DNA from: Dimorphilus gyrociliatus
Taxonomy: Eukaryota; Animalia; Annelida
Assembly (NCBI GenBank): GCA_904063045.1
Contig: CAJFCJ010000012.1
Location: 186,001-250,000 of the forward strand
Length of the DNA: 64,000 bases
Reading direction: 5' to 3'
In this document: in pieces, positions 1 through 64,000 of the stretch
Layout: the number at the start of each line of letters is the position of its first letter
Numbering within the stretch: the first letter of the stretch is position 1
Notes under the pieces: model-generated
Seen by the model: only the letters and a program-made list of their open reading frames with translations
The model's database searches: none
Told to the model about the DNA's origin: nothing
Translations under genes and position numbers: made by a program

Positions 1-612
1 CGTGTTAAGTCGTAGTTTCTATTTAGATATAAACTTGAGAGGATATCTATATCTATATATAAATATATAATTTATAGCGTTTGACTATGTTAAACTATTC
101 TAGATATGTTTATCAAGTAAATAAAGAAAAGGAAATATTATAATTCTATTAAAAGATTTCACTTGGTTAATTTGTTTAAAAACAGCCACGAGTTGTGATC
201 TTTGAATGAGATATGCGAGTAAAACGAAAACGGGACATATGAACAATCTAAAAGTTTATTTTTACTATAAAATACTACGGATAATTAATAAAGTTCGTAA
301 GATGGCGACACCATTTATTAGTAAAACGAAAATATCAATATCTAGATCGTCCTCTAAAAGATAATGGTAGTTTATCGTATGTTATTGGTATTAACAGGAA
401 TTTGCTGAGTAAAAGCAAAACACTTGTAGATAGCGATATAGAAATATGAAATACTTTATAAGAGCGGACTAATATACCTTTTCCACATTTTTGTGTATAT
501 ATTTTAATGTTTTAGACTATACAATATGTTGATCCGAATCGCTAACAATAATCAACTTGAATGGACGGATTGATCTGCAGTGACAAAGTTTGTTATGCAA
601 ATCGAGCAGGTG

Positions 613-660
613 GTCACGTGATAATTCATTTGTTTAGCTATCTTTGCATGACAACGGCAG
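613..660 (+). promoter_or_regulatory. Putative SPATA1 proximal promoter elements: E-box GTCACGTGA and a degenerate X-box-like site
   Basis: GTCACGTGA at 613-621 and CTTTGCATGACAAC at about 642-655 (right half resembles an RFX X-box) lie within 80 nt of the ATG. Motif match only. Confidence 0.3.
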
Positions 661-687
661 ATTGCTCTCTGCTTTTCAACTGGTAAT

Positions 688-3600
688 ATGCCCACGACAA
701 CTGAGGATTATGAAAAACGCCAGAAATTTAGACCTCCTTCCGGTCAGGTAGGCCTACTGTTCATCAACTTAACTTTATAGTAAACTTAATCATACGGAAG
801 AGCTAATTTAAGAGCGTTAAGAGCTTTTGTTTTACGTAGTATCTAAGAAAATTATCTTTTAAAATCCAGAAGCTAGTATTGGAGTGTATTTTCTTTTAAA
901 ATCAATCAGAAGATAACATATTTCATTAAAATGCTTATCAGTTATGTCAAAATACAAAGACTTGCGTTTAAAAGAGAGACTTCAATGTTCAAAATGCCCA
1001 AGTAAATAACAGATAACTGTTATTCTTGTAGATATACAAGACAGACAATGAATGTAAGACAATTTTATCTCTTCATCAACTCCTCTCTAAAATTATTTTC
1101 TGTGAAAATCTCTTTCATATAAAAGAGAAATGCGATATTTACTATTTTCTATATACGAAACAAGATGAATTACACTCTCTTACTATAGAGAAAAATTTTC
1201 ACATATACTAATTCTTATAACTCATTAATAACCCTAAACATGAGGGTCAGATTATCAATGTAAATTCTATCAAAAACACTTTTTTGTGATATGTTACGTT
1301 CGTTAGATTTTATTGGATTTTCTTATTAAGAAAAGGTTCTTATTCGACGTTAAACAACCTCGTGTAAATATTATGCATGAATTAGATTGGACGGTTTTAT
1401 TTGACTTATTTACGAAGCCATGCTGTTGCCTGGTGATAATTGTTTTTAAAAAAACTTTTGAATTGTATTGCATTTTCGTTCTGAACAATTTAATTATCAT
1501 TTCTTTGAAATGGTGAGTAGATGAATGTTCATTTAATTAGCTATAATAAAATACTTAATAATTAATAAATTAAAGAGTTGTTTTATATTAATAATTAGTT
1601 TTAGAATGATTGAAATCTTCTATGTCTTTCATAAACTCTTCAAAAAAGTTATTCAGATTCATTGATATAGACTTTTATAATAAACACTTTGTCAATAACT
1701 TAATAATTAGTAGTATTTTTTTAATTAAACCAATTGTTATGATAATATCTCATTATTTGTATTCAGTTCTCCTGTTCAGATCAATTGAAATTTTAAGAAC
1801 CTAGTGCAATCCTTAAAAATTGATTTACTCGTATTTCTATTATATGTTAGATATAGATATAAATATATGTTCTTTTTTAAGTGATAGCTTTCATATTTTA
1901 GGGAAATTTTCCTATTTTCCCAAGTGTTGGACTATTTCTTTATGAATAGTCTAATAAAAAAATCCTCTCTTAACGGGTTGTTCTATTTTCATTTTTATAA
2001 CTCTACTTATAAGAAAATTTATATTCTTTTCAGTTGGCTGATCTACATATCTATGTTGTACCAGTTGATCTGTGGAGGAGTCATCTTCGAAGTGCGGATA
2101 ATGCCGTTATTGAAAAAACAGTTTCTGCAGGATATGTTAGGTTAGTGTCTTACTTTAAAAGAATTAACGCCATATTCAATAAGTAGTTTATGTAAGTTTT
2201 TCTTAGCTGATTAAGGTTTTATAAAGAATTGAATAAGTGTATGAACAGTTAGATAGAGGAGCTTATTTAATATAGGATCAATTTCACTTTGTGTACAACA
2301 GCTTCAGTGTGAACTAAACTTATTGATTGGACATGTATTCTTTTGTAGTATTGTTTGATTTTTACATATATTTTACTTAATAACAGACAAAGTAATTAAA
2401 TAGAAAGAAGGTATTTGACAAAAATTCTAAATTCTTCCAGTTTTTATTGAATAATCAAAATGAGAATTTTTTCCCAGCCGATCGATATAGATATATTTCA
2501 GTAAATATTTACAAATATTTTACTTATTTTACATACAAAAATCACTTAAAAAGTCACATTTATTTTAGCAAGTAACAAAGAAAATTTGATTGATTTCGTA
2601 TGATCAATTCATTGATGATTTTTTATATTTACACTAATCTGTAACAATATTTAATATAAATCTTATAGTTACTTTTCGAAAAAGTAAATAGAAAGTAAAG
2701 TTCTCTTATATTTTTCCTTGTTTTTTGCTCATTATTTTAATGATTTTCTCTAAATTCTTTACGCAGAGTTCATCCAGACGTTTCCATTTACAATTTAAGG
2801 GAAGAAATAGAAGCTCAGTTGGGTAATGAAGATATTATTCCAAAGGAATTCATCTTTCTCAAAAGCGTTGGAAGATGTCTAACAAAGGTTTTATATGTTA
2901 CACCTAACTTTAGTATTTTTACAATTGCTTAATTTTGTAAAACTACGTCAATTGTATCTTTAAATATTAAAATTTTAGTATAAGATAATCCATTATATTG
3001 TCTAAACAACTTTTAAGCTCATTTTCAAGTAATACCCTAAGTGTGCTCGTAACTTTTAGAGTATTTAGAGAAAGATAAATCCACATTACGTAAAAAATGT
3101 TAAGAATGATCTTGTATCACTTTATAATCTCTATTTTGTGTATTATAACGACTAGATAAATTTATAATTAAAGGCATAAATATCTGAATTTATACTCGTA
3201 AGCGAAATATACAATAAGATAACTGTTTAGAGTAATCAAACTCTCTATATGAATGATTATTGGGCCTTTTTGTATTGAATACGACGTGGTATTCTACAGA
3301 TAAACGTATAAAATATATAAAATATTTTACCAATAGCATATCTTTACAGCTTTCTCATGCACTTAACAGGGTTAATCGTCCAATAATCAGTTTAGTTGTT
3401 ACGCAACGCTAGTCCTATAATCCTCAAGTTACAACATTCAACATTATCTAAAAACTTTCAATAAAAAATATATTAACAACTAGATAATCAATTACTATTT
3501 GATTCTTTTTTCAGGTGAAACTCAGGCAGGAATATTCGACGAAAGTGAAACATTTTTTACCTCCTCATGTAAGTTTGAATATTTGTATTCATAGATCGAT

Positions 3601-6600
3601 TAAGACCACAAAAAAGCGTCACTTAGCCGTTTTCGAACTAATCGATTTCCTATAAGGTTAATGACGCTGATAAATATAATATTCTGGGTAGAAACACCCA
3701 TAAATTATAGAAAATAATATAACAGTTAACCTCCTACGTTTCTTTTCAAAGATATTTAATCATTTTATTCTTATTTTCACACATTTTTTATTATCTTAAA
3801 CAATTATCCACTTAGAGCCTTCTAAACAACTTGTAATTGTTTATTAAATCATAGGCTTATCTACCGGAAATATTTCTTCTGGAAGCTCTTCCTGAATGGA
3901 GAGAATGCTATACAAGTAGATCATCTTCCGAGCATTCGGAAAGTCGAAATTGGAATGCTTACAAACCTGTTCCACCAATAAGAGATGGTGTGTACCGTAA
4001 TCATGTTTCCGTTCAAACAGGTCAGTCATATATGTAGAAAATCCCCTAATCCGCACTATCCACTTGACAAAAATTTATACCCACTAACTATTTCTTACCC
4101 GTGAGTGATTATTTACTGTTTATATGATTTTTTTATTGATTAATCGTTATTCATGTATATTTATAATTATTAACTAATGATTTTAGAGAATTATCTGCTG
4201 TTAATCCCTATATTCCTCAGTTACTTATTAACCATTCGCACGAAACTTAAAATTTGCAAAGCCATTCTTTTTCTCTTCTTCTTCTTCTCCTTTTTTTTCT
4301 TGTTCACCCATCCCTCCGCCTCCTCTCAAGCACTTGTATGATTACTGCACATTTTTTTCTTAGTTTTTTTTCACCTTCTATAAGGAAGAGAAACTAAATT
4401 TAAATAATTTTTTATTAAATTTGTTTTGACTTTCTTTTTTTTTTAACTTTGAAAAAAAAACACTTTTGATGGAATTTTTCCAGTTTTTTTTGACAATTTT
4501 TAGTCCGAAAATTGATGACAGAACACAAAATCGACTTAACTTTATAAAAGAATCTATATTCGTTTCATATACTGTATAAACTAACATTTTTACTTATTAA
4601 TCAATATTTTGATAGAAATTGATTTTTTAAGCTTTGAAAAGAAAACACTCAGTAGAAGGTAATTATTAATCTAACCCCCCATTTTTTTTTATAAATATTC
4701 ATATGATGAATATTCAAGTATGTTTTAAAATAGTTTTCTTTTCTTCGATATTTCTTTATTCATGTATAGAAGATAGAAAAAGAAATATTTTTCTTCTCTT
4801 CAAATAGAGTGAAACAATAATGATTTATTGATAAATAATGTTAACGTGCTAAAATCTTGTTTTAATAGGATTTATCTTCTTTTCTAGATGAGTTCAATAG
4901 CTATTAATCAAATCTTTCTTTTTTGATATGAAACAAATTACAACAGACACTAGTGTCATCTGTCAACAATTTTCGGATATTCAATGAAAAATATCTATTT
5001 TTGTAAAAAAAATTCAACAAATTTTTCTTCAACGAAACTTTTTAGGCAATTGGAAAGTAGAAAGACATCCTGTTAGATCACCAATTAACAAGTATTCAAT
5101 AGGGACACAAACAAATGGTGTTCTCTATAAATCACCATCCATTCCGAAACTACATTCCGAAACTCCAATTAAAACTAGTCACGAATCCCAGTCTACCCAA
5201 ACTTACTATAGAAGTCCAATTCAAACACCAATTATGCCAAAAAATAGCGACATTGCCGTTCAAACAATGCGCGTTCAGAGCCCTGAACAGCGTTGGCGAA
5301 ACTACGCTGTGCAAACTGAGGAATATGTGGAGGAATCAATGTTTCTTGTAGGTACTCCACCTGTCCAGAATTCCTATTTACCACCCGTCAGTGCAACACC
5401 TCCAAGGACTCCTTCCCCGAAATATATTGATGAGGATGCGGAGAGGAGACGCCTGGAGGAGTTAAGGTCAATATTAAAATATTATTTTGTCTTGTAAAGC
5501 TTCTTTTTAAAAGCTTCAATCTATTTTCGTAAATATTTTCACTTTATTTGATTTCCAGTTAAATCCTTATTCTAAATGGAACAATCCAAGAATAAGTAAG
5601 AATGTAGCTGAAGAAAGAATTAGATAGTTTAAATTTATTATCAGTAGTTATTAACAACCTATATATCAATAATTGTTCGTATCAATTCCCAAATTATATG
5701 TATTCAAATGCACACAATAAATTGGCAATTAAAATTATATTGACAATTATAATCTTGTCTATTACAGACGCTTAAGAGAAGAAGAAGAGCGCAGAAGAAG
5801 AGCTTTGGAAGAAGAGTTGCGTCGACAGAGAGAGCTTGAGGAGCTCGAAAGATTAAAGAGGAGGAAGGTAGGAATCCAATTCTTTTAATTAGTCTTTTAC
5901 TATAAAATAATGGGTATTAGAAAAAACGAGGTTATTTTTTTAAATTTTGACAAAAGTTTTTTGATTCTTTGAAAAAAATTTGTTTCGTGGAGTTTAAAAC
6001 TTTAAAGAAAGTAATGTATTCATTAGACTCCAGAACTTATTAAACAATCACCAATTCCGCCTATTCAACCGGAACCAAAACCAGAACCAGAACCAGAGCC
6101 AAAACCCAATTTAAGTTTACAGTCCGCGCCAAAACAACGATCACCAACACCACCTCCATCAAATCCAACTCCTCCTCCTCCTCCTCCTCGTCTTCCTCCC
6201 TCTCCACCAACTCCAGAACCATCTCCTTCTCAAAAAATAGTTGAATTGAAACATAAAGACCCTCCCTTAGAGAAACCAAACGAAAGTATTATTCCTAATC
6301 CTAAAAAAATAGAAACTTTACACAAGCCAGAACCAGAACCTGAAACTTTGCCAACTCAACCACTTCCTACATCATCTAGAAAATCTAATAAAAAAGAGCA
6401 AGTCCACACCACCGTGAAGGTAGAACGAGATCACAGTCGAAAATTGATTTTTGTCGCACATAGTTGTTTTTTATTTTGCAAAAACATTTTTTATGATTTT
6501 GATTGATTTTTATTCTAACTACTTCTTAATTCTTTAATAACTTAAAAGATTAATCGAAACAGTGGGTTATAGTTAACGACTAATCTTTGAATTTCGTGCT

Positions 6601-7085
6601 TTTTTAGAGGACGCCCACGCCACCTCCGCCTTCGCCAAGATTAGATAAAGTGAACGAAAGTAATACAAGCTAATAAAATCATGTCTGTTAATAAATATTT
6701 AATGAATAATATTTGTAGAAAATCGCCTTCTAGCGGAACTTCAAAGAATTCGAGAAGAGAGGGAAGAGATTGAATTAAAACGAGAAGAATTAATGCGTAA
6801 ATGCAAGCTGCTGCATTCAAAGTTTACTAACAGGAGAGATCAGGCAAAAAATATTTGGAAACAAAAATACTATGAGCAAAAGAAGAAAACTCCACCAATT
6901 GAGGAGAAATGTGCAAAGTTAAAGCTGGAATTGGAATCTACACATAAAAGACTTATGATACAGATGGAAGGAAGGGAGAAGGATGGAAGAAAATTAAATC
7001 TGGACAAGCCGTCCGAACACGTAAGTAAAGAGATATTTCAATAAACATTATGTATATATATATATACTGTATAAATTTATATATA

Positions 7086-7121
<36 letters not shown>

Positions 7122-7959
7122 ATACTAAACTTTTTTCAAATAGTCCTTTTCTAGCATATTATTAACAATATTTTGATTATAAATTTATTAATGACTTATT
7201 AATATTTATATTAATAGTAATATTAATCTATTAAAAGGACAACTTTGAGCATTTTATAGAAAAAAGTTTGTTTATTCTTTAGTTTTGTTAAGTTCATTTT
7301 AATACAGAATCACCATTTTTTCCCGCACCTCGGTTCAGGTAGTTGTGTGTTTTTGCACATTTAACACAATAACAGAAAATTGTTTTTGTTTATAAATATT
7401 AACGAGCACTTTATAATTTGCAAAAATAAAAGTAAAAACTTTTCATTGTCTATTAATAAAATTAATGTTTTTATTTTATTATTGTTTATAATTAATAGAC
7501 TGTGAGAAATAGATAGACATGCTGTATATTTATATAAATTATATGTAAAGAAAGGATTTGTGTATATTTCTCACTCATTTCATTTTTTCAATCTTTTATA
7601 GATGAACTTGCGTTTGCAAGCAACGAGGACTCAGCACTTTATAGACGATTTACACAGAAAAATCGAAAATATTAAAATGAAGCTTACAGCAGAAATGAAA
7701 GTAATATGATAAACATTATTTTTGTATCCTCCTTCTTAGCTTTAGAAGACAAAAGAATAAGCTATGTAATATTGTTCTAAAATATTTAATTTGTATTTCT
7801 TAGCTTCGCCACCAAGCTGAAACTGAACAGAGAGCTTTAAGGGCTGAATTAACGCAGAAAAAAATTAACGTAACCCTATCGCGTAATCAACGACTAGAAC
7901 AACTGAAAACTCAGGATGCTCTTCCGTCTCATCGTTCGCCAATAACAACGTCTCGTTAG
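688..7959 (+). CDS. SPATA1: Spermatogenesis-associated protein 1 (SPATA1) homolog, 12 coding exons, about 676 aa
   Basis: Exons 688-747, 2034-2140, 2767-2887, 3515-3568, 3855-4020, 5046-5466, 5768-5867, 6027-6419, 6608-6659, 6719-7020, 7602-7700, 7804-7959. All are GT-AG and phase-compatible (2031 nt including stop). The N-terminus LADLHIYVVPVDLW...SAGYVRVHPDVSIYNLREEIEAQLG...KEFIFLKSVGRCLTKVK...HFLPPHAYLPEIFLL and the C-terminal coiled coil IWKQKYYEQKKKTPPIEE...HKRLMIQMEGRE...KMKLTAEMKLRHQAETEQRALRAELTQKK match the SPATA1 N- and C-terminal blocks as I recall them. Confidence 0.85.
7089..7116. repeat. (TA)n microsatellite in a SPATA1 intron
   Basis: About 14 TA units seen directly. Confidence 0.9.
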
Positions 7960-10003
7960 ACTACTTTGGTGCTGTTCTGATTAAAAGAAAATATTTTATG
8001 AAAAAAATTCATTTCTTTTCTTGATTGTCATACTGCAGTAGAAAAAAGTATTAACCTTATAATTACATAGATATTTCAGTTCAACAACGTCAACTTTATA
8101 GCTTCTATTCATTCATATCCATACTATTCTAGTAATAGTAATGAACTTATAATTGATTGTCTATAAGTTCTGTTGATTATATATGCGTTGCGGTTCTGAA
8201 ATATTTACTTATTTACGTGTAAATGATTAATTCATTAAAAAAAATAATTCTATCAAACAAGATGTTTTGTTTGATTGTTTATTTTCTTTTTATTTTCATT
8301 GAAGATGTTTTCTCCGAGTTAAAATTGAAAATAATAGAAATAGACTTTTCAATAAACAAACCATGCTATCTCAATAAATTAATAAAGAAAGCTACATGTG
8401 AACATTTTATATCTCTTGTTACATATTGTGAATATAAATAGAAGCAAATGTATACATGAATATCTACAGCAAAGGGAATAGAATGTCCAATTCAAACAAA
8501 CATCTAATTAAACAACATATTATCCTTCTGTGGTCCCGTAATCTAATATAGCGCTTTTGTGTTCTTTTGCGTTAAGCTATTGACAGAAGAGATTTAGCCA
8601 TCACAAGTTTGATTCAATAGGTTTCTTTTATTTTCATTGTACAAGTTTTCATATGCACTGACAAGAAGAATTTGATATTAATTACAAACGCTTTAAGCAT
8701 GTTAGCAGTCTGCAACAGATTGTATCCTGAGTATCCATATTTCACTTTTATTTATGGTAATATTCCTAATTGTTTCTGCCTTCCTTTCGTAGCTTTATTT
8801 CATTGTTTAGAATCTTGTTTTCTTCTACCAATTCTGTCCATTTGCCATTAAATTATCGTTGCAAATCCATTATGTTGAAAATCAATACCTGGAAATTAGC
8901 CACCAGTTTTTGGCTAAAGAACACATACAACATGGACTAAACTAGACCAATGATATTTCATATGAAACAGTGACCGAAGGATGGTGATATGGTTGTTTAT
9001 TTAAACAGACCTGCTTGAATTTTAATGTCCAAGCGGTTATACGTTTCGCATCAGACGTTTTCCTTTGTTACCTCAAATACACATGTATTATAAATATAAT
9101 ATAGGAAAATGTTCTTTAATATATATATATATAACTTTATATACCGTATATATTATATATTTTATTACTTCAATGGCCAAAGTTCAATACAGAGTATAGA
9201 AGATATTTTAATAACTTTATTATAAGCTAGCTTTGTATATGTTCGAAGATAGTACTGTCTTTTTATATTTATAATATATTTTGTTGGTAGAACTCATTGA
9301 ATGTAAAACAAGAATATTTTTTAAACAAGATAATCTAGATAAGGGATGGTTAAAAGTAGGATTACATCAATCTATCGAACTTTTTTCGTACTTTAATTAC
9401 CTGTTGAGAAGTGGTCACGCATTCTCCTCAACTATTATAGTTATATAGATTTTAGAATATAGCAATTATCTTACAAATGTTGTCATTTCTTGAAAAGATT
9501 TCCACACATGACTGTTAATAGAATTTAAAAGTTATTTTTAAATATTAATGAGAACGTTGTGATTCTTTAAAGACTCAAAGTATTCATTAACTATCAAGGT
9601 ATCCCTTCGTCTTTCTTTTTAGAATAGAGAGATACCAATTGAGTAGTTTCTACCTTGAAGTTAAAGCACAAATATTATTTCAGAGTACAATATTTTACTG
9701 TACCTTGCATTTTGAGACAACTTTTAATTGTATATTTCTATTATAAAACGTACAAATTATTTGTTTTCAATAGTGCTATTATGTAAAAAGTTTTAATATA
9801 GTGCATTTATATTTATATGGTCAGTACTTACAAAAAAGCACTGTATACATTGAAACTCGAAATTAGGTAAAATAAAAATTATTCTATTTCTCAACAAGAC
9901 TACAAACTAGATATAGGCAGTATGACAACGTCCCATTAGTGAGGCCATCGTATTCTGTGGCGCTTCATTTCCACTTGAAGCGTCTAAGAAAAGAAGACAA
10001 ATA

Positions 10004-10406
10004 ATGAAGATTCTCAGCGCTTCTCTCCTTGTTTTCACGTTGGCTTTTACGATCAATATTATTGTTGGAAAAGTGCTTTCCACTGGTGAAATTGATGAAA
10101 ATGTTGGTCTTAATTATAACGATGAGTTCAAAATTCTGATTTTATGCTTAATTCGAGCTAAGGAATTGGTAAGTTATTTTTTTAAATAGAAATACCAAAT
10201 GAAATCAAAGTTGTCTTTAGGAGTCTCTTGGATACGTTAAAGAAGCGAAAATGATGGAAGGTAAGATTATTTAATAATAGTAAAAGAATATTTAGGTCTT
10301 ATTTTATAATAAAATAAATAGAATATTTATATTTTTCCCTTCAGATATTGATTTTTGTAAGGCTACTATGAAACAGAAAAGAGAAACCATACCCTTTTTT
10401 GGTTAA
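10004..10406 (+). CDS. Small secreted prepropeptide (88 aa), candidate amidated neuropeptide precursor (ETIPFF-amide)
   Basis: Exons 10004-10168 (gtaagt donor), 10221-10260 (gtaaga donor) and 10345-10406 are in frame. Product: MKILSASLLVFTLAFTINIIVGKVLSTGEIDENVGLNYNDEFKILILCLIRAKELESLGYVKEAKMMEDIDFCKATMKQKRETIPFFG*. It has a hydrophobic signal peptide, two Cys, a dibasic KR site and a terminal Gly before the stop. Confidence 0.75.
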
Positions 10407-11543
10407 ACTGTTAGCTGAGTAAAAGAGTCTGTAGTAGTTTAATGAGTGTTCTTGTCAATGAGTACGAATAACACAATCTGGTCATCCGTTCCTAAAAATA
10501 TAGATAAAGTTCCCCAGTCCCAGTGTCTAAATTTTAAGAATAAATAACAACAAACAACACAAATTAACCGAGAAGGATTTAAAAATTAGATTAAACTATT
10601 ACCTCGCGATTGTATTATTCTTTTTATTCTTCTTAATTTTATAGAAGAATTAAGCATGACTATTCCCTTTATTCTTCTTTTTTGAAATAAAAATAATAAC
10701 AATAGAATGAATATTTTTTAAATCATCTATCAATATAATTGTATTTTTCTTTTCTTGTCACATTAGTAAACTAAACTAGATTATCTCTCGGTCTTCACGG
10801 AGTCTATTTTCTACTTAAAAAAACGACTTAATCCCATTGTAGAAAGTCACGCAATAATTCTTAAAGAAGTATAAAAATTCATATAATATTAACCGAAATA
10901 CAGTATTATGACTATAAAATATAAACAATGCCATAAATGTTTTACTCTAGTTTAATCATCAGTTAAGTATAAAATCACTTAGTTACGTTTTAATATTATG
11001 CATATATTATGACAATGATCTTCATTTTTATTGTTATGTTAGTGATAGGAAACTATAATTTGCACATTTTTAATCAGTTTTATTTAAACGCATAAAATAT
11101 ATATGAAGAACTAGATCAAATTGTCAATGGACTATAAACTTCTTGATGCTTCTACTCTTAAGAATCATATTTCCTCCCTATTTTCTTGCCAATTCGGATC
11201 TTATATCCGGCTGAATAATTAAATAAAAAAATAATTAATCAACTATAAGGTGACAGAAAATCTAGGAGGTAACAGCTGAACCTTTTTCTGTTTTTGAGTT
11301 GACAAGGCAAACTAATGAAACAATTCTAGATTCTCTTAGGTATTTTGTTATTAAAATTTACTGCAACCATAATGTAGGCATGTCAGTGAGTTGTATTTAC
11401 GTGTTGAAAGATAACGCTTACTTGATTTTCAATATGAATACTGAATCATTTTATTTCTATAGTGATTCTTATCTAGAATGTTTAGTGCCTATATATGTAA
11501 AAACTTTTTATTATGAATATTTAGTATCACGGGATATTTCAAA

Positions 11544-11731
11544 ATGGTAGTAATAAGAAGATTCTTCTGGACCAAACCACGTATGTCTTACAATTGAAAT
11601 TTTAGACTTTCACATAGTAAATTATCAATTACATTTTATTTAATATGTTCGATATCTTTGTGATATGTTATACACTAATTTACCTATAAACTGTATAAAA
11701 TATACTATAAAATTAAAACTTTCTATATATA

Positions 11732-11771
<40 letters not shown>

Positions 11772-12482
11772 ATGTGTGTATGTGTATATATATGTTAAGA
11801 ACGGGTGAAAACTATTCATTTATTTTTTAATTTATATTCATCTTTTTTTCAATATTTAGCTAGCTTTTTCCCAACCTTTTTCTCAATACACTGGCCTAAT
11901 CATACATCTCCAATTTCATCTCCTTATACTTTAAAATTATCCACGCATTCAAAATTCAAATCAACAACATCATCTCCTAATTTTATAAAAACTTCTACTC
12001 AAGTAATTTCTTCTTCAACATTTGGAACTATAGAGAACTTAGAAGCTAAAGACACCAAGACTATGGTTATCTCATTTTCTATACTTGCCCTTGTTTTAAT
12101 TGCCTTATTTATATTGAGTATAACTCTAATAGTGAAAAGAAGAGGCGAAATTCGTAAGCTTAAACTGAGATCTATCACTAGAAGAAGAAATGTTTATGAA
12201 GATATTCAAGACAACTCAAGTAAAAATTGTTCTAGTACCGATGTTGGCAATGTCACAGAAAATTCTTATGAAAATGTTTGCAATGTTATGAGGAGGGCTA
12301 ATGAAAACAGTTGCAGCAGAGAGAGAGCAGAAGTGGCCAGCTACTTGAGCATTAGAACCGAATACGACGACAAAAATCGTAACTCAACTTATTATTTAAC
12401 AATAAGAAGCGATAGCTATACTGATACCGAGGGGAAAAGAGACTGTGTTAGCAAGCATGATTATTTAGATATTAAACCTTGA
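11544..12482 (+). CDS. Single-pass membrane protein with Ser/Thr-rich ectodomain and multi-tyrosine cytoplasmic tail (5' end uncertain)
   Basis: Large terminal exon about 11860/11864-12482 encodes an S/T-rich stalk, TM segment MVISFSILALVLIALFILSITLIV, a KRR stop-transfer signal, and a tail with YEDI, YENV, YLSI, YYLTI and YLDI. An upstream exon ending at 11580 (gtatgt donor) joins in either of two frames: ATG 11544 to the 11860 acceptor, or ATG 11380 plus exon 11525-11580 to the 11864 acceptor. Confidence 0.6.
11735..11794. repeat. Compound (TA)n(TG)n microsatellite
   Basis: Seen directly. Confidence 0.9.
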
Positions 12483-15400
12483 AAGTTCATTTTAAAATTT
12501 CCTATTTTATCTCTCAAACTTTGTTCTAAAGACGTAATTGAGTTCGATTTCAACACGAAATCTTCGATCAATATATATTTTATATAAATTACTTTGATAA
12601 TGTTTTTGCTACTATTGAGTGTCTCAAAATGATGCTATCTCGAAAAAGTATTATTTCCCTATAAGGTAAATAACAAATTATAAATTTAAATCATCATTTG
12701 ATGATAGAATAAATAGAGTAAAATATTGTTTATACTTTGTAATATGTTACATACTTAAATCATCAGTTTTAAGTAGGCCGTTTTGTCATATGATATAAAA
12801 AACAAAAATTATTTATATAGACAATAGACGATTTACTATGTAAATATTGTAGAATAAAGAATGTGTTGTATAAAACTTTGTGCCAACACCGGTACTCCTA
12901 CATATTCCATAGAGACGAAAGATGGCGCCCTACCTTGTTCTTTATAGTTTACTTTTCATTTTTCATAAATTAGATTAAAAATTGCAAAATAGGTTTAAAT
13001 TATAAATACAGTATATAAATATGTGTCACTTAGATATATATATGTGTGATAATTTGTGTGAATAATCTTGTTAAATTTTTAAGCTTCTTCATCAACCTCC
13101 CTAGATTTTTTTTAGCAAAACAGGGCAGATTGAAATAGTACCCAACTTCAGAAAATTCCAATGTTTCTAATGTCTAAATTAAAAATTAAAGGGAACAAAG
13201 AGAAGTTTATCCTTTAAGTTAATTATTATCTATTTTTAGACTTTATTTTAAGAAAGACATAAGAAGGATGTTGTAACAGCAAAAGTAAGCTATTTTTTCC
13301 ATTGATTTCAGTTAACATATAAATAGGAAAGTGATTTTTGTATGTAATTCAATATTCAAATATTACGACTCCTCTTTAATAAAATTGCAACTTGTTTCTA
13401 AGAAATTTCTAATGCTCGAGGTGTATTTGTCTCAGCATTTCTAACACGCTAAGATTCTTATATCCATCTTAATATCTATTTTACAAAATAACATAGTATA
13501 TAAAACAAACGATGTACACTATGAAATATAGCTTGTGTAACTATCCTCTTTTTTGTATCAAATTCTCATCCATATCGGTTGAATTCACAACTATATTAAT
13601 TTATCCATCTGCCTGCTTTCATTAACTTTTATATATATATATATATACATGTATACAAATATATATATATATATATACATATATATAATGATGCTTCATC
13701 CCATAATAAATCAATATAGAAATAATTTTGTAAGATTATTCATTGTAATACTCTGACCTATATTTTTATATTTTTTTACTTTAAAAGAGGATGTAGAAGA
13801 CTTGATAAGTAGAGTGTTGATTGATATTTCATAAACTTTTACATATTAGAATATATATAAATTTATATATAACAATATATGATTGAAATAAACCTGTTAT
13901 ATTCATAAAACATTGCACCATAGTTTGTCATCTTCAATACACTTGAAGGTTTTTGGGTTAAGTAAGTTCGAATTTTTTATCCCTTTTGGTAATATATAGG
14001 CTTTAGATGTAATTATTATCGCTTTAGGTCAAAAATGATATAATACAATCACATAAAAACATCAAAGCGGAAGACAAGCAATTAAATATTTTAATTATAG
14101 AATAAACGAAATACTGAGAGTGTACTTTCAGAGGCTATTAAGTGTGTAATTGATGTCCTTTTCGGGTTATAACTTGGGAAATATTGAGTGAAGGATGTGG
14201 GAATAGAAGCGAAGAGGGAGTATCCTCTATATTTTACAATCGTGGTAAATATAGTATTTTCTTTTTGTTTCAAAGATTAAATTCTTTACCAACCCAATTA
14301 AGTTCTATTTATTCTATCTTTGATTTTCTGCTTTATTTTCTTATTCATAAACGAACTTCAATAAAACAATATGCAACAAATTAACTCATTCTCCGTCTAG
14401 CTTTTATAATTTAATCTAATTTTATATAATTAATTCTAGAATTTAATGACGTCTTTTTTGGCAATTAATATATATATATATATTAGTAATATATTTATAT
14501 ATATTATTTAATCAATAAATTACTTCAAATCTCATCTTTCCTCTCTTTCTCCTGTTACATTGCTTTTGTCAATTTCCGTGAGAAATGTTCAGATCGATAG
14601 AAAGATAGAAACCGTAAAAACGTTTCACACAAAAATAATAGTCAGAAATTCAATCATCCCCAGCCTAAGGATTCTTATTCCTATTCCAGTTGAATTTGAT
14701 CTTTAATTGGATACTTTATTAAAAGTCAAATACCTATATTTATGCTCTACTTTTATACTTAAATGTGTTTTTTATATAATTTTTCTTACTGCATTAATTT
14801 CATATTGCGTAATTTTGTCTAAATAGGTTAATCTAATTGTTAAGATAAAGAAGAGAAGAGAAAACAATGAATAACATATAGGTCTTAGTCTTTCCTAGGG
14901 GTTCGTTACTGTTAAAGCGGGATTATTCTTTTCAAAAGATTATACTACTTTTGTGCGGGTAAGTTATATTTTTTTACCTTTTTCTAGTAGTTTTTTCCAA
15001 TACCTTCTTCGAATTGCAAACAAGGCAAACAAGGCTGTAGAAGATGCAAATACTTATTGATCGGTTTCGTTATAAATATAAAAGATGAGCTTTAAAAGAA
15101 ACTCCCTGCTAAAGAGAGAAAAACCTGACGAAATTAATTCTTTTCTCTTCAAAATAGCAAATTATATCTATCTATATTTCTTTTTTTCTCATATCTTTCA
15201 TTCGAATAGCTAAACTCAAAACAGCCTTATATCCCTATTTACTCTTTTGTCTACTTATACTTTGTAATAATAAGTTGTATAAGAATTCTTTTATAAATAT
15301 AATAAAAGACTTACGTTGAATAAATATAATGTTTTCTTTGAAAACAATAAAAGTAACACAAACATCTTTAGTATTTATTTACTTAATTACAAATGGTATA

Positions 15401-16909
15401 TTTGTAGTTTTAAGTAGTTAGTCATCATCTGCAAATTCCAGACCTTTAAAGACTGTCGCGTAAGAAGAATAAGAATAAAAAGAGAGACTAAACGTCTACT
15501 AACCTGATGGAAAATTCTGATATTTTCTTTTTTATATAACAATCATTAAAGTATTAAACAAAACGAATAGTGAAGAGTAATATAAAATTAGTTTTTCCTT
15601 CTCTTAACTTCTTCTACAACTCCTTACAGGTTAGTTCTTAACTTTAATAGATAATGTCCATAAAGATGACTTTTATACTTTGTTCATTATAAACTACAAA
15701 TAGACTTAAAAATTAAAATTTTTCCTAATTTAAAGAGTTAATATCAACAAATTAGTATAATTTGTATACAGTATATATAGTATTTATATTTTATTTATAG
15801 AATTTTGCATATAAATTTTCTCTTTTCATAAATAATCACTCATTTTTTGTAATTTAATAGATGATAACAGAAAAATGAGATAACCTTGAAGTTTTTACTC
15901 CCTTCCTAGTATTGTGTACAGTAAGCTATAGTATGATGCTTCTTAAATGCCTTTTAAATTCAATATCTGATACAGACATCAGAAAGAAAATCGCAAATTT
16001 ACTGACGAAAGGAAATTCGATCTTGGTGGCCTTATGACTGGGCCTAAGATTGTCATAATGTCTGGAAGAGAAACAAATTTTACTTAAGCACCACTCAATA
16101 GGAGACAGTATTACAATTTCAGGAGAACTTTTCTGTGAAGAAAAAACTATATTAGCATTAGTAAAGACAAGAAGGAAGACAGAGGTCCACATTGATATTC
16201 CAAGGGATTTATCTTTGCCTGCAACTCATGTCTTTCCTCATACAGTTATACTTTGTAGCAAGAATTACAGAGCTTTTTATTACAAAATAGCACTTAATGA
16301 AAGAAACAATAGAAGTTGAAGAGTGACCGAGCAAATTCTTCAGGTCTCGATATGTTTAAAAACATTAATAAACATGCGGCAACTGTAACCTATATAGATA
16401 TGAAACAACTTTTAAATATGAAATTAGTTCAAATTTGTCTCCGTCTCTCGCTAGAATTGTTTTACTGGTTGGAGAGCATTAAAAACACTGGTTTTATTAT
16501 CTATCCCTCGTTTTTTTCTCTACATATTTAATGAAGAAGTAGTTTGAAGTCGATTTTATAAAATCTGTAAAAGTCACTAAAAAGTCTTAATCCTTATCAG
16601 TATATTTAATATTTGTAATAGAAACCAGAAGCGTGGTGTTTTTTTTTCATATTAACATCATAAGTTAAAAAATTATGTGCACATTTGGAATATTACTAAC
16701 GATTTTCCTTTTCTATGAGCTATATATATAAATTATATAGATATATATACAGTATATACACTCGATATATAGAGAATACAATTTAGAAAATCAATTTTTA
16801 CTTTCGATAAAAAAAGAGAGTTACAAGAAGTCTGATATAATTAAATATATTCCATTGATTGGTTTTAAAAGGGTTAATTTGTAAACGTACGAATTCAGAT
16901 TCATTTAAC

Positions 16910-16962
16910 TTTTTTTTTTTTACGTTTTACTCTCTCTCTCTCTTTTTTTTTTTTTCTTTATT

Positions 16963-17000
<38 letters not shown>
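16910..17000. repeat. Polypyrimidine tract: poly-T, (CT)n and (TTTC)n
   Basis: About 10 TTTC units at 16961-17000, preceded by CT and T runs. Confidence 0.9.
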
Positions 17001-17001
<1 letters not shown>

Positions 17002-17817
17002 ACATTGAAAAAAATATGCTTAAAAACCTTTAAAATATTTATGAAATATTTAAACCATCTTATTCAAATAGTCTCTTCCTTTTTTCTCTATGCATATTTA
17101 TTAAGTAAGAAATGTTGTAAAAAAAACAAAAGATCATCCAATTGATAAATTTAATTACGGTTGTAATTTGTTCGTGGAAAAAAAAGAGAATTGATTTATT
17201 GATAATTACTGAACAGATGTATTCTTATAATTCAATGTAAATACAATAATCATTATATGTTACAAGTATTAGTTAATTTATGAAAAGGGACTTTTCCATT
17301 TATACCATTAATATATTAATATTTAAATACGAATGTTTCTTAGGAATTGCTAAGTTTCTTCAATCTCTTACTCTTAGGGTTATAAAGGAAGGAATAAATT
17401 AAAAAATAAAAGAGCTCCTTGAACGGTATATTTGCTAGAAATCGATCGATCATGTTCAAGGAAAAGAAAGTAACCTTGGGTAAGAAAATGTATCGTTTAT
17501 AACAAACGATATTTAAAAGGTACACAGAGGCTTTATTTCGTAAATACATTTAAAAAATCACTTGGGACGAATAAAAAATAACTGTAGATGGTAAAAAAAG
17601 AAGGCGTAAAATTTTCATTTATTTATTTCATTACTTTCTTTATATTTATATACCAAAAGAGAATATTTTTAAAAGCTTTAAGACATTTACAATATAATAC
17701 ATAGTCCATTAAAAGTTAAATGAACATTTGGCTAGTGTTAGACAGTCTGTAAAAGGCTTACATCAGCGCCATCTAACAGTTCCACAAAGTGATATACATG
17801 GCTTAGTATACTTCGGG

Positions 17818-20800
17818 ATGTCGTCTTTACAACACAATTCAACTGAGAATATATCAAATCAACTTACTGCTGTTACAATAACATTGCTGACTTTGCAGAT
17901 TATCGTGTTTATAGTTGGTATTATAGGAAATTCGTTAGTAATTTTTGCTATAACATTTTACAAAGGAGTTCGACGTAAAAGCGTTGCAAACTATTATATT
18001 TGGAATCTGGCACTAAGCGATGAACTTTTTGTTTTAACTCTTCCATCAGAGATTTACGCAAGTTTAAGTTATGATTACATATTGGGTAATTTTTTATGTC
18101 AATTGTTCAATGTATTCAAGGAAACGAACCGTATTTGTTCTGTTTGGAATTTGGTCGCATTAAGTGTTGACCGTTACTTAGCAACTTTTCAAAATCGTTC
18201 TCACCTAAGGACAATTAATCGAGGAAAAGCGGTATGTTTATGTATATGGATAGGTTCTATGCTTGTGTCAACACCCTATTGGTTATACGCCGGTACAATA
18301 TACTATAAAGAGGATAACAGGCAGGATCAGTCTACCAGCTTATAAAATTAATTACTATTAACTAATATTACACCGATATATTTAATTATTTGCAATATCT
18401 CTCGAAACTTTTAAAACAAACACAGGCCTTTAAAATAAGGATAAACTAATTAATACTACTATTCTACTTGTAGGAATATGTTAATATTTTCGTATTTTAG
18501 AACTAAAATTAGCTACAGAATTAATAATTAAATTCATCTTAGAATTCTTTTTGATTTTATAGGATTTACTGCTCGCCGTCATAAAATTTCTAGCAGAAAG
18601 TGAAACTATACGTAGACATTATAATATATAATTATTTAGTTTTTATGGATCGCATCCAGGGATCAACATTATAAAATATACTTATCTTTGCAAAAAGAAA
18701 GTAAAAGGTAGGACAATATTAACACAATAATGATAAAGTCTCTTTAGCGCGTATAAGTTTCCAATTTAGTTTAATTGTTATTGTATTTCATCGTACAAAT
18801 TCCTGGAAAATATCATTCGTTTAAGAACAAGTAGATTATTTTAACGGCAAACGTCAGCATTTTTATCATTATGAGCAACAGCAATCAATATTGTCTAGCT
18901 ACTGGTTCAATCTACTAATTACCTCTCACATGTCTCTATATTGGAACAAAAAATTGTAATAGTATTTTCTCAGACCATTGTAGGTAATGATAATTATTTT
19001 CTGATAAGACTCTGTTCCTTCTATTGTGATTTATTATTATTATTATTATTATTATTCTGCCGGAAATTTCCATTCAATTTAAAGGATAATAGAGAAAGAG
19101 ATCGTTATTTTTAATACCTATGTAGATGCATCGATAAAAATTCCAAGTATTTTTCACGAAAAAGATGCACTCTCTCCTCTCTCACCTTTCTGTGTTCCAT
19201 CTTTTCTTTCAAACATTCTCTCAGGCAAAGAAAGTAGAACTTTATGCATGAAATCTAAATTTAACAATAGGCGCACACCCTTTTCCTTTTATATTTTCAA
19301 AAAAAAGTAGATCAACTGTTAACCTAATTAAATTTATTTACCAGAATCTAAACATTCTTCATATTGTCATCCTTCATTTTTTTAACGTCACCAATAAAGC
19401 CATTTTCGTCTAAATTTATTTACAGAGAGACTACAAGTTATATAACCTAAAATATTCACTTAGAACATCTAATATCTATATATTTGTCATTGTCCCTAGA
19501 ATACTATTAAATTAAACTTTAACCTCCAACATTTACAAATTAAATAAACTAATTAAGATTGTTTTTATGCAATTTTATATTAGTTTGCACCAAAAAAAAG
19601 ATAGAAACAGTCAAAGAGAACGCTAATGTATCATTTTTCTATTATTTAAATATTAGCTAGTGATAAAATATTACCTTGAAATGAATTATCTTATTAGTAA
19701 TGTATCAATTAATATGAATATATTGTATTGTACAATGTTTAAAGATTCAAAATGATCTATTTTACTAATATACCTAACGTTAATTGCATAGACTAGGCTT
19801 AGTCTCACAAGTGTATATGTATATACTTTTATATACATAAATTCAAGCTATTGACTGATCCTACCTATAGAACTTCATGCCAATTTAATATTTACAATGT
19901 TACTATCAATGGTGTTAATTTTGGATATTTTTGGCCAAATTTCCAATTTGCAATGGGAGCAGTTTTACCATTTTGTATAATATTAGTTAGTTATGTTCTA
20001 CTTTTAAATCGAATGAAGATAATACTCAAAGCGAGAACCTCGAAAAAGAAAGGGCCTTCTAAACGAATGACAAGAACCGTAATTGTGGTTGTTCTTCTTT
20101 TCGCTATCCTTCAAGCTCCTTATTACGCTTTTGAAGTGGTGAATAGTGTCATCATTGAAAAGCAAATGTTTACCAATGATATAATACTTTTGACTATTTT
20201 AACCAAGTTAGGTTATCTTTTTGGTGGTCTTGCCTCTCTGACATCTTGCATTAACCCAATTATTTATGGTCTTATGAATGAAAACTACAGTGAGTATATA
20301 CTATATATATAAATTTATTGTGTAGGTAATAGGTAAAAGATATTTTGACATCAATAGAGAAAAAAATGCACAAACAGTCAATTAATAATTCTAATAGGCT
20401 AATTTTAAACTTCTTTTTACTCAGTGTAAAAGTTAGGTGTGGCTTTCTTTGTATTATGGTGTAGCTTTTTAAGAGGAAATAGAAGAATTTACCAACAAAT
20501 TGTCATAAACACTCTGGTGATACTAAATAATATACTGTGCATATACAGTATAATATTTATACAAAACAGCTAAATAGTCAAAAGAAGCTGTGGTGAAAGC
20601 AAGATAAGTTCAAATGATATTACGTAATAACTCAATTATTAAGGCAATGGCCGGAATAGGAATGTTATAAATGCAGCTAAAAATAGTATGTTTTTATTTA
20701 AGTGTAATTCTCTGAAAGAAAAGTCAATAGTAGTTATTCTAATATAGTAAAAAAAACTGACCTAACTCTTTCCAAGTTGATGGTTAAATTACCCTCAAAT

Positions 20801-23800
20801 AATTAATGAATATAGTAGTATAAATGCTAAAAAAAGATCTGAAACAATAGCTTGAAATAAAATATATTAAAATCAATAACACGAAAGCTATGTATAAGCA
20901 TTAGGGAATAATAATCAAAACACGATAATTTGTCTTTCATTTAATAAACAGGATAAAATGTAGTTTAATTTTTAATATTTTTGAGAAAATTTCTCCCGAA
21001 TTTCTCTATGAAAGAGAAATTTTCATTCCTTTAGACAAAGCTTAAAATAAATCAGATATTTTTGTTTTTTTCCTTCGTCCCTCCCTTTCCATTTCTTTGT
21101 TCTATTTATAAGAAACTCTTGTAGGATATAAAATGTATAGTATCGTATATACTACGTAAGTTTCACACTCTATCAAATTGATTGAGTCCCTTTTATTTTT
21201 AAAGAATTTAGCTTGTCGGTTTTACTTTTATTGTAGATTTTTTGCTATTTTTAAGTGTACGAAATAGATCTATAATTCAATAATAGTAAAAGAAAAAAAG
21301 GAAAAATTTTAAGGGTTTCCATGTATAAAACGTTGAGTTTATAAATAGCTTTATGATACTCATATTTTATTTATACCATATTTATGCATGTACATTAATA
21401 GGTAATGTATGATACCGTATATACCATTCATTAGTTAGTTAATATAAATCTTGGGTGAGAGAAAAAATAGAACTACCTTGAACTTTAAATAGAAGAATGA
21501 GGTACTCATGATGCTCCATTTACGAAACGCATTATACTTTTGGAATGCATATATAATAACTATTTCTTCGTTCTTTTATACAATTTCAATATTTCATTAT
21601 CAAGTTACGTGACAGAAACTGAAAGACTATTTCCTACTAGTATGGATCAATTCATAAAAAAAAAATATAGCCATTGCCATTTAATTTTATTTCAGCAACC
21701 GTAATCAATACAAACAATTGTAAGATATATAGTTAAACTTTATTCTCAGTATATATAATATCTACAAATTTATTTTTTCGCTTATTAATTAATAATAATT
21801 TGTCCTTTTAGAAATAGCTCTTATAACTAGCAAAATATATAGCTAATAACAACTGGTAATAAGAAAAATGATATTACCAAAAAATTATCTCGTTAATTTT
21901 GATTCTAATAACATTTTCTTAAGAAAAGTCAGTTACGAAATAATATTTATCTTCATTAATATCTTTAATGCTATTAACCATATTTCAATTTATACAGTAT
22001 ATACTATATTTAAAAATATTTAATTAATATTCCTTCTATTTTTATATATACAGTGTATCTATGTTTAAAGATAGCTACTTTGATTGATATATAGTTTATA
22101 TTAATAAGATATTTATGTATTAATATGCATATATTTCGCATCTATATATTTTATTTACTAAATTTCAATAGTATTGTTAACAGTACATTAGCTTTTGATA
22201 TGATAAATTGACTAATAAATAAAAAATCAATATTCTCTTTCCAAGGAAACGCTAAATGTGCTAAATGTAATAATTTTAATTTCTTTTTAATTAATAAATA
22301 TAGTTAATTGTTAATTGAATAGGCTTTTTTTATTAGTTAATCAATTAAATTAATAGTAAATTAAGATTTTTTTGGTTAATATTTTCTATATTTCTATATT
22401 TTATACTAAGCTGATGTCAAGGCAAAAAGATATTTTTATAAGGTAATTAACCTCCCCACTTCTCTGTTGTAAGACTGCATCAGGTCATAAACAAAAAGAA
22501 CTAAGTAATAGCTTAATAATAAATACAATTATTAAAGTTGATATTTTAATATTTTTCCTCTTTTTTTATAAATTATTACAATTTTTCATTAAAACATTTC
22601 TGATAGAAAATAATTGAAAAAAAATGGCCTGTACATCATAAAAATATATTTAGCACATACAGTTCTAAATGCTATATCCAATCTTTTAGTAATTACTTTT
22701 ATACAGATAATTAGTTTTTTCACCATATCTGAAATCTAATCGGATTTTATTTAAACTTTCAATACGTATGCTAAAAATATATTCTTTACAAATTGATACC
22801 AGTCAAACGTTCATTTGATTAAAATTAAAAATTCTCTAATACAGGTCTAATGCATATGATTTGGAACAAAATATTTGTTTCTTTTAAACAATGTTGGAAA
22901 TTCTCTTTTTTTCTCTCTCTCTCTTTTTCTGATTTCCTCTCTTCAGAAAAATTTTCTGAAAGATTCTCTCAATTAATCACGTAAGCATTTACATTGGGAT
23001 TCTTACTTAAAAAATATAATAGGAAAATATTCTAATTTCGCAATAAAAACATTGCATATTGTCACATTCGACATTTCGTTTAATAAATTATTATATATGG
23101 TGAATTAGGTATTTTATTTATCCTAAACAATATTAGTATTCTTGCATAAATATACTAGTAGGCATATAAATATGCAGTATGCTATATATATATATATTGT
23201 AGTTTTGAATATAATTCTTTACAAATGTAAACTAATACTAAGGAAGCTAATGTGTTATAAATCTATTTAGACTACTATCTAAATATTCGTTCATGTATAA
23301 AAAAGTGTTTTAGTGTTTTATTCCATGTGGTTTTATTTTCTTCTTCTTCTTTTTTAAACTAAAAAAAAGATATGGTATTGAAAGGTATTATCAAAGATTA
23401 CAACAGTATTCCATATTTTTTCTCTATCAACAGGCAGTTAGGTACTTTAAATTTTTACATATATTTAATATAATCAAAAACTTAAGTAGCTGATGACAAA
23501 AAAAAGCCGACTATTTTGTGACTTCCTCTTAAAGGAAGGGCAAAATGCTAACTCCTTTCCCATAGGAAACTCAAAATATAATATATATTTTTATATATAC
23601 TTATACAAACATTCTATACGTAAGATGAAAAAGAAACGGTTCGCACCGAATATTTTTATAAAAAGAGATGAATTACTAATTGAAATTATCAAAGTTTTTG
23701 TCTTTATATAATAAAAAAAAAGACAATTATGGTAAAACTTGCAAAATCTTTGCATGCATAAGCTTTCTGCTACCTGCAATGAAAACTCTTGTTATAGTTA

Positions 23801-26800
23801 AAAAGCAATTGGACTATAAAAAATCATTTGTCAATTAGTGAGAGGAAATATCAGTTTGCTTGTACTTATTATATTAGAGTTAAATTGAAAGGTGAGAAAT
23901 ACAGTAAGGTGAAAAATTCATCTTGTTAAAAAAGAAATAATCAATAATTTAATCAGCCTTCTAACCTTTTCATATTATAATTAATAGTCGAAAATGCGTT
24001 AGGTTATAAGTTCCTCTTCATTTTACATCTATGATAGGTGAAAAAAATTATTGACAGCTCGATTACCTTATTTATTCTATGTGGTCAGATAATAACTTCC
24101 GAGCTAAGAACAAAGTCCTCCTGGTCAATAATTCCTAGAAAGGAAGTTGTTACATCGATTTTACTGAGCCATTGTTAGATATTTTAACTTCAATTTTATT
24201 GAAGCTAAATGACTTATTTTACTGAAATATTCAAAAGGTTCAACACTTTTATTTTTTGTTCTTTAAAAATAGATTTAATAATTAAATCAAAAAAAATTTT
24301 CTCTATTGTAAAATATTCCTAAAATACAATATATTTTTTATATAAATAAATAAAAGTAAAATGGAAGAATAGAAGTAAAAGTAATTATACAAAAGGAATT
24401 TTAAAAAACTTCAGTCTCTTTGATAATTCTAAAATAGTGATATGTAATAGTAATCATTGTAGTAGTAGTATTGTAGAAAATTGTCAGATCTTTTATTCGT
24501 TAATTTATTCACTAATGAATAAATATAGAATATGGTAGAAAAATGCACTAAATTTTAAATAATACGTATTTTATAGAAAAAGAACTTGATGTATGTTTAA
24601 TACCTTGGGCATCTTCCTCTTGCATTAGAATTTAGTTAAAATAGTAAAGATTCTGTTTTCTTTTTTCATTTCCAAAGAGCATTCCTTTATGTTTTATTTA
24701 ATTATTAAATTTCATTTTTTTTCTTGCTATTTAAATAATTAATCAATTAAATGGTTTGAGAAAATAAGCTTTAATACTATGTTGTAGTACTAAGGAAAAA
24801 GAAAACTTTTAGAGTATATATTGTTGACTTTTTAACTTCAACATATCCATGTGGTTAATATTTCAAAGTAAGCGAGCAATTACTCTAGAAACATCAAGCC
24901 TAAATTAAGAACAAATCTACGTTGAAAACATAGACCGCAAAATAAGAGAATGGACAGAAAATTCTCTTTCCCAAGGAACCCGTCTTTGTCTTTGGCCTAA
25001 GAAAATCCCTTATGTTATTGAATTTGACTTGGAAATAACGAACTGTTAAGCGAAACGCTTTTAACTACACTTTATGCCAAAAGCCATCTGTTTGATGATT
25101 TTAGTGTAAAATTCAAATCTAGTTTAGGATAAAAATTGCCATTCGAATTGAATTATTTAACTATTATTTAGATCAATCAAATATTAAAATTTCTAGTTAA
25201 ATATTAAAAAAATCCTTGTAATTAATTTGTCGTCTCCAACCTCGTTTCCAACTTGCACTATCTTCTTTCTCTCTTTCCATCGTCCAGAACTATATTATAA
25301 ATTTATCAAGCTCTCAGTTTACACTTACTACGGTCAACAAATACTCTCAAATCCTTAAGTAGAGATTTTCTCATCTCTAAAATTTCTCTATTGAAGCATA
25401 AAGAATAAGATTGTGTAAAAAAAATTATCGGGAGTATTGGGGAGAGAGGATGTAAATCATATATACATATATTTACTTAAATATTTGTATTACGTTGAAA
25501 TCTATACCGCCTCTCTATAACGTCTTTCTATCTAGATAGAATGTAGGCGGGAAAAAATTAAAGATTAAGGACCAAAGAACAAGGTTCTTAATACCCTGAA
25601 AACCAATTTACACTTCCATTAGCTTAATATAGCGGCTTTAAAGACATTTTACGATAATCTTGGAATAATTGTTTATTTTCATTTCATCTTATAGAAATCG
25701 TTAAAATGTTTGAGTAGAAAAGTTAATACAGTATACTGTGTAATGTGTTTTTAAACTAAATAATTCAAAACTAATAATACAATTCTAAGGAAACTTTTTG
25801 CATTAGAGTTTATAGAAAGACTACTAATAGTACTGTTTCCTCTCATTAGCATAAGTTCTTAATTAATTAAAACCAAATTTTTATACTTATAAATGATAGT
25901 TTTAATATAATATTTTACAAAATGTATAGATTATATTAGAGCGTTTTCCTCTATTTAGCTTTTGTATCATTCTAATCAATGCTCAATTCGTATCTCTCTC
26001 TAAAAAAAATGTATACCAGCATCATTTAAAAATTATTAATTTTTCAAGTGAATAAAGTCATTTTTAGGTCACAAGGAAATGATAAAAAAGAGAGATTTCA
26101 CTCTTCAGTTTTTTTAAAAAAAAAAGAGAACAACAAAATTTTTTTTTTTTTTTGAGATAAAACCATAATGTATTTTTTTTTTCTTTCAACCTCTAACCAT
26201 CATCCCAATTTGTCAGCGTCATCTGTTACAAAGTTTTCCTTTGTTTTTATCCTCCTACTATACGATATACCTGAAAAACAAGTCCACCTTTACAAATTCT
26301 AATTATCCAACAGTATAGCTAGGAAATGGATTTTAGAATGTTCTTTTGAGGTTTGATATGAGAATTATTTCCATCTATTTGACTCTTCACTCGAAGATAT
26401 TTAAGAGAATAGAAAAGAGATTTGTATTTAAAATATTCTATGGAAGGAAGATATCGTTTCTCAAATTAAATTACTTAAGAAATTACTACTAATAAAATAT
26501 CTAGAAAACCTGAATCGGTTTTCTATAACTGTCTTTTCTGACCGTTTCCGTTTTAGAGGTCATTCTGTTACAGTTATTGCTTAAATAATGAATAATGAAT
26601 ATTCACAAGTATATAGCACGGAGTGTCAATTTTTAACAATGCGTTTTAGAATTCATTCTAAAAATAAACATACTGATGTGCACAATATAATAAATAATAT
26701 ATGCAACAGTTGATCTAACAGTGAAAAGAGAAGAAACTCTTTTTTAGTAGTCTTGACTGAAACTAAGAACTAAGGAAGGTTCAGCTATAATGCCAATAAT

Positions 26801-28015
26801 TTTTGGTCATTATTTTAGTGAAGTCATGCAAAAATATCTATTAGGAGAGGGCATGTTGGGGGATCGTTTTCTTTCATCACTGATTCTAGCTTCTCCTAAA
26901 TAATCCCCTGACAATTCGTCACAATAGACACTTTATAAATTATTAGCGCTTAAAAAGAAAACAAAAAAAAGCTAAAACTATAAAGCATTTGGAATCTAAA
27001 AAGCTACTTGTGGTTGTAATATTATACACTGAAAGTATAAATACTTAAGGCATAGTTTTGTTATATAACAAGGACTGATAATTCAGAGATTTTATGTTTT
27101 CAAAACCGATTTTTCACTGTGATTAGTTACTCTTATCTGATAATTGCCTGTAGATTAAATATTCAAATTTTATCCATACTACTGAAAGTAGCTTTCACTT
27201 TTTTTCTCACATTATTTCTCTTAGTTACGATAACTTAAAAATGCAGTCAAATATATTTTATATTATATCATCTTCTCTTCATTTTTACGGTAAATTAATC
27301 AATGGAAAAATTCTCGGCAAACACACACACACACACACACACACACTATTCATTGTCTCTACATCATATGACAAAAACATTACTTTTACACTCCTGATCA
27401 ATGATCTTCCATAAATAACATGACAAACTCTAGACACCCCTCTTTTATTTCAAAATTCTTTTGATGATATGATATGATCAATGATAATTTTTAATTTGTG
27501 TGGTTTTTTTTTTTTGATTAATCTACTTTTGTTTTTTTTTATCTTCTTTTTACAATACTGATAATCAAAAGATTATGGAAAATTTTGAATAAATAAATAT
27601 TAGAATAACCGTAAAGGTAAAGTTATAGTTAAAAATCTTAACTATTCAGTTAAGGTTTCAATATCATTAATTAACTTTCAATAACCTTCATTAAAATATA
27701 AATATAATATATTTAACATATTTTCAATAATCCTTTTCTCATTTTTTTCAAGGAGTTCTATACAAGAAGGTCTTGTGCGTCACCTGTCGAAGATGGCGCC
27801 GAGATTTTTCAAGAAATGGATACGAACTATCGTCGTGTCATACTCAACATACTCGTAAAATAAAATCCAACTCTTGCGTTGATGATGAAGAAGAAACAGA
27901 GAAAACGTTATTCAGTACAAAATTGGGAAAGTGTCGTTTAGAAATAGAATTCCACCCACCGGGTAGAAGAAAAACCAAAGAATTAACCAGAAATTCAGTT
28001 TCTGGATCAATTTAG
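17818..28015 (+). CDS. Class A (rhodopsin-like) neuropeptide GPCR, somatostatin/allatostatin-C/opioid-receptor-like, about 394-397 aa
   Basis: Exon 1 from ATG 17818 to 18292 or 18320, optional micro-exon 18563-18599, then 19871-20289 (gtgagt donor) and 27753-28015 after a 7.46-kb intron. Motifs: GIIGNSLV (TM1), NYYIWNLALSDELFVLTLP (TM2; SSTR-like DELF), SVDRYLA (DRY), ECL2 Cys, SCINPIIY (NPxxY). The last exon gives helix 8 NENYRVLYKKVLCVTC with likely palmitoylation cysteines. Confidence 0.9.
27321..27346. repeat. (AC)13 microsatellite in the long GPCR intron
   Basis: Seen directly. Confidence 0.9.
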
Positions 28016-30148
28016 AAGATTAGTTAATTGATTTGAGTTTAATGAAGAATTAACTAACAAGGAGTTAATGCAGTAAATATTTTGAAAAAATGAGATATTT
28101 CTTTCTCCAATTTATATTTATCTTATTCAACTGAATTTTTCTGCATAATGACTTAGTGTTCGGTGGATAGTTAGCAAAACCTCAAACGCATTGTCTCTTA
28201 CTCTATATATTTTTCAGTTACTCTCCTCTCTCTTTTTTTTTCTTTTTATCTCTCTTACTTTATTTGTCTACTTTTCTCTATCTGTCTCCGTCTCTTTCTC
28301 TCTCTGCCACTAGCTAAAAATATGTTTTTCTTTAACGTTTGTCTAGTTAACATTTAGTTTTAGTGAAATTTGAAAGAATCGTTATTTTGGCGAGAAAAGG
28401 AAGATAAAGAAATGAAGTGAGAATTTAAGGCACAGAATGTCATAAATAAGTAATAATAATAAGTAACGAAAAGCCTCCCTCAAAACCTATTAAAGGCGTG
28501 AAAAAATGATTAGCACCTCCATTTCTTATTTCTCATCCAACATATATAAAAAGATATTCCTAACGATATCAAACTAATATATATTTTAATATGTTTTCTA
28601 TGTAAATTTCAAATTTTTTATACCTTTTTATCAGAATATAAAGATGGATATAAATATAACCAAAACTTCTATCTAACAATGTAATCCAATATAAAAAGGG
28701 GCACGACAAGAATAAAGAAATTGAACTGTTTACGATATATATATATATATATGTATATTTATATATAGCAAATAAACTAGAAATCTTTATTCTGTTATTG
28801 TAAATAAGATTTTATATTGATGTTCTTAATGAATAGCTAATCCTTTTGTTTTTTTTTTCAATTTGAAAGGTGGCTTTGTGAATACTTTGAAAATTTTTAG
28901 CTTTATTGTCTTTCTTTCGAATAATTTCTAATTTATGAATACATCTTTGTATTTCTCTTTTACTAAGTAAACTTTTAAAAAGAATACTTTAATTAAGTAT
29001 TTAATAAATATACTGTATATATTGATATATTTACATATATGTAACTTTCTGTTGCATCCTTTGAAGAATAATAATAAATATATTTATAAATAGTTTGTTA
29101 GTATACATTGCTGTATATCCTGCTTTCACTGCGAGACATAAATTGTTCTATAGTTTTACATCCAGGGTCTTGTTTTATATAGTTTATGAGAAAAATATGA
29201 AAGACAGAATAAAACAAATATTTCCTAAGCATTAACCTGGTTTAAGGATATCGAAGAACCAAAATAGTAGATTACAGAAATGCTTGTAATAATATTTATA
29301 TACTAATATGTATAGAGAGAAAGTTAAAACATATAGGAAAGGGAATATTCCATGCAAAGTGAAAGAGTGAAGAAAAGTCAATCTCAGTGTAGAGGTGACA
29401 TTTATCAAATAATATTTTAATAAAATTAATTAATCTTAATATTCCAAACTTTTTAGGTTAATCTTGATGAGTCGAAATAAAAAAATTACCGTTATAAGGT
29501 TGTAAAAATTAGGAAAACTACTAATCATTTTATAGAAATTATCACTAACTCTTATATGCTGTAAGCAATACATCGATGAACTACTTTAAAAAGTACATCG
29601 ATGAACTATATTTTAAAATTAATAAAGAAACGCAAAATTATATAAATTTTACTAAATGAAATTACAAATGAAAGTGAAAAAGAAAATATATGTTAATTTG
29701 GCAAGTTTTCTTTAATACTTATCAATCGTAGCAGGTCAAATATTCTTTCCCTTGTCATTTTCAAAGCTATAAAATGTTTTTTCATCTAGGAACGTCATGC
29801 GAAACCTTTGCTGATTAGCACTCAACAAACTAGTCTCCCAAGGGAATTTTATGACATGCTGTACGAGAAAAAATATATTTGTCTTTAAATTATTTCAGTT
29901 TGTCTTCAATTTAAAAATATTTTTTCATTAAAAATAGAATGTTAAACAATTATTAAAACACTTTAATTATAAAAGTAATCGTTTAGTTTTCAAAGATATC
30001 ATTGATAAGCACGTTGACTTAATTAATATTCTTTTTTTCTTGTTTTTTTACGTCATCTCTTTCATGCGAAAATATTTAATGCATAATCATTGATAAATCA
30101 GTATTGTACTGTAAATTAAACTAGATATATTTCTGTATATTTTCAATT

Positions 30149-30178
30149 ACTCTTTCTCTCTCTCTCACTCTGCCTCTT

Positions 30179-30213
<35 letters not shown>
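30149..30213. repeat. (CT)n microsatellite
   Basis: Perfect CT run at 30182-30213 with an imperfect 5' extension. Confidence 0.9.
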
Positions 30214-30214
<1 letters not shown>

Positions 30215-33200
30215 ATTTTCTCTTATTAGAAAACTTGACAACTTAATATATATTTATGTTATAGAAAATGTGTTTCCAAGCAAACTTTTTAAAGTAGTTT
30301 ATTGATTTATCACCAACTGGTAAGGGCCCAATTTAGCGGTCTTTACTTATGAATAAAGAAGAGAATTGTTCTACATGAATTCACTTTTTAATAAAGTCTT
30401 ACTGATTATTAGCCATAAAAAGACCAATCATTAAGAGACAGTACTATATTTTATATGATTACTTAACTATTCAGGAACAAACTTACATTGGAGATAATTG
30501 TACAATGCAAAATGTACTCGTAACAGTTTTTTTTTAAATCATATACTGTATTATGTTCAGTAATTACTATATATAATATTAGTAAGATATAACTAGAATT
30601 TGCATGAACATTTCATAAATTAGTTATAATTTTCACGTATTGTGGTCTTTATAAACCATTCAGTTTATAAAATAATTATTCTATGACTCTCACTCTCTCT
30701 CCCTCTCTCTCTCTCTGTTGTTCCTGCCTCTTCTGTATTTAAGAAAAGAGAAAATTTTCCAAAGAAAGTTTAAGATGATCTTTAGATGACCGTTTTCTCA
30801 GAAATTTTCCAGGGTATTCAATTTATCTTTTCTTAGTTGTTTTTGTTTCCTAACATTCTATTTGCTTCTACAATTAACTACTATATTGTTTCTTTAGTCT
30901 TTCTATTAGTGTATAAATTCCATTGGGTAGACGACCAAAAAAAAAGACACGTTCTCTTTTTATGTCCTTCACACCAATCTGATTTCATTATATACAAGGA
31001 ACTTCAAAATAATTTAAGCAGATGGAGTTCCTCTCTCCTAATTTATTCGTTTCTTTTCGATCGTAGTTTTAATTTAATCTTTGTGTCACTAATTTATTTT
31101 TATCGAGTTTAAATGGTGACGTACAAGCAGTGGAAAAACAACGTCAAACTCTTTATTTATAGTTGAACGTATTGTCTTACATTTATACGACTATGCAAAT
31201 TACTTTTAATTTTTATATTTTTAGACGACATTCCATGTTATATTTCCTCCTTTTGTTACATATTTATCTTATTTAAGATTCTCTAAATAAACATTTTATT
31301 TTCTTTTCTCAGAAATATTTCCTGAATAAAAATAATATTAATTATGAGGCAAACTTTAAGCATACATTGCGCAATAGTTAACTATAATTGTCAGACTTTT
31401 CTATATCCAAGTAAATAAGCTTACAGTAGTAGCATTTGCTAAATGATAAATGAAGCATAACTTGACAACCATTATATCTTATTAAATAGTATAAAATAAT
31501 TATTTTTTAAAAGAATAACAAGCTATAGATCTTTCTAATCTTAAAAGATATATGAAAAACCTTGTAGTGAAAGGAACGCTAGGATTTATTTTATAATAGT
31601 TAAAAAAATATCATATACATAGTTTTATACACTATACATATGTTTACATTATGTGTGGTCATCTCTTTAAGAAGTTAATTAATTATTGATATATTCATTT
31701 CCTCGTAAATATTTACAACTTATTCCACTCAACTATTTTTAATACATTTTTCGTACAAAAATAAACTACTATTAGTATACAAATAACTAATGAGATATAA
31801 TAATGGAAGGAATAAAAAGCTTTAAGTATACAAGAGTTGTGATAGAAAAAATATAAAAAAATAATCAGTTTATATCCAATTTTTGTATGACAAAAGAAAA
31901 AGAAGATTAATTAAAATTTTCTTAAAAACAATCATATCAATTTAATAAGATTCCTTTTCAAGGCTTTTTTAAATTTCTCTTTATTATTTCAGCTTATTTT
32001 ATTTGCAATATGTATTTTATTTATACAGAAAATAACAGTAGTAGTTTGCATAAAATAGATACACTCTTTTGAATAATATCAGTTAAATGCTAATTAATAA
32101 GTAGTCTTTCACTAACCTTATTGCTATTACTTATACACACACAAAATATAAATAGAAGTAGTTTTTTCTATTATTAAAAATAGAGTAGAAGCTTTCTGAT
32201 TCTATTGGATAAAATCATAAAGAAGAAGAGAGAAAACAAGTCACGACAATCAGACAAATATACTTAAAAATTTGATATGTACTTGAAAGAATAGGAATAA
32301 GTTACATAAGAAGCTGATTTTTGTAAGTCTCTTCTTTACATTAAACTATAGTTTCCCTATTTATCGATAGTTTTAGGAAAATTTTCAAATATAGTAATAT
32401 AGTAATAAATTCATCATCTTATCCTAATACTTATATATTATAATATATAAGTCATTTCTTATTTTAATCGTTGATTTATGAACAAACTTTAAAATCTTTT
32501 ATCACATACTAATTTACGTCAATCACTTGAATATATTAATCTTCTTCATATTATTTAATTATATACAGAGAACGAAAATGTCAAGGTAACTCTTAATAAA
32601 CTTTTAATATTATCCCCCGTTTCTTTGAAAAATATATGTTTTAGCAATTTATATTCCAAGTATCTACTCTCTTTACGCAATCAACTAATAAATAAACTCA
32701 TAAGTTATCTCCTCAACCAGATTCTTTTTACCTTCCCTATTCAATATTCTATGTTATTATAAAAAATATCCCTCTAAATTTATTTTACGCCATCTGGTGG
32801 AGTTTTGAGAATTAATGTCACAATTAATAATGATTTTCATTTAGACTGGAAACTTTTTGTTGAAAACATAACACTTTACATATGGCATATACTGTTAGAC
32901 AATAATTTAATTTCTGTAAGAGAAATAATAATTTTTTAAATAATAGATGGCGTTGCAGCTGAAAAGTTTCTTCTAAATATACATAGTTGCTCCATCTATG
33001 TATATCCTATTATAGTGACAATAGCAGTTGCTGGTGTACAATTTACTTTTAACTGAAATTACTATTTTTATTACCATTATTACTGTAATATATAGTATAT
33101 AATATATGTTGTATATGATGTTCATGCTGCGTATGTTGTGTACATTGTCAACACTAGATTGCAACCTTTTTCTTTAAAAAAAAAGAGACTTGTGTAGACT

Positions 33201-34159
33201 TGTACAGCCAAATTCAACTTTCACCTTTAATTCTTTCTTATACAATCTGAAAAAAACTACAACAATGACTAATACTTCATCCAACCTGAATATAAATAAT
33301 AATTTGAATCAATAATATAGTAGTGTATGAAGAAAACTCGTGTAAGCTTTATCTAATATATATATATTTCCACTATAACCAATTACCTTACTTCTTTTTA
33401 AATTAGTTAATTAGTTGATATTTAATTAATAAATAATTTATTAATAATTAAGAAGTTTAGGAATATTTAAAAAGTTATGTTTATGGATAACTAAAATTTT
33501 AAATATATGTTTCTAAAGAGTTTAATTAAACAAGGAAAACTATCTTTATATGTTAAAATAGGAAAAGAAGCTAAAAATAATGAAAAAGTTAATGGTATAC
33601 AATTTTAAAAACATACTTAAAAACTTAAACTTTGGTCGTAAAAACCCAATTTAAAAAGGAAACGACAACCATAAAAGAGATTATTAGACAATTAGGAAGC
33701 GAGCAGGTGCGAATCACTATTAAGCAATAAAACTCGAATAAAATGAGACTTTCGAATTGGTAGATGAGCAGAATGTTAACGTCAGTAACTGTGACAAGCT
33801 GTTAATAGCGTCATTACGTGCCAGATGAATAATTGAAGAGACTACTGTTGTTTAGGAACAGATACTCAATACAAGGCTACGTAGTGATATAAATAAATAT
33901 ATATACAGCATATACAGTATATCTATACACGTGCTGGGTAAAAAATACTTGAATAACTAAAACTTTTTAACTGAATAAGTGTATATACTGTATATATATA
34001 TATAAAGTATATATGTGTATGTAGAGTATGTGCATCTGAATGCTTATAATTTATATAAGTGAGAATAGTTTTTATCTTCTACAGACTAATCGAATAAAGA
34101 AATCACCAAAGAATTATATAACATGAGATAAGAAACCCTCTATGTGTATATGTAAACAT

Positions 34160-34350
34160 TTCTACTGCGGTGGTAGGTGAATCGATGGCCGCCACTAATG
34201 CATCGTCAATACGGCGCCGGAACACAACTCCTATTAGCTTATTTACACTGCACAGTCAATTATAGGAAAATTAATGGTGCGACTGAGCACTGGGCGTAAA
34301 CAATGCTGCTGATTAGTGCCAGGCATCGCCCGCCGCTGGCGCTTCTTTTG
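34160..34350. promoter_or_regulatory. GC-rich non-coding island, putative enhancer upstream of the AUTS2-like gene
   Basis: CpG-containing patch in AT-rich desert, with a Fox-type GTAAACA, TAAT/ATTA cores and no sustained ORF. Confidence 0.35.
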
Positions 34351-36097
34351 TAGACAAAGAATCAGTTTTTAGGTATTCCTTTTTTTCCCCTCAAATACTG
34401 CTTTTATTTTCATCGAAAATCCCTTTATCACAAAATAATTAATGTCAAGAAATAATTTATACCATATATATATTGTATATATATGCAACGTATACAGTAC
34501 ATAATGTATATAAACACATATAAATATATATGGTTTGCAGGTAAAGGTGGAGAGGTGGTAATACAGTTTATAGATATGTACGCAAACTTAAGACAGAAAT
34601 ATTTACTTCATATATGACATATATATTTACATAAACTATTAGTAAACTCAGTTTGTAAAGGTAGGAGAATGCTAATGGTTAAAAAAAATATACCGCTATT
34701 CAAAGAAAGACCTTATATGTTTGAAATAAAAATACTGTATATATTAGTATACGATTCGTTTGCTTCTATGTACTTGTATTAAATCAATGCCCATTCATAA
34801 ATATCGTACAGAATACCAGCACGATTAACAACGCTCTTTAAGCCTTGATATTTCTTATATATTATTTAAATTTCGTAATTTTCTACAAATTCCCAACATT
34901 TTATTAATTATGCATAGGAATTGTGACGATTAAAGCTTCAAAACGAAAATACTTGGAAGAAGTTAACTAAATAACACTAATTATCCATGCATTATTTTTA
35001 CTTCCTAATTACTCTGGTTAATTAAGTATAGAGAATTAGATGAATTCTATATCAAAGTTAGACTAAATTAGTCAAGTATGTTAAAGACTTTTTCCTTAGA
35101 ATAAAAATGTCATTTACGACTTCTATCTTCAATGAATCAATTAGATTTAATCAATTTAGTTATTAGTAATTGGAAAACTAATTTCAATTATCCAATTAAG
35201 TGACTACTTTATATCAACAAATCAATATATTTAATCAGTTACTTATAGCATTGTCACGTTTTGTAACTTTACTTTCTAATATCTATCTTTTACATTAATC
35301 AATATAAAAACGACTATAAATCAGATGGAAAAGCTTTTTATATTATAGAAAAAGCCCGTATTTAGAGAGGTTTTCTGCGGTGAAAAAAAGTTGAAATATT
35401 CACTTTTTATCATCATTTTTTTGTGAAAAGAAAAATTTTCTTGAACTCTGATTTTTCAGTAGAAATAGATCTTAATGTAATGTTTCTTTCCGCTTTTTAG
35501 TAGAGTAGCTACTTTCTCTTTCCCAAGATATGTTGATAAATATCGGAAATGCTCTCAAAGCAGCAATGTACATAAATTTTTAAATGATATATTTATCATC
35601 CAGGGAGGGAAGATAATCATCGAAAGACCTCGATAGAGTGCTACATTGCCACTATAAACATCGATTACTCTTCTTACAGATCGCATTTCGAATAATTAAA
35701 ATCCTCTTGAGAGTTTGCTGAAGAATAACTGAAAAATAAGTCATGGAGAACTTATATCCCCCTAGAAACATTTTAGAGCGCTTTTAGTTTGAGCTATAAC
35801 GAAGGATTGAGCATCTTCGAAAATGATTACCCTTCGATAATTGTGTGGATTTCTTGGAATTAAAAATTACTATTTAAATCGGCTTTTGCTCATTTGTTTT
35901 ATCTTCTCTGAGGAATCTGCTATTGAGGGTGTTGTCTGCATCCTAATCAGAAATGATTAATTCGAATTGATTTTAATTTCTAAGAAACCTTTTATATGTC
36001 TAAACAAGGAGTACTTTACTCTTTTCATGATATCTTAATAGAGTGAGTATGGTACTTCAGAAAGGCATTTCAATGATAAAATGGAATCATAGATAAA

Positions 36098-39000
36098 ATG
36101 GACGTCAAGTCCATCAAGACCAATTCGATGCCTCTTTCAGATCAATGGTAAAGTAGACTAGTAGAGAACTTTGCACGAAAGAGGAAAGGATTGAAATGTA
36201 TAAAAGAAAAAGAGAAAAGAAAAGAAAGAATATGCAATCTATTCCTTTAAAAAAATTCTTCTTCCACTTCTTTTTGCATTAATCATTAACACAAAATCTA
36301 TTGTAATATACATTTTTTTGCATATGAATAAAACTGATAATTTATCTAATTTCCTCTTAAATATGTGAATAGTACAGAAAAAAAGCTAGATTAAAATCAC
36401 AGCCAATAATTCATAGGTTCAAACTGAAAAAAATGAAAAGAAAACTTTTTACGTCCGTAAAAGAGGTCAAGTAGAATTACAAAGTCATAAATTATTTAGT
36501 ATTTTAGGAGGATTTTTTTTTTAAAGTAAAAGTACAAAAAAAGATCTTGACAGACGAGAGAGCGAATAAGAAGGAGAAAGAGGAGGACGAAGAAGAGAAG
36601 ACAAAGAATAAGAGAAAAGAGTGAGCTGTATGAATAAAACTTTAAATTTTTTTTTGTGTTGAAGTTACCTACTATAAAATAAGCAGAGGAAATGATGGAA
36701 GAGGTTAAATTAACTATAAAATATTGTTCAAACAAGCGACAACACGTATAATTCATTCTTAAGTCTTTACTTTTAAATATTTAAAAAATATAAGTCCACC
36801 CTCTGCTGAGTGATTCTTTCTGAACAGTGTGGGACTTTGGCTCGTAAAACTAGCTTTTCTATAGGGTGGGCGGAATGATTGCTATGACTGTGTAAGTCGC
36901 GGAAGCGTTCCCTTTAGTTGTCATGGTGATACGCTTAGGGGGAGCAGCTTGATACTTTTGAACGGCCTTATTTTACACACACTTCGACGAAAAAGATAGC
37001 TTATGGTGCGAAGAAAACTTGGCGTTGTTTGTTTTTAAGCCTAATACTTCAAATGTATTACCAGTCAGGCTGCGCATGTTTGCAGAGTGTCAGTATTCAC
37101 TTCATTATACAAATGTCATATATAGGCGCTACGTCTTGGAAAGGTTTCTGTATGCTAAGAATATTAGAACATTTTTAATAAAACATTTTAATCCTTCATC
37201 GGTAATTAATCCGTCAGTATTCCTGCTAAATTAAACAGTACAATTTTTATTAGTGCTAATAAGAGAGTAACAATCCGAGATTAAAGTGGTTGATTATTCT
37301 TTACGCAAAGACAATGTAACAGAATAGTCATACTAATTGAAGTGTTCCCGTGAAACTACCTTAAGGAAATTAATTGCTTGCATTGGGCTAGTAGCTTATA
37401 AGTATATAGTTAACAATTATAAGCGTTCAAACTCTGGTATTCTTTACAAAAACCTTTTTCAAAAAAAGTACTCTTCTTAAATTACACCAAGATATGAGAA
37501 AGAAAAACATTTACCAAGCAAACCAGATTCAACTGAATATATTTCAAACAGTTTTATACATCTACAATTTTTTTCCTCTCTCTCTCTCACTCTCTCTCTC
37601 TCTCTCTCTCTGTCTCTCTTTTCCATTTTATCCTTCGTTTTTACGAAAGAATCAACTTTTCATTTGTCGTAAAAAAAAAAGTTTTCTGGAGAAATTAAAT
37701 CTCTTTTTTATGCTTTTGTGTTTGCTTTACTTTTATCTCTAAGTAGAAAAAAAACGAATGGAAAGAAGAAAAAGAAGAAACAAATCTTTTTTATGTCTTT
37801 TTTATCCGAAATCCCTTGCAGAGAGCATAGACATTCTACTAATATTATATATATATATATACAGTATATATACATATGTATATATACTGCATATACATTC
37901 TCTATATAATTACATCATAGAACTAACATTGAAATCAGTGACTGATTAGTTAGGGGAAAATGTCATATTTATCCCAATAAAAATCCTACCTCTAATCTGC
38001 ATCAAAAGGAAATCATCAGTAATTTTCTACTCAGAACGTATAATAGGTTGACATTCTAACGTTTGCAATATAAACTGGTTTGAAATTGTGGATCCCCTAT
38101 TCTCTACACGTTTTTTGGGACTAAAGTGTCATATAAACTATAATGTTGACATTATCAAATCAACTGAAATGTCATCTAAGATTATTTCTCTGAAAATCAT
38201 ATATGTAGTAATATATATATTATTATTAATATATCTATACTGTATATATGCTGTAATTGTTCAGTAGATGTATACAGTAAGTTTAATCTTTTCAACCTTC
38301 CCATCAAGAAAGAAACTTTTTCAGTCTCTATTGACCTGTTTGTTGTTTATTTTACTTTCAACGCTAATTGACTTGAATAAAAAATTAAGTCAAGACCTTT
38401 TCATTAATTAAAGCCCGTTGATTTTAGAATCCTTAACGTCTTCGATTTAATCTAATGAACTGTTAGTGAAGAAATAATTTATACTTTACGTAAATGCAAA
38501 AGAAAATTTAAATGCTGCTGTTACGGAAGTAATAAATGGACTCAGGAACCAGATATATTTAAATAGTTAGCCGAAACTATTCTTTCTATATTTGGAATAT
38601 ACAGTGAAATACATTATACCTACAAAAGTAGACCTTTCTATAAATACATTTATTATATAATAAATAGTATAATTTATTCAATATGTAAATTACATTTAAG
38701 ATATGCACTATAAAATATAAACAATCATTTCTGGATATTCTATGCCTTGCTGTTATTCTGCTACAGCTAACTGTAAATTCTTTAGGATAGCCCCAAAGAC
38801 TTCTGCTCCATTGTAAACACTTGCATAATTCAGTTATTTGTTACTTAGTACGTAACCTAAGACGTCAAATTTCGGAGAAGGAAAAAAAGCGTGACTGCTG
38901 CCATTTGCACCAATAGGCTGTTAAATTGATTTAGAGACGCGTCTGATTTCCCCAGCGACTGATGTATAAATCTCGTACTGCAGCCGTAAACGACGTAAAT

Positions 39001-42000
39001 TACATAACTTACGTTAGGGCTCGATCAACCGGCGCCCCCTTATCGATAGTTTCGCCGCGAGCCGCCAATATCTAGCACCTCTAAGTGAGTGGACGTGTAA
39101 CAAAAGAACGACGCTGATTGGTTGATGACTAACGAATAGTTACCACCATTTTCTCTACGAATTCCAGTCTAAGTCGAGGCAGCATGCTGTCTGTATCGGA
39201 TAGGCAAAAGTCTTCTCAAGGAGTCGATTTTCTTCAACAGGAATTAAATTCTCGATTCTTAGCTCTACAGGAGCAGCAACTTGCTACTTATTTTCCACAT
39301 TTTCATCAGCATCCTTTTGGTAATGTTCTGCCACATTCTCTCTACTCTCCCTTTTCGGTAAGTTCAATTGTATTAGTACTTATACAAAACGTTTAAGTAC
39401 ATTTAACTTCAGAAAGGATACTTTTCTCTCTACAAAAAATTAATATACAAATTCGTTTAATAGCAAAATACCCTAGATAATTCCGAGTGTCAAAGGACAT
39501 TACTTAAAAAAAAGCAATAGATGGCGTCGTATCTTAATTTAAAAGTAAGAACAGATTGAATATCTTCTCAATCGTTGAATTTAATTCGTCATTCAAACTA
39601 CCATTAAACAGATAAAAAGAAGGATAATTGTAAAATCATGTATTATTGTATAATGTATATCGAATTACGGAAATTAAAGGTTCTTTGTATACATTATACT
39701 TTACCAAATACCCAGTGCACAGTATAAAGATATAAACAATACCAATGCAAGTATCTTCATGTTTAACAATGATTAAACTGACCTTTGAAAATAAGTTCTA
39801 TATCAAGTTTTATAAGATAAAACTTACTCTTTGTGAAAAATTGAATGCTCATATCTTGTTGAAAGTGAGAAGAATAAAAAGAAACCGTTTTCTGTTGTAA
39901 AAGTAACGCACCATCAACTCTTGCTCTTACGTTTCACTCTGCCGTAAGTTTGTTATTAACACTTGGCGGGCTGCCAAGACTGTTGAGTTTGTCAATCGTT
40001 TTATCGTTAATCGCATTAATCCGCTTTCTATATTCCTAAGCGAATTTCGTAAGCGAAATGGTAGCTGAAAGTTTATCAGCTTTCCAAATCCCTATAGAGT
40101 CAGTTAATCTTATCAGTTGAGTGCTATTTTATCAGTTGTTTGTCATATTATTGTTTTCCTAGCTTTTAACTTGGAGTAGAAAGTCTTGTGTTTGATTAAC
40201 GATTCGCAATTTTGGTCTAGTTGTTGGGAGTTATCTAAAATTTGTTATGCATAATTAGGTTGTTAATGGAAATGATAGAATATGATGCCATGTGCGTAGC
40301 TAATGCACGATATAATTATAGTTTTATAAATTCACTTATCGTTCTCTCATTTACCACAACATCGTTAGCAAGATATTGTGATTTTTATCCTTGTCACCAT
40401 AAAAAAAGCGGTCTTTCAAAGCATTTAGAATTTTTAACATGAAAGAAAAGAATACCTTTTTGCTATTGATTTCTAATATGTGTACCTGTTATAAAATTTT
40501 AAAAGCTATGTACAAAAACGAGGCAAAGAAAATTGAATATCAAAGTGCTCATTAGATATCTAATCGGCCAAATGATTAATTATAACAAGAGGTTGTAAAC
40601 ACATATTATATTCTGGACGTCCTCGACGCTTTACTGAAAATAATATAGAAAAATTTAATGTAGCGTGAAATTGTTCTTAATTTATACATGTCGCTTTTTA
40701 TGGAAAATGGAATACTCTCTAGAGGAATTTATATATATATTTATAAATATACAGTGTATATTTATGTCAAAAAAACTAATAAAAAGAAATCAAGAGTCAA
40801 TATGAATAATGATCTGACGTAATCAGATGTCTATATTCAAGAGATGATATAGATTTAGGACGGGGCGGAATAAACTCCGATTAATCGAGCTTTCACTTAA
40901 TCCGATTTTAGGGAGAAAGCTTATACGGTACAGCTAAAAAAAATTATCTTGCTTAATTTCTATGGAAATTTCTATTCCAGAGGGAAACCAAACTACCTTC
41001 TCCGGCTATTGCACATCAGCACCAATTGAGAATGATGAGTGATCGCAAAGACAACCCTCAATCCTCGTTGAATTTACATCAACCACCGATTAATACTGTT
41101 CAGAAAGTAAGTATAAATTATTTTACTTATCTTTAAGCAATATAAATTTATAAATAAATATAATCAGCGGAGAGTTATATGCTTTGCACGTAAAACAAAA
41201 TACACAATCTATTCTGTATTTAAACCATACATGTGTACTATGATCAAAGTACGCTACTACACATAATAAGATTAGTACAGTTGAGTAAAATAGCAATGCA
41301 ATTGATTTTTGTAACGCCGTTAAAAATTAATGATATTGCATAAGAATAACTTGAATTATTTAAAATTATAGTAAGTCATCTTTTGTTCCAATGAATGAAA
41401 AATAAGGAAAGAATAAACATCTTTTAAAATAAGGTGTGAATACACTTGTTATTAATTCATTAGCAAACAATAAACCGCCTGTTTTGATTTCAAAGATGTT
41501 CTCTTCACACTTTCCATTGCTAACGCGATAAGATATTATTACAAAAGACTAATCTTCATAGCAATGTTGAACCATATATTTTAACATCCTTTCAACTATT
41601 TTATAAATCAGTATCAATAGTAATTCTACAGCAGTTCCGTTCGTCTAATACTTTCGAAATGTCTCCTTTGTAATACTCATACAATTTTTATTATATTAAT
41701 AGAAATAATCATTTGCATATCATTAAATATTTCTTAAGTTGTCTTGTATATTTAAGCAATCCATTTTATTGTATGCAGCAATATTGTATATTTACAGCTG
41801 CATTGTTTTGCCTAAAAGGAGTGCTTAAGTAAGATTTCTTCACTTAAAGAAAGGAATCTAGATTTATTTCTCTTTAATTACTCAGAAGTATTTAATTGAC
41901 CTAGTTGTAGAAAACTGTGCAATTTTAAATAAGCGAACAGCATGTTTAATCGACTTTCTTATCCTCCTTTTGCTTTTCTCTTCCTCTCTCTTTTTCTCCC

Positions 42001-42324
42001 TCTCTCAGCCATTCCCTTCGTTTGCTCAGATTCCGTTCCTGTTATAGTTCGTTAGGGTAATCTTTATCTCGTTAAAAAAATAAAGATTGTTTTTATAACA
42101 AGATTAACTTTAATTTATCTATTCAGCCTCAACTAGGCCGAAAATGGAGTGCAATGCACGTAAAAGTTGCCTGGGACATCTATTACAAACAACAAGCCGC
42201 TCAAACTTTAGCGAAAACACAAATGACAACCGAAGAACCGAAAACGACTGTGCCTTCACAAATATCGAATTTTTGTAAATTATCCAAAACGAAATTGATT
42301 TGGTCACCTGTCGATGATTCTTGA
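36098..42324 (+). CDS. AUTS2: Miniature AUTS2/FBRSL1/fibrosin/tay-bridge family protein, about 187 aa
   Basis: Exons 36098-36147 (in-frame stop upstream, TG|gtaaag), 39168-39357 (branch-like GACTAAC at 39127, gtaagt donor), 40981-41106 (gtaagt donor) and 42127-42324 total 564 nt in frame. The product contains DFLQQELNSRFLALQ...HFHQHPF (cf. AUTS2 DILRQELNTRFLASQ...EFHQHQH) and GRKWSAMHVKVAWDIYYKQQ (cf. AUTS2 GKWCAMHVHIAWQIYHHQQ). First exon is less certain than the other three. Confidence 0.8.
37576..37619. repeat. (CT)n microsatellite in an AUTS2-like intron
   Basis: Seen directly. Confidence 0.85.
38880..39121 (+). promoter_or_regulatory. Putative internal promoter and non-coding first exon of the AUTS2-like gene
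   Basis: CpG-rich stretch with CCAAT boxes (about 38910, 39065 and reverse 39117). A gtgagt donor at 39085 could splice via an 83-nt intron to the 39168 acceptor ahead of ATG 39184. Confidence 0.45.
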
Positions 42325-44696
42325 CGCTCTGTGTAGAGTGCGGCTGTGAAAAACCTCATTAAAATCATTAAATTCCTCCTAGTCACGCCATAATTATTAA
42401 ACGGAACGAGTTAAAGCGAACTTTTTCAAGTACTATCGAACAATTTTCGAGGCTTTTCAATCCGCGTTTTGCTTTTTCAATTAGCGAACTTTTTAGAAAA
42501 GTGTCACGTGATTAAAAATCGTTTACCAAATATATATATATATATACATTGTACTACATCTCTTCTTAAAAACGAATTCATGTGTATGATATTAATGTTT
42601 TGTTTGTATTTGTAAAATGCTGTGACGCATTTATAACGAAGGAAAAGTTATGAAATGTTATATAACTTACAAACTGTTGTTTATGCTCAGTTTAATTTTC
42701 TCTGAAATACAATTTTGCGTCATAATTACTATAATACTACTAATTTTTTATTATTCGATCAATTATATAATATGCTATAAGGACAATAGAGAAAAACATT
42801 TCTATTTCTAGCTATTCCCTTTAAAAGCCTTATTAGTTTTAAGGGCCAGTGCTGCAAAGTTCTCCTCTCAAAAAGCAGCTAATTTGCCCTTTAACGTATT
42901 AATAAGTTATATGTATACTGTACATACATTTACTATTTACAAACTTTATTCCTATTTTCTGTTGCATTGTTTAATATAAGTAATTTATTCGTAAATGCAA
43001 TTCTACATCACTTAAGAGTTTTTTCCAGTTTTATACCAATGTTCTTAATCATTTTCCATTTTCTTCTATTCCATTTGATAGAAATAAATAAAATAAACCT
43101 AAATTACCCTATTTGCATTAAAAATAATAAAAGAAAAATATATCATACAAGAATAACAAACGCAAACAAGACCCTTATAGAAATGTTCAGGTAATTTTTC
43201 TTATTTTTGTTAGTGATTCCCAGAATAAATGACAGCTATTTAAATTATAAAAGAGTAAATGAAGAAATGAATACATTAAGTGATGGAAAACATTGAAACA
43301 TTACCAGCATACAGATGACAAAAGAGCGTATCTATACAGTAGAGTTTTAGTCCGTATTTATCAATAATGAGCAACGGAAGTTACAAGATTATTCAATGAT
43401 TGATGTAGTATTAGAGAATTTTTTTTGTTTAACGATTGATGCAAAAAATATATATATGGATACTATTAGCTTGATAATATCCTTTTAAGATATTTTTCAA
43501 TTTTTCATAAAAGTATATAACATCGTTGTACAATCATTATCTTAAAAGACAAAACTGACAATTTTATATTATGATATATAAATTTCTTCTGACATATCCA
43601 AATACAATTTGCGCAACATATTTCCCTACTGTTTTATCCAGTTAACCCCCTTTTCCTTGCAAAGCTAAGGTTAACAAGTAATCAAACATATAATCTGCCC
43701 CTATAAGATAGAAAACGGCGTAACCAGTGAACAATTATTCAAAAAAAGTAACAAACTATAGATCGTTTTCGCTCGAAAAGAATCTGTTTGCCAATCGATG
43801 TAACTGCGGGCTAGATTATGGTAGAATGAGTTAGAAATTTGATATTGCGTAACGGATATGATCGTTTTTACGACTTCTTTTGATTATTCTGCTAGATTGT
43901 TTGACATGCTATTAGTATAATGTACACTGATGAATAAATTACACGTTTATTGTGCTGTAAATCTTTACCAATATTGACTAATTTGCTGGGAGAAATCGTT
44001 TAATGGTTCATTATAGTTGATACACGTTTATTAGTCACGCGACTTTTCCGTTTTTGTTTAGAGGTTATTAAATGATAAAAACACAATCAACAGATGTCAC
44101 CACAGCTAGGAAGATAATCTTTTGTTATAAAAACAAATCCCCGTCTATCCTACAAAAGATAAACTATTCATAATTTATGTGGCGACATCTGTTGGTATGA
44201 TATTTTGCTCTTGTCCTTTTTTCATTTTTTTTTTAAATAGCATTATTAAATATTTATATACAAGTAAATGAGATCGAGTTCCGAAAGGAAAAACATTTAT
44301 TCTTAGCATTTTATCAATTTTTTCTCACTAATTGCAAATGCCCGTCAAAAATCGGAAATGTAATGATTAATGAAATCGATTTTTAGTCTTTATAAATGAT
44401 ATTTAAGGAAAACTAGACTATTCCATTGTTCATATTAAAAAAAAAACTATTCACTTTAAAAAAATGATTATAGATTGATAATAGATCGTAATCTTTGTTA
44501 AGTTTGTCTATTCATATTTACAGGTAGTAGGACAACTGAAATAGAAATGTTTTACAAATTGGATAAGTTAATTCTTACTCAGAAACAAGTATTTAACTAA
44601 TATTGATAGAAGTATTCATGTTGTAAATAATAGCCAATTAATTATTTCTTCAAATACTGTATATTGAAAAAAAATCTAATTTAAAGTCTAATTACG

Positions 44697-45065
44697 TCAT
44701 TCTTCAAGCCCAGTTTCGAAAAGTGCAGGATCCCACAGATCGTATAGATCTTCTTCTTGGTTTTCCTCTTTGTCTTCTGAGTGTTCGTCTTGAGATTTTG
44801 CATAACTTTCGCTGTGTGACCCAAAATCATTTCCTTGTCTTCTTGGTGTACCACAATTAAATACTCCACATCCACCTATTATCATATTGAGAAACCTTTT
44901 TTCGAAATTTCTACAGAAATTATCAATCGAACAAATACATTCGTTCTTTCTAATGCAACAGTTTTCTCCAGTTTTTTCTCCCTTAGTTTGTATACATTGA
45001 AGTTTTTTAGGTAATGCTGATACTGCTACCAGGTATAAAGATAGAATTAAGAGTATACTTGACAT
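44697..45065 (-). CDS. Intronless secreted cysteine-rich peptide precursor (122 aa) with acidic C-terminal tail
   Basis: Signal peptide MSSILLILSLYLVAVSA, then 8 Cys spaced C-x11-CC-x5-C-x-C-x5-C-x14-C-x4-C, dibasic KR and RR sites, and a D/E-rich tail. The ordered architecture argues against a chance ORF. Confidence 0.7.
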   Translation of the reverse strand: MSSILLILSLYLVAVSALPKKLQCIQTKGEKTGENCCIRKNECICSIDNFCRNFEKRFLNMIIGGCGVFNCGTPRRQGNDFGSHSESYAKSQDEHSEDKEENQEEDLYDLWDPALFETGLEE

Positions 45066-48000
45066 GTTGTTTCAGTAACTGCTCGATGAAGTAATGAATA
45101 AACTGTGCAATAAATTATTCAATTTGGCTAATGTAGAAAATGCATCCAGAGTTTTTTTTCTACAGTCTATCTCTAGTTAATATTGATGAACTTTATACAT
45201 GCTTGAAGTTATAAATAATTTCAATAAATTTACAGCTTATCCCAAAATATGTTTATTTAAAAAGTGTTACTGAATACAATACTACTTTTAATTAAAGCTT
45301 AAAGAAAACAAAAATAAACATGAAATTACCTCCTAATAATCTCAGAAACAATTATCACACAAATTAAAGAACAAATAAAGCAATAAACTAATCAGATAGT
45401 TTATTCATGAAATTATATGAAATATTCAAATATTACCTAACCTGTATTTTGTTTTTTTAGTTCAGCTTTGCTTATTTTATTGCAATCTATCCGTATGAAT
45501 AGAAATATTAAACCAAAATCTTTTAATAAATGTACTCTGACTATGGTAGACAAAAAAGCGTTTTTTTTTTTCATTTCATTACCAGCGCCGTTAAGTACCT
45601 GATTTTTTTTCTTAAAAACACATATACATAAGAAACATTTTTGCTTTTTAGGCATATATATTTATATATATAATTTATTGATTCTAGTAGTCTACCTTGC
45701 CTGTAAACTTGCTTTTACTCATCTCTTTCTGCCTTTGATAAATAGAACACTCTCATTTTTTTTTTCATAAAGTTTCTGAATAAGATCGACTTTTGTTCAG
45801 AACTAAGTTAATTATTATTACGTTGTTAAGATAAGTAAATGAAAAATTTAAAGGTTTTCAACAACTTAAATATTCATGTAGTTAATGAAACAAAAACAGA
45901 AATATACAATACAAAATGAATAATATTTAAATCAGTTGAACCAAACTAAAAAATTATCATTTCCGGATACGTGAAAACAATGATACTATTGAGCAATGAA
46001 AGCGTTTGCTTCACCGACAGCTGACACGACCATTTGGAAAGTTTGTTCTGGTTTTCCCTTTGTTAACTGAAAGGAACATATTGCTTTAGATCCTTTTTTC
46101 CATTAAAGCATTTGTCGTTCAAAATATTTTCCTACTTTTAAATTTCTAATTACCTTTCAAATTCTTCTGAATTATAACAATTCTCCATACTTGTATCATC
46201 AATAAAAGAATTACTATGATTATCCAACTAATTTCTATTTGTTGTTAATGACTATAAATTGTGATATACAGTATTAACAACAATAGCATAATTAATAGAT
46301 AAATAACAATGTAAAAGTTCAATTACTATTGCATTGTGTACTTAATTTTAAACACACAATCTTCTCACAATGAATAAAATTTCGATTTTATATAATAAAT
46401 TTATATATGCTAACATACAGGAAATAACAATGAATATCTCTGCCTCAAAATCGGATATATTAATAAGATAAAACCGAACCCAGCTATCAGAATTAGACCA
46501 ATGAAATATAATAAGTTATAAAATAGTCTGAACTCTTTTTTAAAGAGGTCAATAGAAGAAGGATTGTTTTGTATGTTGTTCAACAAGCCAACCCTTCTCT
46601 TAGAAAAGTGAACTAACTACATACGAATACTTAAGCGGAGCAATAGTACATTGGTACGAAAAAAGTCAGTCTGGGTCCTTCAAAGGACACCTTCCGATAC
46701 TAACTGTGTTGTCTTTAGAACCATATGTCGGATGATACTGATCTATTTGTAGAAAAGAGAATCTGTTTATGATAGAAAAAAAAACCATTTCGTTTTATAT
46801 ACAATTGTTCTTAAAGCTATTACATGATACCATACATATTACTTTTCCTGTGGCAGACAGAATTCGATTAGGTGTTGCACATTTAAATAGTGAATGTTTA
46901 GCTAACGCTGAAAATTCTGGATATACAGATTTAAATATAAATATATACAGCATATATTTCAAGAAAGGATGTTTCAAACACGAAAATCCTTTGAAAGTAA
47001 ATATAAAACTGTATAAAATCCTAAATTATTCAACTTTTGCAAAATATTTCAAACTCTTTTCTATTTCCTATAATCATCAAGGTCACAGGAAACGAAATCT
47101 TCAACTAATTATAAATTTTATAATTTGAGTAACAATTGACAACGCCACCCCTGCAATTTCATTTTTTGATGGAATTTTATCTATTCGCAACTCTCAATTA
47201 CTCAATTAAAGAGTAAAAGGAAAAAAACAACACCTAATTTAGAGAATTTCATTCAAGTTGCTACAAGTATAAGTGACATGGGAATTGTTACAATATAATC
47301 CAATAAATACAAAACTATTCTTTAGAGCAGGAGATAGAAACTTTTTAAACAATGAAAAAGCTTTATTTACTTCTTAGTATAAGGGATTTATTGGTTTAAG
47401 TAAAAAGTAAATTACAGTTGTACAATCTTTTATAGTATAAAGTTTCAATAATAAATATCACCACTGGTATTGTTAAATCGCTCTTCGCTGGTTCCGTTAT
47501 AAGAAAGCAGTATTAGTTTTTATAGTGCCTTTGTTAAATAGACATATGAATGATTTTTCAGTTTTTTTCAATTATACTAGAATCAACAATACTCTAGTTG
47601 CTAAACATTTCATTTCGATTGATTTTCATCAAGTTCTTTTGGTTTGATGCTAAAGAAAACACTTTTGTTAACATTTCATTTCTTAAGCTATAGTGTAGCA
47701 ATATTGAAAAAATATAATGCAGTTTACTATACAATGGTTAATATACATATTTCACCTTATTGAAAAGTTTATTGCTAATATATTTATATAAGTTTAGATT
47801 TATAAATAAATGATATTTTTCTTGGCTAATCTCATTAAATCTCTATTTCTCTCTAACTTTTTCGCTAATCAATGTTTAGGATCAATTATATTCAATTTAT
47901 ACTGGCCAATTAATTACTTTGTGCTGTAGTATTTCTTATACTGTTTTTTATTTGAAAAGTATCAAGTTCTAATCGAAGTTATTTAAACTTTTTCGATATT

Positions 48001-49200
48001 TATATATAAAATAAATAAGCACATTTTAAATCATTTAGATATACAGATTTTTTCGACACAGATAAAGGAAACGTGTCTGGATCGATCAACTATTTTATAG
48101 TTAATAGAAGAAGGCCATATATAGGATCGATTGTAAATTTCTATATAAAGAAAAACATATTTAATCTAGATTTAACAAAGCAGTTGTTGAGGAATTATGT
48201 TTAGAAATATAAGTTTTGTACAGTTAAGAAATTTAATTATAAAGGAACGCGGTATATTTATAAAGTTATGCTTTATTTTTATATATCATATGAGAAAAAC
48301 ATATGTTGTTCTAGACAATTTAGAAAGCTATCTCCATATAAAATAAGCTGAACAAATTCGAAATAAGCGAGCCATGATTGATAAGCAATATTTAACAGAT
48401 TAAATACACAAAATATGCCGTAAGCTTCCTGAAAATCAACAGTAATCTATTGATTATCTACTTGACTCAAATAAAGTAACACTTCTTTCAACGTGTCAGT
48501 AGGGCGTTGTATAGAAAAATTTGAACAGCAGATAGATTTTTTTTCTAATATTAGCACAAAAAACTGTCTGCCAATTGTAATGGCGTATACTTTTTTATCT
48601 TACATAAAAAAAAATTGAGGGAGTGGGCTACATTTATGCCAGACATTTGAAGTCAAGGTAAAATAAACATGATACAAAACACTTTTCACAAAAAAACCGC
48701 TTTGGTAATAAGCATGAAAATAGTTTCGCTTAAATTTTTTGTATCTTAACTGAAAGTGATATTAGACAAAAAAACACGTTTTACGGATTTTCCGAACCAG
48801 GTGAAAAATTTACGATTGAAATCTGTAGTGTTAATTTATAGAATAAGAATTATTTTCAGTTGTGAAAGAAAAACCAGTTCACAACGATAATAGGTCAAAT
48901 ATGGTTATTTTGTAAAACCATTTTTTTTGAGTCAGCTGCTAAACATTAGGAAAGTGATAGTGAACAGTCACATGACGTATATTCATAATTTTTGTTAGAA
49001 CAATAGTCTTAGCCTAAATCAAAGGTCATAAGGAGAGTGACAAAGCAAATCGGTGGCGAAGTAATCCAATGAACATTGAATATAAGGTTTTTATTTTTTT
49101 TAATATGACAAAAGTATTTTTTTTTTTGGATATCTGTGTGTATAAATAGAAATATTGCAAAATTCTTTCCCTCAAAAATACGGAACAAATCGAAAACGCT

Positions 49201-49218
49201 GACGGAAGTCACGTGGCC
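49201..49218 (+). promoter_or_regulatory. Putative LARP4 promoter core: ETS (CGGAAGT) fused to an E-box (CACGTG)
   Basis: GACGGAAGTCACGTGGCC lies in a CpG-enriched region about 1 kb upstream of the first coding exon. A second CACGTG is near 49610. Confidence 0.45.
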
Positions 49219-50279
49219 ATGAAGTGGTTACCTGGTTAACTCCTCCAACATAAGACGGCCATAACATTTTTCGAGGACGTTTCGCGCTCATTTTACCATC
49301 TATTACAAAACAATTAAGGGGGAATTTTGTTCTAAAATATATGCCCACTATCATAGATTAACACGGATTAAAGAATTTGGCTGAAAAGTTAGTATTTTTT
49401 GCAATTTAGTTTTCTCGTTCATGATCAGTTGGCAGCCATGTTTGATCGTCCTACTTTATTAAGCAACGTCGAAATTTTCTGCGGTTTATTTCCTATTTTA
49501 CTATGCCCGAGTAAAGTTAAACGTTTATTTTGTCGAAATAACATGTTATGCCAAGTTTCAGTTGTTTAAAAAGGTATTTAGACGATATAAGGTTTCTTGG
49601 AAGTGTTGCCACGTGATCGTAGGCCTGTCGACAGACTACTCCTAAAATTCTCAAATGTCTGGATGGTTTCTAATGCTTTGAATCTCGGTGTTTTTTTGTT
49701 AATTCCTCCCAAATAGTTATTGTTTTAACATTGTAAATATATACATTGTAACAACTTCAAAAAATTTGTTTTGTCTCTCAAGCGCTAAATTTTTTTTAGC
49801 AAAACCATATGATGTGTACTGCCCGCATTAGTTATCGTTAATTACTAATCAATGGGCGATAATAAGGAGTTGCATAACAACAATCTACCATGTAACTATA
49901 GCAACAAGGTCAATCAAGGTCAAATAGGCGGGGCGTATGACTGCAGTATTGCTGTACAGTTGCGGCTACTATAGTTGATCGATATTACCATTTTAAGTCA
50001 AACGTTTATTTTTATTTATAGAAAATGAAGGAGCTGTGAAACCGTAAATTTTATAGAATAATCCTTAAACTTGAGTGTAGCTTATTCTATATATACGTAA
50101 ATGATTATATTCATGCCTGTAGTGATATTTATAAGTATAAATCAACATGTTTATTTATAGTACATACCTGTCTCGTGAAATGTTTGATATCTTTTCTTTT
50201 CAACAGATTACGTCTACACTGGACATGAACAAGGATTAAAGGAATTGAAAGAAAAGTAGGGGATTATCAAACAGATATT

Positions 50280-53200
50280 ATGCAACCTGCTGATACAGTA
50301 CCAAATTCTAATTGGCCTAATTCGTTCGAACAAGAAGGTCAAAATCATATTTGGCCTAATATGCAGTGGCAGCAAGATGACGCGCAACAGCAACAGGGCG
50401 CTGCGTACATTCCGCCGAATCTTTCTATGCAGCAACCCTTATTTTATCCCAATCTGGTATGTTATCTATTCAAAGACAGCCAAGTCTTATCAACTAGATC
50501 AATTCTAGCAGTATTGAAATTTCATTCTCATTGTTAGAAGTATTACTAAAACCTATGCTAGAGACACACAAGCCAAAATATTTGGCAGTTTGAACGAATT
50601 GTTATATAAATACTCAAAAGATACCCTCCATTTCGAGCTAATATGTCTTACAAGTATTTACTTGTTAGAAATAATCAGTTTTAAAAAAGCTAGATTTTAT
50701 TGGTATGATTTATATTAAATGAGTTTATACAGATGTTTTTACACTTCCGCGTCTCATATTAGAGCTCAAATTTTTTTAATTTAAACGTGTTTATACACCT
50801 ATACTTTTACACCTGTTCCTGTAATATACAGGCCTAGGCAGTTATCCAGGCTATGAACATGAGATATTATTCATATTTTTTTTATAAAGATAGCGATACA
50901 TGAATAGAATCCCTGTTTTATTGCATTGGTCAATATTGAAAGCCCTTTTTTATTTAATATTTTTATATTAATACAGCAGTGTCAGATGTATCTTCGATCG
51001 ATTCAAGCCCAGCAGCAACAGCAAGCAGAAAGTCGGTCTTCAGCTAATGTCGCAAATTCCCAACCTTTTTTGCCCCATTCGGATCATCAGGTAAGCTATT
51101 TATAACTTTTTATGTAAGGTAGGAGGCAAGTTACAAGTTTATTGTGCGAAAGCCTTGTTTAAAAAATGATATTTTCTTTCCCTAATTGCTAAACGTAGTC
51201 TTATTTTCTATTGTTTTTCATAATTAAATCCTTTTCATCATATTTTCTAAGGTCGATTACTTTAAAATCATTTCAAAAAACTGTGTATGTTCAGTTCTTT
51301 GGAACTAGAAACAAGAGGTTGGAGGGTTTTGAACTCACAAACATAGTTAAATGAAAATTGGTGACACTTGTTTACAATATGATTAAATGTATTCGATGAA
51401 TCAAATTTCGTGCATTAGTGGTTGAATTAGCTAAATCTCATTATTTTTTATCAATTAGTGAACAAAATTTTCATAAAATATCCCGTAAACTTATATGCAC
51501 CCACCGCTTTTACTTTGATTGTATCGATCGCGACATAACTTACTGCGCCACCTGGTGAAAATTGTGCTGTTAGAAAAGAGACGTTCGATGCAATGTTTAC
51601 AGCTGGTCACAGATGTACGATTTGTGCACGTTCAACACCGGTTTCCATTCAAGATGATACAGCCGTAACGTCCTTTCTCTCGCCAGGAGATATTTTCTTT
51701 TTTTCGCATAATTCATACGTAGTGTGTGTCAAGAGGTCGTCGACACCATCTATTTTGCCAAAACGTGGAGATGGCTGGAAAAATAAACATTTTACTAAGA
51801 AAAAGAGGACGGATTCTACTGGGGTAGGCTATTCGATCAGTTTTGAAATTGAAATAATGCGTATTTTACGAGAAAACATATAAAATATGTTGCGTAATTA
51901 TTGATCCTCATAGGCGATGCCGGTAGAAGCTGGTTTCGTGGGCGTGAGACTTGTGTGCAATTTTTTTTTGTTTTACAAATTTCGGGCGTATTTTAATTTT
52001 TCTGACAATAACTGTTGTAAATTTTACTAAAAGGCCTATTTTCGGAAGACTCCAATAAATGGCCTATTCAATAGAGTACACCCATGATGTCATCTTGGAA
52101 ACTGGTATCTAACGAAAATATATCAGTGCTACTATATTATATATAGGTCTATTCTAATAATCATTCTGTAACTGTTAACAGAGAATTTTTATAGAGAATA
52201 TAATATTTTTATAGTTAGTCCTGCATTCTTCAAATTCTTTATATATTGTTTCACTGATTTGTCCACTGAGTAATATAATTGCTTCTACCAACTGATGATC
52301 AAATAAGTAACCTGAACATAAACTAAACCTAGGTTCTAAAGAGAGGCAATTTAGTAATATCTTAATAAAAGCTGCAACTCTATAAAGGAACTGAGTTGCT
52401 GAAAACGATCCTAATCTTTAAGTAACTTTACAAATAGAGCTTCAATTCATTATATAGTCATTTTGCCAAATGTCACTTCACTGTGACCTGCTGACAAGCC
52501 TGTTTTTCAACAAGTTATACATGTTTATAGAAAATTGGTAACACCAAAGCCCAATTAAACAATTCTTCAGTTCTACTCTAGAATCTTGATTATATATACA
52601 ATTGTCTTTCTTTATAACATCGAGTTTTATTTGAAAATATTTTTGAACAAGAGTTGTATGCTTGTCATATGATGCAGCTGTTAAAATGAAATTAACAATT
52701 GATTTAGTTAGTGAAACGAAAAAATCTTTTTTTTCTTACAACACTTGAGCTATTCTGTAACTTTTCACTCTTGAATATATGAAATATGTTGTCTAAAATC
52801 AGGGTATCATATTGTTTTTTTTCTCAAACAGCTAAATAAACTGAATCCAAATGCTAGCACTTTTCATGCGAAAAATGCTCCTGAAACACAACAACAGGCA
52901 AATGGGGCCAATGAATGGCAAGATGCTGAAAGCGAAGCATCTAATCAGTCTGGTAAGCTTTAAATATTTCCACCAAAATATATTCTAATTTCAATGTGAT
53001 TGAGAAAGATGTCATTAAAGAGAGACATACCAATAATCAAAATATGAACATCTTTCAATCATTGCCAATTCTATTAAATAAAAATTAAATTTTTCTCATG
53101 ATTAACAACTACGTACATATTCTAAAATTTTCTTCAACAGCAAATCAGTCAGAAGTCCTGCATCAACCTAATGGCGATATGACCCCAGTGGACGCTCCGA

Positions 53201-54091
53201 CATCAGCAATTCATGCACCAGGAGTTTATCTACCTGACGATCAAACCTTAGACAAAGTTCTTAATAAAGACGAATTGTTAAATCGACTTCGTTCGCAGCT
53301 GGAATATTATTTTCGCCGGGAAAATCTTTCAACTGACGCCTATTTACTGTCACAAATGGACTCTGACACGTACGTGCCAATTGTGACAATAGCAAAATTT
53401 AACCAGGTAACTGTCATGATACCCGTGATTGTACATGTAAGGAATTAAAATTGTTTACCATAGGTGCGTAAGCTAACGCAGGATATTAGTTTGGTCGTCG
53501 AAGCACTGAAAACGTCATCAGAGCTGCAGCTGGATGATAAATTCGAGAGGGTGAGGGCTGCTCAGAAGCGCTGTGTCGTAATTCTGAGAGAAATTCCTCA
53601 GTCAACACCTGTTGATGAGGTAAATATTGTTAAATTTAAAAAGTTTCAATTTTTGTACACTTGTTTGTTAATTCCAGGTAAAAGGCCTCTTTAACTCTCC
53701 GGAATGTCCAAAATTTGTTAGTTGTGTGCATGAGCATAATGATGCATGGTATGTCAATTTTGAAACAGAAGAAAAAGCTCAGACTGCCTATCAATATCTG
53801 CGGGAAAATGTTCAGACTTTCTTGGGAAAGCCTTTGATGGCAAGGATCAAGGCAAAACCGGCCGTAACACCAAGGTCCTTTTATCCGTCTTCAAAAGCGA
53901 ATTCCCAAATTTCCCGATCAGTAAATTTAACGAGACAGCAATCTTCTGCTACTCCCATTTCTGTATCGGGATCCGTAGCTTCTACTGCTTCAGTCACCCA
54001 GCAACCACCAACGCCTTCTGAAACACCAACTTCGCAGTCTCAACCTCAGCAACAACAACAGCAGCCACAGCAGCAACAACAACAGCAACAA

Positions 54092-54123
<32 letters not shown>

Positions 54124-55939
54124 ACAGAATCAATTATTACAGCATCCTTTAACAATGATACCTCCACTTTACCCAAGTGCTAATGCAATCCCGCAATTAA
54201 TGGCGCTTAGTCAGCAGCAGCAGCAGCAACAAGTCGCTACATCTTCATATAATCAAACTCAACAAACAGCTGCTCAGCAGCAGTTGTCTATGTTTCCTAC
54301 TCAGAATTTCTTTCCTATCTTCCAGTATCAACCAACTACGGACCCGAGTACAGCATTTATGGCTCGAGGATACACAGTTGGTAGTCAGATAAGTGGAGGA
54401 GGTTCTGGATCTAATAGTGGAGGGAATGGCCAACAAGCTGGACAGAAAAACTATCAGGGAAGAAATAGTATAGGTTCAAATGGAGGACGAGGTTCAAATA
54501 GCGCAAATGGGACCAGAAGCAGCCCTAGAGCACAAAGTGGCGTTATGAATGGTGAGTGAAGAACTTAAGTTATTCTAAATGTAGGCATTCTAAATTGTTT
54601 GCACCAGTACTAATTGGTCGTGATACTAAAACATAAGCTATATTTTCACTGGTCACCAAGTCGTACTATTTAGATTTTACATGTTGATATATTTATATAT
54701 AATGCATAGTTGATTGACAAGAGTTATTGAGATGATTTTTTGTTATTAGCGAGATCAGAATATCCGGCACGCCAGCAACGCAACGAAATAGCGCAAACTC
54801 ATTCAATGCAACCGCATCCTGTGCATGGAGTTGTCCACCAGAAAAACGTCGATGTGATGCAAGCAATGCAACAAGTACTAGGCCATCAAATACATCCGAA
54901 TACTCAGATGCCACCTCGTTATTCGTATGTATAATTTCGAAATATCTAAGTTCAATTTTAACTCAATTTCCCTTACAGTCGACAGACAAATCAACAGTTT
55001 TCTCGAAATCGAGGTCGCCGAAGAGATGAAGATGAAATTAAACAACCCAGAAGAATGGATGGCGGTTCCATTATAAAAAACTCCAGGGATTCCAATTTTC
55101 AATTGGAGTCAAACTCTTTTCCGCCTTTACCCGGTGCTAATGTGAGAATTTTTTAGGGTAAAATTTGGCTCTTTCTTCATTGTGACTTTTCATTTCAGAG
55201 TAAATCGAACGAAAACGTTCAATCGAATGCCTCATCAGAGCGAATGAGCGATGTCGTGAAGGGTACGACTAAAACACCAACCCCTCGTGAGACAACGCCT
55301 GCATCCGTCAGCAGTGTAGAGCATAAGACTCCTCCTAAGCAACAACCGACAGCAAATGTAACCGAAACGACTGTCGCTGATGTGGAAGCGATAACAAATG
55401 GCCTTAACTCCGTACAAGTAAAAAAAGAAACAACCTCTAAAAATTCAAGCGCGAGATCGTCTTTATCACCTCAGTAAGTGATTTTATCTTTGTTAGGTAT
55501 GCAGGAAACAAGAAAGCAAATACTTCAATTGAGAACTTTTAAGGGGATATTGCAATCCACTCTTCTTGAAGTACATGAGTTAATTAATAAGGCAATTTTG
55601 TAAATGATGACAAACTCGCTCTTGACAAATGTGAGAGTTATGTGTGATTTAATGAGTCTGATAAATTTATAAAGCTATTTCCAAGTCATCGAAAGTTAAT
55701 CTTTGAACTCTTTTAGATATATATTTCTTATTAACAGGGCTTCAGCCGCTTCGGAAAACAACAACAAGCCTTCTCAACAAAGTTCCAGTCCTGCTACTTC
55801 TTTAGCGTCAGTTGTTGCTGGGAAAATATGGAAAACTCCAGCAAACAATATGAGCTATGCGCAAAAGGTAGCTCAGGCTTCGCAGCGTGATGGTGTTGTC
55901 ACTTCTCCTGAACCAGAATCGATACCGCCTGCAAACGGC

Positions 55940-55973
<34 letters not shown>

Positions 55974-56173
55974 GTAACAGTAGTAGCAATACCCAAGCTG
56001 CCACTGAAGCCACGCCTCAATCTCCAAGTCGAGCTCCAAGCGATAGTAACACTCAGCAAAGTAACTCGTATAGAGGAGGATTTAGGCAACGTGGTTCTAG
56101 ACCTGGATTCAGGCCTAGAAATGAAAGAAGAGCACACTATCGACCCGTTAACACAAACGGAGCGTCAAAATAG
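50280..56173 (+). CDS. LARP4: La-related protein 4/4B (LARP4 family), long isoform about 918 aa
   Basis: Exons 50280-50456, 50977-51090, 52832-52952, 53141-53406, 53464-53619, 53678-54551, 54750-54924, 54979-55141, 55199-55473, 55738-56173 (2757 nt, in frame). Motifs: PAM2 LNPNASTF, La motif ([24 protein letters not shown]), RRM ([10 protein letters not shown]...HNDAWYVNF...ARIKAK), and LARP4-type C-terminal [13 protein letters not shown] and RMSDVVKG. Confidence 0.92.
51917..51943 (+). CDS. LARP4: Candidate alternative first coding exon of LARP4 (MPVEAGFVG)
   Basis: ATG...GGC|gtgaga is a phase-0 donor that joins in frame to the PAM2 exon at 52832. It lies at the end of a CpG-enriched, promoter-like stretch (about 51500-51950). 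Confidence 0.5.
54047..54127 (+). repeat. Coding CAG/CAA repeat (Q6-P-Q20) in LARP4
   Basis: 20 consecutive mixed CAG/CAA codons at 54068-54127. Confidence 0.95.
55940..55972 (+). repeat. Coding (AAT)10-AAC repeat (poly-Asn, N11) in LARP4
   Basis: Seen directly in the terminal exon. Confidence 0.95.
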
Positions 56174-56419
56174 GAAAGTTTAAAAAAATTGTCTAGTCTG
56201 GTGCTGATGGACACTTGATTTTATTGCTAAAAGTGCCGGCACTTTATCACTGCAGTCCTTTTTTTAAAAAAAAATGGAAGGTGATGCGGTGTTTACTCTA
56301 ATTTGGTTTTCTGGTGCTGCCTACAGATTATTACTCTTTATACCACGAACATAAAACCGCTAGACGCTCAAAGACGCGGCATCTTCGCCTTCTTTTCTCG
56401 ATCCTCGTGTTAGTATATT

Positions 56420-56610
56420 TGTATATGTATATATATATATATTTATATATATATTTATATATATATATATATGAAGTATTTAATGTTTATATATGTAAAT
56501 GTATACATGCACCCGCATATATATTTATATATTTAAATTCGTATATATATAAATATATATATATATATATGTATCTATATATATATACACGTATATATAT
56601 ATATATAATC
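56420..56610. repeat. Degenerate (TA)n low-complexity tract in the LARP4 3' UTR
   Basis: About 190 nt of interrupted TA repeats about 250 nt after the stop codon. Confidence 0.85.
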
Positions 56611-58782
56611 AAATTTTGCGTTTTTGAATGAAAGAGTGAATGTTCGTTTCTGTTTCAAAATGTTTCATGTGCATAACGACACATATGTATATATATCATA
56701 GATGTGTGTCATAAATATATATATACATAAATTGTATATTTATATTTATATGTATCAGTGTGTATTATTAAATGTACATTTCGTTTGCTACACAATTCTG
56801 TTTCTATGCGTTACTTCTAAAATGTCCAAATACTAAGTGTAAATAATATAAAATGTAGGAAGACCTATAAAATTGTAAATATTTGTACATTGTTTTGTAT
56901 CATTGACCAAACTCAAAAAATTCAAAAAATATGGTTTTTCTCCTGTTCTCTATATCCATGTATTAACTCTAATCGTGTTGTTTTTGGCGAAGTTTTACAG
57001 ACTTGTCAGAAGATATGTATGTTATGACTATAAGATACATAAACACGCGTATATATATATATCTACATATATTTGTTTATATGTATAAAATATAAGTATA
57101 TATACTGTAGCAGTTTGGAACTTCGAACTCTTCAGAAGTTTAAAATCTGTGTCTCATTTTGGACTGTGTTAGATTTTTTGGGAAGAGATTATAAATTGGT
57201 TTGTTAAGTATTCTCCGAATATTTTATCCCTCTTTTTTTACCCTATTTTAGAAAAATTTTAAGCTTAACGAAGTTAATTTGGCCGATGCTGTTTAAATTG
57301 TTTTAATTTATTGCTTTCTTGCTGTGTGAACTTTTGTGAATGTTTCATGATTGTTGAGACAAGTCTCATCTCTATCCCTCCTAATAATCTAACACAGTGT
57401 CAAAATTGATTTCTCTTTATTTAATGAATTTCAACCTAGTAAATGAGCGTTCTTTGGTTTGATCATGATAATACGAAGGTGTTAACTAAAAAATAGCGAA
57501 TATAAGGCTTCGTGGTCTAGCTTTTTGTGAAGTTGTGGTTAAACTGACAACTGATAAATTAATAATACTGTGTGCTTTCTTAAATAAGAACATGAAAAAA
57601 AAACGAATGTATGTTAAGGTATGAATGGGAGTTTGAACGCCATTCCAAATAGGTCCTGTTCAAGATAGTCTACTTTTGCAAAAAAAAAATGAGTCAAGCG
57701 TTCTGCTCCAAAAAGTTCGAATTTGTCTGTATCTTTCGAAAGTTCGTGTTTTTTTTTCATATTGTTCAAAAAAAATTTCAGTTGTTTGCTCAAAGTAATA
57801 TGGAGCAGAATGGTACAGAAATTACGACACTAATCGAAATTTTTGTAGCTATTATTTATTGTTTTAAGTGGAAAATTTGGCATGAAACTGCAGTATTTGA
57901 GTGGACTTTTTTTTATCTTATTATGATGACTGTGTTATTGTTTGATAACATTTAAGTTAATTATTTGAATATAACTCTTGTTCAATACCAACAAAAAAAA
58001 GTCTCTGACCGATAAAAAGTAACGAATGGTATTGTTCCGTAAAAAAAGTTTACCTACTTGTTTACTCTAGCAAATGCAGATTATTTATAGCATTTTCTTT
58101 TATGCTGTATTCATATATTGTAACTGAACAAAATTAATTAAACACTAAATTTTTGTCCATTGTTATTGATGTAACGTTAACTTTTTATCATTTATTATGT
58201 ATTTTCCGTTATTATGTAATGAAAAATAATTTGTTAATAAAAAAAAAAATGTGGACAGCTGTTATACTTTGCTGGAGCATAGCTTTGTTTTGTAAGGCTT
58301 CAATTTGTTAACAGTAATGATAATGGAAGAAAAAAACCCGTCATGTTTTTCAAAACTACTGTTAATTGTGCCTACTTTATAGCGTGCCGAAAAATTCATG
58401 TTTTTTGCGTTTAAAAGTAGCTATATTCTTTAAAAATGCTCTGCAGTATTTGTTAAAATTTGTATTAAATGAGCCTGTATACGAAAAAAAGTTATTTTTT
58501 GAAAATACACAATTTTGTCCACAAAAAAACTTCTTTGTCCTCATTGCTTATAGTTCATATGTTTTTACAAAGTCATCTCAATATATATACTATATATAGA
58601 ATATATACCTATAGATAAAGAAATAAATATAGATTTTAGTCCTGAACCTCTAACGCACTATCTTTCGACGAAGTTAAAGAGATTTTGCTATCACCAATGC
58701 GATTATACAAACTTTTCACAAATTACCTTATGGATATTAATCAATGTTATGCTTAAGCGACATCTACATTCCGAGTTGTAAC

Positions 58783-61123
58783 ATGGCTGCCTTAAAGTAT
58801 TTGAAAGGTTTTGGCAAAAATTTTATTAGCATACAACGTTCTGCTACGAATTTAAAAAGAAATGTGGCTTCGCTAAATACAGTACAACTAAGGTACTTAT
58901 ATTTTGTGGTTTAAAGTTTAATTTACCTGTAAATTTGGGGAGAAAGTAGTTCTTTCAATACAATCGGTAAAATAATTTTTTAGCAGACGAAAAACCTAGA
59001 TTTTGCTCCCAGACTAATACCAGTTAGTTGTGTAATAATATGATTATGTAACATATACAGTATATATATATATACAGTAAATAAAATTGTATTGTCTGTC
59101 TAGACTAAACCAATACGTAACGAACGATATTCTACAGAATTGCTTTTTTTTATTGTTATTTATTAAATTAAAACAGGTTCAACTCATCAGCTAGCGAAGA
59201 AACTCGACCAGAGCCATGCCAATCCGATTCTATGCTTGATATAGGAACGAGAAGAATTTTTTCTGAAGAACATGACATGTTCCGTAGATCAGTTCGGAAA
59301 TTCTTTCAAGAACGAGTAGTACCATTTCATACTCAGTTCGTTTTTCTTTTATATTCTTACAACCACACCTATATTAAGGACAACTGTCCTTTAAACACCT
59401 TAAGTTTTAAATATTTCACCTTTTAATTAAAAAGGGTATAGTTCAATTTAAGAAGGCGTTAAAACTATAAATTCTTATTTTTAAGTAATAAAAAATATAA
59501 TCTTAATATCAATAGACAGACTGTTTCCTTTACAAGGGTCAATGTACAATTGAATAGTTCAAAGTGCAAATACTTTTACGTGACTTTGTGCCATTCTTTA
59601 AGGAGAAATTTGTACTTTGAACAACTTTTGTTCCATTTTATAAGCCAAATATAAAATTGTCTAAGTGACAGCAATCATTTCATATCTTAAACAAAATATT
59701 CTATATTTTAAGATGGGAAAAGGATGGCCAAGTTAGTAGAGAAGTATGGCAACAAGCCGGCGAACAAGGTAATTTGTATTAAACATTGACTTGTTTAGTT
59801 TATATCAAATAGAATAAATATTACATACAATCTATTTTTTATTAGGTTTATTAGGTATATCAACTCCTACTGAGTTTGGTGGCTTGGGAGGCGATTTCTT
59901 GTCATCAGCAATTGCTTTAGAAGAACAGTAAGTAATTTTAAATTACTTTATCATTGCAATCAACTTTTAGTTGACATTTCTCTTTTCCTAGGGGATACGC
60001 AAATGCAAGTGGACTTGGCTTCTCCTTGCATAGTGATATCGTAATGCCATATTTGTGGCGATATGGATCAAAAGAACAAATTGAAAAATATATGCCCATC
60101 ATGATGAACGGTACATGCATTACGGCAATTGCAATGACGGAACCATCAGCTGGCAGTGATCTTCAGGGAATTAAAACAAAAGCAGTTAAAGATGGAGATG
60201 ATTGGATCCTAAATGGATCTAAAGTTTTTATTACAAATGGTTACATGTGTGATATGTGCGTCGTCGTTGCTATTACCGATGGAACAGTTAGTGAAGTTTT
60301 TGAAATCCTTCAATATTTTATTAAAATTTAAATAATTAACATGTACCCGTTTTTATTTCAGGCGAAATCTACATCTCATGGAATAAGTCTGTTTTTGGTT
60401 GATGCAGATAAGCCTGGTTTTAAGAAAGGAAAAAAGTTGAATAAAATAGGAGCCAAAGCTCAAGATACGGCTGAACTTTTCTTCGAGGATGTTCGCCTTC
60501 CCTCCTCCGCTTTACTCGGTAAAGAAAATCATGGATTCTATTATCTTATGCAGGTATAAAATATTTTTGATGGGCTTTTTAAGTACATAATTATTAATTA
60601 TATATTATACTACTAGGAGCTACCAAGAGAACGTTTACTGATTATTATCTATGCACAAGCCCAAGCTGAATTTATGTTTGAGGAGACGAGAAAATACGTT
60701 AAAGAAAGAAAAGCTTTCGGAAAAACTTTAAGCAACTTACAAACAATCCAACATAAACTTGCCGAAATGAAATCTGAAATTGCTGTTGGAAGAGCATTTA
60801 CAGACATGTGCCTCGATTTATACAATAAAGGAGAGTTAGATTCAAGTACTGCTTCAATTGGAAAATATTGGTAATTATTCAATAATGATTTCATAAGAGT
60901 GGGAGATACCAAATTAATGAAACTAACATTAAAATTTACTTGCAGGCTTAGCGAAATGCAAAACAGGATTGCAACCCAATGTTTGCAATTGCATGGCGGT
61001 TGGGGTTACATGATGGAATATCCAATCGCAAGAAGCTTTCTAGATGCCAGAGTTCAACCAATTTATGGAGGTGCTAACGAAATTATGAAAGAGTTGATAG
61101 CCAGACAGATAATTATGGATTAA
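58783..61123 (+). CDS. ACADL: Long-chain acyl-CoA dehydrogenase, mitochondrial (copy 1), 8 exons, 441 aa
   Basis: Exons 58783-58892, 59177-59335, 59713-59768, 59846-59927, 59992-60286, 60362-60553, 60617-60870, 60946-61123 (1326 nt). Motifs: DIGTRRIFSEEHDMFRRSVRKFFQE, AMTEPSAGSDLQG, AQDTAELFFEDVRLP, LPRERL (LCAD-type catalytic Glu), LHGGWGYM, QPIYGGANEIMKELIAR. Basic, acid-free presequence. Confidence 0.95.
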
Positions 61124-61652
61124 CGAAAAGTGTGTCAAATTTAAATACTATGATAATATTTAATATAACATTGTTATTCTATTATCTAAATATTTTCGAA
61201 CTATATTTCATTCTGTCGAAAATAAATAACAACAAAAAAAATTTTAAAGTTATATTTCTACTACTTAAAGACTATTTTAAATTAGATATTTCGTACATCT
61301 AAAAGCAGATATAATGTATAAAGATAGCATAAATTATACAATGTAATAAATCAATGATTTCTTCTATGGAGTTATTTTATTGATTGATATGACTTAAAAA
61401 TCAAACTATCCTATTTTCCGGCTTATAAAAGCCTGTTACATGCCAAAGAAGTTGTCCTAAACAGATAAACATATGCGTTCTATTATTTTTTATCAGTAAA
61501 CTTTGAGTTTTTGGACCGTACAGCTTCACAACATTCAATATATATACTGCATATAATGTTAAAACTGCTCATTTGAATCGTAGAGCGCCAAATGCGATAA
61601 GTGCCATTGTACATATAGATAGCATAACGCAAAGGTCAATTAGCGAAGAAAT

Positions 61653-63920
61653 ATGACTCCTTCAACAGTGGTAAATATGGCAAGAAACTCCGTTAGATTT
61701 TTTCGACATATTCCGAAATTGAATTACAACTTCAAGCCAATTAGCTCCATTTCATCGAGAAAGTATGTTATTGTATATATTTACTATGAATTATACTGTA
61801 TAAATCTTGGATTATTCATAAAGTTCATCTTCTTTATCTTTAATTCGACTTTATCGCAGTTTAAATACATTCAGCATAGTTTTGACATAACCGTTAATTT
61901 CTGTTACCATCTACAATTTCTTAAAACAATTATAACATAGATTGTCACAAAAGTTTCAGTACGGAAACTCAAAATGTTAAAACAGAACAACAGGAAGTTA
62001 GACGTCTAGAACCGTGCCAAGCAGATTCTATGTTAGATATGGGAACTAGACGTATTTACAGCGAAGAACACGATATATTCAGACGTCAAGTTAGAAGATT
62101 TATACAAGAAAATGTTATACCCTATCATGAAGAGTAAGCTATATTTTTAATATAAAAGTTGTTAAAGTATCTCTCTTTTAACATAATTTTAAATCGTAAA
62201 AGATGGGAAAAGCAGGGTCATATTAGCAGAGAAGTATGGGAAGAAGCTGGAAGACAAGGTACTCTTTCATTCTGAAAGTATAAGCTTATGCTCAATAGCT
62301 AACAACTAAGCATAGCTCAGTTGGGTGTGTATAACACTTTGTTTTTGTATAGAAAACAAGAAAAATACTCGGAAACATTTGTAAAAATAAAGTTGATTTA
62401 AATTATCAGATCAAGAAAAAGTTATATTTACAAGATTTTATGAACAAATTGACAAGAAAAATTAGAAATTAATATTTTTTATTTAAAAAAACAATCAGGT
62501 TTTCATGGAGTAAACATTCCAAGCGAGCATGGTGGCTGGGGAGGAGATTTTTTAGCCTCTGGTATTGTTATGGAAGAAGTGTTAGTTTCCTTATTGGAAT
62601 ATACTAATTAAATTACTAAAGAATTGATATTTTTCATTGCAGGGGTTTCGCCAATGTCAGCGGCTTATCTGGATTCACATTGCACAGTGACATTGTAATG
62701 CCTTATTTATCACGATATGGATCAAAAGAGCAAATTGATAAATATATGCCAAGTATGGTTGCGGGTACTTGCATTGGTGCTATTGCTATGACCGAACCAA
62801 CAGCTGGAAGGTATGATTCTATAATATAATCAAACACTATAAAGATGGTTAAATGTGTTTTGTTAAATCATTTTTAGTGATATTCAAGGAATTAAATCCA
62901 GGGCCGTTAAAGATGGAGATGGGTGGATATTAAATGGATCAAAAGTTTTTATAACAAATGGTTACATGTGTGATTTGTGTATTGTTGTTGCTGTTACAGA
63001 TACATCGGTAAGTATTCATATTTGATAAAGTGATAAAAACTAGAAGTTTCAAATAATATAGAGCAGCATTATATCTACAAATATAGTGTGCATCTTTACT
63101 ATCGGTAACTTGATATGTATACAATAATTTGCAATTATATTCTAGGCTAAAAATGCGTCAAGCGGTATCAGCTTATTTTTGGTTGATGCCTCAATGCCAG
63201 GTTTCACAAAAGGAAAACCTTTGAAAAAGGTTGGAACTCATGCTCAAGACACAGCCGAGTTGTTTTTTGAAGATGTAAAATTACCTGCCGATTCTCTTTT
63301 GGGTAAAGAAAACCACGGATTCTATTATTTGATGAATGTATGTTCTCTTTTGCTTTTTTTTTTAAAAATAAACCTTCAGTAATAAAGTAGTTTACTTTTA
63401 ACGCATTTTTTTTGTACAGGATTTACCAAGGGAACGTCTTATGATAATAATTTATGCTCAGGCACATGCTGAATTCATGTTCGAAGAGACAAGAAAGTAT
63501 GTGAAACAAAGAAAAGCTTTCGGAAAGAACTTGAGCAATTTATCAACAATTCAACATAAATTGGCAGAAATGAAATCGGAGATTGCAGTTGGTAGAGCAT
63601 TTACCGATAACTGCATCGAGCTGTATCATCATAATCAATTAGATTCTAGTACAGCGTCGATTGGAAAATATTGGTTAGCATAGCTAATTAATGCTAAATA
63701 AATTAGTTAATTAATACAAGCAAAATTTCATTATCTCAACAGGGTTAGCGAAATGCAAAACAGAATCGCCACGCAATGCTTGCAGTTACATGGAGGATGG
63801 GGTTATATGATGGAGTACCCGATTGCCAGGGCATTTGTTGATGCTAGAGTACAAACTATCTATGGTGGAGCAAACGAAATTATGAAAGAATTGATCTCAA
63901 GAAAAATCATCAAGAATTAA
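61653..63920 (+). CDS. ACADL: Long-chain acyl-CoA dehydrogenase, mitochondrial (tandem copy 2), 9 exons, 447 aa
   Basis: Exons 61653-61762, 61960-62133, 62203-62258, 62499-62580, 62643-62810, 62878-63007, 63146-63337, 63420-63673, 63743-63920 (1344 nt). Same motifs as copy 1; intact frame; one extra intron. Confidence 0.93.
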
Positions 63921-64000
63921 AAGCAAAAGAAAGCCGAGTTTTTTACTTAACTAACAATTTAACAATTTCGTGTTTAACAAGAAAGTTATTCAGTTAGATA

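Follow-up and report, generated by a model that had tools for sequence, protein, structure and literature searches.

Positions 10004 to 10406 of the window, that is, of the whole 64,000-nucleotide stretch of Dimorphilus gyrociliatus DNA analysed here, hold a real, single-copy, three-exon gene that is spliced and expressed. Its product is an 88-residue preproprotein apparently built like a small prohormone, which is plausibly classed as an orphan annelid proneuropeptide candidate. We see about an even chance that this protein is the precursor of a processed, amidated hexapeptide, ETIPFF-NH2, with a conserved propeptide as a possible co-product. An amidated neuropeptide had been proposed in the initial annotation of this DNA; the gene model and its splicing, the prohormone-like layout and the lone dibasic site ahead of a Gly speak for that proposal, while the peptide itself stays predicted.

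Translation of the locus recovered every structural feature that had been claimed for it, namely a leader, two Cys residues, a KR-ETIPFF-G-stop end and two canonical short introns that keep the frame (Table 1). The ATG at 10004 lies in a good start context, with A at -3; reading upstream in frame, the closest stop is 27 codons away and no start codon intervenes. The splice sites of both introns are strong, and the reading frame is preserved across both. A search of protein databases with exon 1 returned a single record of 88 aa, 100% identical, DgyrCDS8638 (CAD5120056.1 / A0A7I8VWF9), which is deposited in NCBI/UniProt as an unnamed, hypothetical protein. All full-length analyses refer to this deposited record; exons 2 (13 aa) and 3 (19 aa) were covered as parts of it and not as single queries.

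Table 1. Features of the candidate gene and its transcript, in window coordinates.
Feature	Position	Strand	Evidence or remark
Upstream stretch, unspliced, in X2 contig	9300-10003	+	5' leader, or merged neighbouring / read-through transcript
Exon 1 (CDS), residues 1-55, 55 codons; leader MKILSASLLVFTLAFTINIIVG, then start of pro-region	10004-10168	+	Translation; X2 contig splice 10168/10221; 100% match to DgyrCDS8638
Predicted signal peptide, residues 1-22	10004-10069	+	Heuristic; likely cleavage G22|K23
Best-conserved block, residues 38-55, YNDEFKILILCLIRAKEL	10115-10168	+	16/18 identical to SRR31984834 ortholog
Cys48 codon	10145-10147	+	Inside block 38-55 (YNDEFKxLIxCLIRAKEL)
Intron 1, 52 nt, GTAAGT...TTTAG	10169-10220	+	Absent from X2 contig
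Exon 2, 40 nt, residues 56-68 and first base of codon 69	10221-10260	+	Translation; X2 contig piece 10220-10258
Intron 2, 84 nt, GTAAGA...TTCAG	10261-10344	+	Absent from X2 contig; X1 RNA contig begins at acceptor
Exon 3 (CDS end), residues 69-88 and stop TAA (10404-10406)	10345-10406	+	Translation; X1 and X2 contigs
Cys73 codon	10356-10358	+	Within exon 3
K78-Q79-K80-R81	10371-10382	+	Convertase-type motif, basic residue K78 at P4
ETIPFF and Gly88	10383-10403	+	Predicted product ETIPFF-NH2; processing inferred
Probable 3' UTR	10407-10606	+	AATAAA at 10539, ATTAAA at 10590; X1 contig ends at 10606

The window, positions 186001-250000 of contig 12, is AT-rich animal DNA with 23-40% G+C, and the local rise to 40% is due to a La-domain (LARP-type) gene at 53098-56173 (+) whose poly-Q and poly-N tracts are of great length. 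Downstream of the candidate, the next gene is a 225-aa ORF (11805-12482, +) with a hydrophobic segment in its middle and a weak match to TMEM51 (PF15345) that falls below the cut-off (E 1e-4, 22.5 vs 25.5 bits); a (TA)n / (TG)n microsatellite (11724-11787) lies between the two. Elsewhere in the window we noted a single-exon ORF of 122 aa (44697-45065, -) with a leader, about eight Cys residues, an acidic tail and no Pfam hit, as well as an acyl-CoA dehydrogenase exon (60026-60331, +; Acyl-CoA_dh_M, E 5e-16).

Two public runs, X1 and X2, have contigs on this stretch. Run X2 (2017) contributes one contig of 1734 nt that aligns to 9300-10167, 10220-10258 and 10343-11045, with both introns out at the predicted GT..AG sites and no alternative joint listed. 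The kind of this run is not recorded, and we mark it as RNA-derived because the joints of its contig lack the introns. Splicing that removes the KR...G-stop end had been named beforehand as an observation that would refute the proposal; the X2 contig is instead spliced as modelled. Run X1 (RNA, 2024, a separate study) contributes a 267-nt contig covering 10343-10606, which begins at the intron-2 acceptor with three extra letters that do not match the intron. This contig is consistent with the spliced form, and too short to serve as proof of it.

The ends of the transcript are less sharply drawn. The X1 contig stops about 10 nt past the ATTAAA at 10590, and the X2 contig continues to 11045, so that the latter exceeds the 267-nt CDS by at least 700 nt on the 5' side and 640 nt on the 3' side, all of it unspliced. 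No ORF longer than 55 aa was found in these flanks (9300-10003 and 10607-11045), and Rfam and tandem-repeat scans of 7000-12000 gave nothing accounting for the long contig. The flanks may be long UTRs, or they may stem from a merge with neighbouring or read-through transcripts in a compact genome. Within the upstream flank, G+C reaches 43% in 9900-9999, and eight ATGs occur in 9300-10003, only one of which (9922) is in the last 100 nt. A leader of at least 700 nt with eight ATGs, if it is a true leader, would hinder translation, and this counts against a peptide precursor.

The architecture of the protein is that expected of a small secreted precursor. Its leader consists of K2 followed by a 19-residue hydrophobic core (I3-V21) with small residues at -1 and -3, which on heuristic grounds makes a plausible cleaved signal peptide. 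The pro-region (residues 23-79) is acidic, with 11 D/E vs 8 K/R, and contains Cys48 and Cys73. K80-R81 is the sole dibasic site of the protein and is placed seven residues before its end; K-x-K-R is a pattern favoured by convertases. Gly88 directly precedes the TAA stop, in the position of an amide donor. The computed monoisotopic mass of ETIPFF-NH2 is 751.39 Da, and that of its pyroGlu form 733.38 Da. An AF2 model from a two-row alignment (pLDDT 49) has helices at residues 6-20, 40-57 and 63-81 and an unstructured tail (82-88). At low confidence, the second and third helices, joined by a short loop, would put Cys48 and Cys73 similarly far from the turn.

On this layout, the leader would bring the protein into the secretory pathway and then be removed, and a prohormone convertase would cut after K78-Q-K80-R81. 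Peptidylglycine alpha-amidating monooxygenase could then use Gly88 to yield ETIPFF-NH2, a hexapeptide that may begin with pyroGlu. The acidic propeptide of about 55 residues, with Cys48 and Cys73, would be co-released; since it includes the best-conserved block, it may itself be a product. We infer from the sequence that the protein is secreted, cleaved and amidated, expressed in neurons or endocrine cells and active in signalling.

To what extent the end motif is meaningful depends on how often it arises by chance. Among the 2682 open six-frame tails of the window, KR-x(2-11)-G-stop occurs in seven (0.26%) and any dibasic...G-stop in 14 (0.52%). Because of this chance frequency, the motif alone does not establish a neuropeptide. 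The annotation of D. gyrociliatus comprises, as we take it, about 14,000 genes, and genome-wide a few secreted proteins would be expected to carry the end motif by chance. Against pure coincidence speak the small size of the protein, a basic P4 at its lone dibasic site and the outcome of an ESM-Atlas comparison. In that comparison every one of the nearest feature clusters consisted of neuropeptide precursors, from families unrelated to one another (myosuppressin, 0.87; neuropeptide S, 0.86; PDH, 0.85; besides these DH31, gastrin/CCK, AKH, NPF, GnRH and FARP). The neighbours were still neuropeptide precursors when residues 1-79 were used, with the KR-ETIPFFG end removed. All scores were below 0.9, which rates the result as a lead only; as such it points to a resemblance to small prohormones, with no kinship to any one family.

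The machinery for such processing exists in the species, since PHM-type monooxygenase domains and at least eight convertase P-domains were found in its genome, and 7B2 together with dozens of amidated peptides has been published for it (PMC7854359). The criteria used for Platynereis proneuropeptides ask for a signal peptide, a basic site, an amidation Gly and precursor Cys residues, and for the absence of a Pfam domain (PMC3890597). DgyrCDS8638 agrees with these in its heuristically predicted leader, its dibasic site, its C-terminal Gly and the lack of any non-neuropeptide domain.

Relatives of the protein are few. No Pfam domain was detected in DgyrCDS8638, even at E <= 10, and no paralog was found in the 77.9-Mb assembly of its own genome. 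Word-index protein searches with exon 1, with DgyrCDS8638 and with the two-sequence alignment retrieved only the protein itself and an ortholog from run SRR31984834. When 1.84 billion representatives were searched exhaustively with HMMER (E <= 0.001), three proteins matched: the query itself, the same ortholog (E 1e-12) and a repeat protein that we rejected as spurious. The ortholog is a 65-aa ORF on a 1175-nt Logan contig and represents exon 1 running into the intron, with 66% identity over 56 residues. Its exon 1 stays in frame, retains the Cys and ends at the same boundary, and its changes are conservative. In both loci a Val (GTN) codon continues after ...AKEL, as would be expected of a conserved GT donor. 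No spliced ortholog was found in sequence collections. With one close ortholog as its sole detectable relative, the gene is lineage-restricted at the sequence level, and as far as sequence searches see, it appears confined to dinophilid annelids. A new or lineage-specific family had been suggested initially; the restriction to a lineage holds, whereas novelty to the databases does not, given the deposited DgyrCDS8638.

The comparison with the ortholog spans exon 1 only, and the KR...G-stop end, encoded by exon 3, lies outside it. Away from the best-conserved block, identity in exon 1 is 14/22 (~64%) in the leader and ~45% in residues 23-37, with G-K-V kept at the predicted leader cleavage. Conservation, as measured in exon 1, peaks in the Cys-bearing propeptide. 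The bioactive peptide is usually the best-conserved part of a precursor (PMC3890597), and the observed peak counts against an ETIPFF-NH2 precursor. By the same token, the earlier suggestion that the propeptide may be a second product gains weight from the peak at residues 38-55, with that product itself still a prediction.

Several other explanations of the locus were weighed against a processed ETIPFF-NH2 precursor. The most serious, which we consider a real possibility though a less probable one, would have the gene encode a small secreted protein whose activity resides in the intact chain or in its conserved, Cys-bearing helical pro-region, the KR-ETIPFFG end being incidental or only a trimming site. 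Gland, defence or reproductive secretory proteins would be examples, as would a disulfide-stapled hormone of about 55-65 residues. Such a protein would account for the conservation peak around Cys48, for the two helices and short loop of the low-confidence AF2 model, for an end motif that turns up by chance in 0.3-0.5% of open tails and for the omission of the protein from the published precursor list. Yet the lone dibasic site, with its basic P4 and its place right before a short Gly-ended tail, resembles a processing site, and the ESM-Atlas neighbours are prohormones, none of them gland or defence proteins. The helices are also weakly amphipathic (muH 0.21 for residues 40-57 and 0.07 for 63-81), and the model from which they come is poor.

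A membrane-anchored or ER-resident microprotein, in which an uncleaved signal anchor keeps the rest of the chain from ever entering regulated secretory granules, is unlikely. The hydrophobic core is long enough to raise the question, and the signal peptide was judged by heuristic. However, the n-region counts two residues only, the core is broken by polar residues (S5, S7, T12, T16 and N18, the last being E18 in the ortholog), and a conserved small residue, G22, stands at -1 and is followed by KV; a cleaved signal peptide would fit these features better than an anchor. The ORF might also be untranslated and have arisen by chance in a spliced non-coding RNA, in keeping with a CDS that takes up about 15% of the 1734-nt contig and, should the long leader be genuine, with as many as eight ATGs ahead of the start. 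We regard this as highly improbable, as the frame is kept over both introns, the CDS is the longest ORF of the transcript with a good start context, and exon 1 of the ortholog is open at the same boundary, with conservative changes at 66% identity.

The published neuropeptide candidates of D. gyrociliatus were found by BLAST together with a cleavage-pattern script (Martin-Duran et al. 2020, PMC7854359), and the supplement of that study lists families from 7B2 to WI, including the earlier set of Kerbl et al. 2017. DgyrCDS8638 and its peptide are absent from this precursor list, and the omission by such a screen counts against a neuropeptide precursor. In the full-text literature, ETIPFF, TIPFFG, IPFFamide and PFFamide led only to placozoan and endomorphin papers, and searches for peptidomic or cell-type evidence and for newer dinophilid or single-cell work gave nothing useful. 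As far as the searched literature shows, the protein carries an annotation but no name, and has apparently never been proposed as a neuropeptide.

Should the ETIPFF-NH2 precursor be genuine, it would enlarge the published D. gyrociliatus catalogue and supply a lineage-restricted orphan peptide for tests on orphan receptors. This species serves as a model of a miniature annelid that retains a "canonical" neuropeptide and GPCR complement (PMC7854359). The value of the addition would be incremental, clade- and species-specific annelid proneuropeptides being known already (PMC3890597), and the most useful pointer from the exon-1 comparison is that the conserved part is the propeptide.

A rhodopsin-type GPCR (7tm_1) is found 7.3 kb downstream on the same strand, in two ORFs at 17728-18345 and 19851-20312 (+; E 3e-28 and 2e-15). 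Among solved structures, the first ORF is most closely related to the angiotensin AT1, CXC chemokine, opioid and somatostatin receptors (E ~1e-22 to 1e-18). That this receptor gene lies near a PFF-amide candidate is probably due to chance. A bolder scenario has a young Dinophilidae neuropeptide converge on the (P)FF-amide end of SIFamide/FFamide and endomorphin-like peptides and signal via the FFamide receptor or the orphan opioid/somatostatin/angiotensin-group GPCR at 17728-20312, with the conserved Cys-stapled propeptide as a second hormone. We hold this to be very unlikely; if true, it would mean that an annelid nervous system which ranks among the smallest has a young ligand, perhaps paired with an adjacent receptor.

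Among known systems, the SIFamide/FFamide family resembles the candidate in its (P)FF-amide end, as seen in an oyster ...QLPFF-amide and in the ...GLFF-amide of a D. gyrociliatus precursor. In the precursors of this family the peptide comes right after the signal peptide; behind it lie another peptide, PNMNxLxF-amide, and a Cys pair at the C-terminus. ETIPFF is instead placed at the extreme C-terminus, the second peptide is absent and homology is undetectable, and the SIFamide/FFamide gene of D. gyrociliatus is located elsewhere in the genome. Membership was therefore rejected. By analogy of its FF-amide end, ETIPFF-NH2 could in principle address the SIFamide/FFamide receptor type.

A shared layout is seen in the precursors of myosuppressin, PDF/cerebrin and neuropeptide S: at some 80-100 aa, they combine a signal peptide with a helical acidic spacer and carry one peptide at the C-terminal end. 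The myosuppressin spacer carries two Cys residues, as does the pro-region described here, and myosuppressin itself is a C-terminal decapeptide of the ...HVFLRF-amide type. The ETIPFFG tail offers no RF-amide, and the Atlas score of 0.87, with 140/256 features, is below the level of a family member. DgyrCDS8638 does not match the Pigment_DH profile of PDF/cerebrin (PF06324), and the 17-18-residue NSxxLxxLxxxP peptide of that family is absent; a by-eye comparison with the two D. gyrociliatus PDF precursors left "IP.FF" as the only common part. Membership of the myosuppressin and PDF families was rejected. The NPS signature is absent as well.

An N-terminal Tyr is essential in opioid-type peptides. 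Endomorphin-2 (YPFF-NH2) and the placozoan endomorphin-like YPFF-amide (PMC5612019) have the three residues of a C-terminal PFF-amide in common with ETIPFF-NH2; unlike them, ETIPFF lacks the N-terminal Tyr, and precursor and lineage are unrelated, so that the likeness is at the level of a motif.

The nearest parallel is provided by the orphan precursors of Platynereis dumerilii, which has many annelid- or species-specific proneuropeptides, PCNamide, QRIamide, QDNamide and CCAamide among others (Conzelmann et al. 2013, PMC3890597). No look-alike of DgyrCDS8638 was found among the Platynereis precursor supplements, and it has no sequence similarity to any of these orphans; several Platynereis peptides are moreover supported by mass spectrometry, whereas ETIPFF-NH2 is predicted. 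The shared traits are those of design: a small precursor, free of Pfam domains, that has a signal peptide, Cys residues, one basic site and an amidation Gly, with relatives only among close kin. The single-copy peptide at the extreme C-terminus, which had first been taken as unusual, has a precedent in Platynereis PCNamide (PMC3890597), whose single peptide follows KKR at the extreme C-terminus in the same placement as ETIPFF.

Follow-up and report, generated by a model that had tools for sequence, protein, structure and literature searches.

Members of the AUTS2/tay family described so far are all large proteins of 770–2,700 aa (PMC7732068). The aAUTS2p proteins of Crassostrea, Lingula, and Camponotus are 1,047 aa, 1,099 aa, and 1,259 aa, respectively (Sellers et al. 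2020, PMC7732068), and Tay bridge of Drosophila, a divergent protostome member, is 2,486 aa. In AUTS2, binding of PCGF5 and RING1B maps to the first 208 aa, residues 600–700 bind WDR68 and SKI, and a short isoform binds WDR68 and SKI but not PRC1 (bioRxiv 10.1101/2021.06.29.450402). A DCAF7-binding helix has been predicted within the same 600–700 interval (bioRxiv 10.64898/2026.05.13.724911), and residues 1–163 of FBRSL1 bind PCGF3 (bioRxiv 10.64898/2026.10.20.760506). The short AUTS2 forms of vertebrates come from an internal promoter: mouse Auts2-S starts from exon 8, and human AUTS2-C (711 aa) has its TSS at exon 9 and starts past the HX repeat.

Here, we analyze a locus of Dimorphilus gyrociliatus that lies within a 64-kb window (i.e., the whole stretch of DNA that was analyzed, in which all positions are counted). 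In an earlier note on this DNA, four exons had been joined into a protein of 187 codons that was taken to represent the irreducible functional core of the family. The explanation that we favor, with confidence somewhat above even, is that the locus is a real short gene that descends from a single protostome AUTS2/tay-type ancestor, has been reduced to 165 aa, and encodes a PRC1-independent partner of WDR68/DCAF7. Given the size of all described members, a 165-aa member would be unprecedented, and this counts against the explanation.

Family Membership of the Exons

The four exons E1–E4 (table 1) have compatible phases and sum to 187 codons, and QELNSRFL, FPHFHQHPF, and KWSAMHVKVAWDIYY are each found in their translation; the exon positions and the in-frame joining proposed earlier are thus borne out by splice sites and phases. 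Exon C alone matches the Pfam Auts2 model (PF15336) with an e value of 2.3e-7 and 31.5 bits (cut-off 23), a match that covers profile positions 3–33 only (31/218). Neither exon A alone nor exon B alone matched any Pfam model; Region 5 has no profile, and exon B is a linker without a recognizable family motif. Mollusc motifs of 14–27 aa were scanned against all six frames of the window with a local scoring script. The octopus Region 8 motif had its best score of 65 on E4 (second best 22, z 7.6), and the Lottia Region 5 motif had its single best match in the window on E2 (z 5.9). The pattern of Region 8, which corresponds to AUTS2 exon 14, W-x-A-[MV]-H-V-x-[IV]-A-W-x-I-Y, is present as KWSAMHVKVAWDIYY (42142–42186), and N-terminal to it the Region 5 pattern D-[FL]-L-x-Q-[ED]-L-N-x-R-[FL]-L-A is present as DFLQQELNSRFLALQ (39226–39270), which is identical to vertebrate AUTS2 DLLRQELNTRFLASQ at 11 of 15 residues. 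The AUTS2/tay origin of the exons suggested in the earlier note is upheld by the Pfam match of exon C above the cut-off and by the unique top matches of both motifs.

Two of the eleven family regions (Region 5 and Region 8) are kept, and the retained part corresponds approximately to AUTS2 485–670, comprising Region 5, what is left of Region 6, and Region 8. The HX repeat (HQHQ/HTHQ, Region 6), which has 8–10 histidines in vertebrate and mollusc sequences, is reduced to HFHQH with three alternating histidines, as the earlier description of a truncated tract had it. The PPxY (WW-binding) motif, which AUTS2 and most aAUTS2p proteins have ahead of the repeat, is also gone; the corresponding stretch reads QQLATYFPH, and molluscs have PPSY or PASY.

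Table 1. Features of the Locus (Positions in the 64-kb Window)
Feature	Position	Strand	Description
E1 (exon 1 of the earlier note)	36098–36147	+	3' boundary TG/gtaaag; from comparison with the relative, probably either a 5' exon that is non-coding or a conserved non-coding element
Conserved non-coding element	36690–37140	.	In the 3-kb E1–E2 interval; ~90% identity to L001, no 3-base periodicity
Promoter-like or 5' UTR block	38860–39183	+	Adjoins the conserved start codon; ~97% identity to the relative
E2	39168–39357	+	ttccag before, gtaagt after
Coding exon A (58 codons)	39184–39357	+	Conserved start Met, Region 5 DFLQQELNSRFLALQ, FPHFHQHPF vestigial HX tract
Conserved non-coding element	39904–40355	.	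In the 1.6-kb intron; TAAT-core-rich; ~95% identity, no codon periodicity
E3, coding exon B (42 codons)	40981–41106	+	ttccag before, gtaagt after
E4, coding exon C (65 codons and TGA)	42127–42324	+	ttcag before; Region 8 GRKWSAMHVKVAWDIYYKQQ, then a 30-residue tail
Probable 3' UTR	42325–42540	+	ATTAAA at 42511–42516
Downstream conserved non-coding element	43800–44050	.	~98% identity to L001, no codon periodicity

Selection and Start of the Reading Frame

For comparison we used one genomic contig of a related worm (L001), which comes from coral "metatranscriptome" runs. The contigs are 8–19 kb, unspliced, and colinear with the introns, indicating that they derive from a related genome and not from transcripts. 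Over 135 codons (from E2 to halfway through E4), the two species differ by 40 synonymous and 5 non-synonymous changes (dN/dS 0.022): 25 and 2 in exon A, where the donor gtaagt is conserved, 7 and 2 in exon B, where acceptor and donor are conserved, and 8 and 1 in codons 1–35 of exon C. The differences sit on third positions, and frame, splice sites, start, and stop codon are intact in both species. A reading as a pseudogene was rejected on these counts, and the substitution pattern shows that the 165-aa ORF codes for protein and that purifying selection on it is strong. The last 30 codons of exon C have neither synonymous nor non-synonymous changes, where ~9 synonymous ones are expected, which reveals constraint at the nucleotide level and does not by itself prove translation of the tail. 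Together with the abundance of conserved non-coding elements at the locus, the constraint on this 3' third of exon C at the nucleotide rather than the codon level would fit an AUTS2 gene that was lost and left decaying exons, conserved solely through overlap with cis-regulatory DNA. However, an excess of synonymous changes on third positions is a signature of translation and not of a DNA element, and the intact frame and signals in both species speak against decay as well, making such a relic highly improbable.

The same comparison places the start of the protein. A block at 36101–36200 is nearly identical in the relative, spans the putative E1 donor, and continues past it. The E1 donor is perfectly conserved. 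The E1 ATG is ATT in the relative, and CGA at 39175–39177 in the E1–E2 frame is TGA, 6 nt upstream of the ATG at 39184; in-frame stops are present upstream of this ATG. Because the relative has ATT in place of the E1 ATG and its frame is closed by TGA, the ORF that is conserved begins only at ATG 39184; it runs through three coding exons to TGA 42324, giving 165 aa. Coding conservation does not extend to the 22 N-terminal residues that the earlier note had read from exon 1 and the beginning of exon 2, and its assignment of E1 as coding is not confirmed. A possible donor, GTAAAT, is located at 42278.

Noncoding Conservation and Predicted Transcript Ends

The block directly upstream of the start codon contains CCAAT at 38910–38914, TATAAA at 38965–38970, CCAAT at 39065–39069, and ATTGG at 39117–39121, as well as the acceptor AG at 39166–39167. 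Its identity to the relative exceeds that of the coding exons, and it is GC-richer than its surroundings; RNA folding of the block gave nothing special. Its motifs suggest a promoter, and transcription would probably begin from this CCAAT/TATA block and possibly also via the upstream non-coding exon. On the other side of the gene, ~200 nt after the stop codon carry 3 differences from the relative, conservation ends at ~42525, just beyond ATTAAA, and RNA folding of the probable 3' UTR revealed no special fold. This ATTAAA signal lies ~190 nt past the stop codon, and the transcript probably ends there, at a putative poly(A) site. Because a spliced transcript is absent from the runs found, both transcript ends and all junctions are predicted models, and so is the completeness of the 165-aa gene.

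The introns between coding exons are 1.0–1.6 kb, compared with ~60 nt in neighboring genes. Several conserved non-coding elements lie in these long introns and in the flanks, which is what one would expect of a gene with developmental regulation. The ultraconserved blocks gave nothing in Rfam searches or in RNA folding, and neither did a bacterial promoter scan, which is irrelevant to DNA of this kind. Open AG..GT pieces within the element of the 1.6-kb intron look non-coding. Same-strand upstream neighbors are unrelated genes (a GPCR at 17.8–28 kb and others); downstream there is an opposite-strand gene at 44697–45065, and the promoter region of the next plus-strand gene is at ~49.2 kb.

Searches for Missing Regions and Other Homologs

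The N-terminal Regions 1–3 (EEDIIDGFAI..., GY.CDSE...), which form the PCGF3/5-docking part, are absent from the ORF and from the 64-kb window, and the motifs for Regions 2, 3, 4, and 7 and the octopus post-Region-8 motif scored no higher than background in any frame of the window. Regions 9–11 (the rest of the Auts2 domain and the C-terminus) are missing from the ORF, which ends 44 residues past the Region 8 motif. On the plus strand, 28–39 kb holds no non-junk ORF of at least 70 aa. Ten of the 50 ORF pieces listed downstream on the plus strand were scanned (8 in conserved blocks and 2 others), and none matched Auts2, including those in the element at 43.8 kb; the remaining pieces resemble AT-rich noise. 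Downstream exons of the Auts2 domain were therefore rejected, as were extra in-frame exons within the introns, the candidates for which lie inside non-periodic conserved elements and look non-coding. Further exons that are small or very diverged may exist.

These searches bear on whether the exons are just the well-conserved central part of an ordinary, large gene of AUTS2/tay type, the N- and C-terminal exons of which are too diverged, too small, or too distant to be recognized. Every known family member is large (PMC7732068), the introns are unusually long and the conserved blocks many, E1 and its donor are perfectly conserved, both gene ends are predicted from DNA alone, and exon C contains GTAAAT, all of which would suit a large gene. 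However, the relative has an in-frame TGA between the E2 acceptor and ATG 39184, the Region 2 and Region 3 motifs, which are normally very well conserved, do not occur in any of the six frames of the 64 kb, the same-strand genes upstream are unrelated, conserved blocks outside the exons have no codon periodicity, and the UTR-like block downstream stops at ATTAAA and is followed by a gene on the opposite strand. We consider a large gene rather improbable on this evidence.

A phmmer search with exon C against 1.84 billion representatives, which is blind to any gene without Region 8, found only the ORF of the relative and a repeat-protein artefact. Exons A and C, used as queries in word-based searches, yielded nothing besides the ORF of the relative, PDB gave nothing useful (one chance match to haemoglobin-zeta), ESM Atlas gave no match, and the motif strings were not found in the literature. 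The public protein collections that were searched thus appear to lack the gene. An exact look-up of a neighboring 8-Cys peptide gave no record.

Fission or paralogy would place a second AUTS2-family gene elsewhere in the genome, either full-length or the PCGF-docking N-terminal half, and would make this locus a specialized short paralog or the 3' half of a gene that was split. The long and the short vertebrate isoforms, with an internal promoter close to the corresponding position (PMC9008325; bioRxiv 10.1101/2021.06.29.450402), lend this some plausibility. Against it, each protostome examined has one Auts2-region protein (Sellers et al., PMC7732068), and the phmmer search recovered the ORF of the relative only, within its blindness to genes that lack Region 8; a second gene is, in our judgment, unlikely.

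Possible Function

According to literature mapping, Region 8 falls in the AUTS2 600–700 interval that is needed for WDR68/SKI binding, and a helix is predicted at residues 9–32 of exon C (AlphaFold2, single sequence; pLDDT ~73–83). When the published DCAF7-motif expression (10.64898/2026.05.13.724911) is applied, PQLGRKWSAMHV agrees at three of the six defined positions (Q, A, and V); the octopus ortholog also misses two, and the expression seems tuned to vertebrates. PCGF3/5 association is not expected because AUTS2 1–208 and FBRSL1 1–163 have no counterpart in the ORF. The claim that the protein is the irreducible core of PRC1-AUTS2 function is not supported, given that the PCGF/RING1B-binding Regions 1–3 are absent from ORF and window. 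From its sequence, the gene is probably a Polycomb-independent remnant and not the family's "minimal core," and it looks more like the PRC1-independent, WDR68/DCAF7-binding short AUTS2 isoform than like the PRC1 core.

According to the short-gene explanation that we favor, reduction would have spared Region 5, the QELN.RFL motif with which the "Atrophin-1-like" effector core begins, along with three HX-repeat histidines and Region 8, the W.AMHV.VAW.IY helix with which the Auts2 domain begins. It would have removed the N-terminal PCGF3/5-docking region, PPxY, most of the HX repeat, the remaining Auts2 domain, and the C-terminus. Docking to ncPRC1 would then be impossible, as in the vertebrate short AUTS2 isoform. 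Through its Region 8 helix, the protein may act as a small WDR68/DCAF7 partner, with SKI possibly also involved, and Region 5 may provide a second contact surface; we infer these partners by analogy with the vertebrate proteins.

A further and more tentative proposal, which we regard as possible but doubtful, is that the 165-aa protein is the worm's only AUTS2-family gene product, and that evolution has done away with docking to Polycomb, with p300/HX recruitment, and with the entire C-terminus. If true, the locus would be an experiment of nature that left just Region 5 and the helix of Region 8 under very strong selection, surrounded by cis-regulatory DNA of a complexity that matches a developmental master gene. 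What the family did ancestrally and cannot do without would then be PRC1-independent, for example, in a complex of the DCAF7/WDR68-SKI type, and Regions 5 and 8 would form one functional unit. These regions are the best conserved parts of the autism-linked AUTS2 disease gene family and their function is poorly defined; a natural protein that keeps just them at a dN/dS of ~0.02 marks a self-sufficient module and offers a very small construct for binding and structural work with DCAF7/WDR68, SKI, and p300/CoREST. It would also indicate that the PRC1-independent activity of AUTS2 can be the one that is retained. The more severe mutations of patients, which are 3' mutations, have been linked to this PRC1-independent activity. 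In the compact Dimorphilus genome, coding sequence would have been reduced while the large and conserved regulatory landscape around it stayed.

Comparison with Known Family Members

The vertebrate short AUTS2 forms and the worm ORF both lack the N-terminal PCGF5/RING1B-binding part and both keep Region 8, and the worm ORF starts just upstream of Region 5, near the start of the mouse short form. Unlike the worm protein, the vertebrate short forms are ~700–800 aa and contain the whole Auts2 domain and a long C-terminus; moreover, a full-length gene produces them as isoforms, whereas the worm locus has no detectable long form. FBRSL1 and FBRS, the vertebrate paralogs of ~460–1,050 aa, share an Atrophin-1-like core and the Auts2 domain with the worm's family. 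Their modular layout, with N-terminal PCGF3 docking and a central effector region (the FBRSL1 core recruits CoREST/CTBP), shows which parts the worm protein is missing.

The aAUTS2p proteins belong to the same family and have Regions 5 and 8 in the same order; the mollusc Region 5 motif SDFLHQDLNNRLLA aligns with worm VDFLQQELNSRFLA, and a mollusc Region 8 motif aligns with GRKWSAMHVKVAWDIYYKQQ. However, aAUTS2p proteins have eleven conserved regions, an HX repeat of 8–10 histidines, and usually PPxY, in contrast to two regions, three histidines, and no PPxY in the worm, the ORF of which is ~6–7 times shorter. In Tay bridge, Region 8 is the best conserved element and is common to the worm protein; Tay diverged by expansion, whereas the worm gene diverged by reduction.

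Assignment to the AUTS2 Family

Eleven conserved regions of the AUTS2 family have been defined, and family sequences from vertebrates (e.g., DLLRQELNTRFLASQ...) and molluscs, including those of Lottia (SDFLHQDLNNRLLAH) and octopus, are printed in the supplementary table of the same study (Sellers et al. 2020, PMC7732068). The four exons proposed for the gene (E1–E4, the last three also called coding exons A–C) are bordered by AG/GT, their phases agree, and they sum to 187 codons; the translation of E2 includes ...GVDFLQQELNSRFLALQEQQLATYFPHFHQHPFGNVLPHSLYSPFS, and that of E4 opens with PQLGRKWSAMHVKVAWDIYYKQQAAQTLAK... and ends in VDDS*. When the exons were searched singly against Pfam, E4 matched the Auts2 model (PF15336; E 2.3e-7, 31.5 bits, curated cut-off 23) over profile positions 3–33 only of 218, and neither E2 alone nor E3 alone had a match. 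Short motifs from the Sellers et al. supplementary sequences were then scored against six frames of the whole window. The Region 5 motif (QELN.RFL) has its single top match on E2 (score 44 vs. 25 for the runner-up, z 5.9) and the Region 8 motif (W.AMHV.VAW.IY) on E4 (65 vs. 22, z 7.6). In the six frames of the 64-kb window, no score rose above background for the motifs of Regions 2, 3, 4, and 7 or of the stretch following Region 8. The proposed family assignment is therefore right, and the HX repeat (Region 6) is indeed nearly gone, having shrunk to HFHQH in the worm ORF, from which the PPxY motif is also missing. A phmmer search with E4 against 1.84 billion representatives returned one true match, an 82-aa ORF on a contig of a related worm (L001, below), and no further protein with the sequence of exon C was found in the public protein collections searched with that exon. 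"Miniature" is probably the right label for the gene at this locus.

Features of the locus and comparison with the relative
Feature	Position	Strand	Observation
E1	36098–36147	+	ends TG/gtaaag
E2	39168–39357	+	AG/GT borders
E2 from ATG	39184–39357	+	synonymous 25, non-synonymous 2
E3	40981–41106	+	AG/GT borders; synonymous 7, non-synonymous 2
E4	42127–42324	+	last codon TGA
E4, first 35 codons	42127–42231	+	synonymous 8, non-synonymous 1
Sum of the three counted parts	135 codons	+	synonymous 40, non-synonymous 5
GC-rich island	34150–34400		39–47% GC
ceN59-like match	35419–35568	−	28.6 bits
Conserved non-coding block	36690–37140		~90% identity, no codon periodicity
Block upstream of E2 acceptor	38860–39168		~97% identity; CCAAT 38910, TATAAA 38965, CCAAT 39065, ATTGG 39117
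Conserved non-coding block	39904–40355		~95% identity, no codon periodicity
Conserved 3' block	42232–42525		ATTAAA 42511–42516
Conserved non-coding block	43800–44050		~98% identity, no codon periodicity
8-Cys secreted-peptide gene	44697–45065	−	L001 10200–10565 (−)
La-motif (LARP-like) gene	53098–56173	+	poly-Q tract 53726–54559

Selection on the Coding Exons

The only "RNA" runs that contain the stretch are coral metatranscriptome libraries. Because their contigs are long (8–19 kb) and colinear with both exons and introns, they are genomic DNA of a related animal and not transcripts. Runs X1–X4 carry unspliced long contigs of a dinophilid-like worm at a depth of 10–39; small-annelid genomic DNA is thus present in these coral-labelled samples. 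The contig used for comparison (L001, from Logan SRR23372229; hereafter the relative) aligns with the window over 35.9–50.5 kb.

Nei–Gojobori counts, made per exon and summed without joining sequences, give a dS of 0.72, a dN of 0.016, and a ratio of 0.022 over 135 codons, and the splice sites of E2–E4 are kept in the relative. This is the pattern of a translated gene, and with 40 synonymous against 5 non-synonymous changes and conserved splice sites we reject the reading of these exons as a relic.

One gene call on the relative's contig (P0003, 149 aa, Logan) reads the TGA stop as W (...VDDSWRSM), an artefact of a caller applying another genetic code and not evidence of read-through.

The 5' and 3' Ends

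The four-exon model stands in its positions, phases, and codon count but not in treating E1 as coding. The ATG of E1 is ATT in the relative, and CGA at 39175–39177, 6 nt upstream of ATG 39184, is TGA there in the E1–E2 frame. The conserved ORF therefore starts at ATG 39184 and has 165 aa (58 + 42 + 65); the 22 additional N-terminal residues of the earlier model would be species-specific at best. The 100 nt after the ATG of E1 are nearly identical in the relative, continuing past the putative donor. Over the 300 nt that precede the E2 acceptor, identity is higher than in the coding exons, and we read this block, with its CCAAT and TATAAA motifs, as a putative promoter and 5' UTR. On that reading E1 would possibly serve as a non-coding alternative to the first exon or be a conserved element. 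No convincing coding ORF was found between the GPCR gene that ends near 28.0 kb and E2.

Farther upstream, beyond the end of the relative's contig, an isolated GC-rich island (surroundings ~25% GC), in which we found no convincing ORF, tRNA, or Rfam match, may be a further regulatory element or upstream promoter. A weak full-length match to the H/ACA snoRNA model ceN59 (gathering score 50, E 0.47) is probably due to chance.

The stretch between codon 36 of E4 and ~42525 shows 3 differences from the relative over ~300 nt, with 0 changes at ~20 synonymous sites vs. ~9 expected, and conservation ends just past ATTAAA. Such conservation points to nucleotide-level constraint, so it does not in itself establish the last 30 codons as coding. 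Neither a match in Rfam nor an unusual fold was found for the stretch, which fits a terminal exon running on contiguously into a regulated 3' UTR. Of 50 downstream ORF pieces listed on the + strand, the ten scanned (eight of them in conserved blocks) do not match Auts2, and the others look like AT-rich noise.

Introns and Conserved Non-coding Sequence

The window is AT-rich (mostly 25–32% GC). The introns of the gene measure 1,623 and 1,020 nt, with an additional 3,020 nt if E1 is used, and no added in-frame exon stands out in them. In the ORF list neighbouring genes have tiny introns, and the published median for Dimorphilus gyrociliatus is 66 nt (PMC7854359); the La-motif gene, with ~15–30 nt between ORFs, illustrates this normal style of the genome.

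The five conserved blocks are 90–99% identical to the relative, vs. a synonymous dS of ~0.7. A very small gene thus sits amid a dense conserved non-coding landscape in a compact genome.

The gene is followed by an opposite-strand gene for an 8-Cys secreted peptide and, at ~49.2 kb, by the promoter region of the next + strand gene. Both species have the peptide gene, which is barely alignable between them (blastn aligns its two ends only) and evolves very fast compared with the adjoining AUTS2-like gene.

Comparison with AUTS2 Proteins

The worm ORF corresponds approximately to AUTS2 485–670 with a strongly shortened interior. Its Region 8 segment is predicted to be helical with moderate confidence (single-sequence structure prediction) and matches only three of the six defined positions of the published DCAF7-binding regex, which the octopus orthologue also fails. 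As the human DCAF7-binding helix we take LRKPGKWCAMHV, our own fit of that regex to the human sequence.

The first 208 aa of AUTS2 bind PCGF5/RING1B and residues 600–700 bind WDR68 and SKI, and the short isoform associates with WDR68/SKI and not with PRC1 (bioRxiv 10.1101/2021.06.29.450402; review PMC9008325). A modelling preprint places a predicted DCAF7-binding helix within AUTS2 600–700 (bioRxiv 10.64898/2026.05.13.724911), FBRSL1 1–163 binds the RAWUL domain of PCGF3, and the effector module is the central Atrophin-1-like core, AUTS2 492–614 (bioRxiv 10.64898/2026.10.20.760506). Because its ORF covers so limited a part of AUTS2, the worm protein is without the Polycomb docking part, which leaves unsupported the suggestion that it defines an "irreducible core" of PRC1 function. 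We propose that it acts instead as a small DCAF7/WDR68 partner. Among known forms it is most like the AUTS2 short isoform, which also does without the Polycomb docking part and of which the worm protein would be a radically shortened version.
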